Of a DNA stretch of 64,000 bases, positions 1 through 64,000 are shown piece by piece. Position numbers and translations under genes: made by a program. The DNA is from a virus (Duplodnaviria; Caudoviricetes). The DNA lies in IMG/VR virus record IMGVR_UViG_2547132108_000007, positions 582-64,581 of that record; one strand, 5' to 3'. The notes beneath the pieces were generated by a model, which was not told the DNA's origin, made no database searches, and saw nothing but the letters and a program-made list of their open reading frames with translations. Position 1 is the first letter of the stretch, and the number at the start of each line of letters is the position of its first letter.

Positions 1-1
1 C

Positions 2-397
2 AAAGCGGTACCCCTTGAAAAATCTACGTTACGGTTGTTGAGGGACTTGATAAAGGAGAACGCGGATTTTGAGACGGAGTACATTTTCCTAACGAATTAC
101 GGTAGCCTTATCTCGGACGACCGGATGAGGGATCGGATCAAACAGCACGCGAAAAAGGCTGGTTTAGAGGTTCGGGTCTATCCGCACCTGTTCCGACACA
201 CCGCGGCAACAATGTTTTTAGAAAATGGCGGCGACGTCCGATTCTTAGCTGAAATTCTCGGCCACTCAGACCTACGTATGGTATTGCGGTATACACACCT
301 GTCTAAAAAGTCCGTAAAGGAGCAACACGGAAAATTTTCGCCAATTAATAACGTAATGAGCGGTCTAAACAAGCAAAGGAAAATAAAGCGTAATTAG
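2..397 (+). CDS. Tyrosine recombinase/integrase, C-terminal part (5' truncated by window edge)
   Basis: HLFRH...LGH...Y catalytic motifs (PHLFRHTAAT, ILGHSDLRMVLRYTH); frame open to the window start. Confidence 0.92.
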   Translation, partial: KAVPLEKSTLRLLRDLIKENADFETEYIFLTNYGSLISDDRMRDRIKQHAKKAGLEVRVYPHLFRHTAATMFLENGGDVRFLAEILGHSDLRMVLRYTHLSKKSVKEQHGKFSPINNVMSGLNKQRKIKRN

Positions 398-501
398 ACG
401 CAGAATATGTGTCTCTATAGGCGCTCTACTGCTTTGTGTGTAGGGTAAGGTATTTGAGGGCGTTGCGACGCTGTAAAGCCTGTCCCGTGCCCTTTAAAAC
501 G

Positions 502-548
502 AACGTCACTACTTCGGAAATATTCCGGGGCGGTGGCGTTATTTTTTT
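502..548 (+). terminator. Rho-independent terminator after integrase
   Basis: AACGTCACTACTTCGGAA/TTCCGGGGCGGTGGCGTT long stem with G-U pairs followed by a T7 tract. Confidence 0.75.
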
Positions 549-613
549 GTTCAAAGTGTGCGAAACCGGAAGCTATGCGTTAAATATGGTAAAACGCTAG
601 GAGGACGCCGCAC

Positions 614-1477
614 ATGACACAAGAACTCGCCTTATCAACGGACATTCACGTCATCACCGCCGAAATCAACGCCTACAAACGTATTGCCGGCGAAGCTATC
701 TTCGAAATCGGCCGCCGTTTGAAACACGTTAAGGAAAACGATCTAGCGCACGGTCAATGGGAACGGTGGTGCCGCGAGCAAATCGAAATGGACCCGTCCG
801 AGGCCCGCAAGTTTATGCGCGTCGTTGAGCAACTTGGCGATACAAATCGGTGTACGTACACCGAAATGGGCCTCCGTGCTCTCTACGAAATCGCCACGCT
901 CCCACCCGAAGAACGCGAACGTCCGCACACGGTCCCGTCCACCGGCGCCACTAAAACGGTAGACGAGATGACCGTACGCGAGCTGCGCGAAGTTAAGGCG
1001 GCCCTGAAGGCGGAGCGCGAACGGGCTGACCGGGCGGAAGCGGCCGTAACTGAGGCGGAAGACGAGACGGCTTTATTACGCGAAACACTCGAATCCATAC
1101 GGGAGCAGCCGCCGCGAATCGAGTACCAGACCCAAACGGTACACGTCCCGGACCCGGCGCTTAGCGACCGCCTGAAGCGTTATGAGGCGCGCTACGGCGA
1201 CATTGACGGCGTGGTGACGGAGCGCATCTCGAACCATACGGAAGTCGACGGAGCAGCCGCCCATTTCGCCGAGGACGTTCAGACGTTCCTTATGAACTAC
1301 GCGCACCTGACGACGTTTAAAGCGGCATTTACCGGGCTCTCTGACGCTGCCTATGACGAGTACAAAACGAGCCTTGACGCGCTAAAACAGTTTGTCAACG
1401 GAATGCAGCGTGTGCTCGACGGAACGCCGCGGGGCCGGGCGGAAGTAATCGACATTGCGGATTATCGAGCGTTGTAA
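614..1477 (+). CDS. DUF3102-domain phage protein
   Basis: N-terminal ITAEINAYKRIAGEAIFEIGRRLKHVKE..LAHGQW resembles DUF3102; GGAGG RBS. Confidence 0.75.
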   Translation: MTQELALSTDIHVITAEINAYKRIAGEAIFEIGRRLKHVKENDLAHGQWERWCREQIEMDPSEARKFMRVVEQLGDTNRCTYTEMGLRALYEIATLPPEERERPHTVPSTGATKTVDEMTVRELREVKAALKAERERADRAEAAVTEAEDETALLRETLESIREQPPRIEYQTQTVHVPDPALSDRLKRYEARYGDIDGVVTERISNHTEVDGAAAHFAEDVQTFLMNYAHLTTFKAAFTGLSDAAYDEYKTSLDALKQFVNGMQRVLDGTPRGRAEVIDIADYRAL

Positions 1478-1519
1478 CGCACTATAACGCTATTAAAAAC
1501 GAAGAGGAGCGTGTTAACT

Positions 1520-2125
1520 ATGAATTTGTTCACGATCGGTAAGACGAAGGACGGCAGAACGACGGTAACTTTTTCGAACTCGCCCGACGCGATTACAGCG
1601 GTCCGGCCCGTGTTGGAGCAGCTATTCGCGCTATCGATCGGGGCGTTACCGGCCCCGCCTAAAACGGAACAACTACGCCTATCCGCGCCTGTCTTACGGC
1701 TGGCGAGCGCAACAACGGACCCAACAACGACTACTGACGTCAGGGCAGCGAAAAGAGGGCGGGGAAGGCGGGCACCGCGGCCGAACGCAGCAGTACTAGC
1801 TGAGAAGCGAGTAGAACGCAAGCTTGCGAAGATGAACGATGTTGAGCGGCGGCTGTTCCAACAACGGCTGGACATTACGCGGGCGGTTGATGGGCTTGTC
1901 CGGGAGTATTACGGAGAGGATAGCAAACACCTATCGAGCTACATTTACGCGGACCTGTACAGCGACTTCTTTAAAGAGAAGGGCTACGCGCCGGCAAAAG
2001 AAGCAAAATTCCGCGAAATTGGCGAGTATCAGCCGTCAAAGCTGAATACGCTGCTTATCGACGGAAAGGGGAGCGAATTCCTGGCGTTTATCGACCGTAA
2101 GAGGCAGCAGTTTAAACGAGGGTAA
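1520..2125 (+). CDS. Hypothetical protein (possibly antirepressor-like C-terminus)
   Basis: Long ORF; GAGGAG RBS spacing favours ATG 1520 over GTG 1511. Confidence 0.55.
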   Translation: MNLFTIGKTKDGRTTVTFSNSPDAITAVRPVLEQLFALSIGALPAPPKTEQLRLSAPVLRLASATTDPTTTTDVRAAKRGRGRRAPRPNAAVLAEKRVERKLAKMNDVERRLFQQRLDITRAVDGLVREYYGEDSKHLSSYIYADLYSDFFKEKGYAPAKEAKFREIGEYQPSKLNTLLIDGKGSEFLAFIDRKRQQFKRG

Positions 2126-2135
2126 GTTGCAATAA

Positions 2136-2161
2136 TGAACAAAGCCCCGCGTTAGCGGAGC
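2136..2161 (-). terminator. Terminator of the minus-strand microgene
   Basis: Minus strand GCTCCGC-TAAC-GCGGGGC-TTTGTT. Confidence 0.6.
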
Positions 2162-2241
2162 AAGTTCACGCACTCTATGACTAGGGTGGTAAGTGCGATG
2201 ATGTCGGAGAGAGTCACTTCTTGGGGGAAGCGAAACCTCAT
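2152..2241 (-). CDS. 29-aa hydrophobic peptide MRFRFPQEVTLSDIIALTTLVIECVNLLR, type I toxin-like
   Basis: Own promoter, GAGG RBS, single hydrophobic segment, own terminator; below ORF-track length cutoff. Confidence 0.55.
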   Translation of the reverse strand: MRFRFPQEVTLSDIIALTTLVIECVNLLR

Positions 2242-2305
2242 GCTGGCGTCCTCGTCTTTCCGCCCCGTGTAAAATAACAGGGCCTAGCAACGTGGTACGT
2301 GTTAT

Positions 2306-2334
2306 ATTCTAGCATATTCACGTGATTATTGGAA
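2306..2334 (-). promoter_or_regulatory. SigA-type promoter for the 29-aa gene
   Basis: Minus strand TTCCAA-17 nt-TAGAAT with extended -10 TG. Confidence 0.55.
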
Positions 2335-2759
2335 ATCCAAACGTAATTGATAACGGTTATCACATGGATATTTGTTGGATTTCGCTCTCGTCCGTCCACC
2401 TTGCCGCACTAACAACGCCTTCCCAACGCTCTCAAACGTCCCACCGCAGCCCTCACGTAAGGGCCCCGTAATTTCACCGTCAAATTACCGTGCAAATGCC
2501 GTCGGGGCTGGCTTACTATTCCCGGCGGCCAAACAACGCTAATTTGTCGTGAAATCCACGGTGAAAATAAGAAGCGCGGCGGACGGCGATAGGTGGCGAT
2601 GTGGACGGCGGCGACCCGAGCCCCGTTATCCTTTATCTTTTTATCTTTAAAACCTCGCGTCACAGTATATGTTTAGTACTTAGCGTCATAAGTAACGACA
2701 TAAATAGCGCCATTAGTCATTATAGTTGTCGCTTAGCGGTACGGTTTTAGCCGCGAAGC

Positions 2760-2846
2760 ACGTTATTTATGAACGAAGTGAATAAATAACGTAAATCTTT
2801 TAAATCTTTAAAGTCTTTTATAAAGATCTTTAAAAGCTTTTTAAAA
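2760..2846. repeat. 11-bp inverted repeat followed by AT-rich AAAnCTTT repeats
   Basis: ACGTTATTTAT (2760-2770) / ATAAATAACGT (2782-2792), then about five AAA(N)CTTT units. Confidence 0.7.
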
Positions 2847-2968
2847 TACCACGCTCGCGACCGTTTGTCAATACGAAATTTTCAACGGGTCCCGGCCGGT
2901 ACTTTTACGCTATCAAACGACATGGACATTTGTAGGATTTCGATCTCACACGAAGGAGCTGACGTAAT

Positions 2969-3310
2969 TTGAACGTTAATAAGACGCCGATCCAACCGCT
3001 AGTCCCTGTTATTCCGCATTATGTTGCGGACACGATCGAACGCTTACGAGAGCGGCAACGTGATAACCGTTATATCCTGTGCATGGTGGTAGACGCGGAT
3101 TTTTACGGCCCATTCTCGCGCTCCCTCCGCTCAATCCCGTTCGACACGCTACACGCCGCGCTCGTCAACGGTTATACCGTCGAGCTGACGAAAAGGGAAC
3201 GTGTTGAGAACGCAATTCGCGACGGGCTTGGCGGTCGCTACGTTCCGCCCGGCGTCCTTGACGAAATAGAGCGAATCTACGCGGAAGGAACGGAGGCGAC
3301 CGCCCGATGA
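2969..3310 (+). CDS. DUF1642-like phage protein
   Basis: IPHYVADTIE...AALVNGYTVE pattern. Confidence 0.5.
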   Translation: MNVNKTPIQPLVPVIPHYVADTIERLRERQRDNRYILCMVVDADFYGPFSRSLRSIPFDTLHAALVNGYTVELTKRERVENAIRDGLGGRYVPPGVLDEIERIYAEGTEATAR

Positions 3311-3525
3311 CCGACGCTAAATTTGCGAAATTACGTCAAGCAATCGAAGCGCAGCGTAGACAAACGGACCTGGACCACGGCCGTATCCGGAGGACTTACG
3401 AATACCGGCGCCGTTTAGTAGCGGAGAAGGACCCGATCGAACACGACTACAGCCGCGGTTTCGTCGCCGGCATCCGTTACGTTCTTGGCGAACTCAATAT
3501 CGATATCGAAGGAGTGAACGCTTAA
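3307..3525 (+). CDS. Hypothetical protein
   Basis: ATGA-coupled to previous gene, GGAGG RBS. Confidence 0.6.
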   Translation: MTDAKFAKLRQAIEAQRRQTDLDHGRIRRTYEYRRRLVAEKDPIEHDYSRGFVAGIRYVLGELNIDIEGVNA

Positions 3526-3875
3526 TGGCGGTTAAAGGTACGATTCGTAAGGCGGTTTGCGACAGGTGCGGTCACGTGGTTGATACGTGGTATTTGCGCC
3601 GAAAGCACGGCTATAACCCGGATGATTGCGGCGGTACGTTCGTAGCCAAGGACGTAACCAGAACGGTCCTTCGCGGCGAGTTTATGTTCGAAAGATCGTA
3701 CGGGAATCGCGTAATCCTCAAGCACGTTGAGAGCGGCGCGTTCGTCAACATCTTCACGGTGGACTTGATGAAGGTACTCGTCGGCCGACCGATCGGTACG
3801 CTTATCCTAACGGAATCCAGACGCGGCCGCGAAAGCTGCTGGAAAGCGGAGGAGGTGTCCGCCAATGACCGCTAA
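3525..3875 (+). CDS. Hypothetical protein with CxxC/C motif
   Basis: TAATG overlap; paralog-like C-terminus shared with 22234-22590 (IxxxDLxxxLxG..L..xE). Confidence 0.6.
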   Translation: MAVKGTIRKAVCDRCGHVVDTWYLRRKHGYNPDDCGGTFVAKDVTRTVLRGEFMFERSYGNRVILKHVESGAFVNIFTVDLMKVLVGRPIGTLILTESRRGRESCWKAEEVSANDR

Positions 3876-4215
3876 ACTCTGCGTACCCTTAACGCCAGAC
3901 TTCCGCCTTACTTCCGACGGCGAGCGCAATTACACGGTCGAGCAGCGTGTAGTCGTCGACCCAACGCGAGCGCCCGGCTACAAACCGCCGGAAAACGGCC
4001 TTGCACCAGAACCCCGTGAAGAATGGCGCGACACGGGCAACTATTGGCCGTTGACGGATCGCGGGCTAATCGCGGCGCTGAAGTACGTTGCGCATCGGAC
4101 GGTTGTAGCGGCCGAAATAACGGACCTGGCCGGCTTTATCGCGGCGCTTAGCGAGTGGTCGGAGCGGGTAGCGGCTGCGGTAAATAACGATATGAAAACG
4201 GAGGTGTCCGCCTAG
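3865..4215 (+). CDS. Hypothetical phage protein
   Basis: GGAGGTG RBS, operon packing. Confidence 0.6.
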   Translation: MTAKLCVPLTPDFRLTSDGERNYTVEQRVVVDPTRAPGYKPPENGLAPEPREEWRDTGNYWPLTDRGLIAALKYVAHRTVVAAEITDLAGFIAALSEWSERVAAAVNNDMKTEVSA

Positions 4216-4649
4216 TGAACGCATCCAACAACGGCGACTTAACGCTTGACGAACTTTACGCGGCCGCAAACGAAATGTGCCGGCGTCATTGGGGCGTTGA
4301 TTACACGGGCACAATCGAACTGGTCAACCGGGAGTGGAAGGCGGCCGAAGCGCGCTACGGTTGGAGAGGTACGGAATACCGCGCTATCCGAATGAGTCGA
4401 AAGACGAACGCTAGACTCACGCGCGAAGACGTGCTTGGTAATCTCTTACACGAACTCGTGCATTGGCGCCTCCACACGTTAGGCGTTCCATTTGACGATA
4501 CAGATGACGAATTTATCGCGGAATGTCTTCGGGTGGATGCACCGCTTAGCTACGCCAAAGGAGCACAACAGGCATACCGCACGTACTTGGCGAAGCGAGC
4601 GTACGAAGAGCGGACCGGTCGTAAATATGATGAGGAGGTGCCCGCGTAA
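4215..4649 (+). CDS. SprT-like zinc metallopeptidase domain protein
   Basis: LLHELVHW HExxH motif in SprT-like context. Confidence 0.75.
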   Translation: MNASNNGDLTLDELYAAANEMCRRHWGVDYTGTIELVNREWKAAEARYGWRGTEYRAIRMSRKTNARLTREDVLGNLLHELVHWRLHTLGVPFDDTDDEFIAECLRVDAPLSYAKGAQQAYRTYLAKRAYEERTGRKYDEEVPA

Positions 4650-4650
4650 T

Positions 4651-5304
4651 ATGAACGAAATTAAACGTGACCTCGCGGCTGACTTACGAATTTGTGACGC
4701 AGCGACGGCGGGGCCTTGGCGGAGATCCGGCGATAAATGGGGCGACCTAGTCGTTTATTCGCCTGAGATGCGCGGGTTTCATAACAACGGCGGAGAAATC
4801 GCGGAATTAGACGGCGATCAGATGAAAAACGCTACTTTCGTCGCGGAAGCCCGGACCGGATGGCCGCACGCGATTAAGCGGGCGTTAGACGCAGAGGCGG
4901 AGGCTGAGCGGTTGCGGTCCGCTATTGACGCAGCACTCAACCGGTCACAGTGGGGAAACGTAGATACGGCTCTCGCTGCGGTCAACGATATATTATCGCA
5001 CGCTATTAAGCGGGCGTTGGCGGCTGAGGCGGTTGGTGAGCGGTTGCGGGCGGAAGTTGCGGAGTTGTGCCCGGTGGGAGATTTCGATACAGCGACGTCT
5101 CTGCTTGCGGAAAAGACGCATGCGGCCGAGCATATAGCCGAACTGACGAAAGAGAACGCGCGGCTACGTAAGGTGATAGCGCGATTGCGTTGCCCCGAGT
5201 GTGGTGACGAACTCGGCGATAGTTGGACGGTAGTGTACGGCGATATCTTATGTGGCAAATGTGACAAATGCGGAGGTGACAAGGGTGGCGAAAATCAATC
5301 GTAA
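4651..5304 (+). CDS. Ead/Ea22-like phage protein with C-terminal CxxC..CxxC
   Basis: ATAGPW...NATFVAEARTGWP motif; GGAGGTG RBS before ATG 4651. Confidence 0.55.
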   Translation: MNEIKRDLAADLRICDAATAGPWRRSGDKWGDLVVYSPEMRGFHNNGGEIAELDGDQMKNATFVAEARTGWPHAIKRALDAEAEAERLRSAIDAALNRSQWGNVDTALAAVNDILSHAIKRALAAEAVGERLRAEVAELCPVGDFDTATSLLAEKTHAAEHIAELTKENARLRKVIARLRCPECGDELGDSWTVVYGDILCGKCDKCGGDKGGENQS

Positions 5305-5683
5305 GGACTGGCGCAATCTACCGCCGGAACAGTGGAACGTCGCGAGCTTCCACGCTTATTTCGCGGACATGAACCGGGAGTTTTACGGCGTCGAAACGTA
5401 CGTCCCAATGCGGAATTGGCGCTTTGAACAAGGCGTACTCAAGCGCGCAATCGACGAACATGGTCCGGTTATGTTACGCGCGGCTTTCGACGAGTGCTTC
5501 CGGACGTACCGGCCAACACGGGAATATCCGCTGCTAACCGCTGGCTTCGCGGTGGCGTACCGGCTGAATACGATTATACCGCGGCTGCTGGCGGAACAGG
5601 CGGCGGAGGAGCGGAAGGAACGCGAGCGGGAAGCGGCAGAAGTGGGGCGGCCGGGCGTGGACGAGGTGGTAGCGTGGTTATAG
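5285..5683 (+). CDS. Hypothetical replication-associated protein
   Basis: GGAGGTG RBS before GTG 5285; lies ahead of the DnaC-like loader. Confidence 0.55.
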   Translation: MAKINRKDWRNLPPEQWNVASFHAYFADMNREFYGVETYVPMRNWRFEQGVLKRAIDEHGPVMLRAAFDECFRTYRPTREYPLLTAGFAVAYRLNTIIPRLLAEQAAEERKEREREAAEVGRPGVDEVVAWL

Positions 5684-5698
5684 CGGAGGAGGGGGGCA

Positions 5699-6265
5699 GT
5701 GAAAAGGCGCCGTAAGTATATAGACAGAGTAGGAGAGAGGTATGGTCGTTTAGTTGTCATTAGGTACGTGGGGAACGATTCAAAGCGTCACGCACTATGG
5801 GAGTGCCGATGTGACTGTGACGGAAGTCTCGTAACGGTTGTGGGCTACAACCTAGGAGTCGGCAAAACAAAGTCGTGCGGATGTCTACGGCAGGACAATG
5901 CACTAGAGACCGGCAGAAAGAACACAACACACGGCAAGACGGGCACTAGGTTGTTTCGCATATGGGGATCGATTAAAACCCGTTGCACAAATAGCAACCA
6001 CGAGCGGTGGCAAGACTATGGCGGGAGAGGTATTAGTGTTTGCGAACGATGGTCGACATCTTTTGAAAACTTTGAGGCGGATATGAAACAGTCATACGAT
6101 GCTCATGTCGCTATCCATGGCGAGTGGCAAACAACAATAGATCGTATCGATAACAATAAAGGATATTCGCCAGACAATTGTCGGTGGGCTACAAGGGCGG
6201 AACAAAATCGAAATCAAAGGAAGCATCAGTACCTAAAGGCGTCAAACGGGGGTGTTTCTATATGA
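5699..6265 (+). CDS. Free-standing HNH-type homing endonuclease
   Basis: WECRCDC, KSCGCL, YGGRGISVCERW, IDRIDNNKGYSPDNCRWAT motifs. Confidence 0.8.
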   Translation: MKRRRKYIDRVGERYGRLVVIRYVGNDSKRHALWECRCDCDGSLVTVVGYNLGVGKTKSCGCLRQDNALETGRKNTTHGKTGTRLFRIWGSIKTRCTNSNHERWQDYGGRGISVCERWSTSFENFEADMKQSYDAHVAIHGEWQTTIDRIDNNKGYSPDNCRWATRAEQNRNQRKHQYLKASNGGVSI

Positions 6266-7020
6266 ATCATTCAACGCGATGTATTCTTCGCGGTATATGT
6301 AGAAATGCTGACTCTAACGCTTGCTCCGTATTGTGCGGTTCCTATATCTCGCTCCACGGTTACAGCGGCAGCGGCGGACGTATCGGAGCGGCGGGCGTAC
6401 CGGCGGACTACCGGTTGGTGACGCTAAAGAATTCGCCAGCTCGCGCCGAACAACCGGCCGCCTACGCTCTGGCCGACGCTTATACCGCGACGTTCGTGCG
6501 CCAACACGACCCGGCTGGCCCGCGTGTGAAGTCGTTATACCTCTTTTCGGAATCGCCGGGCACCGGGAAAACGACGACGGCCGCCGCGTTATTGAACGAG
6601 TGGCTTACGGTCCATTACGTCGGTTCGCTTCAGCGCGATAGGCAGGCGTTGGAACGGCCCGCGTACTTTCTCGACGTGAACGCGTGGCAGAACGACTACA
6701 ACACGTTCAACCGGCCGCGCGTGCCGGACTCGATCGCAGAGCCCGCAGCCGCCCGCTATTACACCGCGCAGGGAGCCGCAGCCGCAGCGCCGTTCGCCGT
6801 CCTGGATGACGTTGGTGTGCGTGAATGTACGGAAGGTTTCCGCGGCGACCTGCATACCGTGATCAACGAACGGGTAGCGGCCGGGCTGCCAACGGTTTAT
6901 ACGTCGAACATACCGATGGGCGGGCTTTCCCGGTTATATGACGCGCGGTTAGCGGACCGTGTACGGGATATGTGCGCAGAGGTGGCGTTTATGGGCGGGT
7001 CACAGCGGGGGATGAGGTAA
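6262..7020 (+). CDS. DnaC/IstB-like AAA+ helicase loader
   Basis: Walker A SPGTGKT, Walker B VLDDVG, TVYTSN, RLADRV; ATGA overlap at 6262. Confidence 0.85.
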   Translation: MNHSTRCILRGICRNADSNACSVLCGSYISLHGYSGSGGRIGAAGVPADYRLVTLKNSPARAEQPAAYALADAYTATFVRQHDPAGPRVKSLYLFSESPGTGKTTTAAALLNEWLTVHYVGSLQRDRQALERPAYFLDVNAWQNDYNTFNRPRVPDSIAEPAAARYYTAQGAAAAAPFAVLDDVGVRECTEGFRGDLHTVINERVAAGLPTVYTSNIPMGGLSRLYDARLADRVRDMCAEVAFMGGSQRGMR

Positions 7021-7171
7021 GTGCGCGGTGAAATGGCGGGGTGAAGTACGCTTCATTAGTTTACTATAGTGAACATCTGTCGCTCATGTAGTTTTTATAC
7101 CATTATTAGATGGAAACGTAAATATATTTATTTACAGCGGGTTTTCGGCTTCGAAGTGCTGAAAAATGTAG

Positions 7172-7200
7172 TTGCAATAGTGATCAAAACGTGCTAATCT
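7172..7200 (+). promoter_or_regulatory. SigA-type promoter upstream of the helicase
   Basis: TTGCAA-17 nt-TAATCT with extended -10 TG. Confidence 0.5.
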
Positions 7201-7202
7201 GA

Positions 7203-7449
7203 GCTGGAAAAGAAGGACAAACATTCCAGTATTGAAAAATCAAGCATGCGTAAGAGACAGGCCGATTTCTTGTAAGACGGAAATTCCGGAAAGGATAGTC
7301 GCATTAGCGGAGGCCAAAACGTCACGCTAACGGACAGTTCGTCTTACGGTTGTCTTACAGATTTCGCGTTCTGCTCATCGGTTGAGCACGGTTTATATAA
7401 AAACGGCCGAATACGGCTATTTTCGCAAGGTGACCGCTCGATAGGCGGT
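7203..7449 (+). ncRNA. Structured 5' leader / candidate cis-regulatory RNA
   Basis: Several nested helices (GCTGGAA/TTCCAGT, TGTAAGAC/GTCTTACA, TTAGCG/CGCTAA, TGCTCA/TGAGCA, ACCGC/GCGGT); no ORF. Confidence 0.4.
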
Positions 7450-7483
7450 ATGCTAACTTAATTTCAGCGGAGGTGAGCGCAGG

Positions 7484-8836
7484 ATGAGCAGCACAGGCGA
7501 ACCGTTAATCTCGCGGGCGATAGACGAAAATAACGTGACGATTTTCGACCGGTATCAGATCACCGAGGACGATTTCCCGACGGAAGGCGAACGTCAGACC
7601 TACCGTTTCATCCGGGCTTATACCGCACAGAACGGCGGCCAGATGCCGAGCTATGCGACGGTGACGGCGGAATGCGAACACTTCACGTATATACCGGGCG
7701 TGACGGACTCTTACGAATATCTCGTCCGGAAGCTGAAGGAGGGCGCGGGGAAGCGGGCTTTAGCGAAATTTTTTAACGAGGAACTAGCTTCATTGTTTGA
7801 AGCTAATGAAACGGATAGCTTAATTCCTATATTGCAAAATCGTCTGGACGAGATTAAACTAAAGACGAGAACGAACGTTCGTGTAATCGGTAAGGATATG
7901 GGAACGCTTTCCGCGGAGTTTCGCGAAGAATACGCTAAGCGGAAGGCTGGAAAGTCGTTCAAACTATGGCGCACTCCTTTCGCATCCCTGAACGATACGA
8001 TCGGCGGCCTCTATTCCGGTGATATTTACGGAGTTATGGCGGAATCCGGGCGTGGCAAGACGTACGTGTCCGAGATCCTTGTCGACGAACTCCTCCGCCA
8101 AGGTGCGAAAGTCCTCGTCAAGTCGTACGAAGTAAAGGCGTATCCGTGGCTCGCGCGCCTGTTCTCGATCATCACGGCGCGGGAAGGCGCCTTAACGCAT
8201 GAACAACTAGCGCAAAAAGTCGGCCTGCCGAACAAAGCGATATTGTCCGGTCAGCTCGACGGCGATATCGAAGCGTACTTTCTCGATTTAGTCGACGCGA
8301 TCAACCGCTACTACCCCGGAGAACTCTTTTTGCAGGCGAAGTCCGACCCTTGTCTTACGCGGTCGCTCGCTGACCTTGACCGGGAACTGCACGCCCGGCC
8401 AGACCTCGCCGCGGTGGTGATCGATCCGTTTTACGGGCTGTCCGACGTATACGGCAGGAACGCGAACAAAACGGCGGGCGGCGCTGCGGAATGGGCCGCA
8501 CGTGAGTTCGAACGGATCATCGGCGCACATGATGTCGTCGGACTCTTTACGATTCAAGCGCATACAGAACGTCAGGAAGCGGACGAGGAAACGGGCCGAC
8601 GCGAAATACGACTCCCGAAGCGCGACCAGGTGAAGACGACGAAAGCCGTACTCGAAATCGCGACGAACCTGTTTACGTTTGATGCCGTGGACGGGAACGG
8701 TCGTTTGGGCGTCGAGAAGGGGCGCAACGGCGGCGAAGGCTTTACCGTGGATCTTATCGCGCTGATGGATTACGGGGTGCTGCGGGAGCTGCCGCGAGGG
8801 GCGGACGTGGCCGGTCAATTTAGCGGGACATTTTGA
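7484..8836 (+). CDS. DnaB-like replicative helicase
   Basis: GGLYSGD, Walker A ESGRGKT, VVIDPF, KGRNGG motifs. Confidence 0.85.
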   Translation: MSSTGEPLISRAIDENNVTIFDRYQITEDDFPTEGERQTYRFIRAYTAQNGGQMPSYATVTAECEHFTYIPGVTDSYEYLVRKLKEGAGKRALAKFFNEELASLFEANETDSLIPILQNRLDEIKLKTRTNVRVIGKDMGTLSAEFREEYAKRKAGKSFKLWRTPFASLNDTIGGLYSGDIYGVMAESGRGKTYVSEILVDELLRQGAKVLVKSYEVKAYPWLARLFSIITAREGALTHEQLAQKVGLPNKAILSGQLDGDIEAYFLDLVDAINRYYPGELFLQAKSDPCLTRSLADLDRELHARPDLAAVVIDPFYGLSDVYGRNANKTAGGAAEWAAREFERIIGAHDVVGLFTIQAHTERQEADEETGRREIRLPKRDQVKTTKAVLEIATNLFTFDAVDGNGRLGVEKGRNGGEGFTVDLIALMDYGVLRELPRGADVAGQFSGTF

Positions 8837-8869
8837 TGGCGAATAAAATGTTTCGAATTAGTACAAAAC

Positions 8870-8921
8870 TGTGTTTACAAATAACACAAATCGAGGTATC
8901 ATCATATTATCAATCTGTGTT
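8870..8921 (+). promoter_or_regulatory. SigA-type promoter overlapped by a TGTGTT-N7-AACACA operator
   Basis: TTTACA(8874)-17-TATCAT(8897); inverted repeat 8870-8888; third half-site TGTGTT at 8916. Confidence 0.55.
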
Positions 8922-8964
8922 ATCATTGTGCACGACGTTGTATTTTAAGGAGAAAATAAAAATT

Positions 8965-16825: not shown

Positions 16826-19042
16826 ATGGCGAAATTGAACGGTGTAACAACGGTAATCCCTGCGCAGGCTGAACGCATTATGTACGACGGTGTCGAGTAC
16901 GTAAAATCCGATGAGGCTCCGGCGGCTGGCGATATTGTCCGGCTGGATGACGCGTACGGGATCGGCTATCTGACGGAAGGCGGTTTCTACGTAGTGGACG
17001 ACGTCGACGGCGTGGGCGATGCGCAGATTACGGATGACGACGGGGACGACTTCGATACGTGCGGCGTAGATTTTACGCTGTTCAAACGGGTGAAGCCCGC
17101 CGCCCAACCGGATATTAAAACCGTCGACGCCACGGACATCGTCGAACACAACGGCGTTAAATACCGCAAAGTGCTGCGCAATGCGGCGAGGGGCGACCGC
17201 TATATCATGGCGCTAACCGACCGCTGGGACATTACGGAGGTTACGAAGGGCCGCGTCTACGCGATTGAGCGTATCGATTCCGACGGCGATCCGCGGTTTT
17301 TAGATAATGCGGGGGACGGACGTTACCTGCCGAAAGGGCTCTATGCCGTACTCGAACCGCTTGAAACGGAAGCGCCGACGTCAGCTCCGACGAAATTACC
17401 TGTCCTCTACGCCGTTCACGACGGCCGCGTTTACGTGAGGGAGGAGCGGAAGGCCCGCGTTGGGGAACTCGTGCTCATTACGAAGCGGCGCTTGCACTTT
17501 ATCCGGGTTGGCGAGATCGTACCGTGCGTAGGTTACGCAACTTTCTCCGCCAAAGCAACGCAATTTGTCGACGGTAGGGGCGTAGACAATACGCAAGGCA
17601 TCGGCCCTGACGAATATTCCGTACTCGTCCCGGCCACGTCGATCCCGCTGGACGGCGTTGAATATGCGATCGAACAACGGAAGGCTACGGTTGGGGAGCG
17701 CGTGTTAGTCGTGAAGCCGCATCTCGCATTCACATACGGGCTTGGCGATATCCGCGAGGTTAAGATCACCGCTGCCAACGGCGTTACTACGACGCAGGTT
17801 GACGATATCCTCCATCAGGAATACGTCGTCCTCACGCCGAAAGCAGCCGTTAAAACAGCGCCACAAACAACACCGAAATATCGCGAAGTGGAGCGTCCGG
17901 CCAACGTCGGCGAGCGTATTCGGATCGTGGCCGCCCACGAGGCACACGGAAAGTACAAAGACGGTGACGAGTTCGTAGCCGAAGAGCGGTCGACCGTCGG
18001 AGGGGTGTACGTAAGCGCAGTGTCTGCGGTCGGTAACCGAAACGGCCTCATTGCTGACGACGAGTATGTCGTTCTTGAGCCGGAAGAGGCAGCGCTCACT
18101 GTCGGGGATCACGCGAAGGTAACGAGGGATATCTACGAATACAAAACGGGCGACATCGTTAAACTGATGTCACTCGTAAGTAGACCGGGGAGTATGTTCG
18201 ACTTTAGTATCAAGAATCTGCGCACGGGAGGAAATGGGTACGTTGCTAGCTCGTTTATTGTCCGCGCCACCGACGAAGAAATCGCGGCAGCCAAGCGTAG
18301 ACAAACGGACAAACAATCGCAGCCGGAACGTCTGAAAGTCGGCGAATATGCCCGCGTTATTGACGACAATCACAGCACCGCGTATAAATCGCATGGAGTC
18401 CCGGTCGGTACGATTGTCAGAGTAACGGGTGTGGCTACGAGCATGCAGCCGTACGAAGCCGTTCCGGTCGACGGAGGAGTTCGTCGTTGGTGCACGGCGA
18501 CGGACCTCGAACGTATTTCGGCCGTTGACGTTGAGAAAGCGCAAGCTGCCGCCGCTCTCAAACAAGCGCTCGAAACGTTTAAGCCCGGCGTAAAAGTCCG
18601 CCTGACTATCGCGGAAGGTGAGCGGCCGAAGCACGGATGGGGCGCCGCCAAGAATGGCGAAGTCGGCACGGTTCGAAACGTAAGAGAATCCGATGGTAAG
18701 GTAACGGTAGATTTCCCTTCTCAATCGCTGTGGAACGCAGCCTTTACGGAGCTGACCGTTCTTACGGACGAGGAAGCAGCAGGATTTGAGCGTGAGAAGC
18801 GTGCAGCAGCGGAAACCGCTAACTGGGCCGCGATCGGACGGAAGGTCGGCGAGTATAAGGTGGGCGATATCGTTGATTGCGTCGGAGCAGCGAAAGGTAA
18901 AACGGGCATCGGCGTAGTGATCAAGGAAGTTGTACCGCTTAGGGAAATACCGCGTAGAGTATCCGACTTGGTTCGGAGTATGCTCGGAACCGGTCGATAC
19001 TATCACGCTTGTAACGCCAGTCGAGCAGCGTTTCGACCGTAA
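16826..19042 (+). CDS. Large protein of repeated SH3/KOW-like modules; probable frameshift near the 3' end
   Basis: Repeated Y-x-x-x-x-RxA-x-VG(E/D) ... EY-x-VL-x-P units; AAGGAG RBS at ATG 16826. Confidence 0.65.
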   Translation: MAKLNGVTTVIPAQAERIMYDGVEYVKSDEAPAAGDIVRLDDAYGIGYLTEGGFYVVDDVDGVGDAQITDDDGDDFDTCGVDFTLFKRVKPAAQPDIKTVDATDIVEHNGVKYRKVLRNAARGDRYIMALTDRWDITEVTKGRVYAIERIDSDGDPRFLDNAGDGRYLPKGLYAVLEPLETEAPTSAPTKLPVLYAVHDGRVYVREERKARVGELVLITKRRLHFIRVGEIVPCVGYATFSAKATQFVDGRGVDNTQGIGPDEYSVLVPATSIPLDGVEYAIEQRKATVGERVLVVKPHLAFTYGLGDIREVKITAANGVTTTQVDDILHQEYVVLTPKAAVKTAPQTTPKYREVERPANVGERIRIVAAHEAHGKYKDGDEFVAEERSTVGGVYVSAVSAVGNRNGLIADDEYVVLEPEEAALTVGDHAKVTRDIYEYKTGDIVKLMSLVSRPGSMFDFSIKNLRTGGNGYVASSFIVRATDEEIAAAKRRQTDKQSQPERLKVGEYARVIDDNHSTAYKSHGVPVGTIVRVTGVATSMQPYEAVPVDGGVRRWCTATDLERISAVDVEKAQAAAALKQALETFKPGVKVRLTIAEGERPKHGWGAAKNGEVGTVRNVRESDGKVTVDFPSQSLWNAAFTELTVLTDEEAAGFEREKRAAAETANWAAIGRKVGEYKVGDIVDCVGAAKGKTGIGVVIKEVVPLREIPRRVSDLVRSMLGTGRYYHACNASRAAFRP

Positions 19043-19074
19043 ACAAGCCGCTTAACAACGGGAGGTGTCGGAAC

Positions 19075-20916
19075 ATAGACGTCAAACTCACACTTAACGT
19101 CCGCAGCCCGAGCGTTGAAACAACCGCTAAAGAGCGCGTAGCCGACGCCGCCAAGCGTAAGGCCGCCGCAACGGAAACGGTCGCGGACGCACTCGAACGG
19201 GTAGGGACGCTTGCTCTCACGGACAAAGAGCGTACGCAATGGCGGGCGGCGTCGGAGGCTTACGGAAGTGGTCGTATTGGTAACGATCACTTCCAGAAAG
19301 AGGCCGGCCGCAAGCTGACGAAGGCGGACGTACTGGCCGTGGGGACGCGGTTATTGCGGGAACAGGCGGCGAATGAACGGGGGGCGCGTATTGCGGAAGT
19401 CCTCCGTTCCAAGCCCGCGAACTACTACATTCTGACGGACGACAGTGACTTGCCCGCGTTTGTGGACCGGTTGAGGGCGGAGTGCGCCCGACAAATGACG
19501 GAGTGGCGGGGGCGGTTCGCCTGCCTCGGCGTCGATACGATGACCGCAGGCGACTTCGAGGGTACCGGCGTTGATACGTACATCGACCTGTCGATCGGCT
19601 TCAGCGTTTGGCTTCCGCTATTGAACGAAGGCTACTACCTGCCGTACGGACACGTTGACGTTCGCAGCGAACCAGGCTTCGAATTCCTGATGGACGATTT
19701 CACGTTCAAGGCGGGCGACAAGCAGCTTACGCGTTCGAGAGTACTGGCGGCGGTTTCCCCGTATCTTTCACGTCCGAACCACGGCAAGACGTTTCATATG
19801 GGCTCAGCGCGCTACGACTTACACGTCGCAATCAAGGACGGATACGAAATCGGCGGCTGCGTTTGGGATACGCTCGACGCCATGCGCCATCTTAACGAGC
19901 ACGAACCATCCTACGGTTTGAAACCGCTCGTCGCGAAATATGGCCGCCTGTTCGGCATTGACGGCCCTGTATATACGTTCGAGGACATGTTCGGCAACGG
20001 ATCGCCGGCTCCGTTTATCGTGGAGCTCGTCGGGATATACGCGATCAAGGACGTTTACTACGGCTGGCGGTTGTTCGAATGGCAGTTTGCGGAGATGGGG
20101 CTCGCTTCTTCCGGTACTAAGCCCGGCCGCCTTCTCGAATGCTATGCGCTAATCGACTCGAAACTACCGGAAACCGACGTATTTATGGCGCGTTGCGGCT
20201 TCGAAATCGATATCGACGGGCTGCGAGCGTTAGGGGCCGAGTTCGTTCCGTTGTTGGAAAAAGCGCGCGCTGACGTGGTCGAGGCGTATGGAATCGACGC
20301 GGAGTTCGTCCGCCGGATGGACCGGTCTCTGCACGCGAAGAAAATAGCGGATTGGGTCGAGGCGCAACGGAAACGACACGCCCGCCGTGACGAAGCCATG
20401 GCGAAACAACGCGCTACTATTGCGGAATGTGAGGCGGCCGGCAAGACAACGCTCAAGAAATACGAACAGGCTCGCGCCCGGCTAGCGGAACTGGAGGCGG
20501 AAATCCTAGCGCCGGCGGACGTCGACCACGCGCCATTATTTACGGAGGAATTTACGATTACGAACGGAAATCACCTCGCGTATCTCATCTACGACCATCT
20601 CGGCATCGAAGACGTGACGCCACGTAGAAAGCGCGGGAAAGTCCGGTCGACGGCCGCCGACGTGCTCGACGTTTATTACGAAGAGGAAGAAGCGCTAAAG
20701 CCGCTGGCGACCGTGGCGGCGTACGAAAAGTTGCTGAATACGTACGTGACGAAAATAGTCGGCTCCGACGGCGTGCCGTCCGCGCTCGAAGTTGATGGAC
20801 GGTTGCATAGCGAGTTCAAGGCCGGGGGCACGGCGACGGGGCGTTACAGTTCGGCGGGGTACAGCGGACGGCCGATCGATATATTGCGTGAATTCGAAAC
20901 GGAGGCGAGCGGATGA
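19075..20916 (+). CDS. polA: Family A DNA polymerase, N-terminal gene (3'-5' exonuclease + thumb), ATA start
   Basis: Exo motifs GDFEGT, ARYDLH, YAIKD; ends after TATGRYSS; GGAGGTG 7 nt before ATA. Confidence 0.85.
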   Translation: MDVKLTLNVRSPSVETTAKERVADAAKRKAAATETVADALERVGTLALTDKERTQWRAASEAYGSGRIGNDHFQKEAGRKLTKADVLAVGTRLLREQAANERGARIAEVLRSKPANYYILTDDSDLPAFVDRLRAECARQMTEWRGRFACLGVDTMTAGDFEGTGVDTYIDLSIGFSVWLPLLNEGYYLPYGHVDVRSEPGFEFLMDDFTFKAGDKQLTRSRVLAAVSPYLSRPNHGKTFHMGSARYDLHVAIKDGYEIGGCVWDTLDAMRHLNEHEPSYGLKPLVAKYGRLFGIDGPVYTFEDMFGNGSPAPFIVELVGIYAIKDVYYGWRLFEWQFAEMGLASSGTKPGRLLECYALIDSKLPETDVFMARCGFEIDIDGLRALGAEFVPLLEKARADVVEAYGIDAEFVRRMDRSLHAKKIADWVEAQRKRHARRDEAMAKQRATIAECEAAGKTTLKKYEQARARLAELEAEILAPADVDHAPLFTEEFTITNGNHLAYLIYDHLGIEDVTPRRKRGKVRSTAADVLDVYYEEEEALKPLATVAAYEKLLNTYVTKIVGSDGVPSALEVDGRLHSEFKAGGTATGRYSSAGYSGRPIDILREFETEASG

Positions 20917-21092
20917 AATGCGATTACAAGGCTTGCGCCGAAAAGGCAACGACTAAAGGATACGTATACGGGCATGAAAAAGGCAGTGAACAGTCGGATC
21001 GTTTAATCCCCGTTAATGCCTGCGATAAGCATAAACATGTTGGCGGGTTCTTTGAGGCCGTTGACGAAAGGAAACGGGCTAACCGTGAGTAA
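20913..21092 (+). CDS. 59-aa C-x4-C...C-x2-H zinc-finger-like microprotein between the polymerase halves
   Basis: ATGA overlap, GGAGG RBS; MKCDYKAC...NACDKH. Confidence 0.6.
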   Translation: MKCDYKACAEKATTKGYVYGHEKGSEQSDRLIPVNACDKHKHVGGFFEAVDERKRANRE

Positions 21093-22212
21093 CCTAGTCG
21101 TAACCGACGCGAACTACCACGCTATTGTCCGCAAGCTCGTTACCGACGAACGTAAGGTCCAACGCGGGGTAAACATGCAGAATTTGCCCGCCAAAGGCGC
21201 CGGCACACGCGTCCGTAATTGCTTCGTTCCCAAACGCGGCTATACGTTCGTCGGCGCCGACCTCGGTCAGATTGAACCGCGGATTATGGCGCACATCATG
21301 TGGACGCGATATGGCGACAACTCCATGCGTCAGATTTTCGTCGACGGCGTTGACTTGTATACGACAATGGCGATGATGACGTTCGGCCTGGCGGAAGCCT
21401 ACTGCGTCGACAAGGCGTGGTATGATCCGAAATCGGGCGAGGGAGGCTACGGCGGTGAGATGCCGTCAACCGCGTACAAACCGCGCGCCATGATGAAAAC
21501 GGGCCAGCTCGCCGTATCGTACGACCAGTCGCCGCGTTCCTTCGCGAAAAAAATGAACGTCAGCGACGATGTAGCCGCGATGTTTTTCGAAAATTTCGAC
21601 CGTACGTTCCCGTCGTTCAAAACGATGGTGGCGGACATACGTGCCGGGATGCGGCGGGATGGTTACGTCGAAACGCTTTACGGGCGGAAACGGCGCTTCC
21701 CTGACTACAAAACGGTGGCTGCAGAACAACAGCGGAATGAAGCGAAATTAATGCGGCTTTACGGAGAGCGGAAGCAGTTGCGGGCGAAAGAGCGGCCGAC
21801 CGACCGCGATATGAAGCGCCTGCAAGCGGTACAGGACGAAATTGATATGCTTGCGGAAAAGCGCGGCCTAATCGGTTACTGGGAGCGTGCGGCTTTTAAT
21901 GCGGTCATACAGGGGACTGGCGCCGACATTCTGAAGATGATCGGTAACCGTAATGCCCGCGTTTGCAAGGAACGCGGATGGGAAATGAACGCGTCAATCC
22001 ACGACGAGATTAAAATCAGCGTTAAGAACGAAGACCTTACGCCGGCCACGATCGAGCTTGTTAACGACATCATGACGCAGACGGCGACGTTAAGTGTGCC
22101 GCTCGTAACCGATATCGTTATCGAACCGCGGTGGATGGAGGAGTACGCGCCGACTGAGTGGGATTACGCGAAATGCCGTCCGCGGCCAGCGTTTGCGAAC
22201 AAGTACGTTTAA
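21085..22212 (+). CDS. polA: Family A DNA polymerase, C-terminal gene (palm/fingers)
   Basis: NMQNLP, motif A ADLGQIEPR, motif B RAMMKT..SY, motif C IHDEI; AAAGGA RBS at GTG 21085. Confidence 0.88.
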   Translation: MSNLVVTDANYHAIVRKLVTDERKVQRGVNMQNLPAKGAGTRVRNCFVPKRGYTFVGADLGQIEPRIMAHIMWTRYGDNSMRQIFVDGVDLYTTMAMMTFGLAEAYCVDKAWYDPKSGEGGYGGEMPSTAYKPRAMMKTGQLAVSYDQSPRSFAKKMNVSDDVAAMFFENFDRTFPSFKTMVADIRAGMRRDGYVETLYGRKRRFPDYKTVAAEQQRNEAKLMRLYGERKQLRAKERPTDRDMKRLQAVQDEIDMLAEKRGLIGYWERAAFNAVIQGTGADILKMIGNRNARVCKERGWEMNASIHDEIKISVKNEDLTPATIELVNDIMTQTATLSVPLVTDIVIEPRWMEEYAPTEWDYAKCRPRPAFANKYV

Positions 22213-22233
22213 ATAGGAAGGGAGACGGTAGAG

Positions 22234-22590
22234 TTGGCGGGATCAACGAAAATCAAAGTCCTAGAGTGTCCGGTGTGTAGGGCGGATAATGACGTTAACC
22301 GGTGCTGGTGCCAACGTTGCAGCTATAAGGACGGTCGCGGAACGGTGTACAAAGAATTCGTCGAGCGCGATAAGATCCGCATTACTGACACATTGAGTAT
22401 CGTCGACTGGTTTACCGGGCGATCGAGCGCGGGCCTTATCGTTGAGGATACGAAGGGGCAGCGCTATGAAATCTACATGTCCGACATATTCCGGCATCTT
22501 GGCGGAAAGTCACTCGGTCGGCTCACGTTAGAGGAAACGAAGAAAGGGACCGCGTACGGCTGGAAAATTATCGATGAGGAGGCCGCTTAA
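22234..22590 (+). CDS. Hypothetical protein with N-terminal zinc ribbon
   Basis: CPVC...CQRC; RBS. Confidence 0.6.
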   Translation: MAGSTKIKVLECPVCRADNDVNRCWCQRCSYKDGRGTVYKEFVERDKIRITDTLSIVDWFTGRSSAGLIVEDTKGQRYEIYMSDIFRHLGGKSLGRLTLEETKKGTAYGWKIIDEEAA

Positions 22591-22950
22591 ATGGACGTTA
22601 TCGAAAAATTACGCGAGTTGTCCACGAAAGTCAACGTATCAAAATATGGCGAGGTCAGCGTAGGTGACGAAAACTGGCGTGCAATCGACGATATCCTTGA
22701 CGTTTATAAACCGGAAGGTTATGAAGTCGACGAAGTTCAAACGGAGTTCGACGAAGGCGGCCGCTGGACGAACGTTGAGACGGTCGTCTACAAGGTAACG
22801 GAAAATAGCGGTGCGGAAGCGTACTTCCGCGTATGGCGCGAGGTGCCCGCGACGGAGATGCAGGATGGCGGCGACTTCACATTCGGAATTCGCGAAGTTG
22901 AGCCGCTCGAAGTCACCGTACTTCAATACGTAGCGAAGGAGGCGGTTTAG
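22591..22950 (+). CDS. Hypothetical protein
   Basis: Operon packing, GGAGG RBS. Confidence 0.6.
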   Translation: MDVIEKLRELSTKVNVSKYGEVSVGDENWRAIDDILDVYKPEGYEVDEVQTEFDEGGRWTNVETVVYKVTENSGAEAYFRVWREVPATEMQDGGDFTFGIREVEPLEVTVLQYVAKEAV

Positions 22951-23601
22951 TTGGCGATTAGTCAAGCGAAGAAACTCGAATTAATCACGAAGCACGGCCG
23001 TAAATTCGCGGCGAAAACTAACGGAGCCACGCCGATATTAGAGGGCGTCCACTACGCCGCGGGCGGTTCTATTATCGCGACGGACAGCTATAAACTACTA
23101 CGAATTGGCGGCGCGCACAACTTCGCGGAGCCTTTTACGTCGCATGTGGTTACTGGCGCTCCGATAGATGGTGTGTACCCGGACATAGCACGAGTAATTC
23201 CGCAAACTTTCGCGTCAGAAATTACGCTCGTCGAAACACATAACCGGGGCGACCTAAAAGACGCTATAGCCCGCGTCAAGCTGGCGGTTGACATTGCGAA
23301 ATTAGCCGGAGATCGGTCGGCTGTGACCACGCTAACCTATGCGTCATCGACCGTAACTCTTTCAGTAGAGAACGCCTACCCGACGTTCAGTTTTTCCGCT
23401 GGAATTAGCGCTGAAATATCGGGGCCGGACGTATCTATTACATTTAACGCGGAATTTTTTCTAGCGGCCTTAAGCGTGTTTAAAGACGCAGGGTCGGCGC
23501 GTGTGACGGTCGGACTTAACAAGCCGGTGGAGCCTATCGTTTTCCGTGACGAAGAGAACGATATCGAGGCGATTGTCTTGCCATATCGGAGGTCGGCGTA
23601 A
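22951..23601 (+). CDS. DNA polymerase III beta-clamp-like protein (shortened)
   Basis: IIATDSYKL, ITFNAEFFLAAL, PIVFR...AIVLPYR resemble DnaN; only 216 aa. Confidence 0.65.
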   Translation: MAISQAKKLELITKHGRKFAAKTNGATPILEGVHYAAGGSIIATDSYKLLRIGGAHNFAEPFTSHVVTGAPIDGVYPDIARVIPQTFASEITLVETHNRGDLKDAIARVKLAVDIAKLAGDRSAVTTLTYASSTVTLSVENAYPTFSFSAGISAEISGPDVSITFNAEFFLAALSVFKDAGSARVTVGLNKPVEPIVFRDEENDIEAIVLPYRRSA

Positions 23602-23602
23602 T

Positions 23603-23785
23603 ATGGAACGGTTGCACACGATGCCCGCGCGCGAAGTTGCTACGTACACATGCCCGGCCTGCCGCCGCAAAATCCGCGTTCTAGCGGACGAATACGGTGA
23701 CCACGGATGCATTTGCGGATGGGCGGGTCCTGGCGAAGACGACCCGGACGTAGACGAAGATGAAACGGAGGGTGACGGCGAATGA
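23603..23785 (+). CDS. Small zinc-ribbon protein
   Basis: CPAC...GCICG; GGAGG RBS. Confidence 0.5.
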   Translation: MERLHTMPAREVATYTCPACRRKIRVLADEYGDHGCICGWAGPGEDDPDVDEDETEGDGE

Positions 23786-24048
23786 AAATCACGGAGACGC
23801 ACGATATCGGAACGGGCTATGACGAGTACAACGGTAAAGGCTCGCTTACAGTAATGGTTGAGGACGACGCCGGCAACCGCAAAAGCGCTGACATATACGC
23901 AGGCGAGCCGGAGGACGCCGTATTCTTCCGCGATTTGAACGGAGCTTACAGCATTGCCGGACTCGTTAAGTTAGCGTACGAAGCCGGCAAGCGCGGTGAG
24001 CCGTACGAGTATGAATTAATTGACGTAAACGCGGAAGACGGCGAATAG
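23782..24048 (+). CDS. Hypothetical protein
   Basis: ATGA overlap. Confidence 0.6.
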   Translation: MKITETHDIGTGYDEYNGKGSLTVMVEDDAGNRKSADIYAGEPEDAVFFRDLNGAYSIAGLVKLAYEAGKRGEPYEYELIDVNAEDGE

Positions 24049-24061
24049 GAGGCGGTTTAAC

Positions 24062-24364
24062 GTGGGCTACTACACGCGCTATGAGATCGAAATCGCGCCG
24101 GATTCGAACGAAGTCCGCCAAGCAATCGAAGACGACGATACGCTGGCGTATGCAATCGGTAGGTGTTCGGACGAGTGTAAGTGGTACGACCATGAGTCGG
24201 ATATGCGCGCATTCTCTGAGCGATTTCCTGACGTTCTGTTTACGCTGAGTGGCGAAGGCGAAGATAATGGCGATTTGTGGCGCAAGTATTTCCGTAACGG
24301 GAAGATGCAGCATTGCCCGGCGCAAATAACGTACGAACCGTTTGACGAATCGAAATTGCGATAG
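24062..24364 (+). CDS. Conserved phage hypothetical protein
   Basis: MGYYT...KWYDHESDM..FSERFPDVLFTLSGEGE pattern. Confidence 0.6.
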   Translation: MGYYTRYEIEIAPDSNEVRQAIEDDDTLAYAIGRCSDECKWYDHESDMRAFSERFPDVLFTLSGEGEDNGDLWRKYFRNGKMQHCPAQITYEPFDESKLR

Positions 24365-24375
24365 GAGGCGTTACT

Positions 24376-25506
24376 ATCTCGAAACTATTCACGCGAATTG
24401 GGGCGTTAGACCGCGGCCAGACGCTTGTCACCGATTTCCTCACGCAAATGGACGCTTACTACGCCTCGCCTAAATCTTCGTTTTATGACAACGGCCTGAC
24501 GCGCAGATTTCTCGAACAAAAATTACGCTATCTCCGCTATGAACCGTACCCGGACGACGGCCTCGTGACGTTCGGGGCGTCTGGCACCGCGCTTTGCGAC
24601 CGGCAGCTCGTATTCAAGAACGACCGCGCGACGAGGGCGGAAAAGTCCGCCGACCTGCCGTTCAGGGGCCGCCAACGCCGCCAAGGGACCGCGATTGTCG
24701 ACTACGTTCAGCTCGACCTTGTTCACGCGCAAAAACGGCTGGGGCGGGCCGCGAAATTTACGATGGCCGAGCGTGAAACACCGTTAGGACCGCCGTTAGC
24801 CTGCGAAACGGTATCGGAATGGGACTTCGAGGACGCAGCGCAAGAACGGCGTATTTTCGAAGCGCCGCATCCGGAAACGGGCGAACTCGTTAAATTCGCT
24901 ATCACCGCGAAGCCCGACGGAAAATTCGTTTACGAACCGGACGGATCGCGTATTCTCTTCGAATATAAAACGAAGGCGTCCGGCCTGCGCGCCATGAATG
25001 GGAAGCTCGATTTCAAGGGCGCCCAAGCGGACCATATCCGCCAAGTTACGGCCGAGGCGCTAGTGTTCGGGCTCGACGAAGCGCTGATCGTATACGAATC
25101 AACGCAAAAGCCCGCGTGGTTTTCGGACGAAGAGAACGCCTCGGTTACGAAGGGGCAAAAAACGTGGGCTGACGGTCGGCCGCGCCCGGACCTCCGCGCT
25201 TTCTACGTGAAAATCACGGACGAGATGAAATCATCGTTGTTAGCGGACCTTGCGCGCCAGGCTGCGCTAGTGTACGAACAGCGGGGAGGCGGTGAAGCGC
25301 CAGCCGTGACCGTAGAAATGACGGGTTCCTGCGGCTTCTGTCAATTCCGCGATCACTGCGCCTATACGGTGACTGACGCCAATTATGAGCAGCTTAAACG
25401 AATTGAGGGCGCGATGGCGGCGTCGCAAATGGCGGGCAAGGCGGAACACCGGCGGTTAGTGGCGTTCTTGGGCGGAGTGGAGACGAAAAGAACGGAGGCG
25501 GTGTGA
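24376..25506 (+). CDS. Cas4/RecB-like PD-(D/E)XK nuclease with Fe-S cysteines, probable ATC start
   Basis: KPDG...EYKTK; N-terminal C plus CGFCQFRDHC; GGAGG 7 nt before in-frame ATC, no RBS at ATG 24448. Confidence 0.7.
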   Translation: MSKLFTRIGALDRGQTLVTDFLTQMDAYYASPKSSFYDNGLTRRFLEQKLRYLRYEPYPDDGLVTFGASGTALCDRQLVFKNDRATRAEKSADLPFRGRQRRQGTAIVDYVQLDLVHAQKRLGRAAKFTMAERETPLGPPLACETVSEWDFEDAAQERRIFEAPHPETGELVKFAITAKPDGKFVYEPDGSRILFEYKTKASGLRAMNGKLDFKGAQADHIRQVTAEALVFGLDEALIVYESTQKPAWFSDEENASVTKGQKTWADGRPRPDLRAFYVKITDEMKSSLLADLARQAALVYEQRGGGEAPAVTVEMTGSCGFCQFRDHCAYTVTDANYEQLKRIEGAMAASQMAGKAEHRRLVAFLGGVETKRTEAV

Positions 25507-25509
25507 GCA

Positions 25510-25623
25510 ATGTTCGGCCCCGAACTACTTGGCTGGGCGATAAAAGAAGCGCTATTTCACGTTTGGCGGGAGCGCGCAATATTCATTATTGGCTTTCTGA
25601 CCGCTTACTTTATATGGAGGTGA
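25510..25623 (+). CDS. 37-aa membrane microprotein
   Basis: GGAGG RBS; hydrophobic C-terminal half. Confidence 0.45.
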   Translation: MFGPELLGWAIKEALFHVWRERAIFIIGFLTAYFIWR

Positions 25624-25631
25624 CGGCGTAA

Positions 25632-25880
25632 ATGAACGAACAACTCCTGCGTGAATTCGTGTTGATTACCGGGCTCGGCGACTTCTTAAGCGCCGATAAC
25701 GTTACCGAAATCGAAGGCGCAGTTACTCCGGACGAATTTTCGCGCCTACAAGCGATTGTCGACACCATTCCGGAAACGGACGAGGTGGAAGCCGAAGTCA
25801 TTGCGCTCGCTCGGCGGATGGTACGCGAATCTGTCGAACGTTTACTCGCGTTGGAGGTGACGAACCATAGCGTCAACTAA
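25632..25880 (+). CDS. Hypothetical protein
   Basis: GGAGGTG RBS. Confidence 0.6.
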   Translation: MNEQLLREFVLITGLGDFLSADNVTEIEGAVTPDEFSRLQAIVDTIPETDEVEAEVIALARRMVRESVERLLALEVTNHSVN

Positions 25881-26400
25881 GACGTCAACTAAAACGCCAA
25901 TTCAACGTTACTGCGCGTGGGATATCTCGCTCAACCCCGGTGTCGCCGTTATCGACGTCCGAAACCGCCGGCCAACGCTCATAACCGCGCAGGCTATCCA
26001 GACGACAACGGACCATACGGACGCGCAGCGCTACGACTATATCGAAGCGTTCGCGGTTCGAATCGCCCACGAATACGGTCCGTTCGCGGCGATTGTTCGC
26101 GAGGACTTTACGGACGGCCGGAGCCAACGCGCTCGCCAAACGGTATTCGGCGCATGGGCGGCGATTGACAAGGGACTCGGGCGCTATGGCTACGTCGTGG
26201 ACCCGGTTCGGATCACGCCAACGACCGTTAAGAAAACGGTGGGTGGCGACGGCAAGGCGGACAAAGCGGCGGTGGCGGCCGGTGTGCGGCGTCTCTTACG
26301 GCTGCCGGACGGCTATACGTTCGCGAGTGGGTATGACGATAGCGACGCGGCCGCCGTGTGCCTGACGTACTTGATTACGCAGGACTTGATCGATACATGA
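25867..26400 (+). CDS. ruvC: RuvC-like Holliday junction resolvase, ATA start (mostly missed by the ORF track)
   Basis: [46 protein letters not shown]; in-frame TGA at 25858 so no canonical start is possible. Confidence 0.85.
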
Positions 26401-28946
26401 CGTCTACCGCCGACGATTTCTACCGGAAACTGGCCGCCATGGAACGCGTCCGGCTCGCGGAAATCGAATACGCCATAGAGCGCCGGACGGGCGAGCTTTC
26501 CGCGCTGTACGAACGTTGTGACGAAATTGTACGGTCGTTGACGGAATTGGACGAGAAAATAACCAACGGAGGGATGACGCCTATTAATACGGAAAATAGA
26601 CGGTTGCTGACGGACGACTTTGTAGCGCAATATCCGGATTTTCCGCCGGAAATGAACGAGCTTGGAACGTTTGTCTACTACCGGACATATTCACGCTGGC
26701 TTCCGGCGCTCGGCCGACGCGAAACATGGCGGGAAACGGTCCGCAGGGCTGCGGAATATAACGTTCAGCTTGGCGTCAAGCATACGGAGAAGATCGGTTA
26801 TCCGGTTGATCACGAGTGGCACCGTCGGGAGGCGGAATTGCTCTTCGATAATATGTTCCACTTGCGCCAGTTTTTAAGCGGCAGGACGTTATGGGTGGGC
26901 GGCGCTGAGAACGGCGTAGCGGAGAAATATCCACTGGCGAATTTTAACTGTTCATTCGTAAAGATCCGTTCATGGGCGGACATCGGCGATCTTTTCTATC
27001 TGTTGCTTGTCGGCACAGGCGTCGGATTTCGCTGCACGAAGGAAGACGCCGCTAACCTCGCGCCAATCCGGACGAACACGACGTTACTACATTCCGATTA
27101 CGTCCCGGTACCGAAGGCCGCACGCTATGAATCAACGGTCCTGCGCGATATGGGGAACGGGTACGCGAAAATTTACGTAGGAGACTCGAAAGAAGGCTGG
27201 GTCGACAGCCTGCGCCAATATATCGCGATCCTAACGGAGCCGGCGTACGAACATATTCACACCGTTAAAATTTCGTACAACAGCGTCCGGCCGCAGGGCG
27301 AGCGTCTTAACACGTTCGGCGGCACCGCGTCGGGTCCGGAACCTCTCCGTGAAATGTTCGCTGGGATCGACCGCGTTTTGAAAAACGAGATTGATCCGTC
27401 GTTAGAACCGCTTGAATCCGCCGGCGCTCCGTGTGACAACGGAGATTACGCACATGTTCGCCCGATCCACGTTCTTGATATCGGCAACCTTATCGGCGCT
27501 AACGTTGTGGTCGGCGGGGTTCGACGGACAGCGGAAATTTTTCTCATGGACGCGGACGATTACGAGTGCATTTTCGCCAAATACGGAATTAACGGGCTAT
27601 GGACGGAAGAGGCGTTCCAGCGTCACGAACGGATTCGGACGCAGCTTGAGGCGCAGGGCATCGGCGTGCCGGCGTGGTTCGACGAAATAGGCCAGCGCAA
27701 CTATAGCGTGTGGGTCGACGGGCAAGGGTACGTGTTCCCGAACGTTGAAGAGGCGCAGGCCTTTGCGGCCAAAAACGGCGTGTCCGACTGGGAGCCGGTA
27801 CCATTCAACGCAGGGCGGCCGCTGCACCACCGGCGGCTATCGAACAATTCGATCGCGTTTGAGACGAAGCCGGACCGCGCGTTCCTGGCGCTCATATTCG
27901 AAATGATGCAGGCTGAGGGCGAGCCAGGATTTGTCAATCTCGAAGAAGCACGTAGACGGCGGCCAAATGCGGAAGGACTTAACCCATGTGCCGAAATACT
28001 CCTCGATTCGTACGGTGTCTGCAACTTGACGACGGTAAATATGACGGCGTTCGTACGTGACGGTGAATTTGATGTACGCGGTTTGATCGAAGCGCAGCGA
28101 CTTTCCACCCGTTGCGGTCTGCGCATGACTCTCGCTGACCTCGAACTTCCGCACTGGAACGCGGTACAGCAACGCGATAGGCTCCTCGGTACGTCGCTGA
28201 CTGGCGTTAAAGATGCGTTCGCAGCAGTTGGATACTCTGCCGCAAAAGAATCGGGATTCCTTGGCACGTTAGGCGAAACTGCCCGCGAAGAAGCGGACGC
28301 CTACGCCAAGAAACTCCGCGTTAGCGCGCCTCTTCTCGTCACGACGGTCAAACCGGAAGGTACGATATCGCAGGTCGCCGGCGGCGTTTCGTCCGGTCTC
28401 CACTGGTCGCACGCACCGTACTATATCCGCCGTATCCGTATTAACGCAGCCGATCCGCTTGCCCGCGCGGTTATCGACCTTGACTGGACGGTCAATCCCG
28501 AAGTTGGGACGCCGGGCGAGACGTATGAGGAACGCATGGCTAACGCGCGCACCTATGTCATCGACTTCCCGGTCGCATACGGTGCTAGAGAGACGAAGGA
28601 AGACGTTTCAGCAGCGCGCCAGCTCGGCACATACTTCGCGTTCCAGCGTTATTATACGGAACACAACTCGTCCAATACGATCACAGTCCGGCCAGAAGAA
28701 TGGGCGGAAGTCGAGCGGGTCATTTACGAACGCTGGGACGAATTCACGGCGGTATCGTTCCTCGCGCTGGACGGCGGCACGTACGAACTGGCACCGTATG
28801 AAACGTGCAGCCAGGCGGAGTACGAGCGGTTGAAAGCGTCGATGCGGCCGTTTGACCCAGCGCTATTACAGCGATATGAAACGACGGGCGAGAGCGACTT
28901 AGACGGTGCGGACGGCTGCGAGGGCGGCATATGCCCCATACGTTAA
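26397..28946 (+). CDS. nrdJ: Class II (B12-dependent) ribonucleotide reductase with N-terminal coiled-coil extension
   Basis: [44 protein letters not shown]-terminal CEGGICP. Confidence 0.92.
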
Positions 28947-29060
28947 ACCGACTCGTATACATCCGGCGGCTCCGCAAGCACGCATTATTACGGCTTCACG
29001 CGGAGCTTGATGACGGGACGGCAACGGTATTTGAACGGAAACTGACGAGGAGGCGGTAAA

Positions 29061-29378
29061 GTGGACGTGTTAAATACGTATGGCGGCGTGGTAGAACCCG
29101 GAAACATTGCGGCCGGCATACTGTTCGCGATTATGGCGGCCGGGCTCCTAGTGCTCGCTTACCTAGAGTTGGCAAAGGCGTACCAAGGCAGTGCAGTCGT
29201 AAGCATCGCGCTTGCCGTGTTATATGCGGTCCTTTACGTATGGGCTATAACGGACAAATCACCGATCCGCTACGAAGTCACCTTGCGCGAGGGCGCCGTT
29301 ATTGACGCGACAAAGTACGAAGTCGTTGAGCGGCGCGGGAAAATTTACGTCATTCAAGAACGGAGGTCTACGGAATGA
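29061..29378 (+). CDS. Membrane protein
   Basis: Two TM segments plus soluble tail. Confidence 0.6.
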   Translation: MDVLNTYGGVVEPGNIAAGILFAIMAAGLLVLAYLELAKAYQGSAVVSIALAVLYAVLYVWAITDKSPIRYEVTLREGAVIDATKYEVVERRGKIYVIQERRSTE

Positions 29379-29488
29379 GCGAATTTCTAGCGAGTATCGA
29401 CGCGACATCGTTCGTAATCGGCGTGATAGCCGGCGTCATTTTCGGTCTGGGCGGCCTGGCGTTGACGTCGCTGCTTAACGATAACTAA
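29375..29488 (+). CDS. 37-aa single-TM microprotein
   Basis: ATGA overlap, GGAGG RBS. Confidence 0.5.
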   Translation: MSEFLASIDATSFVIGVIAGVIFGLGGLALTSLLNDN

Positions 29489-29506
29489 ACGGGAGTGTGA
29501 CGTAAA

Positions 29507-29611
29507 ATGGATATTTCTGACGAAATCGCGATAAGGGCTTACGCAATCATCATCGGAATTTTATGCGCAGTATTCGCGCTCGGCTTCGTGTGTGGCGCGC
29601 TATTATTTTAA
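29507..29611 (+). CDS. 34-aa single-TM microprotein
   Basis: GGGAG RBS, hydrophobic. Confidence 0.5.
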   Translation: MDISDEIAIRAYAIIIGILCAVFALGFVCGALLF

Positions 29612-29629
29612 CGCAGGAGGCGGTGTGGT

Positions 29630-29905
29630 ATGGATAACAGTGGCGCTAAGATAATCGCAAAGTGTACGAGCGAACGATGGGGTTACCGCAAGGGCGACGT
29701 GTTGGAGGTCGAACAACGCGACCTGCACGAATATGTGGCCGCGCGAAATTTAACTGTACCAGGACGTTACGGCCGCGATACCGCAATACTAGCGCCGGAT
29801 GAGTTCAAGTACGCTAAGGACGCGTTAACGCTGACCGCCGAGTACCGCTTGTTCGGCGTGCCGATCCTGCGCAAATACACGAAGGAGGCGACCTGCTATG
29901 AGTGA
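29630..29905 (+). CDS. Hypothetical protein (SH3-like)
   Basis: GGAGG RBS. Confidence 0.55.
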   Translation: MDNSGAKIIAKCTSERWGYRKGDVLEVEQRDLHEYVAARNLTVPGRYGRDTAILAPDEFKYAKDALTLTAEYRLFGVPILRKYTKEATCYE

Positions 29906-30182
29906 CGCGATTGAACTCGTAAGTCCAACGTATGTTATAACGGCAGTCAAACGGAAGACCCGCGCTAGGATATTCGAGGATTGGCGCGTGGGTGATGAGA
30001 TCCGATTCAGTACGGAAATGGTCCCGAAAGCTGGCGCATCCGGCGGCGGCGTTTACGCATCGTACTTTGCTGCGGAAAACCTGACGCAAGGAACGGCGGT
30101 ATACAAATCGCAGACGGAAATGGCCGGTATGTTTTCGGACTGGCGCGGTGTTTTCGAAATAAAACCAAGGAGGCGTCCGTAA
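29898..30182 (+). CDS. Hypothetical protein
   Basis: GGAGG RBS. Confidence 0.55.
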   Translation: MSDAIELVSPTYVITAVKRKTRARIFEDWRVGDEIRFSTEMVPKAGASGGGVYASYFAAENLTQGTAVYKSQTEMAGMFSDWRGVFEIKPRRRP

Positions 30183-30183
30183 A

Positions 30184-30900
30184 TTGAACGCATATAAATG
30201 TCCGAACTGTAACGCAGAAAGCAGCGCTTACGAATGGAACCGCGCGACATTGGATTTTTACGGCGACGATATTTTCATGGTAGAAGACCCGAAGCGAGCG
30301 GACGCTAACTACCGCTGTCCTGCGTGTGGCGTCGATGTTGACGGCGTAGCCATTACGGAAGTTCCGGCGTTTCTGGCCCGTTCTCTCAGCGTCAAAATTC
30401 GCAAGCTCCATCCGGACGCATCCGTACCTACTTACGCCACAACCGGCGCCGCTGCCTTCGATCTTGTTGCGGTCGAGGACGTTGTTATCGCGCCCGGCGA
30501 GACCGCAAAAATACCGCTCGGCCTTGCGTTTGAAATTCCGCCCGGCTACGTCATGTACGTCTGCATGCGGTCGGGAATCGCGTTGAAAACGAAACTACGG
30601 CAGCCGAACGGGATTGGCGTTATTGATTCGGACTACCGCGGGGAAGTCGCGATGTTGTTCGAGAACACCGCGCAGAAGGGCACCGATGCGGCGTGGATCG
30701 CGGTTCTAGACGGAACGGTACAACGTACTGTCGGCGAGTACCCGTTGGGAACGATTATTATCCGCAAAGGTGACCGCGTCGCCCAAGCGCTGGTCCAGCC
30801 GGTCCCGCACGTTGAATTTACGGTCGTTGACGAATTGAGAGAGACTGACCGGGGCACGGGCGGCTTCGGCAGTACCGGTACGAAAGTAACCGAAAACTAA
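30184..30900 (+). CDS. dut: Trimeric dUTPase with N-terminal zinc-ribbon fusion
   Basis: GAAAFDL, RSG, GVIDSDYRGEV, GDRVAQ, RGTGGFGSTG; N-terminal CPNC...CPAC. Confidence 0.9.
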   Translation: MNAYKCPNCNAESSAYEWNRATLDFYGDDIFMVEDPKRADANYRCPACGVDVDGVAITEVPAFLARSLSVKIRKLHPDASVPTYATTGAAAFDLVAVEDVVIAPGETAKIPLGLAFEIPPGYVMYVCMRSGIALKTKLRQPNGIGVIDSDYRGEVAMLFENTAQKGTDAAWIAVLDGTVQRTVGEYPLGTIIIRKGDRVAQALVQPVPHVEFTVVDELRETDRGTGGFGSTGTKVTEN

Positions 30901-30920
30901 ACGTTAAGGGAGCGGATCAT

Positions 30921-32197
30921 ATGAACGGACAAACGACGAACGTAACCGTACTGAAAGACGAAGCACTCGGCGGCATCGAACGGGAATATCGCGAAGTCAA
31001 GCGGAAGGCGGCGGTTGGTGAGTACGTTAAAATGTCAGCGTACTATGTCCACGGATACGAAGGCGAAATACAGTGCGTATGCCGCGAAGATAATGGCATT
31101 ATTCACTTCGAAGGCCGGCCGTTCAATGGCGAGGGAACTCCGTACATTCCGGATTGGAGCGGTGGGAACCCGGCCTACGTCGTCCTCGAACCGTCCGATA
31201 TCGTACACGTTAACGGCCGCCGCTATCGTATGGTTGAGCGTAAGGCTGCGGAGGGTGACCGTATCCTTATCACAAAACCTAACGGCCCGCATTTTACATG
31301 CGGTAAGGTCTACCTTGTTCGTGACGTGGAGTCTGGAAGACCGCGCGTAGCAGCCGATGACGACGGTGATAGAACGGTCATCTACGAGACGAAGTATAGC
31401 GTCCTCGTCCCGGTCGGCGACGCTGTTCCTTACGACGCTCCGCGCGCTAATCTCGAACGGGCGACAACGTATCTTCCCGTTGACTCCACGCCGACCGACC
31501 CCGCCGTACAGAACGTCACTGACGAGCTAACCGCGCTCGTGTCGAATTTGTCCGTGCGGCTGGCGGCTGTTGAACGGGAAGTCACGGCATTACGTCAGAC
31601 TAACGAGCCAGCACCGCAACCTTTTGCGGACGTGGCGGAGGCGGTACGGTAGCCAACGCATTTCGCGGAGCCCTCCGTAAACCTCCGACGCGTGACGACG
31701 TAGTCGAACGGGCGAAGGCGGACGTGGCGGAGTTGCTACGGACTCCTCGCGACGTTTACGGAGAGCACCCCCATTTCTGGCCGAAGGCGGATGGGGAGAG
31801 AACGCCATGGACTCCGTTGCAGCGTGTGGATTTCGTCATCAATCACGAGAAACGGACGGTCGTCGCGTTGATTCGGTATCTGACGGAATATGACGGCAAC
31901 TTGTTCGCGCGCGGCATCACCAAATGTGCGCCGGGCGACGTGTTCAATTCGCATATCGGACGTGCGATTGCGTTGAGGCGTGCGCTAGGGCTGGCGGTGC
32001 CAGACGTATATTTGAACGCGCCGCAGCCGACAGAAGTTCACGTCGGGGATCTGATTCGTAACTGGTCGGGTCGTTCATTTCCCGTAAGGGCCGATCGCTC
32101 TTACGCTGACGGATTGCCGCTTAGTTACGTGATCCGCTGCGGTTACCCAGTTATTGATGACTCGCGTGAGGACAGCGGAGAGGAGGCGGCAGCTTGA
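30921..32197 (+). pseudogene. SH3-repeat protein split by a 5-bp duplication (ORFs 30921-31652 and 31724-32197)
   Basis: Removing one CGGTA at 31642-31651 fuses both ORFs through AVANAFRGALRKPPTRDDVVERAKADVAEL. Confidence 0.7.
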
Positions 32198-32237
32198 TCG
32201 CTGTCCTGTACGAAATCGAAACGGGGGTGCCCGCGGA

Positions 32238-32993
32238 ATGAACGGTCTTATTATACCGCGGTATCCGTGCGACTATTGCGGAGAATACGCGTCCTCGCCG
32301 TACACGTTCCGGCATGATGGCGTTTGGTATTACGGGCATAAGCGCTGTATGGGCGCGCCGATGAGACGAAAATTAACGGAGGGATTGCGTGTGGAAAAGT
32401 CGCCACCTAACATCGCCCTATGCGGTAAATTACGCGCTGGCAAGGACGCAGCCGCCGAATACCTCGCCCACCAATACGGCTACACGCGCTTTGCGTTCGG
32501 AGACGAGCTTAAGCGCTACGCAAACGAGCTGTTCGACGTTCCGCCCAGCGTTAAGGACCGCGAGCTATATCAATGGTTCGGGCAAACAGTGCGCCAACGT
32601 GATCCTGACGTGTGGGTGCGGAAATGTTTTGAAGAAATTACGATGCTACGTGAGGTTAAACGGAAGACCGACGCATATAGACGTCAAAAAGGGTTCCCAA
32701 CGAGTCCATTTCGCACCGTCATAACCGACCTCCGCCAGCCGAACGAATATGACCGTTGCCGGGCGGAAGGTTACGTTATCATCCGCGTAACCGCGCCGGA
32801 CGGCGTAAGAGTCCAGCGCGCCATAGACGCGGGCGACGCGTTCACGGCCGCCGACCTTGCGCACGAAACGGAGTCGCACGTAAGTACTTTCGCGGTTGAC
32901 TACGAAATTGAGAACGGCGGGGCGCTTGCGGACTTGCACGCGCAAATTGACGCGATTATGGAGGCGATAAGATGCGGAGAGAGTACGTACTAA
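32238..32993 (+). CDS. Deoxynucleoside monophosphate kinase-like protein with in-frame N-terminal Cys/His domain
   Basis: IALCGKLRAGKD, FAFGDELK, VITDLRQPNE, HETES; internal GGAGG RBS before GTG 32391. Confidence 0.8.
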   Translation: MNGLIIPRYPCDYCGEYASSPYTFRHDGVWYYGHKRCMGAPMRRKLTEGLRVEKSPPNIALCGKLRAGKDAAAEYLAHQYGYTRFAFGDELKRYANELFDVPPSVKDRELYQWFGQTVRQRDPDVWVRKCFEEITMLREVKRKTDAYRRQKGFPTSPFRTVITDLRQPNEYDRCRAEGYVIIRVTAPDGVRVQRAIDAGDAFTAADLAHETESHVSTFAVDYEIENGGALADLHAQIDAIMEAIRCGESTY

Positions 32994-33178
32994 AACGAGA
33001 TGACGGCGCCTATTTCTGGGGCCACTGGAGAGGCCGCGCAAATACGACGGACGATATTTACGCGACGCCGCGATATGCCGAACGTGGCGCGAAATCGGCC
33101 CGCGGTTGGCTGAACGATAAGGAACGTTGGTCGATCGTTCCAGTATACGTGACTGTAACGGAGGTGGCCGCCGAGTGA
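32972..33178 (+). CDS. Hypothetical protein
   Basis: GGAGG RBS. Confidence 0.5.
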   Translation: MRREYVLKRDDGAYFWGHWRGRANTTDDIYATPRYAERGAKSARGWLNDKERWSIVPVYVTVTEVAAE

Positions 33179-33363
33179 GCGAAGCAACAACCGAAATTAA
33201 ATACGAATTATCCCGCGCTGAGGCGTACAAGGCCGGGTGGCGCGCCGGGTACTATTACGGCAGACTTGCGCAATTGAACGGCGAGCCGTACGATGAGCGG
33301 ACGTTAGTGGAACGGGCGGAAACGGCTACAGAAACGGACGATGGCGCTATTTCGACGGATTAG
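33175..33363 (+). CDS. Hypothetical protein
   Basis: GTGA overlap, GGAGGTG RBS. Confidence 0.5.
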   Translation: MSEATTEIKYELSRAEAYKAGWRAGYYYGRLAQLNGEPYDERTLVERAETATETDDGAISTD

Positions 33364-33418
33364 CGCGGCCTCATGCTTTCGCGATTTAACGCGACGCAAT
33401 ACGAAAGGAGGCGCCTAT

Positions 33419-34918
33419 TTGATCGGCAGCTTGTCAAACCACGACCGATATCCGCAACGTAAACTTGGCGGTCGCCGTGAGGAACGTTATCCGACGAGTT
33501 GGGACGCGCCAGCTCCCACGCTATGTGTCGGCGGTGAGTCAACGGCTGGGAGACGCTCGGGCGGCGCGTCGTCGCCGATTCATCCGGCATTTTACGAAGG
33601 GAGCGCGGGAGATACGGAAAATCACGTAAACTATCCGCTCACACAAGCGCAGTATGAGCACTCACGATCGCACCAAATCGGGTATAACGATAGCTACGAT
33701 AAGCCAGCGCGAATAGTGCGAGCGAAGGCCGAAAATATCCTCGATGTTAGTGAGCGAAAGGGGACGGTATCCATACGTAATTACAACGTTACTCCGCAAT
33801 TGCCACCGAACAGCCTAACGGTCGCTGAACTGTTCTGCGGCGGCGGCCTTATGGCGGTCGGGCTCAAAGCGGCTGGCTTTACGCTAACCTGGGCGAACGA
33901 CTTCGACAAGCAAGCGGTAAAGGCGTACGCGGCGAACATCGGCCCGCACGTAGTCCACGGCGACATTACGGACCCGGCCGTTCAAGATACGCTACCTTAC
34001 GCTGACATTTACGCAGGTGGGCCGCCGTGTCAAGACTATTCCGTTGCGGGCTCTGGCGCGGGCGAAGCTGGGGAACGTGGCCGCCTCGTATGGACGTACC
34101 TTTCGATAATCGAACGGAAGCAGCCGAAAGCGTTCGTATTCGAAAACGTAAAGGGCCTCGTAAGTAAACGTCATAGGCTGACCTTTGACGCTCTGCTCAA
34201 ACGTTTTGACGAGATCGGATATAACGTAAGCTGGCGGCTAATTAACGCGTGGGATTACGGCGTGGCACAGAAAAGGGAGCGCGTATTCATCGTTGGAGTC
34301 CGGAAGGATCTCGGCTTTGCGTTCACGTTTCCGGAACCGGACCCGGCGCTGTACCGGACGCAGGTGTTGCGGGATGTGATCGGTGATTTACCGGAGCCGG
34401 GCGTTAAGTTGAGTGATAAGGCTATCGGCTACCTTACGCGTGATCCGCGCCATTTACAGAAACACCGTCCGCCGACGCTCGAGGAGGCGAGCCCGACGCT
34501 CTCGGCCGTTTTACACAAGGGCGTGCCGTACGGTTTGTTCTATCTGGATAATCACGAGCGGAAGGACATTAGCGACAAGGCGCTCGATGGATACGCGAGG
34601 CGCTACGGTGGCGAGGAGGTTGGTGGGTTCGGCTTCCGCATTAACGAATGGGCCGAACCGTCGCCGACGATTTTCGGGCGTATTTTTAACGAAGGGAAGG
34701 CGTTTGTACATCCAGAAACAAAGCCGCAGCCCCGCCGTTTCACCGTCCGCGAATGTCTCCGTATCCAGTCCGTACCGGACTCTTACGTCCTGCCCGCGGA
34801 CATCTCGTTATCAGCACAATATCGCATCGTCGGCAACGGAGTCGCGTCGCGCGTCTCTTATGTGCTCGGAGTCGCGCTCGCCGAACAATTACGTCAACAA
34901 TCGGAGGTGGCCGCCTGA
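33419..34918 (+). CDS. Orphan C5-cytosine DNA methyltransferase with long N-terminal extension
   Basis: ELFCGGG (I), GGPPCQ (IV), FENVKG (VI), QKRERVF (VIII), RECLRIQ (IX), VGNGV (X); AAGGAGG RBS at TTG 33419; no cognate REase nearby. Confidence 0.92.
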   Translation: MIGSLSNHDRYPQRKLGGRREERYPTSWDAPAPTLCVGGESTAGRRSGGASSPIHPAFYEGSAGDTENHVNYPLTQAQYEHSRSHQIGYNDSYDKPARIVRAKAENILDVSERKGTVSIRNYNVTPQLPPNSLTVAELFCGGGLMAVGLKAAGFTLTWANDFDKQAVKAYAANIGPHVVHGDITDPAVQDTLPYADIYAGGPPCQDYSVAGSGAGEAGERGRLVWTYLSIIERKQPKAFVFENVKGLVSKRHRLTFDALLKRFDEIGYNVSWRLINAWDYGVAQKRERVFIVGVRKDLGFAFTFPEPDPALYRTQVLRDVIGDLPEPGVKLSDKAIGYLTRDPRHLQKHRPPTLEEASPTLSAVLHKGVPYGLFYLDNHERKDISDKALDGYARRYGGEEVGGFGFRINEWAEPSPTIFGRIFNEGKAFVHPETKPQPRRFTVRECLRIQSVPDSYVLPADISLSAQYRIVGNGVASRVSYVLGVALAEQLRQQSEVAA

Positions 34919-35370
34919 TGGGCGCTGTTAAAACGGACATTCACGCGAAAGAACGCACCTATACACAAACCTACGCTCTAACTACGGCAGCCGGCGTCAA
35001 GGCGCTACTACGCGACAGGCACCGGATTTCTGCGCGGCGAGAACGCGGTGATTACGCGGCTTCAGACATTCTCATCGACTTGCACTCCGCCATTGAATCC
35101 GCAACTCTCACGGACCGCCAAGCGGAAGCAATCGCGTGGGTATACGGAGTTGACGTTACGCAGGCGGAGGCCGCACGGATTATGGGGGTGTCTCAGCCCA
35201 CGGTAAATCAAGCGTTGGACGCGGCGGCTGAACGTATTGCAGCGGTGTATGAGCGGTGGAATTACGGTGCCCTTACCGTCGAAGTGGACGGTCCGGTCAC
35301 TGAGGCGCCGGTTACGGTGGAAGTCGCGGCAGACAACGGAGACAATGACGAAAGGACTGACGCCAATTGA
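34918..35370 (+). CDS. Sigma70 region-4-like HTH protein
   Basis: LTDRQAEAIAWVY...TQAEAARIMGVSQPTVNQAL. Confidence 0.75.
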   Translation: MGAVKTDIHAKERTYTQTYALTTAAGVKALLRDRHRISARRERGDYAASDILIDLHSAIESATLTDRQAEAIAWVYGVDVTQAEAARIMGVSQPTVNQALDAAAERIAAVYERWNYGALTVEVDGPVTEAPVTVEVAADNGDNDERTDAN

Positions 35371-36017
35371 CGAACTACCACGATAAGTTTGCGCAAATTA
35401 CCGCTGAAATCGCGGACGCAACGAAGGACGGGCGTGCTTATACGTACGAAGGCCGCGTCTACTATACGGCTGACCGCGCCGCCCGTATCGCGCTTGTGAG
35501 CGCCGTGTCAGCGGATTACAACCGGGCACACGCGGAATTCAACCAACGCGCGCTCGAACGGTGGGTAAGCGGTGGCTGCCGGGGCGAGCGACCGTCCCCG
35601 GTTAGTGTAGACACGGCGTTGCTCGGGCGGCTGGCGGACGCGATCTTGTACGAAGAATTGACGGATACTTACCGCGACAAAACAAACGTAGAGTACCCGT
35701 TCTTGAGCGAGCGGCAATTCGCCCGGCGTTATAACGGTGAGACAGCCGTAAAGGCGGCGGAAGAGTACGGAACCGACGGGCGTAATTACGCGCTACCTAA
35801 GCGGAGGAAACGGAGGGAGCACGAGCACGGTTACGTTGATCGCTACGCCCGGTCACGCAACAAAGCCCGCGCCGCTCAATATCGTAAGGATACGGCGGCC
35901 GGGCGGGTGGTGACGTACAATCTGCGTGACACAGGCGGGGCGCTTGCGGAGGAGTTTACCGCGTGTCAGGGCGTGGGCGAGTGGTGGAAGGACGGACTAT
36001 CAAGCGTCTACGTGTGA
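35367..36017 (+). CDS. Conserved phage hypothetical protein
   Basis: LADAILYEELTD...EYPFLSERQ..RR motif; coupled to previous gene. Confidence 0.6.
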   Translation: MTNYHDKFAQITAEIADATKDGRAYTYEGRVYYTADRAARIALVSAVSADYNRAHAEFNQRALERWVSGGCRGERPSPVSVDTALLGRLADAILYEELTDTYRDKTNVEYPFLSERQFARRYNGETAVKAAEEYGTDGRNYALPKRRKRREHEHGYVDRYARSRNKARAAQYRKDTAAGRVVTYNLRDTGGALAEEFTACQGVGEWWKDGLSSVYV

Positions 36018-36037
36018 GAACGAAAAGAGGGCGCCTG

Positions 36038-36250
36038 TTACGGCGTCCTCCGTTTTAGTACGTATAAGTCCCGGTCGTGCTCGCCGAGCTTTTGCGCGAT
36101 GTAATCGAGTTGTGACTGTAATTCCCCGAAAGTACCCTTCGTTTCACCTTCGAACCTAGCGAGGCGGACGTCCATAGCGTCGAGCTTTGCGTGTACGTGC
36201 GCCAAACTTTCGAGTACTGCGCGTAGCATTTGGTTTGTCTCGTTTTCCAT
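36038..36250 (-). CDS. Small coiled-coil protein
   Basis: Heptad pattern; GAAAGG RBS. Confidence 0.55.
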   Translation of the reverse strand: MENETNQMLRAVLESLAHVHAKLDAMDVRLARFEGETKGTFGELQSQLDYIAQKLGEHDRDLYVLKRRTP

Positions 36251-36327
36251 TTCTAACGACAACCTTTCGTGTAAAATTATCCTACGAGACTATTATACGA
36301 TATCGTATATTGAATATCAAGCGTTAA

Positions 36328-36543
36328 TTAAGCGTTGTTTTCAACGATGAACAATTCCTCTACGCCAACGCCAAGCGCGCGGGCGATCGCGAACATGTGC
36401 GCGTCAACATGACGGTCGTTACGGTCGAATCGCGAAATCGAACCTTGCGGCACGCCGGACATCGCCGCTAGTTGCATTTGTGTGATGCCGCGCTCTTTCA
36501 ATATCGCCATAAGCCGAGGCGTTACTTTTATTATATCGGACAT
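36328..36543 (-). CDS. XRE-family HTH regulator
   Basis: LKERGITQMQLAAMSGVPQGSISRF...IARALGVGVEELF. Confidence 0.85.
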   Translation of the reverse strand: MSDIIKVTPRLMAILKERGITQMQLAAMSGVPQGSISRFDRNDRHVDAHMFAIARALGVGVEELFIVENNA

Positions 36544-36609
36544 TCTACGTTTCCTCCATAAGAGAATATACGGAAAGTATACGATATCGAATAATTTTGC
36601 GCAATGGGG

Positions 36610-36638
36610 TTGACATACGATATGCGATAACGTATATT
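36610..36638 (+). promoter_or_regulatory. SigA promoter divergent from the XRE gene
   Basis: TTGACA-17 nt-TATATT. Confidence 0.75.
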
Positions 36639-36704
36639 ATGAATATAAACGGTATGCGATAACGAATAACGGCCGACGGGCCTTAAACGCAGGAGGTATG
36701 CAGG

Positions 36705-36884
36705 ATGATAAAAGGCGAATGGGTTAGGGTTGTTGGAGACAGCGCATGGTGGGATCAATGTGGCGAAGTTGTCGAAGTTTACGACGAGGGATTCGTGAAA
36801 GTCCGTTTTTCTGTCTATGGGAACGACCGGATAGCGACTATATGGGCTAATTACCTTCGGCCTGAGCCTAAATCATTGTGGTAA
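36705..36884 (+). CDS. 59-aa KOW/SH3-like protein
   Basis: GGAGG RBS; MIKGEWVRVVGD...GEVVEV. Confidence 0.55.
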   Translation: MIKGEWVRVVGDSAWWDQCGEVVEVYDEGFVKVRFSVYGNDRIATIWANYLRPEPKSLW

Positions 36885-36952
36885 GTGTTAAGCCGCGCCC
36901 AAACTGGCGGGAATACATCGTCGGCGGACGGTAAACGTGAGGAGGATCGGAC

Positions 36953-37147
36953 ATGGTTAATAAGTTAGTTGAAAAAGTGATTAACAGGCTCAGTGAAAAG
37001 GAATTTCAACACGAAATAATCGGAAACGTGATCCATACTCGTCTCTGCACAATAGAGGTATGGGGGTGGGAAATCACCGTCAATGAAAAGTCGGTCAAGT
37101 TGGAGGAAATGATCGCAGAAGTCATGCGTCACGAACAGCCCGCCTGA
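36953..37147 (+). CDS. Hypothetical protein
   Basis: GAGGAGG RBS. Confidence 0.55.
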   Translation: MVNKLVEKVINRLSEKEFQHEIIGNVIHTRLCTIEVWGWEITVNEKSVKLEEMIAEVMRHEQPA

Positions 37148-37194
37148 CGAGGCCCAAGCGGAACGGGCCGAAACCTACCGGTACAGGCGCATTT

Positions 37195-37221
37195 CCCGCT
37201 GAAAAACATCAGCGGGTTTTT
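37195..37221 (+). terminator. Rho-independent terminator
   Basis: CCCGCTGA-loop-TCAGCGGG-TTTTT. Confidence 0.7.
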
Positions 37222-37532
37222 GCGTTGTGTTGCAGCTCGTTCATAACCTCCCGCAAATGTCGCCCGATCTTTTCGGCAATCTGCGTCTTCGTTTCCTCGC
37301 GACTAATATCGATCTTTTCCGCCCGAATGCCGCGCTGCCGCATCTCCTTCCGAACAGCGTCCAGTTCGTTCGACAATCGGACGTGTATCACCTTCGCGGC
37401 CGCAATATGTAGTCGTCGGATTATATCGCTTGAGGTGGAAAGCGTCCGGGCCTCATTTTCAATCTTGGTCAGCGCCTTCGGTATTAAAACGGAATCGCGA
37501 AGCAGATCTTCATTTGTCGCCGTTTGATTCAT
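37209..37532 (-). CDS. Hypothetical protein, paralog of 62865-63311
   Basis: GGGGTG RBS at ATG 37532; shared VLxP...L..ExxAxRKxxR pattern. Confidence 0.6.
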   Translation of the reverse strand: MNQTATNEDLLRDSVLIPKALTKIENEARTLSTSSDIIRRLHIAAAKVIHVRLSNELDAVRKEMRQRGIRAEKIDISREETKTQIAEKIGRHLREVMNELQHNAKTR

Positions 37533-37545
37533 CGGAAACACCCCG

Positions 37546-37869
37546 TCATTTCCCATATATGTCGCGGCACTCGTCCTTTGTGATTCCCTGCCGATATACG
37601 TACTTCCCATCACACCATGCGTACTTTTTGCACTCTCCGTCTTCGATAACTCGGACCGCCGCCAGCCCGTCCGGGACGTCCTCCAGCCGTTGAAAATAGT
37701 TTTTTTCGCGGTAGTGGCAGAGCACCGACCACCACGTCCACACACGTTTCCAACGCGGTTGTACGCGCACATCCTCGACCGTCCACTGGCCGAACTGGTC
37801 CGGATATTTTTCGTGAAGATATTTCAGAACGTAGTTGTTTATTTCCGTATCAAACGACAACGAACTCAA
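37546..37869 (-). CDS. Hypothetical protein
   Basis: ORF in operon with the yolD-like gene. Confidence 0.5.
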   Translation of the reverse strand: MSSLSFDTEINNYVLKYLHEKYPDQFGQWTVEDVRVQPRWKRVWTWWSVLCHYREKNYFQRLEDVPDGLAAVRVIEDGECKKYAWCDGKYVYRQGITKDECRDIYGK

Positions 37870-38098
37870 CTCCGGTTACGTCCGCGAAATTGATCAGCAT
37901 CCAACCACGTTCCAGTTCCAGTTTTACATATCGTTGGTCCACCATATCCGCTACGATACCGGTGGTTTGACGATATTCTCGCCCGTCGAAAAAAGTGACT
38001 GTCACTTCAAGCGTATTTGACCGTGACGCGCGCAGCCGACCGAAAATTTCACGTTGTTGTTCGTCTGTCAATTTTTCCGCGGTATGTACGGTATTCAT
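37850..38098 (-). CDS. YolD-like protein
   Basis: VTVTFFDG...TTGIV...INFADVTGVE; SOS box upstream. Confidence 0.7.
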   Translation of the reverse strand: MNTVHTAEKLTDEQQREIFGRLRASRSNTLEVTVTFFDGREYRQTTGIVADMVDQRYVKLELERGWMLINFADVTGVEFVVV

Positions 38099-38122
38099 GG
38101 CGTCCGTCCTTCCGTAAAATGC

Positions 38123-38166
38123 GAATGTTTGTTCTTATTATAACGGTATCGACACGAAAATATCAA
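38123..38166 (-). promoter_or_regulatory. LexA (SOS) box and SigA promoter of the yolD-like operon
   Basis: Minus strand GAAC-AAAC-ATTC (one mismatch to GAAC-N4-GTTC) just downstream of TTGATA-18-TATAAT. Confidence 0.6.
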
Positions 38167-38212
38167 CGTAAATTTTCCATAACTTACCGCGGCAATGACG
38201 CTCACGAATCCG

Positions 38213-38404
38213 CTATAACGTTTCGGCCGGCGGGTATGCCGCTTTGAGTGCGTCGACCGTAGTGTACTTTTCCGTCTCGAAAACGAGCTTGGCTGGCGCC
38301 TTAGTCGTCGCGTTCTTGACGATGTGGCCGTAAAATTGACCGTTTTTAGCGAACACGAACATCGTTTTGTCCGGTTCGCTCGCTATCGTATATTTTTCGA
38401 TCAT
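38213..38404 (-). CDS. Small hypothetical protein
   Basis: GGAGGTG RBS. Confidence 0.6.
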   Translation of the reverse strand: MIEKYTIASEPDKTMFVFAKNGQFYGHIVKNATTKAPAKLVFETEKYTTVDALKAAYPPAETL

Positions 38405-38576
38405 TGCGCGGACACCTCCAAAATAAAATTCCTACATTAACTATTGTAAATTATTTAGAGTTACCTATAAAGTAGTCGATTATGCGGTATTACAATGTGA
38501 GAGGACGATTTTCAGCGGGGCCGACATGGCTTCCGCTTATTTGGCGTTTCCGAAAAATATGACGGAGGGTGATCGT

Positions 38577-39416
38577 TTGACAACGAAATTGGCGCGTGGC
38601 ATTAATCCGGAAACTGGCGAAATTGGGACGTTTGTACCTGACGGTGAGGGCTACGTCATCAGATCGGAGGAGCAGCGCGAGGCTGGGCGGAAGTACTTCG
38701 AGCGAGAACGCCGCATTGACTTCGGCCGTCGCGTAGACTTTACGTTTACAGCGATGGAGGCGATCGGCGAAGTTATCAGCGTACTTACAACGGCTCAGTG
38801 CGGCTTTCTTACGGTCCTTCAGTGTTACGTCAGCTACGATACGAACACGTTGGTAAACGCTGACCGAACGCCGATGACGACGACGGACATGCTCGAAGCG
38901 CTGAAGCTCGGCCGCAAACGGTCGACGTTCTACAACTTCCTAGCGGCCTGTACCGCGAACTCGATTATTACGGAAGAATCTGACGGTTCGTATACAGTAA
39001 ACCCGCGCTACCACTTCCGCGGCCAGGCACGCGACGTAAACGTCATCCGCACGTACACCGCTAAGATAAAGCAGACGTACAAGGACGCGAAACAGGCGGC
39101 GGATCTCGGCCTAATATACCGGATGCTGCCGTTTGTGAACTACGAGATTAACGCGCTATGTTCGAACCCGACCGAACGGGACCCGCGCAAGATCGAGTGG
39201 TTTAATCGAAAAGAACTAGCGACTGCGGTAGGCATTAGCGAGGCAGAACTGACGAAGCGCATTCGGCGGCTTACGGTAGGGAACGAGTACGTCATCGCCA
39301 GGATTGCGGTGGGCGGCGAGACCAAGTACATGTTCAATCCGCACGTGTTCAAGCGCAACAAGCGGCAGCTAAACGATACCGAACAAGCGATGTTTAATGT
39401 GAAGTATCGCGGGTAA
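38577..39416 (+). CDS. RepL-like replication/HTH protein
   Basis: LTTAQCGFL...MTTTDMLEAL...YTVNPRYHFRG; second HTH and YMFNP; GGAGGG RBS at TTG 38577. Confidence 0.55.
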   Translation: MTTKLARGINPETGEIGTFVPDGEGYVIRSEEQREAGRKYFERERRIDFGRRVDFTFTAMEAIGEVISVLTTAQCGFLTVLQCYVSYDTNTLVNADRTPMTTTDMLEALKLGRKRSTFYNFLAACTANSIITEESDGSYTVNPRYHFRGQARDVNVIRTYTAKIKQTYKDAKQAADLGLIYRMLPFVNYEINALCSNPTERDPRKIEWFNRKELATAVGISEAELTKRIRRLTVGNEYVIARIAVGGETKYMFNPHVFKRNKRQLNDTEQAMFNVKYRG

Positions 39417-39426
39417 GCGTGCGAAG

Positions 39427-39694
39427 AACGTGTGCTTATTTGGACAAATCGGCCAAAAACGTGTGCTTATTTGGACAACGAAAAATGGCGTTGCGGCCAG
39501 TCGTGGCGCGGGATCTCGGCGTTTTGGGTGCGAAATTATATATTAGTCTTATGGCGTTTACTTGCCGCTTGAATACGTGGGACACCGAATGTCCCGTTCG
39601 GAATACGACATAGTTGGTGGGCGTAACTGTTCGGAATACGACATAGTTGCGAAACCTGCGAAGCCTTGCGTAGCGCGGGATTCCGGCGTTTTGG
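39427..39694. repeat. Two composite iteron-like units
   Basis: AACGTGTGCTTATTTGGACAA x2 (39427, 39458); GTTCGGAATACGACATAGTTG x2 (39596, 39629); each pair followed by GCGCGGGATYYCGGCGTTTTGG (39506, 39673). Confidence 0.85.
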
Positions 39695-40116
39695 AGAAAA
39701 TTTTCTCTTAAGGGATTTTGCACTTTTAAAAATACGCTAAATCGCGCTGATAAAATCGAAGAACATAACCCATTACACTCGTCCGGACAAGAACGGCCCG
39801 TCCTCGTGTAGCTATTATTTATGACGCCAATATTTAACGAGTCTAAGACCGGCGTTAAGTATAGTAGCTACAGGACGGCCGCGGTTTCCGGCCCGGACTG
39901 TGCAAGGAGCGAAGCGACGCGTTAGGGCCCTTAAGTTCCCCGCGGAATTTTAAAATTCCACGTGAACAAACGTTATTTTAACGCTACTACCTATAAAAAC
40001 GCTCCGTATGCGGTACTACGTTATGAGAGACGTGTTACCTTGCGTCAGAGCCACGTAAATTAGCACTACTATAATTAGAAGCGTTTTTATAACGCTCGGG
40101 TTACGGAGGGGAACGG

Positions 40117-40290
40117 ATGATATCGGTATTAATCGTCTGGGCGGCGTTAAGTGCTGTATCCATTGCGCTATACATTAACGTTAATGCGCGTAAATCAAGA
40201 GCGCAGACTATAGCGCTAATCGCCGCGTTTCCTGCGTTGTATCTAGCGCTCAGGTATGTGCTGAAGGATAGCGGATGGTACATACGGTAG
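40117..40290 (+). CDS. 57-aa two-TM membrane protein
   Basis: GGAGGGG RBS; MISVLIVWAALSAVSIALYI... Confidence 0.55.
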   Translation: MISVLIVWAALSAVSIALYINVNARKSRAQTIALIAAFPALYLALRYVLKDSGWYIR

Positions 40291-40892
40291 GGTGACGGAG
40301 GGGAGCGTATCGGGTCGTTGCAGGAGCGAGCGAGAACGTGTATGAGCGTACGATTACGGGATGGGCGCTTCCCACCGGAAGAGGCCGCCAAACTCACGGG
40401 GGTCGGCGGTTCTCGGCGTGTATAAACGCTGCATACGACCGGCCTCGGCGCGTGAATATACGCTGTATAGAGCGTCAGTACGCCCGTTAACTGACGCAAA
40501 CACTACGTAATGTGCTGACGTGACAAACCGCATAATGGCGCGGATTTTGCGATTCGTGTATACCGCATGCAAGCACGTGAATAAACGATGTATAACCGTA
40601 CGAAAGTAGCGAACGCGAGATGCCGCGTGGTTGCGCGGTTCTTGACGGGTGTCAAGGTAAAATACATGACCACAAAACTGCGGATTTTATACATATGTGC
40701 CTGAATATCATATACAGCGGCCTTATGTATGAAAATGCATGAAAACGTATGAATATGCGCTTTATCGCGGTGAAGCGCCGAAACCCCCAAGCGGGGTAGC
40801 GCAGGCCCTCCGACAGCCGTTCGCAATTAGCGCACAATTTTTCGAACTCGGGGCGTAATTTGGCGGAGCTAACCACGTCCGCGCACGCCTTA

Positions 40893-40983
40893 TTTTCAAC
40901 GTAATAAGCACGCCAAATCAAGCGCGTTCGTGCCTTTCGTATTCCCGTACGGTAAGACGCGCTTTTTCTACGTAATAAACACG
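40893..40983 (+). promoter_or_regulatory. 20-bp direct repeat upstream of terS (candidate late promoter pair)
   Basis: TTTTCAACGTAATAAGCACG (40893) and TTTTCTACGTAATAAACACG (40964). Confidence 0.45.
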
Positions 40984-40997
40984 GAAGGAGTGACGCT

Positions 40998-41441
40998 ATG
41001 TCTAACGCAAAGAAACGCGCGCTTGAGGCGAAGCTTGACGGCCGCCAAAAAGTTGCTGCCCTAGCGTGTGTCGAACGCGAATTCGCGGAAACGGAGAACC
41101 GTCCGGGCTTTGACGAGATCGCGGACGAGGTCGGCGTCAGCCGAAAAACGTTATGGCAATGGCGGACGCAGTCGAAAGCGTTCATCGAGTACGTAAATTT
41201 GCTTGCGGACGACTTTCTCGAATCGAAACGGACGCTTGTTTACCGCCAGCTCATGCGGTTGATCGAAGGGCCGCAACCGTCCGTCAAGGGTATCGATCTT
41301 TACTTGCGCCGCCACGGCTTGTTGACGGAACGATCCGTCGTAGAGACGAAAGAAGCGGGCGGCTCACGCGATTCGTCCGATATTGCTTCGGAACTGGCGG
41401 AGCTGGACGACCTATTAGCGGCCGAGGACGAAGAAAAATAA
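40998..41441 (+). CDS. Terminase small subunit-like HTH protein (phBC6A51-like)
   Basis: DEIADEVGVSRKTLWQWR HTH directly ahead of terL. Confidence 0.75.
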   Translation: MSNAKKRALEAKLDGRQKVAALACVEREFAETENRPGFDEIADEVGVSRKTLWQWRTQSKAFIEYVNLLADDFLESKRTLVYRQLMRLIEGPQPSVKGIDLYLRRHGLLTERSVVETKEAGGSRDSSDIASELAELDDLLAAEDEEK

Positions 41442-41456
41442 CGGAGGTGGCTACGC

Positions 41457-43214
41457 TTGTCCTATGTCTCTGAACGCTGGCTTTCGCGCGACGAACGGGC
41501 CGAGCGTATTTCACTCATAACGGAGCGGGCACGGAAGCTAAAAGCGCTCGTTGACAGCGGCCGTGCAACGGAATACCACATCGACATGCTCCGCCAGGAC
41601 ATCGTGGAATTAAAGCGGCTGAAACGGATTCACCGGGCGGAAGTTGACGTCGCGTATTTTACGTACGAGTACCTCTCTGACGCCGGCAATCCGGAGAACG
41701 AAGATAACATCGTCCGCCACGGCGAGGACGGGATTTTACACGATCCAATCGAAGAAATCGCGCCAATCCACCGTGAATTCTTCGACTTGTGCGACCACGT
41801 CAACGATAAAGAACGTAATGCCCGTTTAGCGATCGCGGCGGCGCGGGGCCATTCGAAGTCCGGTATGTTCTCGAACGCGTTTCCGTTGCATCAAACCGTT
41901 TACCGGCGTCGGCGCTACATACTCGTCATATCCGAAACAGACACGCTGTCTAAGAAGCTTATCGGGTGGGTCAACAAGCAGCTCAAATACAACGCGAAAC
42001 TCCGAGAAGACTTCGGACCGCTGCTTTTCGAGCGCAACACGCAGAACGAAAAGGACAACGAAGAGGCGTTTATCACCGCGTCAAACACGCTCGTCGAGGC
42101 GTCATCGTCCGGCAAGCAGCTCCGCGGCAAGCGTCACGGCTCATACCGGCCGGACCTCGTTATCGTGGACGATCCGTCTTCGCAAAACAACGAAGGCACG
42201 AAGGAAGCGCGCGAAAAGCTCGTACACTGGTTCAACTCCGTCGTGGTGCCGATCGGGACGAAGTCGACCGCGATAGTCCTCGTCGGAACGATGGTGAGCG
42301 CGACTGGTCTGTTGAATCACGTGCTCAAACGTAAGGACTTCCGCTCATCGTTTCATGGCGCGGTCATTCACGAACCGGACAATCCGAAGTTGTGGGACGA
42401 ATACTGCGAAGTTTACGCGCGGGCCGACGACATCGCGGAAGCTGACGCGTTTTACGAAGCCAATCGCGAAGCACTCGAAGCCGGCGTCGTACTCGCGTGG
42501 CCGTGGCGCTGGACGTACCGGTCGCTCATGCACGAAAAGGTCAACATGGGAACGCGTGCCTACAATTCGGAGTTCCGTAATCTGGCGTTCTCTGAAGACG
42601 AACAGTTCTTCTTTCCGGAGAATTTCGCCTATTACCGATACGAGTACGACAGCGCCGGCCGAAAGTACATTCGCTACGAGGATCTCCGAGTCCCGGTCGG
42701 TGAATTGACGATTAGCGGGGCGTGGGATATCGCGCAAGGAAAGAACTCGCGCTCGTGCTATAACGCAGTGCTGACCGTCGGGCGCTACGAAAAGACCGGC
42801 CACATTTTCGTTCTTGACGAGTACGCGTCGAAAGAGCAGCCGCACGTTTACATTGATCTTATCGTCAAGAAAATCCGCGAATGGCGTCATAACGTCTTCT
42901 CTGTTGAAACGATCAACGCACAGCACGAATTCTACCGGCAGCTACAGGAAGCGCTACGGAAGGCCGGCGTAATCAGAACGAGGCTCAACGACATCAAATC
43001 GCACAAATCCGCGAAGGAGGAGCGCATTGAGTCGCTTGAGCCTCTTTGTCATAACCGTACGCTCGTTTTCAACCGGTCCCATACGATGCTTCTCGACCAG
43101 ATGGCGCAGTATCCGCACGGCGATTACGTTGACTCAATTGACGCGCTTCAACTTGCGGTCGAGAACGTCGCCAGGGCGAAGAAAGCACTACGCAACAAGC
43201 CGGAGTGGCTATAG
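41457..43214 (+). CDS. terL: Terminase large subunit
   Basis: AARGHSKS Walker A, VIVDD Walker B, VLVGT, WDIA...DSIDAL nuclease motifs. Confidence 0.9.
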   Translation: MSYVSERWLSRDERAERISLITERARKLKALVDSGRATEYHIDMLRQDIVELKRLKRIHRAEVDVAYFTYEYLSDAGNPENEDNIVRHGEDGILHDPIEEIAPIHREFFDLCDHVNDKERNARLAIAAARGHSKSGMFSNAFPLHQTVYRRRRYILVISETDTLSKKLIGWVNKQLKYNAKLREDFGPLLFERNTQNEKDNEEAFITASNTLVEASSSGKQLRGKRHGSYRPDLVIVDDPSSQNNEGTKEAREKLVHWFNSVVVPIGTKSTAIVLVGTMVSATGLLNHVLKRKDFRSSFHGAVIHEPDNPKLWDEYCEVYARADDIAEADAFYEANREALEAGVVLAWPWRWTYRSLMHEKVNMGTRAYNSEFRNLAFSEDEQFFFPENFAYYRYEYDSAGRKYIRYEDLRVPVGELTISGAWDIAQGKNSRSCYNAVLTVGRYEKTGHIFVLDEYASKEQPHVYIDLIVKKIREWRHNVFSVETINAQHEFYRQLQEALRKAGVIRTRLNDIKSHKSAKEERIESLEPLCHNRTLVFNRSHTMLLDQMAQYPHGDYVDSIDALQLAVENVARAKKALRNKPEWL

Positions 43215-43239
43215 CGACAAACAAACGGAGGGTTCACGC

Positions 43240-43353
43240 ATGAAGAAAACCGCAGCAACGATCGTATCCAACGTTTCCCACGGCATCGCGGTACTGTTCC
43301 GCAGATTCGGAAAAGGCGGTATTGGCGAAATCAGCGCGCCATCAGACTTTTAA
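43240..43353 (+). CDS. agrD: AgrD-like propeptide 2 (37 aa) MKKTAATIVSNVSHGIAVLFRRFGKGGIGEISAPSDF
   Basis: GGAGG RBS; gap-free alignment to propeptide 1 with F20, K25-G-G-I-G-E-I31, A33-P34, F37 identical. Confidence 0.8.
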   Translation: MKKTAATIVSNVSHGIAVLFRRFGKGGIGEISAPSDF

Positions 43354-43371
43354 TAAACGGAGGTTTTCGTA

Positions 43372-43614
43372 ATGCAAGGTTTCATCGCGAAAGACCCGTT
43401 CAGCGGAACGGCAAATATGGACAAAAAGCTTAGCGATGTCATGACGCACCTCGTTATCTCAAACGACGGCAGCGCTGACCTAACGTTTACTGCCGGAAAT
43501 TTCACGTTGACACTTCCGGCGGGCGAGATTTTTGACGAACGGATCGACCCGTTTATGTCCTTGAACGTTATCGCAACGGGTAAGTATCACGGGTACTGTA
43601 GAGCGCGAGCTTAA
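43372..43614 (+). CDS. Small hypothetical (beta-rich) protein
   Basis: GGAGG RBS; between terL and portal. Confidence 0.6.
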   Translation: MQGFIAKDPFSGTANMDKKLSDVMTHLVISNDGSADLTFTAGNFTLTLPAGEIFDERIDPFMSLNVIATGKYHGYCRARA

Positions 43615-43642
43615 ACGAGATTAGACGGAAGGAGGCGCTAAT

Positions 43643-45232
43643 TTGGCGAAACTATTCGAACCCAACGCCCAGTTTCCGCCACGTCGCGATATCGAACGGC
43701 TCGCCAAGTACGCCCGCGGCCGTAAAATATTCGAGGGGAAGCCTGCGGAAGTATACGAACGGGCTTCGGAGATTTTGAGAGGCACACCATTTACGAAGCA
43801 ATTACGGCAACTCTACATCGCGGTGAACCTTATGGACGCGCTATTGACGAAGCCGGCTGACTTGCTTGTTGGTGAGGCGCCAACGTACGAAAGCGGCCTG
43901 CCTGACGCAAGCCCGCAGCAACGCGCAATCAACCGGGTCGTTGAGGAAAACGATCTCAATCAAACGGTACATGAGATTACGATAGGCGGAGGTTATCGCG
44001 GTGACTCGTGGCTGAAGACGTACTACGCCCCGCGCGTCGATTTTAGCGAGGTAAGGGCGGCCGGCTACGATTTTGACGAGCCTATGCCCGAACCGATTAT
44101 CGAAGCGGTCGACGCTGCGTGCGTTTTTCCGGAGATGTCGCGCGGCAGCCGGAAACGGTTTCGGGCCGTAAATATCGCGTACGTCGAGTGGGTGACGGTT
44201 ACGAAGTTGCCGGGTATCGACCGGTACCTTTTAAAGAAAGAGGACCGCGTCTACGAAGAACCGTACCTTGTTGTCGAGCGACATTTGCCGGGCTATATCG
44301 TACATGAGCGTTTTAAACTCATTTCAAACGGTTACGATGACCGATTCGACATTCCGATCCGGGTGTATATGATTGGTGAGCAGGTACCGACCGGACGGAG
44401 CGAAGACGTAATCAAAACGGGCGTGCCACACATTCTCGTTCACCACGTCCCCTACAAGACTGTAGACGACACGTGGGAAGGGATCAGCGGCATTGAGAAG
44501 CTTGAATCGATATTGGCGGCGATAAACGACCGGCTCGTCCAGATCGACTATATTCTGTGGAAGCATTCCGACCCAACAGCGTACGGCCCCGAAGTTGAAA
44601 TTGAGGGCGATGCGGACGGGTCTATTCGTTTTGGCGGGAAGTACATACCCGTCACAAAGGACGACGTTGCACCCGGGTACATGACGTGGGATTCGCAGCT
44701 TGACGGCGCGTTTAAGGAGCTTGACATTCTCCTCGGCCTCGTATATCAGATTTCGGAAACGCCGCAGTGGCTTTTCGGTACAACACTGGCCGAGGACAAA
44801 GGCGGTAGCGGTACGTCACATACGGACGGCAACGCAATCAAGGCGCGGTTCATGCCGATTCTCTCGAAAGTCAAACGTATCCGGGTCCACGTTGACCGAG
44901 CGATCCGTGACGCAATTTGGTCTGCGCAACTCCTCGAAAACTTCGCGAACGAGGGCGTAGACGGGTTTGAGCCGTATGAGCCCGTATATCCGAAAATAAA
45001 CTGGCGCGACGGCATCCCGAAGGACGAAAAAACCGAGGCGGAAGTGTTCCAGATTCGGACGGGCGGCCAGGCGACGCTCGACGTTAAATCCGCTATTAAG
45101 CGTATGGACGGCGTTGACGACGAACAGGCCGACGCGATCATTCAACGGATTTCGGCGGACGAGACCCGTGTGAATGGAACGGTTGATTCGACGGTATTTA
45201 ACGGCGGGTCCAGCGCGGGAGGTAGCGGATAA
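43643..45232 (+). CDS. Portal protein (SPP1 gp6-like)
   Basis: Size, position, INDRLVQIDYILWKHSDP and SETPQWLFG segments. Confidence 0.85.
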   Translation: MAKLFEPNAQFPPRRDIERLAKYARGRKIFEGKPAEVYERASEILRGTPFTKQLRQLYIAVNLMDALLTKPADLLVGEAPTYESGLPDASPQQRAINRVVEENDLNQTVHEITIGGGYRGDSWLKTYYAPRVDFSEVRAAGYDFDEPMPEPIIEAVDAACVFPEMSRGSRKRFRAVNIAYVEWVTVTKLPGIDRYLLKKEDRVYEEPYLVVERHLPGYIVHERFKLISNGYDDRFDIPIRVYMIGEQVPTGRSEDVIKTGVPHILVHHVPYKTVDDTWEGISGIEKLESILAAINDRLVQIDYILWKHSDPTAYGPEVEIEGDADGSIRFGGKYIPVTKDDVAPGYMTWDSQLDGAFKELDILLGLVYQISETPQWLFGTTLAEDKGGSGTSHTDGNAIKARFMPILSKVKRIRVHVDRAIRDAIWSAQLLENFANEGVDGFEPYEPVYPKINWRDGIPKDEKTEAEVFQIRTGGQATLDVKSAIKRMDGVDDEQADAIIQRISADETRVNGTVDSTVFNGGSSAGGSG

Positions 45233-46062
45233 TGGCGGTCATCCCCGAAACGGACTACGAATACGAAATCGCCCGCCTAGTCGACGCCTACAAGAACGCA
45301 GCCGGCCGCATTCAGCGCGAGCTCGAACGGCTGGACCTCGCCGGTTTGTCGCGCGCGAACGCCCAGGTTGCGCTTTCCGAAGTCAGCCGTGTTTTGGCGT
45401 CACTGAACGATGAGTCGGCGGAGTGGGTTGCCGCCAACATACCGCAGGCGGCGCGCGACGGCGTGGCTCGTACGCTTGTAGCGCTTGGTGCCGCGGACAC
45501 GGTCGAACAAGCGGCAGCGGTCGTAAAGTTCAACCGGATTAACGCCAATATGGTAGCGGCAGCCGTGGCGGACACGCAGGCGGATCTACTCGCGGTCACG
45601 CAAAACGTCGATCGACGGGTTCGGGCGGCGGTACGTAAGGTTATTGCGGATTCCATGCGCGCGAACATGGCGGCGGGGATTAGCGGGCGGCGTACGATCA
45701 GCGCGGATATACTCGGCGGACTACGAAAGACGCTCGGTGACGCAGTCAATACCGGCATTATTGACGCGGCCGGCCGACGTTGGAAACCGGAAGTATACGT
45801 CGATACGGTGGTGCGTACAAAAATGGCGGAGACATACCGCGAGGCTACGACGAATGAAGCAATTCAGCGCGGAGCCTACTACGCCGTGATTTCGAGGCAT
45901 GGCGCGAAAGACGCGTGCGCGAATTGGGAAGGACGTATCATCAAGTTATCGGCGGACGCACCGGGCGATTACCCGACGTACGATTCCGCGAAAGCAACGA
46001 GGCAAATATGGCATCCGAACTGTCGCCATACGTTCACTCCCGTTCGCGTTCCGGAAAAATGA
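45232..46062 (+). CDS. Minor capsid / head morphogenesis protein
   Basis: ISRHG...CANWEG...HPNCRH motif. Confidence 0.8.
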   Translation: MAVIPETDYEYEIARLVDAYKNAAGRIQRELERLDLAGLSRANAQVALSEVSRVLASLNDESAEWVAANIPQAARDGVARTLVALGAADTVEQAAAVVKFNRINANMVAAAVADTQADLLAVTQNVDRRVRAAVRKVIADSMRANMAAGISGRRTISADILGGLRKTLGDAVNTGIIDAAGRRWKPEVYVDTVVRTKMAETYREATTNEAIQRGAYYAVISRHGAKDACANWEGRIIKLSADAPGDYPTYDSAKATRQIWHPNCRHTFTPVRVPEK

Positions 46063-46084
46063 CGTAAGGGGAGCGGTAATAAAA

Positions 46085-47248
46085 ATGGGATTGAAACGAA
46101 GAATAGCAGGCGGCAGCGGTGGTTACGTTAGCGCTGTGAAGTCCGTACAGGCCGTAGCAACACGCGGTAGTCATTTGGGGAGCGGCCTTTCGGACGGGAC
46201 GGTAACGGTGCAGACTTCCGTTACGTACCACGAATTCGCCTGCGACTGTACCGACGTGCAACTCGTGTACGGCAACTATTACGATTTCGACACGCCGGGG
46301 CCGAACAACATCACGATTAAAGCCGCGATCCATTACGGCGGAAAAGTATACAAGGCGTATTTCCCAAACGGAACGCGCTCGTTCGTACTCGAACCGGGAG
46401 CGGACGTCGAAACGAAGGCGACCGGATTCCGCGCGAAGAAAGGCGAAGGCTTTTACGTTCGAACAATGGTGACGGTCGGGGCCGGTGAAAAGTTTCCGCG
46501 CGGACAGGTCGCTTACAGCAACCGCGGCGAAGGTTTCAAAAACGGCGATATCGTTGACGGAGGCGCAACGGACGCGCAAGGGCAGTACGTATACCACCCG
46601 GTCGCTATCGTAGGCCGTCCGAAAGTACCGACGCCGGCCGTTCTTATCGTTGGCGACTCGATCGCATCTGGCGCGCAAGACAATCCGCAGGACCGCGGGT
46701 TTATTCCGTTTGCGCTCGGCTCAGATGTACCGTGGATTCGCGTCTCCAAGGGGAACGAAAGCTGCGTCGGCTTCAAGCAGGAAGCGGCGCAATATCGGTT
46801 GAGACTCGCGAAATACTGCACGTACGCCATCGTACACGTTGGCACGAACGACTTGGCGGCCGGTCAGACGTTCGCGAATTTACAGGCGAGTTTGGCGGAG
46901 CTTATCGGACTGTTGAACGATTACGGGCTCAAAGTCTACGTCTGTACGATTCCGCCCCGTACGTCGAGTACGGACGCATTCGCGACGGTCGAGAATCAAA
47001 CGTCCGTAGCGCCCGGTGACGCAGCGTTCGGCCCCAACGGCCACCGCTCGAAAGCCAACGACTGGCTACGTTCTAAACCGCCCGGCGTCATAGGCGTTTT
47101 TGACACCGGCGCTATTTGCGAATCCAGCGTAAATTCCGGAAAGTGGCGAGTGACGTCGCCGCCAGCAACAACGGACGGAATTCACCCGAAAGCTGAGATC
47201 CACACGCTTATGGCGGCGCCGATTATCGCTGAAAAATCGAAGTTTTAG
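46085..47248 (+). CDS. SGNH/GDSL hydrolase family protein
   Basis: Block I VGDSIA, block III VGTNDL, block V DGIHP; N-terminal beta-rich domain. Confidence 0.85.
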   Translation: MGLKRRIAGGSGGYVSAVKSVQAVATRGSHLGSGLSDGTVTVQTSVTYHEFACDCTDVQLVYGNYYDFDTPGPNNITIKAAIHYGGKVYKAYFPNGTRSFVLEPGADVETKATGFRAKKGEGFYVRTMVTVGAGEKFPRGQVAYSNRGEGFKNGDIVDGGATDAQGQYVYHPVAIVGRPKVPTPAVLIVGDSIASGAQDNPQDRGFIPFALGSDVPWIRVSKGNESCVGFKQEAAQYRLRLAKYCTYAIVHVGTNDLAAGQTFANLQASLAELIGLLNDYGLKVYVCTIPPRTSSTDAFATVENQTSVAPGDAAFGPNGHRSKANDWLRSKPPGVIGVFDTGAICESSVNSGKWRVTSPPATTDGIHPKAEIHTLMAAPIIAEKSKF

Positions 47249-47326
47249 TACGTTGTCCTACGTCACGACGCTAAACTGACGGTTGATAACCGACAGCCGA
47301 CGGGCTTAAAACGGTGGAGGAACGAA

Positions 47327-48055
47327 ATGGAAATGAAACACGATACTCTTCGTTTTGGATATCTGCAATTGTTCGCTGAAGGTGCGGGCAGCGGCGGTGA
47401 TGGTGGCGATAGCGGCGGTGATGGTTCCGGAGAAGGCGGCGCTAAAGATATAAAGTCCGGTAAAGTCGAATTCACGCCAGAGCAGCAAGCGGAAATCGAC
47501 CGCATGGTGTCCGACCGACTGGCGCGTCAGGCGAAGAAATACGCGGACTATGACGACCTTAAGACGAAGGTAACAACGTTCGAGCAGGCGGAAGAGGATC
47601 GGCTAAAGGCCGCTATGTCCGAAAAGGACCGTCTGGAAGCGGAGAAGGCCGAAGCACTCAAGAAGGCGGAAGAGGCCGAAGGGAAAGCGCAATCTACGCT
47701 TGACGCCGCAAACAAACGTATGATCAAAGCGGAGTTCCGGGCATTAGCACGGGAACTTGGAGTCCGGGCTGATGCGCTGGACGATGCGTTTGTGCTCGCG
47801 GACCTGACGGCGGTTACCGTCGACGATGACGGCAATATCGACGGCGTGCAGGGCGCGGTTGAGGCGCTGTTAAAGGCGAAGCCATATTTGGTGGCCGAGG
47901 CGAAAACGAAGCCGAAAACGATCGGTGAGCCGAGTAATCCGACTCAAGACGAAATTAAGACACTAGAGCAACAACTGGCCGAGGCGCAGAAGAAAAAGGA
48001 CTTCTCAAAAGTCGTCGAGCTATCAAACAAAATTAAAGGGCTCACTAAACAGTAA
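47327..48055 (+). CDS. Capsid scaffolding protein
   Basis: LQLFAEG motif (Prp-type cleavage site), coiled coil, KPYL. Confidence 0.8.
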   Translation: MEMKHDTLRFGYLQLFAEGAGSGGDGGDSGGDGSGEGGAKDIKSGKVEFTPEQQAEIDRMVSDRLARQAKKYADYDDLKTKVTTFEQAEEDRLKAAMSEKDRLEAEKAEALKKAEEAEGKAQSTLDAANKRMIKAEFRALARELGVRADALDDAFVLADLTAVTVDDDGNIDGVQGAVEALLKAKPYLVAEAKTKPKTIGEPSNPTQDEIKTLEQQLAEAQKKKDFSKVVELSNKIKGLTKQ

Positions 48056-48088
48056 GGCGGTCGCAAAACGCGCCGTCTTTTTATTTTG
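48054..48088 (+). terminator. Terminator-like hairpin between scaffold and capsid genes
   Basis: AAGGCGG...CCGTCTT followed by a T tract. Confidence 0.5.
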
Positions 48089-48112
48089 CCTAAACTCAGG
48101 AGGAATGTGTAA

Positions 48113-49225
48113 ATGTTGTACACTTATAGCTTTCAAGACCAAGTCCGTGACCTTGAAGCAGGAATTAGCCTTGTAATTAACGACTCTCCTACTTTGCTCG
48201 GCCTTGTCGGCATGGACGGCGAGCGGATCAAACAGACGAAGTACGAGTGGATGAGCGATAACCTCAACTCTAACCGTGCGAACGTAAAAACGGCCGCAGC
48301 CGTAGGCGACACGGCAATCACGCTAAACGACGGTGACGGTATCAAATTCCGCGTTAACTCGGTCGCAGTGGCTGGCGAAGAATACATGAAGGTGACCGCT
48401 GTGAATGGCGACGTCATCACGGTCGTTCGCGGATTTGACGGAACAACGGTGGCGGCGCTGACGGCAGGTCAGGAACTACGGATCGTAGCTCGTCCGCAAC
48501 TACAAGCCGCCGGCGTAGGACAAGACGAAGGCCACGACCGCTATACCGATTTCAACTATACGCAAATTATCGAGCGTTACGCTTCCGTGTCCAATACACA
48601 GATGGCCGTCAGCACGTACAACGTTGACAACGAACTCGACTACCAAGTTAAGCTCCGCCTGAAAGAAGCGTCTCGGGAAATGAACGATTGGCTGATTTAT
48701 GGCCGTCGGATTCAAGGCGCTCCAGGTACGCCGAGCATGACCGGCGGGCTGCTGTATTTTGCAAACGCAAAAGGTGCGGCTAAGAAAAACCTTAACGGTG
48801 CAGAAATCTCGGCCAAATCCCTTAACGACTTGATGGAAGAGGTTTACTTGCGTGGTGGTAACGTCAATACGATCCTGACGAATACGGCAGGCGCTCGCCA
48901 AATTTCGAAGCTGGCTACCGACACAATCCGGACTGTACGTACAGACGATACGACAGGCCACCGGATTTCCACGTTTGTATCGGACATTGTTAGTGGCGGC
49001 GTTGCCACGGTCGTTGTTGATCCGAACTTTCCGAAAAATAAGGTCGCGCTGTTTGACCGCGAAATCTTGTCCCTGCACGCCCTCCGTCCGCTATATGACG
49101 TAGACGCATCGGTCGCAGGTGCGGACTTTGTCGCTCGCCAGATTCGCGGTGAGTACGGAGTCAAGGTTAAGAACGCAAAGGAAAAAATCGCGATCCTCGA
49201 TAATATCAGCACGACGGTATCTTAA
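48113..49225 (+). CDS. Major capsid protein (SU10/DUF5309-like)
   Basis: Position; YEWMSDNL, NYTQII, GEYGV motifs. Confidence 0.8.
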   Translation: MLYTYSFQDQVRDLEAGISLVINDSPTLLGLVGMDGERIKQTKYEWMSDNLNSNRANVKTAAAVGDTAITLNDGDGIKFRVNSVAVAGEEYMKVTAVNGDVITVVRGFDGTTVAALTAGQELRIVARPQLQAAGVGQDEGHDRYTDFNYTQIIERYASVSNTQMAVSTYNVDNELDYQVKLRLKEASREMNDWLIYGRRIQGAPGTPSMTGGLLYFANAKGAAKKNLNGAEISAKSLNDLMEEVYLRGGNVNTILTNTAGARQISKLATDTIRTVRTDDTTGHRISTFVSDIVSGGVATVVVDPNFPKNKVALFDREILSLHALRPLYDVDASVAGADFVARQIRGEYGVKVKNAKEKIAILDNISTTVS

Positions 49226-49230
49226 TAAAA

Positions 49231-49257
49231 CGGGCGTCCTAGCGGGCGCCTTTTCTT
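49231..49257 (+). terminator. Terminator after the capsid gene
   Basis: GGCGTCC-TAGC-GGGCGCC-TTTT. Confidence 0.6.
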
Positions 49258-49270
49258 CGGAGGTTAACGT

Positions 49271-49528
49271 ATGGCAACGAAGGCAATTTATAAGGCGGAC
49301 CCGTTTTACGAGGTTGAGGCCGGCAAAATGCGATTGAGATTCGATTATTTCGGCGTTTACGAAACGGATGAACAGGCGGAAATCGACGTCCTAGACGCGC
49401 TTTGCCCGACGTGGATTAAGCGTGCTGAAGACGAAGTAGAACCGGAGGAAGCAGCGGCAGAAACGGCGGTCCCGGCAGCAGACGAAACTAAGCCGCAAAC
49501 ATCACGCGCTAAAACCTCCGGAAAATAA
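49271..49528 (+). CDS. Hypothetical head-associated protein
   Basis: GGAGG RBS. Confidence 0.6.
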   Translation: MATKAIYKADPFYEVEAGKMRLRFDYFGVYETDEQAEIDVLDALCPTWIKRAEDEVEPEEAAAETAVPAADETKPQTSRAKTSGK

Positions 49529-49543
49529 CGGAGGTGGGGTCTT

Positions 49544-49942
49544 ATGGCGCTTTCTATAACGGGCGCGGACGCGTATATCGCCGCAAATTGTATAGACGTG
49601 GAAGACTGGTTTGACGCAGACGACGCGAAAAAACAACGGACACTGAACGTCGCAAGTCGCACGCTGACCGGTAAGTACCCGAAATATACGATACCCGACG
49701 CGGCTGTATACGAGTTCGCCAACGTTTTGACAACGGTATTCAACGATACAAATCGGTTGGCGCAGCAAGGCGTAACGTCCTTCGCGCTGTCCGGTACGGC
49801 CAGTTTCAACTTCAAGGACGCGCTTGTAGCGGGGCCGGGCGGCGACCTCACGAAATTCATACCGCAGTCGGCGCTCGACATTATCGGAGCGGAAAACGGC
49901 GTCAAACTGGCGCGCCGGGCCGCGAAATGGACGGTGCTCTGA
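49544..49942 (+). CDS. Head-tail connector protein
   Basis: Position; ADAYI...W...KQRTLNVA pattern. Confidence 0.65.
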   Translation: MALSITGADAYIAANCIDVEDWFDADDAKKQRTLNVASRTLTGKYPKYTIPDAAVYEFANVLTTVFNDTNRLAQQGVTSFALSGTASFNFKDALVAGPGGDLTKFIPQSALDIIGAENGVKLARRAAKWTVL

Positions 49943-50259
49943 TGCCGATAATTCCGATGAAACAAACGGTCATGGTGACGAAAGCTGACGGTACGGACGG
50001 GTGGGGTGGAACGGTCCCCGGCGCTAAGGAAACGTACAAGGTTCGCGCGGTCGAGGAAACGAAAGTGGTCGTAAATAAAGCCGGCGATGAGGCCGTTACG
50101 TCAGCACGTTTCATTTTCGATAAATTACCGGACGTGGCGTACAACGACGTAATAACGTACACGAACGAATTAGGCGTCAAGATCGCACGCGAACCGGTAA
50201 GAATCGAAGTAAAACGCGGTGTTGGCGGCAAGCCGCTCGTAACGGAGGTGTACGTCTGA
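49942..50259 (+). CDS. Head-tail adaptor/closure protein
   Basis: TGATG overlap, position. Confidence 0.6.
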   Translation: MPIIPMKQTVMVTKADGTDGWGGTVPGAKETYKVRAVEETKVVVNKAGDEAVTSARFIFDKLPDVAYNDVITYTNELGVKIAREPVRIEVKRGVGGKPLVTEVYV

Positions 50260-50261
50260 CA

Positions 50262-50723
50262 ATGGCATCATCGGCGAAATTTACGATTGACCTCGATCTT
50301 TCCGCGTTCATTCACGCGTTGGAGGTAGCGCCGGAAATCGTGGGTAAAGCGGCCAAGCGCGGTTTGCATGACGCCCTTGACGAATGGAAGCGTGACTCTA
50401 CCGACCTGGCGCCGCTTGATAAAGGAACGCTACGACGCGGGATCGATACGGACGTGAACGGACACGGCCTCGACTTGTCCGGCGAAATTACGGCGGTCGC
50501 GGTCGAAGTGGCTGGGCGCGGTAAATGGGCGGGCCAGCGCTTTAACTACGCTTATTACCTACACGAAGAGTTTCCGAAGAAGCACGGTCGCTCATTCAAG
50601 GACCCGTCTACACCCGGTACGATTCCGGAATTTCTCGACACGCCGGCGGTATTCAAAGGCGACGATTGGGTCCGCGGCATCGAAAACGAAATCAAGAACG
50701 AACTCAAGCGGAAAGGATGGTAG
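50262..50723 (+). CDS. HK97 gp10-like neck protein
   Basis: APLDKGTLRR...YAYYLHE motif. Confidence 0.75.
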   Translation: MASSAKFTIDLDLSAFIHALEVAPEIVGKAAKRGLHDALDEWKRDSTDLAPLDKGTLRRGIDTDVNGHGLDLSGEITAVAVEVAGRGKWAGQRFNYAYYLHEEFPKKHGRSFKDPSTPGTIPEFLDTPAVFKGDDWVRGIENEIKNELKRKGW

Positions 50724-50725
50724 GC

Positions 50726-51178
50726 ATGACGCTTATTGACGATATCGTTTCCGTTGAAGGCTTCGTTAAAGCGAAGTTCCCGACGGCGACGACCGTTAAG
50801 CAGACGTTGCCGAAGCAGCCCGCCGCCGGAACGTTCGTGATCCGGTTTCAAAACGATAGCCGCGAGAGTGAAACGGCGTTCCATTTCCGGACTGACCGCG
50901 ATTATCAAATCGTTTACTTTGGCGCTCGGGCTGACGAAGTTCTCGCGAAAATGGACGCGTTATCGACCACGCTGTATCAAACGCAGGTCATACCGCGAAC
51001 CGACGGCTCTCTGCGTTATGTCCGCGTGGAGTCGTTTGCGTTTTCGCAACCGTTTAAAACTGAGAACGAGCTTTTTGCGTGCATTGGCGTGTTGAGTGCG
51101 CAAACGCGGACAGCGCGCGATCAGCAGACGTATGAGAAGATGATGAACGTTTATGCACGGCTAATTACGGCGCCTTAG
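50726..51178 (+). CDS. Tail terminator-like protein
   Basis: Position before sheath. Confidence 0.6.
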   Translation: MTLIDDIVSVEGFVKAKFPTATTVKQTLPKQPAAGTFVIRFQNDSRESETAFHFRTDRDYQIVYFGARADEVLAKMDALSTTLYQTQVIPRTDGSLRYVRVESFAFSQPFKTENELFACIGVLSAQTRTARDQQTYEKMMNVYARLITAP

Positions 51179-51202
51179 CGATTGCGGGGCGTCTTTTTAT
51201 TT
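51170..51202 (+). terminator. Terminator-like hairpin before the sheath gene
   Basis: GGCGCC...GGGGCGTC-TTTTT. Confidence 0.5.
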
Positions 51203-51221
51203 ACTACGAGGAGGTTACGCT

Positions 51222-52271
51222 ATGGCTGGGGGCGGGTGGGACCCGACATCGTTACCGGTTCAACCGGGTCTATATATCAATTTTAAGGAAGCGGCCGCAG
51301 CGCAGATAAAGGGCGGTGCTCGCGGCGTCGTAGCTATTCCGCTCAAGGCGTTCACGGGCGGGACAGCGACAGCCAAGACGTTCTACACAACTTCAAGTGA
51401 GACAGAGGCCGCCGCACTATTTGGCTCCGCTAATATCCAATCGATCAAATTCGCACTTCAGGGGGGCGCGAAAGAGGTCCTCGTCTATACGATGCCAGCG
51501 TCAGCAACCGCGCAGGACTACACGGACATGCGTGCTGCCTACGATACGCGTCCTTTCAACGTTTTCGTATTCGACGGCGAGTATAGCACGACAGAGCAGG
51601 CCGCGACTAAGACGTGGGTAACAACGAACCGCGGCGAAGGTAAACATTTTATGATTGTAATCGGTGGTAATGCGACAACTGACGCCGACCCTACGCAAGG
51701 GAACGCCAGGACGACGCTGAATGCTGACGAGAACATCATCAATCTAATCGAAGGTGTCGTAATCGACGGAACGGCGTACACATCTTCGCAGTTTGCGCCA
51801 TGGGTTGCGGGGAAAATCGCAGGGACACAGATTAATCGTTCGGTCACTTACGAGTCAGTCCCGGCAAATGACGTGACAAAACGTCTTACAAACTCTCAAA
51901 TCGACACGGCGCTGAAGGCGGGCTCGATGGTTCTTACTCATGACGGCGAGAAAGTGAAGATCGTACAGGGCCTGACGACCTCAAAAAAGAAAATCCGCTC
52001 GATTCGCGCCCGACAAGCGATTTCGAACGACGTCACGAAAACGGCAGCCGACGCTTATATCGGTAAGATTGACAATAACGCGGACGGGCAAGCGGCCCTT
52101 ATTGGCGCGATTAAGGCGTATCTCGAAACGCTAGAGGTTGCGAACGTGCTGACTGCGCCGATAGTAACGCTTGACCCGCAGCACCCGAGCGTTGGTGACT
52201 CCGTATTTTTAGCGATTTCGTACGTCGAGGTCGACAGCATGGAGCGCATCTTCCTGACCATCAACGTATAA
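51222..52271 (+). CDS. Tail sheath protein (XkdK-like)
   Basis: PGLYINF N-terminus, YIGKIDNNADG, VDSMERIF C-terminus. Confidence 0.85.
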   Translation: MAGGGWDPTSLPVQPGLYINFKEAAAAQIKGGARGVVAIPLKAFTGGTATAKTFYTTSSETEAAALFGSANIQSIKFALQGGAKEVLVYTMPASATAQDYTDMRAAYDTRPFNVFVFDGEYSTTEQAATKTWVTTNRGEGKHFMIVIGGNATTDADPTQGNARTTLNADENIINLIEGVVIDGTAYTSSQFAPWVAGKIAGTQINRSVTYESVPANDVTKRLTNSQIDTALKAGSMVLTHDGEKVKIVQGLTTSKKKIRSIRARQAISNDVTKTAADAYIGKIDNNADGQAALIGAIKAYLETLEVANVLTAPIVTLDPQHPSVGDSVFLAISYVEVDSMERIFLTINV

Positions 52272-52288
52272 GGACGGTGAAATAGACG

Positions 52289-52729
52289 ATGCCTAAACTT
52301 GACCCCACTCGTACGATCCAGGGCCACTATGGCGAAATCTGGTCAGATGGCGAGTGGTTATCGAACTTTTATCAAGCGGAAGCCTCCGCTGACATTTCGT
52401 ACGAGAAGATTAAGCGTGCAGGCTCTCGCAAGGCCGGTAACAAAGTCGGCGCTATCGAATACTCCGGCACCATTACCGGATACAAAGTCACGTCGACACT
52501 GGCGCGTAGAGTAGCGCAGGTTACGGATGACTCTAAGGGCGCCTTTATAACGGAAATTACGATGAAGCTCGCGGACCCGGAAGCGTACGGGTTCGAACGT
52601 GTCCGTTTGAAGGGCGTTCAATTTACGAAGATTGACATCATGAAATTCGAGCACGGATCGATTGTTGAAACGGAATGGCCGTTCGTCTTCGATGATTTCG
52701 AATGGCTCGACGCTATATCAGCTCAATGA
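52289..52729 (+). CDS. xkdM: Tail tube protein (XkdM-like)
   Basis: KLADPEAYGFERV.L.GV.F...E..F.F motif. Confidence 0.85.
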   Translation: MPKLDPTRTIQGHYGEIWSDGEWLSNFYQAEASADISYEKIKRAGSRKAGNKVGAIEYSGTITGYKVTSTLARRVAQVTDDSKGAFITEITMKLADPEAYGFERVRLKGVQFTKIDIMKFEHGSIVETEWPFVFDDFEWLDAISAQ

Positions 52730-52814
52730 CGCTGCTATACGTAATCTGACGGTCTTTATCGTTGGGTTCCGTTTTTGCTTTCGAAAATAACCACATTTAC
52801 GGAGGATGACATAT

Positions 52815-53204
52815 ATGACGACGATGACCGATCCATTACAGGCTTTTCTTACCGCTGACCTGAACGTTGAGACTGACGTATTTATCCGGCGACTCGGCGT
52901 TTCCCTGCGGATCAAGGCGCTAGACTCCGCCACGCTCGAAAAGGCCCGTGAACAAGCTACGTTCGGCGGCCGTAAGGAGCGCGTATTTGACGGCGACAAG
53001 TTTAAGGCAATTCTCGTCGCACGCATGGTAACGAATGTCGATTTCGGCCATGCCGACATGCTGACAAAATACAACGCCAGCGATTCCGTGGATTGCATAC
53101 GCAAAGCGTTGTTGCCCGGCGAAATCGAGCGAATCACGGAAGCGGGTGCGGAGTTGTCCGGATTTATGGACGATGGCGAGGCGGTCGACGAAGTAAAAAA
53201 CTAA
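52815..53204 (+). CDS. Tail assembly chaperone (XkdN-like)
   Basis: LLPGEI...LSGF motif; ends at a slippery site. Confidence 0.75.
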   Translation: MTTMTDPLQAFLTADLNVETDVFIRRLGVSLRIKALDSATLEKAREQATFGGRKERVFDGDKFKAILVARMVTNVDFGHADMLTKYNASDSVDCIRKALLPGEIERITEAGAELSGFMDDGEAVDEVKN

Positions 53205-53371
53205 TCCGGGCGGGCGGCGTTCCATATATCGTTCATGAGATATTTCAACGCCACCACATCCCGCCCGACGAGTTCTACGCCCGGCCTCTCGAAGCACGTC
53301 TCGCCATGGTAGCGTCGATGCTCGTTCAGTTTGAGGACGAAGATAGCGTCCGAAGGGAGGTTGAGCGGTAG
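53195..53371 (+). CDS. Frameshift extension of the tail chaperone (-1 at A AAA AAC)
   Basis: GTA AAA AAC TAA; -1 frame reads KKLIRAGG...HHIPPDEFY to 53371. Confidence 0.7.
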   Translation, partial: KKLIRAGGVPYIVHEIFQRHHIPPDEFYARPLEARLAMVASMLVQFEDEDSVRREVER

Positions 53372-55209
53372 TGGCTTTCGATTTAGTGGCGCGACTTCTC
53401 GTTCGTGACGATGGATTTTCGTCAAAAATGCGCGCTGCGGCCGGAGATGCGCGCAAGCTAAAAACGGCAGCGGACGGAACCTCTACCGCAGTCGGGCGTA
53501 TGGGCGGCGCGGCAGGAAACGCGGGCGGTTCGTTTCAACGTATGAGTTCGTCAGCGTCCGCGGCACTCGGCAGCATCAAGAGTAGCGCGTCTTCCGCAGC
53601 TAGTTCGCTCGCCGGTATCGGCACCGCCATTATAGCGGCCGCAGGCGCTTTCGCCGCCTTCGGTGCGTATAAGCTGACGTCACACGCGCTTAAAATGGCG
53701 TCCGACGCGGAACAAGCGGGCATCGCGTTCGAGACGATGATCGGCGACGGCAAGAAGGCGCAAAAGTTTATCGCTGACATGACGGACTTTGCCGCCAAGA
53801 CACCGTTCGACCTTCCCGGCGTGCGTACCGCGGCTAAGCGGATGCTCGCGTTCGGCTTCGAGCTTAACGATATTCTGCCGTCGCTGACCGCGGTAGGTAA
53901 CGCCTCGTCCGGTCTCGGTCTCGGTTCGGACGGGATCAACCGGATTACGTTGGCTCTCGGCCAGATGAAGGCGAAATCGAAAGTTAGCGCTGACGAGATG
54001 CTTCAGCTTACGGAGGCCGGTATCCCCGCGTGGCAGATTCTCGCAGACAAGATGAAAATATCGACGGCGGAAGTAATGAAGCTATCGGAAAAAGGACTAA
54101 TCCCGGCCGATAAGGCGATTAAGGTTTTGCTTGACGGGATGAACAAACGCTTTCCTGACATGATGAAAAAGCAATCCGAATCTTTGCAAGGCCTCTACAA
54201 CAACATGAAAGAGACCTTCGAAAATAAGCTCCTAGTCAAGTGGGGTAATGGAATCGGCGCGGCCCTGAAGCCACGGTCTAAGCAGATATCGGATTGGATC
54301 GATAATAACCAAGCGACAATAGAACGTTGGGGGAAGAATATCGGCACGGTGGCGTTTCAAGCGTCCGACTCAATCTTGCGTTTCTTTGAAGACGCATTTA
54401 AGTATGTGAATAACAAATTCCTTGAAAATCCAGACTTTATGAATTTAGATTTTAAAGGAAAAGTTGAGTTTGTTGCTGGCATTGTCAAGGATTCGTTTAG
54501 ATCGTGGTACGATTCAGGCGGAAATAAAGAAATTAGCGATGCGACTGGTTCGCTAATCGGATATATCAGCGAAGCTTTATCCGGTTCATCAGAACAATTA
54601 GTAAGCATAGGCGTGTCGTTGGGGAAATCTGTCGGTTCAGGTATGTTGACCGGTCTTCAGCAATTCGCAAAAGATAACCCCATGTTAACTTCCTTAATGA
54701 CGTTTGTTGCTACTCCTGGGCCTGTTTGGACTAAGGCGGCCGTGGCTACGGGCGTCGGTGTTGGAGGGGAAATTAATAGTGCTTCAGACTTTCTCAACAA
54801 AAGACAGCAAGAGGAACAGACTAAACAAGCTGCTTTAGTAGACAGGATAACGAACTCTGCGGGAACAAACACACCCTTGTTTGGGGAAGGTTCTATCTCA
54901 ACCGATGACCGGTCCGTCTTCGGAAAAGTGGGGGATTATTTTAAAACCAAATACTACGATATTTTCGGTTACGATGGGTCCCACGCTGGCGGCCTCGACC
55001 GCGTCCCTTATGACGGCTATGTCGCACGCCTACACAGAGATGAACGTATCCAGACGAAAGCAGAAGCGGACGATACTCGGAACGGCACGGGTGGATCTCG
55101 ACGCAGCCCCGTAAACGTAACGTTCAACTACTACGGCACGGGTAACGTAGCCGCCGACGTTCAAGAAATGATGCGCTTAATGGTGCGCGAATTGGAGGCG
55201 TTAACGTAG
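53371..55209 (+). CDS. Tape measure protein
   Basis: TPFDLPGV...ALGQM...EMLQLTEAGIP tape-measure domain. Confidence 0.88.
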   Translation: MAFDLVARLLVRDDGFSSKMRAAAGDARKLKTAADGTSTAVGRMGGAAGNAGGSFQRMSSSASAALGSIKSSASSAASSLAGIGTAIIAAAGAFAAFGAYKLTSHALKMASDAEQAGIAFETMIGDGKKAQKFIADMTDFAAKTPFDLPGVRTAAKRMLAFGFELNDILPSLTAVGNASSGLGLGSDGINRITLALGQMKAKSKVSADEMLQLTEAGIPAWQILADKMKISTAEVMKLSEKGLIPADKAIKVLLDGMNKRFPDMMKKQSESLQGLYNNMKETFENKLLVKWGNGIGAALKPRSKQISDWIDNNQATIERWGKNIGTVAFQASDSILRFFEDAFKYVNNKFLENPDFMNLDFKGKVEFVAGIVKDSFRSWYDSGGNKEISDATGSLIGYISEALSGSSEQLVSIGVSLGKSVGSGMLTGLQQFAKDNPMLTSLMTFVATPGPVWTKAAVATGVGVGGEINSASDFLNKRQQEEQTKQAALVDRITNSAGTNTPLFGEGSISTDDRSVFGKVGDYFKTKYYDIFGYDGSHAGGLDRVPYDGYVARLHRDERIQTKAEADDTRNGTGGSRRSPVNVTFNYYGTGNVAADVQEMMRLMVRELEALT

Positions 55210-55883
55210 TGAGTACGCTACAGTTTCACTTATCGTTCAATAACGGAGCTGAGCGCCTTCAGCTCCCGGTCAATCCGGAAAGCATCCGTATTTCGTCGTC
55301 GCGCGGCTTTGAGGACGTCGAGGTCACGCAACTCGGCGAATATACCGTCATTGGAAACGAGAAGCTTCGCGAGTTCTCGTTTTCTTCATTTTTCCCGCGC
55401 GATTACAACCCGTCATATTGCGAATATGAGCCCTTTCCTAATCCGTGGGAGGCCGTCGCACTTCTTGAGAAATGGCGCGATACTGCCCGGCCGATGCGGC
55501 TTACGATAACAGGAACGCCGATCAACGTGCCTGTTACGCTGCGGCTATTCGAGTATCGCGAAGAAGGCGGAGCGGTCGGTGACATCGCGTTTGATATTAC
55601 GTTTAAAGAATATCGATTCATTGAGTTTCAGCGCGTCAAGACGCAAACAACTGCGGTCGACTCCGTTGAGGTGACGGCGGAGACGGCGCGGCCCGACTCA
55701 AGCAACAAGCGGACGGAATACGTGGTGGTTTCGAGGGATTCGCTATGGAAGATATCGGCGCGGGCTGATGTTTACGGTGATGCCGACAAGTGGCGGAAGT
55801 TGTACAACGCAAATAAGAAGCTCATCGGCGCCAATCCGAATCTCATATTTCCGGGTCAAAAGTTGGTGATTCCGCGTGATTAG
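55209..55883 (+). CDS. LysM-domain tail protein (XkdP-like)
   Basis: LPVNPE N-terminus; YVVVSRDSLWKIS...NPNLIFPGQKL LysM. Confidence 0.85.
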   Translation: MSTLQFHLSFNNGAERLQLPVNPESIRISSSRGFEDVEVTQLGEYTVIGNEKLREFSFSSFFPRDYNPSYCEYEPFPNPWEAVALLEKWRDTARPMRLTITGTPINVPVTLRLFEYREEGGAVGDIAFDITFKEYRFIEFQRVKTQTTAVDSVEVTAETARPDSSNKRTEYVVVSRDSLWKISARADVYGDADKWRKLYNANKKLIGANPNLIFPGQKLVIPRD

Positions 55884-57030
55884 CGTTCTTTATAATAACG
55901 ATATTTTTCTCGATCCAATCGTCACAGCCGTAACATGGTCCGGTGACATCACGCAGGCCGCCCGTAAACTCGAAGTTTCGATGAAAAATACGCTTGACGG
56001 CGTAAAGCAAGCGGTCAGTATCGAACTCGGGCGGGACCTGCGTTTGTACGAAGATGGTAACGAACTATTCCGCGGCATCATCTTCGCCCATGAAATCGAT
56101 GCAGCCGGGAAAATGACGGTCACTGCGTACGACCAGGCGATATACTTGACGAAAAACGAAGACACGCGGAAGTTTTACGGTATGACGGCTTCCGCAATCA
56201 TCCGGGAACTTTGCGCAGATTTCGGAATTGAGGTCGGCGAGATTGCGGACACGGCTTACGTCATTCCGCGGCTAATCCTTAAGGATAAATCACTTCGCGA
56301 TATGATGGTAACGGCGCTAACCCTGACGCAAAAACAGAACGGCCGTCGTTTTTGGCTGACGTCTCGTGCCGGGGCCCTTAATCTTGTCGAACGCGGCGAG
56401 AAACGTGTGGATTGGGTACTTGAGAACGGGAGAAATATAACCGGTGCTTCATACGGGCTTTCAATCGAGGACATGCGCAATAAGGTAAAAGTAGTCGCAA
56501 ATGAAGACGCCAAGCCCGGTGCCAGCTCAAGCGGCGGCATGAATCTACCGCCTGAGGCGTTGGATATGATTTCCGGAAATATAAACGTTCCGAAAAAGGA
56601 CTCGAAGAAACCGATAACGATCACCTTGGAAGAAACAGAGCTGATGCAACGCTTCGGCACCATGCAACACCTTGAGAAGATGAGCGGAGACGTAACACGA
56701 GCACAAGTCGAACAGACGGCACGTGAATTGCTTGAAAAACTATCAAAAATCAAGGACGATGCCCGTGTAGAGGCGCTTGGAAATACCGAGATTACCTCCG
56801 GAACCGCCGTGTATGTCATCGAACCCATGACGTCAATTGTCGGCGGTTTTTACGTTGTCACCGATTCTCATACGTGGGAGAAAGGCGTCCATCGGATGAG
56901 CCTAACGATATCAGGTGACGAAGGCCTGCCGCAACTCAAATACGAAGAGCCTCCGGCAAGTAAAAAGAAGAAAAAATCGGACGGTGGCGCCGGTCAATAC
57001 GCGTCCGCCCTGGCGCGGTTAGGAGAGTGA
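55876..57030 (+). CDS. Baseplate hub protein (XkdQ/YqbQ-like)
   Basis: VTWSGD..QAARKL, TAYDQAIYL motifs. Confidence 0.8.
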   Translation: MISVLYNNDIFLDPIVTAVTWSGDITQAARKLEVSMKNTLDGVKQAVSIELGRDLRLYEDGNELFRGIIFAHEIDAAGKMTVTAYDQAIYLTKNEDTRKFYGMTASAIIRELCADFGIEVGEIADTAYVIPRLILKDKSLRDMMVTALTLTQKQNGRRFWLTSRAGALNLVERGEKRVDWVLENGRNITGASYGLSIEDMRNKVKVVANEDAKPGASSSGGMNLPPEALDMISGNINVPKKDSKKPITITLEETELMQRFGTMQHLEKMSGDVTRAQVEQTARELLEKLSKIKDDARVEALGNTEITSGTAVYVIEPMTSIVGGFYVVTDSHTWEKGVHRMSLTISGDEGLPQLKYEEPPASKKKKKSDGGAGQYASALARLGE

Positions 57031-57356
57031 TAGCATTGGAAGGAACGGGCGCAAGTCAATTTGCGCAGATGATACGCGAACTTGGGCGTAATGATTTCGA
57101 TAGATTCGAACTCGCCACAATAACATCGATTACGCCGACTCGCGTTAAGGTTGATAACATGAAAATCGAACTAGATGCGTTTGATCTAATCTTCGCCGAG
57201 CAACTTACGACTCACAAACGGAAGGTAACGCTGGGAGGCGATACTAAAACGGAAATGACCATCGATTCACCGCTTGAAGTTGGCGACCGGGTAATCGTCG
57301 TATCGACGAACGGAGGTCAGACGTACGTCGTCCTTGACCGGGCAGTTACGTTATAG
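57027..57356 (+). CDS. Spike-like protein (XkdR/DUF2577-like)
   Basis: LEVGDRVIV...GGQTYVVLDR. Confidence 0.75.
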   Translation: MIALEGTGASQFAQMIRELGRNDFDRFELATITSITPTRVKVDNMKIELDAFDLIFAEQLTTHKRKVTLGGDTKTEMTIDSPLEVGDRVIVVSTNGGQTYVVLDRAVTL

Positions 57357-57374
57357 AAGGGAGGACGGTGATTT

Positions 57375-57785
57375 ATGGCGCTTAGTCCGCTTCAGTCCGT
57401 CGAGTCACGTGCGACAAAGGTAACGCATGTCCCGGCGCCATCAAAAACGTACGCACTCGATTTCGAAACGGGTGAAATATCCGGTTTGATCGACGGCCCG
57501 GACGCTATCCGCCAGTTCATACGAAAAGCGATCGCAACCGCGCGTTTCCGCTTTCTGATTTACGACGCGCAATACGGATGCGAACTCGAAGACTTGATCG
57601 GCCAAGACGTTCCCATGCCGCTGTTGCAGGCGGAAATACCGCGCGTCATCCGGGAAGCGTTAATTTACGACGACCGTATCGCGGACGTAGGCAATTTCGT
57701 GATCCGACGCGAGGCTGACGCGCTTTACGTCTCTTTTGACGTTCAGACAACGGAAGGCCTAATTACGGAGGAGGTGACGGTTTAA
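57375..57785 (+). CDS. Baseplate wedge protein (XkdS/DUF2634-like)
   Basis: TARFRFLIYDAQYG.E...EALIYDDRI. Confidence 0.8.
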   Translation: MALSPLQSVESRATKVTHVPAPSKTYALDFETGEISGLIDGPDAIRQFIRKAIATARFRFLIYDAQYGCELEDLIGQDVPMPLLQAEIPRVIREALIYDDRIADVGNFVIRREADALYVSFDVQTTEGLITEEVTV

Positions 57786-58834
57786 TGTACGAATCGCAAA
57801 CGAAGGCCGCGATCCTACAGCGGATGCTTGACGCGACCGACCCGACGATCGACAAACGGCAAGGCTCCGTTACGTTCGACATGCTCGCGCCGGCAGCCGG
57901 AGAGATAGCGCAAGCCTACATCGAACTCGATAACGTGCTGCGCTGGGGATTCGCCGACACAACGTACGGTCCGTACCTCGAACTCCGCTGCGGTGAGCGC
58001 GGTATCTACCGGAAGGCCGCCGTTAAAGCGATCGGCTCCGCGACGCTTACGGGCGCTAACGGCACGGTTATACCGGCGGGGACGGAACTCTCAACGGGCG
58101 GGAACGCCCCGATCTACTTCGTCACAACGGCGGCCGGTACGGTCTCGGGCGGTTCCATTACGGTTGCGGCCGAAGCGAAGACGGGCGGTGCGTCAGCCAA
58201 CATCGGGCCCGGCGCAGTTAAGAACGTACTTGGACCGCTGGCCGGAGTCGTGACCGTTACGAACACCGCGCCATTCAATGGCGGAACCGATACGGAGTCA
58301 GACGCGGACCTTTTAGCGCGCTACACCGAAACGGTCCGGCGGCCGGCTACGTCGGGAAACGCGAATCAATATCGCCAGTGGGCGCTTGCAATCGCGGGCA
58401 TATCCGACGCACGCGTTTACGAAGTTTGGAACGGACCCGGAACGGTGAAGGTCGTTCTATTGGACGCAAATAAACGCGCCCCAACGGCCGCCAAAGTAGC
58501 GGAGACGAAAGCGTATATCGACACGCAGCGTCCGGTTCTTGGCGGTGTCCTTACGGTCGAAGGCGCTACGGAAATCGCGATTAACGTAGCCGGAACGTAC
58601 ACGCTGCGGGCGGGCGCGACGCTAGCGGAGGCTCGAACGCAAATAGCCGCCGGGTTGACTGCGTACTTAAAAACGCTCGCTTTCGTCGACCCGATCGTTC
58701 GCTATTCGCAGATTACGAACGTGATACTCGGGGCCCCGGCCGTCCTCGACTACAGCAACGTCATGGTGAACGGCGGAACTTCGAATATTACGATCGCGGA
58801 CGGTTCGGTCGCGGTGCCGGGGACGGTGGTTTAA
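57785..58834 (+). CDS. Baseplate J-like protein (XkdT-like)
   Basis: DKRQGS, GTDTESD, SGNANQYRQWA, GPGTVKV. Confidence 0.88.
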   Translation: MYESQTKAAILQRMLDATDPTIDKRQGSVTFDMLAPAAGEIAQAYIELDNVLRWGFADTTYGPYLELRCGERGIYRKAAVKAIGSATLTGANGTVIPAGTELSTGGNAPIYFVTTAAGTVSGGSITVAAEAKTGGASANIGPGAVKNVLGPLAGVVTVTNTAPFNGGTDTESDADLLARYTETVRRPATSGNANQYRQWALAIAGISDARVYEVWNGPGTVKVVLLDANKRAPTAAKVAETKAYIDTQRPVLGGVLTVEGATEIAINVAGTYTLRAGATLAEARTQIAAGLTAYLKTLAFVDPIVRYSQITNVILGAPAVLDYSNVMVNGGTSNITIADGSVAVPGTVV

Positions 58835-58835
58835 C

Positions 58836-59426
58836 GTGGACGGGACGCAAAAACCAACGCCAAGAACAACGCAAACAATACGCCAAGACATGTCGGACTC
58901 GATGCCGCTATATTATGGCGGCTCGGCCGTAGTGGGGAACGTACTCGACCGCGAAAGTGCGGAATTCGGCGCTCTTAACGCCGCCGTTCATGACGTACTC
59001 GATCAATTTTTCATCGATACGGCAACGTGGGGGCTTGCGAATTGGGAGCGTGTTTGCGGCATAGCGACGGACCTTTCTAAACCGATCGAACAGCGGCGGG
59101 CCGTTGTGAAATCGAAGCTGCGCGGGATCGGGACCGTAACCGTTGCGTTGATAAAAAACGTGGCCGAGGCGTACGCGAACGGTGAAGTCGAAGTGACGGA
59201 AAACGTCGCGCCATACACGATCGGCATTCGGTACGTGTCAGCGCTCGGCGTGCCGGACAATATCGCGGACATTCAGCGGGCTTTACGCGAGATTATACCG
59301 GCGCACTTGGCGATAGCGTATTCGTTCCGTTACCTGACTGTTGCGCAGGTCGGAGCGATGACGGTCGGGGCGTTGCAGACGACGAAGCTAAACAAATTCG
59401 CGCCGTTCAAGGAAATTTTACCGTAA
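58836..59426 (+). CDS. Baseplate protein (XkdU/YmfQ, DUF2313-like)
   Basis: TATWGLANWE...IIPAHL. Confidence 0.82.
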   Translation: MDGTQKPTPRTTQTIRQDMSDSMPLYYGGSAVVGNVLDRESAEFGALNAAVHDVLDQFFIDTATWGLANWERVCGIATDLSKPIEQRRAVVKSKLRGIGTVTVALIKNVAEAYANGEVEVTENVAPYTIGIRYVSALGVPDNIADIQRALREIIPAHLAIAYSFRYLTVAQVGAMTVGALQTTKLNKFAPFKEILP

Positions 59427-59444
59427 GGGAGCGTTTGATGACGC

Positions 59445-60422
59445 ATGGGAACTTCAACGCCCAATCTCGGGCTATTCAAATATGATCCGTCGACGGACGG
59501 GAATCAGACGTTCGACCTGACGCTCGCGTTAAACGGGCCGTATGACAGGCTAGACGCGGTGATTCCGCTCAGCAATATGGCGCGACAAGCGATTATAAAC
59601 GGAAACTTTGACGTGTGGCAGCGTGCTACGCAATTCACCGCAAACTCCGCTTATACATGCGATAGATTCTGCCTATTCCATAACCACACCTCGGCTACTG
59701 TGACAAGACAAGAAACTTTCGCCCCAACTGGTTCGCGCTATAATTTACGCCTAGCAAATGTGACTCGCGGATCGGGAACGTATCTGCAAATTGTACAGGC
59801 GATTGAGACGATTAACTGTTTAGCTCTAATCAACAAAAGCGTGACTCTTTCGTTTCAAGTACGAAAAAGCTCCGGACTTACTTCGGGGGATGTCACCGCG
59901 TACATCAAATACAGGACGGTCGTCGATGATAACTCAGTTAGTGTGGCGAATGGCACCGTTGCAAGTTCAGTTACGATTGCTAACGCTAATTTGACGACGT
60001 CGCACCAGTTGTGCAAAGTTACGGCGACAATTCCGACAACTGCCCGCACGATCGGCGTTGTCATCGCTATGGAAAATTCGCCCACTGACGGTGGTTATAT
60101 CGACATCGCCCAAGTCCAGCTTTGCGCCGGTGACGTAGCCCTACCGTTTCAGCCGCGGAGTTTTGCGGAGGAACTGGCGATGTGTCAGCGGTATTACGAG
60201 TACTTGGACGTTGCTCGTGTACGTTACCTAGATGCAGCGTCCGGTGTTGTTTTTAGCCGTGATTTTCGTCCGAAGCGCGTCGTACCAACGGTAACAATCG
60301 CCACAATCAACGGAGTCGCACCGACAATAGATTCTGCTAGAACTAACTCTGTAAGTTTAATCCTAACGAATTCGGGGATCACAGACTCCACTTACAGTTT
60401 GAAGCTAGACGCCGAACTATAA
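59445..60422 (+). CDS. Tail fibre / receptor-binding protein
   Basis: TPNLGL N-terminus; INGNFDVWQR...ELAMCQRYYE. Confidence 0.75.
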   Translation: MGTSTPNLGLFKYDPSTDGNQTFDLTLALNGPYDRLDAVIPLSNMARQAIINGNFDVWQRATQFTANSAYTCDRFCLFHNHTSATVTRQETFAPTGSRYNLRLANVTRGSGTYLQIVQAIETINCLALINKSVTLSFQVRKSSGLTSGDVTAYIKYRTVVDDNSVSVANGTVASSVTIANANLTTSHQLCKVTATIPTTARTIGVVIAMENSPTDGGYIDIAQVQLCAGDVALPFQPRSFAEELAMCQRYYEYLDVARVRYLDAASGVVFSRDFRPKRVVPTVTIATINGVAPTIDSARTNSVSLILTNSGITDSTYSLKLDAEL

Positions 60423-60437
60423 CGAAAGGAGACGCAC

Positions 60438-60764
60438 ATGGACGGATACAAACATTACGTACGCACCAACGCGGCCGGCCTCGTCATTCATGGGTTTTCT
60501 TCCGCCTTTGAAACGCCGGAGCAGACGGACGCTTGCATAGACGAGAACGGAGGCCGGCATTTTATGATTGAGCTTAGAAATGAGCGCGGCCAATTTCGCT
60601 ATCGATATGAAAACGGGACTCTCGTTGAACGCGGCCAGTCGGACCTCGACGCGGAGTGGAACGCTCGTCCTCCTGCGCCGCCGACGAAAGAAGAACTACG
60701 CGAAAAACGTGCAGCTGACTTGGAAAAGGCGTTAGCCAATTTATATACGAAAGGAGTTGTTTAG
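60438..60764 (+). CDS. Tail fibre-associated protein
   Basis: Position after fibre; HYVRT...FSSAF pattern. Confidence 0.55.
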   Translation: MDGYKHYVRTNAAGLVIHGFSSAFETPEQTDACIDENGGRHFMIELRNERGQFRYRYENGTLVERGQSDLDAEWNARPPAPPTKEELREKRAADLEKALANLYTKGVV

Positions 60765-60765
60765 T

Positions 60766-60963
60766 ATGGCGTTGGAAGATTACAAAATCCGTATCATCGG
60801 ACGCGCTTGCATTACGCGCTACAACGACGGAGAGGCCGTCGACCTGAAGACGATTATCGATACGAACTACAACGCGCTCGCCTCCGAGGACCGCGCGGCG
60901 GTTGTTGCGTTCGTGCAGAGCGTTCGTCCCGATATCCCTTACGAAAAAGGGACGGAGGTGTAG
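60766..60963 (+). CDS. Small hypothetical protein
   Basis: AAGGAG RBS. Confidence 0.55.
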   Translation: MALEDYKIRIIGRACITRYNDGEAVDLKTIIDTNYNALASEDRAAVVAFVQSVRPDIPYEKGTEV

Positions 60964-60969
60964 ACGCTA

Positions 60970-61218
60970 ATGCCCGAAAATATAACAGAATATTTCGCAC
61001 TCTACGGGCCGTTCGCGGTCCTTTTTGTCGTTCTCTTCGGGTGGACGCTGAAAACGAATGCCCAGCGCGAAGAACTTTACCGCCATGACATTACGGAAAT
61101 TCGCGCGGAGCTGGCGGAACAATCGAAGCAGCATTACGAAGTGCTCTCGAAATTTGCGGACAAGTACGACTTGCTCATTACGGAGATTCGCGAAGTTAAA
61201 TCGAAAATGGGAAGGTGA
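60970..61218 (+). CDS. Holin-like protein (BhlA/UviB-like)
   Basis: GPFAVLFVVLFGW..K.N..RE single TM plus coiled coil. Confidence 0.75.
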   Translation: MPENITEYFALYGPFAVLFVVLFGWTLKTNAQREELYRHDITEIRAELAEQSKQHYEVLSKFADKYDLLITEIREVKSKMGR

Positions 61219-61223
61219 CGCAA

Positions 61224-61559
61224 ATGTTCGGACTGGATATGGCACAATTCAACGATATCGCAACGTTGGCCGCGCTCGTGGCTGCGTGCGTCGGCGTACT
61301 TAAAGGGCTCGCGACGGGTACGCCATACGAAGCGTTGGCTGGGCGGTTGGCGCCGCTCGTGGCCGTACTTGTCGCGGCCGTTTTCGTTCTCGTACCGGCA
61401 GAAATACGGGAAAAGATCATCGTGATTAGCGTCGTGTCGTTGACGGCGAGCGGGGCGTATACGTTCACGAAAAAGCGGACGGACGTGCCCGGACCAAGCA
61501 CGAGTGAGAACGAAAAGGGAGGTGGTACGAATGGCGGCGGTTCAAATGACACGCGATGA
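61224..61559 (+). CDS. Second holin-like membrane protein
   Basis: Three hydrophobic segments, LTASGAY motif. Confidence 0.7.
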   Translation: MFGLDMAQFNDIATLAALVAACVGVLKGLATGTPYEALAGRLAPLVAVLVAAVFVLVPAEIREKIIVISVVSLTASGAYTFTKKRTDVPGPSTSENEKGGGTNGGGSNDTR

Positions 61560-62154
61560 GTTCATCGCAGCAATCGCGCCGTATGCCGTGGCGGATATGC
61601 GGAATAGCGGCGTACTGGCGTCGATAACACTGGCGCAGGCTGCGCTTGAGAGCGCTTGGGGACGGTCGGCACCGGGCAACAATCTCTTCGGGATCAAGGG
61701 CGCAGGACAGACGCAAACAACGAAAGAGTTCGTGAGCGGTCAGTGGATCACGATTCAAGACGGCTTCCGCGTGTATGAATCGTGGGAGGGAAGTATCCGC
61801 GACCACAGCCGTTTTCTGACCGAAAACAGCCGCTATGCACGCGCCGGTTTCTTCGAGTGTTGTAAAAGACTAGATTACGCGGGGGCGGCGAATGCTCTCC
61901 AGAAAGCGGGATACGCAACCGACCCGACGTACGCGCAAAAGTTGACGGGAATCATTGAGGCTAACGGATTTTCTAAACTCGACAAGGAGGCGGCAGAGCC
62001 TATGTTAGACAAGGGCGTAGCAAATACGGTGATTGAAACGTGGATCGGCCCAGCATGGAAGAAAGCGAACGAGGCCGGAAACGAGGACGAGAAAAAATAC
62101 ATGAACTGGCTGGCGAACGAGCTTCGTAAAGCGTCCGGCCAACCGTTACAATAG
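61531..62154 (+). CDS. Endolysin 1: GH73 glucosaminidase-like + C-terminal domain
   Basis: AQAALESAWG, NNLFGIK, GYATDPTYAQKL. Confidence 0.88.
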   Translation: MAAVQMTRDEFIAAIAPYAVADMRNSGVLASITLAQAALESAWGRSAPGNNLFGIKGAGQTQTTKEFVSGQWITIQDGFRVYESWEGSIRDHSRFLTENSRYARAGFFECCKRLDYAGAANALQKAGYATDPTYAQKLTGIIEANGFSKLDKEAAEPMLDKGVANTVIETWIGPAWKKANEAGNEDEKKYMNWLANELRKASGQPLQ

Positions 62155-62170
62155 AAGGGAGGAGAGTCTT

Positions 62171-62764
62171 ATGAGCGTTACAGGCGTTTTCGACGGATGG
62201 AAGTTAACGAGTCCGTACGGATATCGGGTTGACCCGTTCAACGGCAGCCGATCGTTCCACACCGGTGTTGACCTCGTCAAATACCACAAATACCCGATCC
62301 CGGCCTTCGTTGGCGGGGTCGTTCTTTTTGCGGGCGAGGGCGGACCCGGAACGGGATTCGGAGGCTACGGGAATGTAGTCGCCATTAAAGACGCGAAAGG
62401 CTACGTACATTGTTACGCCCACCTCGATAGCGTGGCGGAGGCCGCGGTGAAAGGGCGGGCGATTCAACGTGGAGATATCGTCGGGTACCAAGGGACGACC
62501 GGCCGCAGCACCGGTTCACACCTGCACTACGAAGTCCGCGCGAAAGATACGCCTGGCTACGGTTACGGATCGCATGTTGATCCGGGCGCTTACCTTGAAG
62601 CGTGTTTGAAGACGGAAGAGCCCGTACTTGACTCAGGCGTACGGGATACGATTATAAATACGTGGCTGGACCCGGCCTTGCAGAAAGCGAACGCAGCGGG
62701 CGATAAGCAGCAGGCAGACTATATCCGCTGGCTGACGGCTGAGCTACGGAAGGCTTCCGTCTAA
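62171..62764 (+). CDS. Endolysin 2: M23 peptidase + C-terminal domain
   Basis: HTGVD, YAHL, GRSTGSHLHYEV. Confidence 0.9.
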   Translation: MSVTGVFDGWKLTSPYGYRVDPFNGSRSFHTGVDLVKYHKYPIPAFVGGVVLFAGEGGPGTGFGGYGNVVAIKDAKGYVHCYAHLDSVAEAAVKGRAIQRGDIVGYQGTTGRSTGSHLHYEVRAKDTPGYGYGSHVDPGAYLEACLKTEEPVLDSGVRDTIINTWLDPALQKANAAGDKQQADYIRWLTAELRKASV

Positions 62765-62787
62765 GACCAGTAACATAACGCACGAAC

Positions 62788-62824
62788 CCCGTCGGCCTAA
62801 CGCTGGCGGGGTCTTTTCTTGTTT
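62788..62824 (+). terminator. Terminator after the lysis genes
   Basis: CCCCGTCGGC...GCTGGCGGGG followed by TCTTTTCTT. Confidence 0.7.
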
Positions 62825-62864
62825 CTTCTATTATATAACGCAGCCCCAACGAAACCACGCTCCC

Positions 62865-63311
62865 CTAGTGTATCCGTCCATCCGCGTACCCGTCTACGTC
62901 CCCAACCGTACCTACGACCCGGTCCCCACGGTTTAAATACGTTCTCATAAACAGTTCCGCCTCAACCCGCAGTACGTCCGTGTTCATCACGATCGAGCCC
63001 GTGTAGCCGCGTACGGCATATTCCGTCCTGAGCCCGTCAGCCGTACGGACTGAATCATGGACGCGTACGTTCGTCTTCCGAAATTTGCGGCGGATCGCGC
63101 TTAAGTCCGCGGCTAATACGTCCATAGACCGTTGGATAGCGTCAATGTACGGGCCCGGCGTCTTGACCGCGGCGGCTACCGCTCGGCTGTCGCGCTCAAA
63201 CGCGGCCATAACTAGCGGCAAAATGACGTACTTTTTGATAGCGCGTAATTCTTCGTCAGAAGGCGTGGAGATTACGCGTATCGGCATTGCGGTATTTATA
63301 GCGGAATTCAT
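62865..63311 (-). CDS. SOS-regulated hypothetical protein, paralog of 37209-37532
   Basis: GAGGTG RBS at ATG 63311; LexA box upstream. Confidence 0.65.
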   Translation of the reverse strand: MNSAINTAMPIRVISTPSDEELRAIKKYVILPLVMAAFERDSRAVAAAVKTPGPYIDAIQRSMDVLAADLSAIRRKFRKTNVRVHDSVRTADGLRTEYAVRGYTGSIVMNTDVLRVEAELFMRTYLNRGDRVVGTVGDVDGYADGRIH

Positions 63312-63330
63312 AATGGCGGTCACCTCGTGT

Positions 63331-63354
63331 GAGAACGTTTGTTCTCGTATTATA
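63331..63354 (-). promoter_or_regulatory. Perfect LexA (SOS) box next to a TATAAT -10
   Basis: GAGAACGTTTGTTCTC (GAAC-N4-GTTC) at 63331-63346; minus-strand TATAAT at 63349-63354. Confidence 0.75.
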
Positions 63355-63529
63355 GCGTAAATGAGGGCGGAGTGCAATGGGAGCAGAGCGGAACCTGACG
63401 TGCGATTCCGCGTATGTAAAGGAGGAGTAGCGGTAGTATACGTAGGTGGTAGCGCTATTATTCGCTATAGGCAACGGCATTAAAACGTTGTACAATAGCG
63501 GTAACATATGGAAAAGGCGGCTGGAAACG

Positions 63530-64000
63530 ATGAGATTCGTACTTATAGCGGTCATGGCGTTCGTTTTAGCGGTAACGGCGGGTTGTGGCTCCGATCCTGT
63601 TGCGGAGGATATCAAATCGTACGTACCGAAAGTACAAGAGATTCTTCCATTGGCGAACGAAGCACAAAATGCCTTTCTAAAAGGAGGCTCGTCCGACGAG
63701 GAGAGATTAAAAACAATCGATTCAATTGTAGTACCCAGATATAAAGAATTTATTAGTAAGCTTGAACAAATTCGGCCGCAGACAAAGGAACTCCGCGACC
63801 TCCATGAAATCTACATCAAATCAGCGAATAAGGAATACTCGGCCTATTCACAGATTAACTCGGTTTCTGTTTTGACAAACATCGGACAAATTAATGACGC
63901 GCTCGCTGAGTCACGCGCTGAAATGCGAAAGTATAACGACGGGGTAGCTGAGTTGCTAAAACAACACGGTCTAAAGATTGTCCCGCCGTCAACGAAATGA
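63530..64000 (+). CDS. Lipoprotein (moron)
   Basis: MRFVLIAVMAFVLAVTAG-C lipobox; stop at the last codon of the window. Confidence 0.75.
   Translation: MRFVLIAVMAFVLAVTAGCGSDPVAEDIKSYVPKVQEILPLANEAQNAFLKGGSSDEERLKTIDSIVVPRYKEFISKLEQIRPQTKELRDLHEIYIKSANKEYSAYSQINSVSVLTNIGQINDALAESRAEMRKYNDGVAELLKQHGLKIVPPSTK

Follow-up and report, generated by a model that had tools for sequence, protein, structure and literature searches.

In the arbitrium system (aimR-aimP-aimX) of SPbeta-like Bacillus phages, a secreted peptide is thought to report the history of infection to later infections. To our knowledge, phage peptide signalling, where it has been described, always uses one signal gene in one regulatory locus. 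Genes of the agr type provide a second point of reference. The Clostridioides difficile phage phiCDHM1 carries agr3 (agrB, agrD and agrC), which is transcribed during both infection and lysogeny, and paralogous AgrB homologs in Brevibacillus and Paenibacillus phages were mentioned by Hargreaves et al. 2014 (PMC3901668). AgrB is annotated in the Brevibacillus isolates Abouo, Davies and Emery and in the Paenibacillus larvae isolates Harrison and Paisley, all of which have the same cassette order and protein families as the phage described below. In Harrison, gp38-41 are the four cassette genes; their annotation lists the peptide as no more than a hypothetical protein and calls the LytTR protein a "peptidase". 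Three families of the cassette (membrane protein, AgrB and LytTR) are represented in PHROGs. Judging from its design (Lys-x3-Gly ... Pro-Lys-Glu-Leu) and its place between AgrB and LytTR, the 42-residue gp40 (L289:3004-3132) looks like the unannotated propeptide of an isolated phage. We found no description in the literature of extra phage propeptide genes in late or other operons, nor of orphan or multiple agrD copies.

The DNA analysed here, which we call the window, is a 64,000-nucleotide stretch of a Paenibacillus prophage and corresponds to a 64.6-kb provirus record minus 581 bases. Downstream of the genes for DnaB and primase, it contains a four-gene cassette in the order membrane protein, AgrB, peptide and LytTR (Table 1). 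No Pfam match to a kinase (HisKA/HATPase) or receiver domain was obtained for any of the four products, and the multi-pass membrane protein is presumed to be the kinase-less sensor of the cassette. AgrB has a His76/Cys83 pair that does not vary among 6 homologs. The same four-gene order is found in G001, SI8, L153, P. planticolens, A3, G005 and phage Harrison. Across phages, AgrB, the membrane proteins and the other cassette proteins are 59-65% identical, compared with 74-86% for helicase and primase. This faster divergence is the pattern that would be expected of a specificity-determining module.

A second propeptide gene follows terL directly, as the preliminary description had reported, and begins 7 nt after a strong ribosome-binding site, GGAGGG. 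It had been described as having no agrB nearby, and the sole AgrB gene of the record does indeed lie 31.5 kb upstream. The record also contains no second receptor, AgrB or LytTR that could serve this gene, which we refer to as the orphan. Its ATG is separated from the terL stop codon (43214) by 25 nt, and 18 nt separate its end from the next reading frame, ORF80. In a close relative (L150, described below), the 25 nt preceding the orphan ATG are identical. Because a consensus scan of the interval from terL to the portal gene found nothing resembling a promoter or a terminator, we read the orphan as a member of the packaging/head operon that starts with the terS-like gene at 40998. It is predicted to be embedded there with neither a promoter nor a terminator of its own. 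A frameshift fusion of terL with the peptide was considered and rejected, since the relative has a 10-nt indel between the two genes and an in-frame stop lies 17 codons upstream of the peptide. Ahead of the operon, the ORF-poor 1.3 kb located 5' of the terS-like gene contains pairs of 21-27-nt direct repeats (39421-39478, 39502-39527/39669-39694 and 39596-39649). These are spaced 31-33 nt apart, except for one pair that is 167 nt apart, and may be pac or regulator-binding sites.

Table 1. Positions of the cassette, the orphan propeptide gene and their neighbours in the window.
Feature	Position	Strand	Evidence or remark
Multi-pass membrane protein, 218 aa	10502..11158	+	phrog_15604; only copy in phage
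AgrB-family peptidase	11158..11715	+	Pfam 3.4e-16; only copy in phage
Cassette propeptide, 41 aa, paralog of the orphan	11712..11837	+	
Stand-alone LytTR DNA-binding protein, 137 aa	11849..12262	+	Pfam 2e-8; only copy
terS-like HTH protein, start of packaging operon	40998..41441	+	HTH_Tnp_1_2, 6.5e-26
terL (terminase large subunit), directly 5' of orphan	41457..43214	+	
Shine-Dalgarno GGAGGG	43227..43232	+	7 nt 5' of orphan ATG
Orphan propeptide gene, 37 aa, post-terL type	43240..43353	+	ORF list, BLASTP, six-frame search
Conserved core/tail of orphan: KGGIGEI-x-Ala-Pro-x-(Asp/Glu)-Phe, x variable	43312..43350	+	
ORF80, 80-aa ORF with own RBS, directly 3' of orphan	43372..43614	+	
Portal protein, 3' of terL-portal insert	43643..45232	+	SPP1_portal

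The orphan and the cassette peptide are paralogs. They align without a single gap, as had been claimed, with 18/37 residues identical (BLASTP of the pair, E=1e-9). The cassette peptide had been given an implied length of 37 residues through the omission of four C-terminal residues; its actual length is 41. A six-frame search of the 64.6-kb record returned just two matches, the orphan itself (E 2e-21) and its paralog (E 5e-5), and the back-translated core pattern occurs exactly 2 times in the window and 0 times in 100 shuffles. The orphan peptide consists of a leader of 24 residues and an invariant core that runs from K25 (43312) to F37. This core/tail is common to all members of the peptide family and presumably forms the region that AgrB recognizes and cleaves. 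Among seven core codons, the orphan and cassette genes show three differences, all of them synonymous. The earlier observation that the core is kept with synonymous changes is therefore correct, but such a count alone is no test of selection.

Outside the core, the two copies have drifted apart. The most divergent segment lies just before the core, where the orphan has the basic sequence LFRRFG and the cassette peptide has VFVFVL. The agr specificity groups differ in the linker/tail of AgrD (PMC9388083), and it is at that position that the two phage copies diverge. The leader of the window's orphan is also the least hydrophobic and the most amphipathic of the family, with a mean hydropathy of 0.88 (1.6-2.1 in other members), a helical moment of 1.48 and a net charge of +4. 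Most family members have a strongly hydrophobic 20-residue helix. Synonymous sites are saturated between the orphan and its cassette paralog (pS 0.73). A recent duplication of the window's cassette copy was rejected on this ground and because the late type shows no greater similarity to the cassette peptide of its own phage than to those of others.

The term AgrD-like, which the preliminary description had used for the orphan, is fair for its form. At 37 residues, the peptide falls within the range of a short propeptide with an N-terminal membrane-targeting helix (about 35-55 aa). It also has an AgrD-like acidic tail, with an invariant Pro, Glu or Asp at Pro-4 and Phe or Leu at Pro+3 in 15/15 aligned members. 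We take these three positions to correspond to E34, P38 and L41 of S. aureus AgrD, which are needed for processing by AgrB, and this match would place cleavage inside the conserved core. The label does not extend to the chemistry or to the profile. The ring nucleophile of AgrD, a Cys or Ser about five residues before the cleavage site, is missing: none of the 15 aligned members has a Cys, the conserved Ser residues of the family are confined to the leader (S10 and S13), and there is no Ser or Thr close to the presumed cleavage site. Canonical ring closure by AgrB is therefore impossible. The position preceding the core is variable (L/G/M/A/N) and is followed by the invariant Lys. Searches with the peptides gave no Pfam, NCBIfam or PHROG match at E up to 0.1 or 0.01, including the AgrD profile (PF05931), and nothing in the ESM Atlas; Rfam gave no match in the window. 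Adjacency to agrB is seen for the cassette paralog and not for the orphan. The peptides are AgrD-like in form and are not AgrD, the orphan lacking three defining features.

A close relative of this phage is represented by two contigs of one sequencing run, SRR28090475. Contig 119 (29.5 kb) has the order terS-terL-orphan-88 aa-portal, with an orphan that is 33/37 identical to that of the window. Contig 107 (34.2 kb) has the order DnaB-primase-membrane-AgrB-peptide-LytTR, and its products resemble those of the window closely (AgrB 84%, membrane protein 94.5% and LytTR 92% identical; peptide 33/41). The two contigs sum to 63.7 kb, and from their common sample, their size and their complementary content we infer that they belong to one phage. 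The co-occurrence of the post-terL copy with the cassette, put forward earlier as a check, is borne out in this one close relative, which keeps both copies in the same places. In this comparison, orphan pairs with orphan and cassette peptide with cassette peptide, so the duplication is older than the split between the window and the relative, and both phages have kept both copies. ORF80 is 54% identical to its counterpart in the relative.

The terL-portal junction has received many different inserts. Among 69 terL relatives fetched from a viral collection, about 25 have a gap of 15-45 nt at this junction and others have differing inserts of 130-2000 nt. A junction of 429-452 nt is found solely in the window, where the 429-nt insert comprises the orphan and ORF80, and in L150. 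The variety of these inserts marks the junction as an insertion hot spot and the window's insert as one of many. About 25 relatives have a second terS-like HTH gene at this place (loci L004-L072). The GC content of the orphan (0.51) and ORF80 (0.50) is below that of terL and the portal gene (0.55). The insert thus resembles a moron in its presence or absence at a conserved junction and in its deviating composition, and it lacks the promoter and terminator of its own that a moron would have between terL and portal.

The peptide family is not a general property of phages with this terminase. Searched whole, 30 records of terL relatives, 23 of them at least 90% complete, contained no member of the family (0/30), and AgrB was missing in 28/30. 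One of the two AgrB-positive records, G005 (L168:801-2521), has a terL that is 82% identical to the window's and carries the same kinase-less four-gene cassette. Its cassette peptide, present as a single copy, has a canonical Ser-type AgrD tail, which means that a single phage group has either Lys-type or Ser-type peptides in the same cassette architecture.

Orphans also occur in five more distant phages or fragments: G001, a P. planticolens contig, L153, L152 and L155. The first two, a 68-kb viral contig and a 69-kb circular contig of P. planticolens LMG 31457, have three copies each, one in the cassette, one in the early region after a 266-aa protein, and one at the very end of the lysis operon, behind the holin and endolysin genes. 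They have the replication module and the cassette in common with the window and a different terL. In G001, an 18-bp-stem terminator lies 9 nt downstream of the lysis-operon orphan, with no promoter between. L153, a 56-kb metagenome contig, has a cassette copy and an early orphan, and the fragments L152 and L155 have post-lysin orphans. The late placement stressed in the preliminary description is matched by orphans of related phages that also sit in late units, but three related phages also have an orphan in the early region. In another related phage, the early-orphan slot is filled by an unrelated hydrophobic peptide of 37 aa (L291:8538-8651). The three-copy P. planticolens phage forms a separate contig of 69,145 bp that is labelled circular (L184-L187), and the L152 fragment encodes a ParM-like (ALP_N) protein (L152:11051-11860). 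Together, these two features hint at a plasmid-like maintenance of the prophage.

Orphans are common, and not obligatory, in phages of this cassette type. At least one is present in 5/6 cassette-type phages, and none was seen in a complete genome that lacks the cassette. Orphans are dispensable, since two prophages, A3 and that of Paenibacillus SI8/SI92, contain the cassette and no orphan. The co-occurrence of orphan and cassette is suggestive rather than statistical proof, as it comes from few lineages and perhaps three independent placements.

The family as a whole is small. A profile search with the peptides recovered eight clusters among 5.8 billion proteins, and a full HMMER pass over 1.8 billion representatives recovered twelve at E up to 1e-3. 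The distant matches are cassette peptides with the design Lys-x3-Gly ... Pro-x-Glu-Leu. No member was found in 50,697 phage records. Matches to the back-translated core in genome and metagenome contigs were set aside as chance motifs, none of which passed the family HMM beyond the motif itself. On the minus strand of the Paenibacillus sp. SI92 chromosome, a 40-aa ORF (L175:1486-1608) resembles a remote Lys-type AgrD-like peptide (family HMM, E=6e-4). Genes for ClpP and an M24 Xaa-Pro peptidase lie beside it, AgrB is absent from its surroundings, and the ORF may represent an orphan of the wider family on a chromosome.

Evolutionary statements about the family draw on about 15 sequences. Comparison of the early with the post-lysin orphan of G001 gives 11 synonymous and 2 replacement changes (pS 0.43, pN 0.02). 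Across phages, pN is about 0.05 among orphans and about 0.15 among cassette peptides. These patterns of change point clearly to strong purifying selection in the invariant core of the early and post-lysin orphans.

The synonymous sites of these genes show a pattern of their own. In seven early and post-lysin orphans (L149:9662-9778, L148:4757-4873, L153:14116-14241, L157:14404-14523, L152:10001-10117, L174:35-151 and L155:2339-2458), the first 24 codons contain 4 synonymous changes and the last 15, counted from the invariant Lys, at least 16. The frozen 5' part contains short direct repeats, among them an 8-mer that occurs twice, 7 nt apart. Cassette copies show no such asymmetry between their 5' and 3' parts. 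A stable RNA structure behind the frozen sites was rejected, since the sequences fold no better than their shuffles (z +1.35 and +0.59).

With a single AgrB and a single sensor in the phage, the simplest model is that the late transcript supplies a second substrate for AgrB. We give about an even chance to the reading that the orphan is a functional, translated paralog that would be made from a late transcript as a second substrate of the phage AgrB and would give rise to a variant peptide. The orphan and ORF80 would have arrived together as a small insert at the terL-portal junction, and the orphan would be transcribed with the late packaging/head operon. Its product appears to keep the N-terminal membrane-seeking helix of the cassette peptide together with the invariant C-terminal core and tail. 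AgrB, produced earlier from the cassette in the replication module, could then act on the late precursor. The processed product would be another peptide, one in which the same core follows the basic LFRRFG instead of VFVFVL. This peptide might act on the same sensor and LytTR pair, or on the pairs of related phages, such that the signal output would change once the cell is in late lytic development. Translation, processing by AgrB, export and an effect on the receptor are all predictions from sequence. The low hydropathy and +4 charge of the orphan's leader speak against the substrate model, and may mean that the orphan is not a substrate in the way that other members are. The "boosted signal of productive infection" proposed in the preliminary description would be one of several readings that fit. 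An antagonist or a competitor for AgrB would fit equally well, and the product might strengthen, change or block the cassette signal.

The orphan might instead jam the signal. At the high expression level of late genes, it could compete for the sole AgrB and so stop production of the cassette signal, or it could mature into a peptide that has the shared core behind a foreign segment and that blocks a sensor, either of this phage or of its rivals, by occupying it without activation. Between agr groups, heterologous AIPs occupy the sensor in this manner without activating it. In S. aureus, however, cross-inhibition also depends on differences in the ring, and the receptor here is of a kinase-less type, so the analogy with agr may not transfer. 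The construction of the two copies would suit interference: their cores are identical, the segments before the core differ, and one AgrB and one sensor face two precursors. In AgrD, the linker/tail is the specificity-determining and most divergent part (PMC9388083). Moreover, the orphan peptides are near-identical across G001, P. planticolens and L153, whereas divergence in the cassette peptides, AgrB and the membrane proteins has outpaced that in helicase and primase. Such a combination of a constant peptide with varied receptors is compatible with a broad inhibitor. Weighing these points, we regard interference of this kind as unlikely.

Still less probable, in our view, is a role independent of AgrB, in which the orphans descend from a propeptide gene and have become membrane-active peptides inside the producing cell. 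They might act in the timing of the holin, in membrane integrity at lysis or in superinfection exclusion. Such a role would suit the four orphans that come directly after holin and endolysin genes, last in the lysis unit, and the hydrophobic 20-residue helix of most family members; the N-terminal leader of S. aureus AgrD is known for modulin-like membrane activity. The strongest protein-level constraint, however, lies not in the helix but in the C-terminal core and tail that orphans share with the AgrB-coupled copy. This constraint on the AgrB-type tail makes a membrane role less likely. In addition, no orphan was seen in a complete genome that lacks the cassette. The orphan of the window also fits it poorly, being the least hydrophobic and lying beside terL, outside the lysis module.

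For the post-terL type itself, the direct evidence of selection is weak. In the only ortholog pair, the window orphan and L150:6919-7032, there are 1 synonymous and 4 replacement changes (pN/pS 1.3). The signature of purifying selection that had been claimed for this gene is not seen in that comparison. The four replacements are all conservative and fall outside the family-invariant residues, a distribution that is not significant. Between the same two phages, the flanking terS and terL genes have pS of 0.30-0.33 and pN of 0.02. At the flank rate, 8.7 synonymous changes would be expected in the orphan, compared with the 1 observed (P=0.002). The ratio of synonymous to replacement changes differs from that of the flanks (Fisher P=0.005), and replacements occur at or above the flank rate. 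The pN/pS of 1.3 does not differ from what neutral drift would give on a recently shared segment. Long-term constraint on the window's orphan is suggested instead by its intact frame, start codon, Shine-Dalgarno sequence and invariant residues at a pS of 0.73, and, by analogy, by what is seen in the early and post-lysin orphans.

A decaying or neutral duplicate, or a nucleotide-level block such as a recombination linker or an RNA or DNA site with an incidental frame, would account for the pN/pS of this pair, its near-frozen synonymous sites, the likewise frozen 5' 75 nt of other orphan classes and the location in a general insertion hot spot, but we consider it improbable, as both phages have kept an open frame, the start codon, the Shine-Dalgarno sequence and each of the 15 family-invariant residues despite saturated synonymous divergence from the cassette paralog, no stable RNA structure is predicted, and protein-level purifying selection is clear in the core of the other orphan classes.

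A wider reading can be sketched for these phages as a group. They might use two channels of peptide language. A fast-diverging, "private" propeptide would co-evolve with AgrB and the sensor, and one or two orphans conserved across phages would be expressed from late (packaging or lysis) or other units. Their products, with the invariant Lys core possibly closed by AgrB as a lactam, would tell neighbouring lysogens and incoming relatives about a lytic burst, or jam them. We put this forward as speculation that is rather unlikely to hold in full.

The arrangement itself is what merits attention: one processing enzyme and one sensor are set against two or three precursor genes in different temporal units, repeatedly so across independent phage lineages. 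Should the products of the orphans be secreted, phages could encode stage-specific or competing messages. Secretion would also offer a handle on the distinction between "prophage present" and "lysis in progress", as well as on how related phages interfere with each other's signals. A 37-codon gene, a single AgrB and a single LytTR make for a system compact enough for clean genetics, and the two precursors provide paired natural substrates with which to study the chemistry of AgrB products that have no Cys.

Compared with staphylococcal-type agrBDCA, the phage peptides have the same general build, being short propeptides in which a membrane helix at the N terminus is followed by a variable middle and a conserved acidic, Pro-containing tail, and the cassette paralog comes directly after an AgrB-family peptidase with invariant His and Cys. 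They differ in having no Cys or Ser for a thiolactone or lactone, with the invariant Lys one position from the nucleophile site. The phage also has no AgrC kinase, and its LytTR protein has no receiver domain. In addition, canonical loci have one agrD, whereas the phage orphan lies inside a virion-assembly operon 31.5 kb from agrB. Like our phage, phiCDHM1 carries agr-type genes, but these form a single accessory locus with a histidine kinase and one canonical Cys-type agrD, which is not duplicated in a late operon. The idea from which this analysis started has its functional parallel in arbitrium. The proteins of that system are unrelated, with an intracellular TPR receptor, a Sec-exported hexapeptide that is trimmed extracellularly, and a single early peptide gene. 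Abouo, Davies, Emery, Harrison and Paisley have the cassette in common with our phage, and no orphan propeptide copies have been described for them. The kinase-less cassette is thus already present in isolated phages, and the novel element is the orphan copies.
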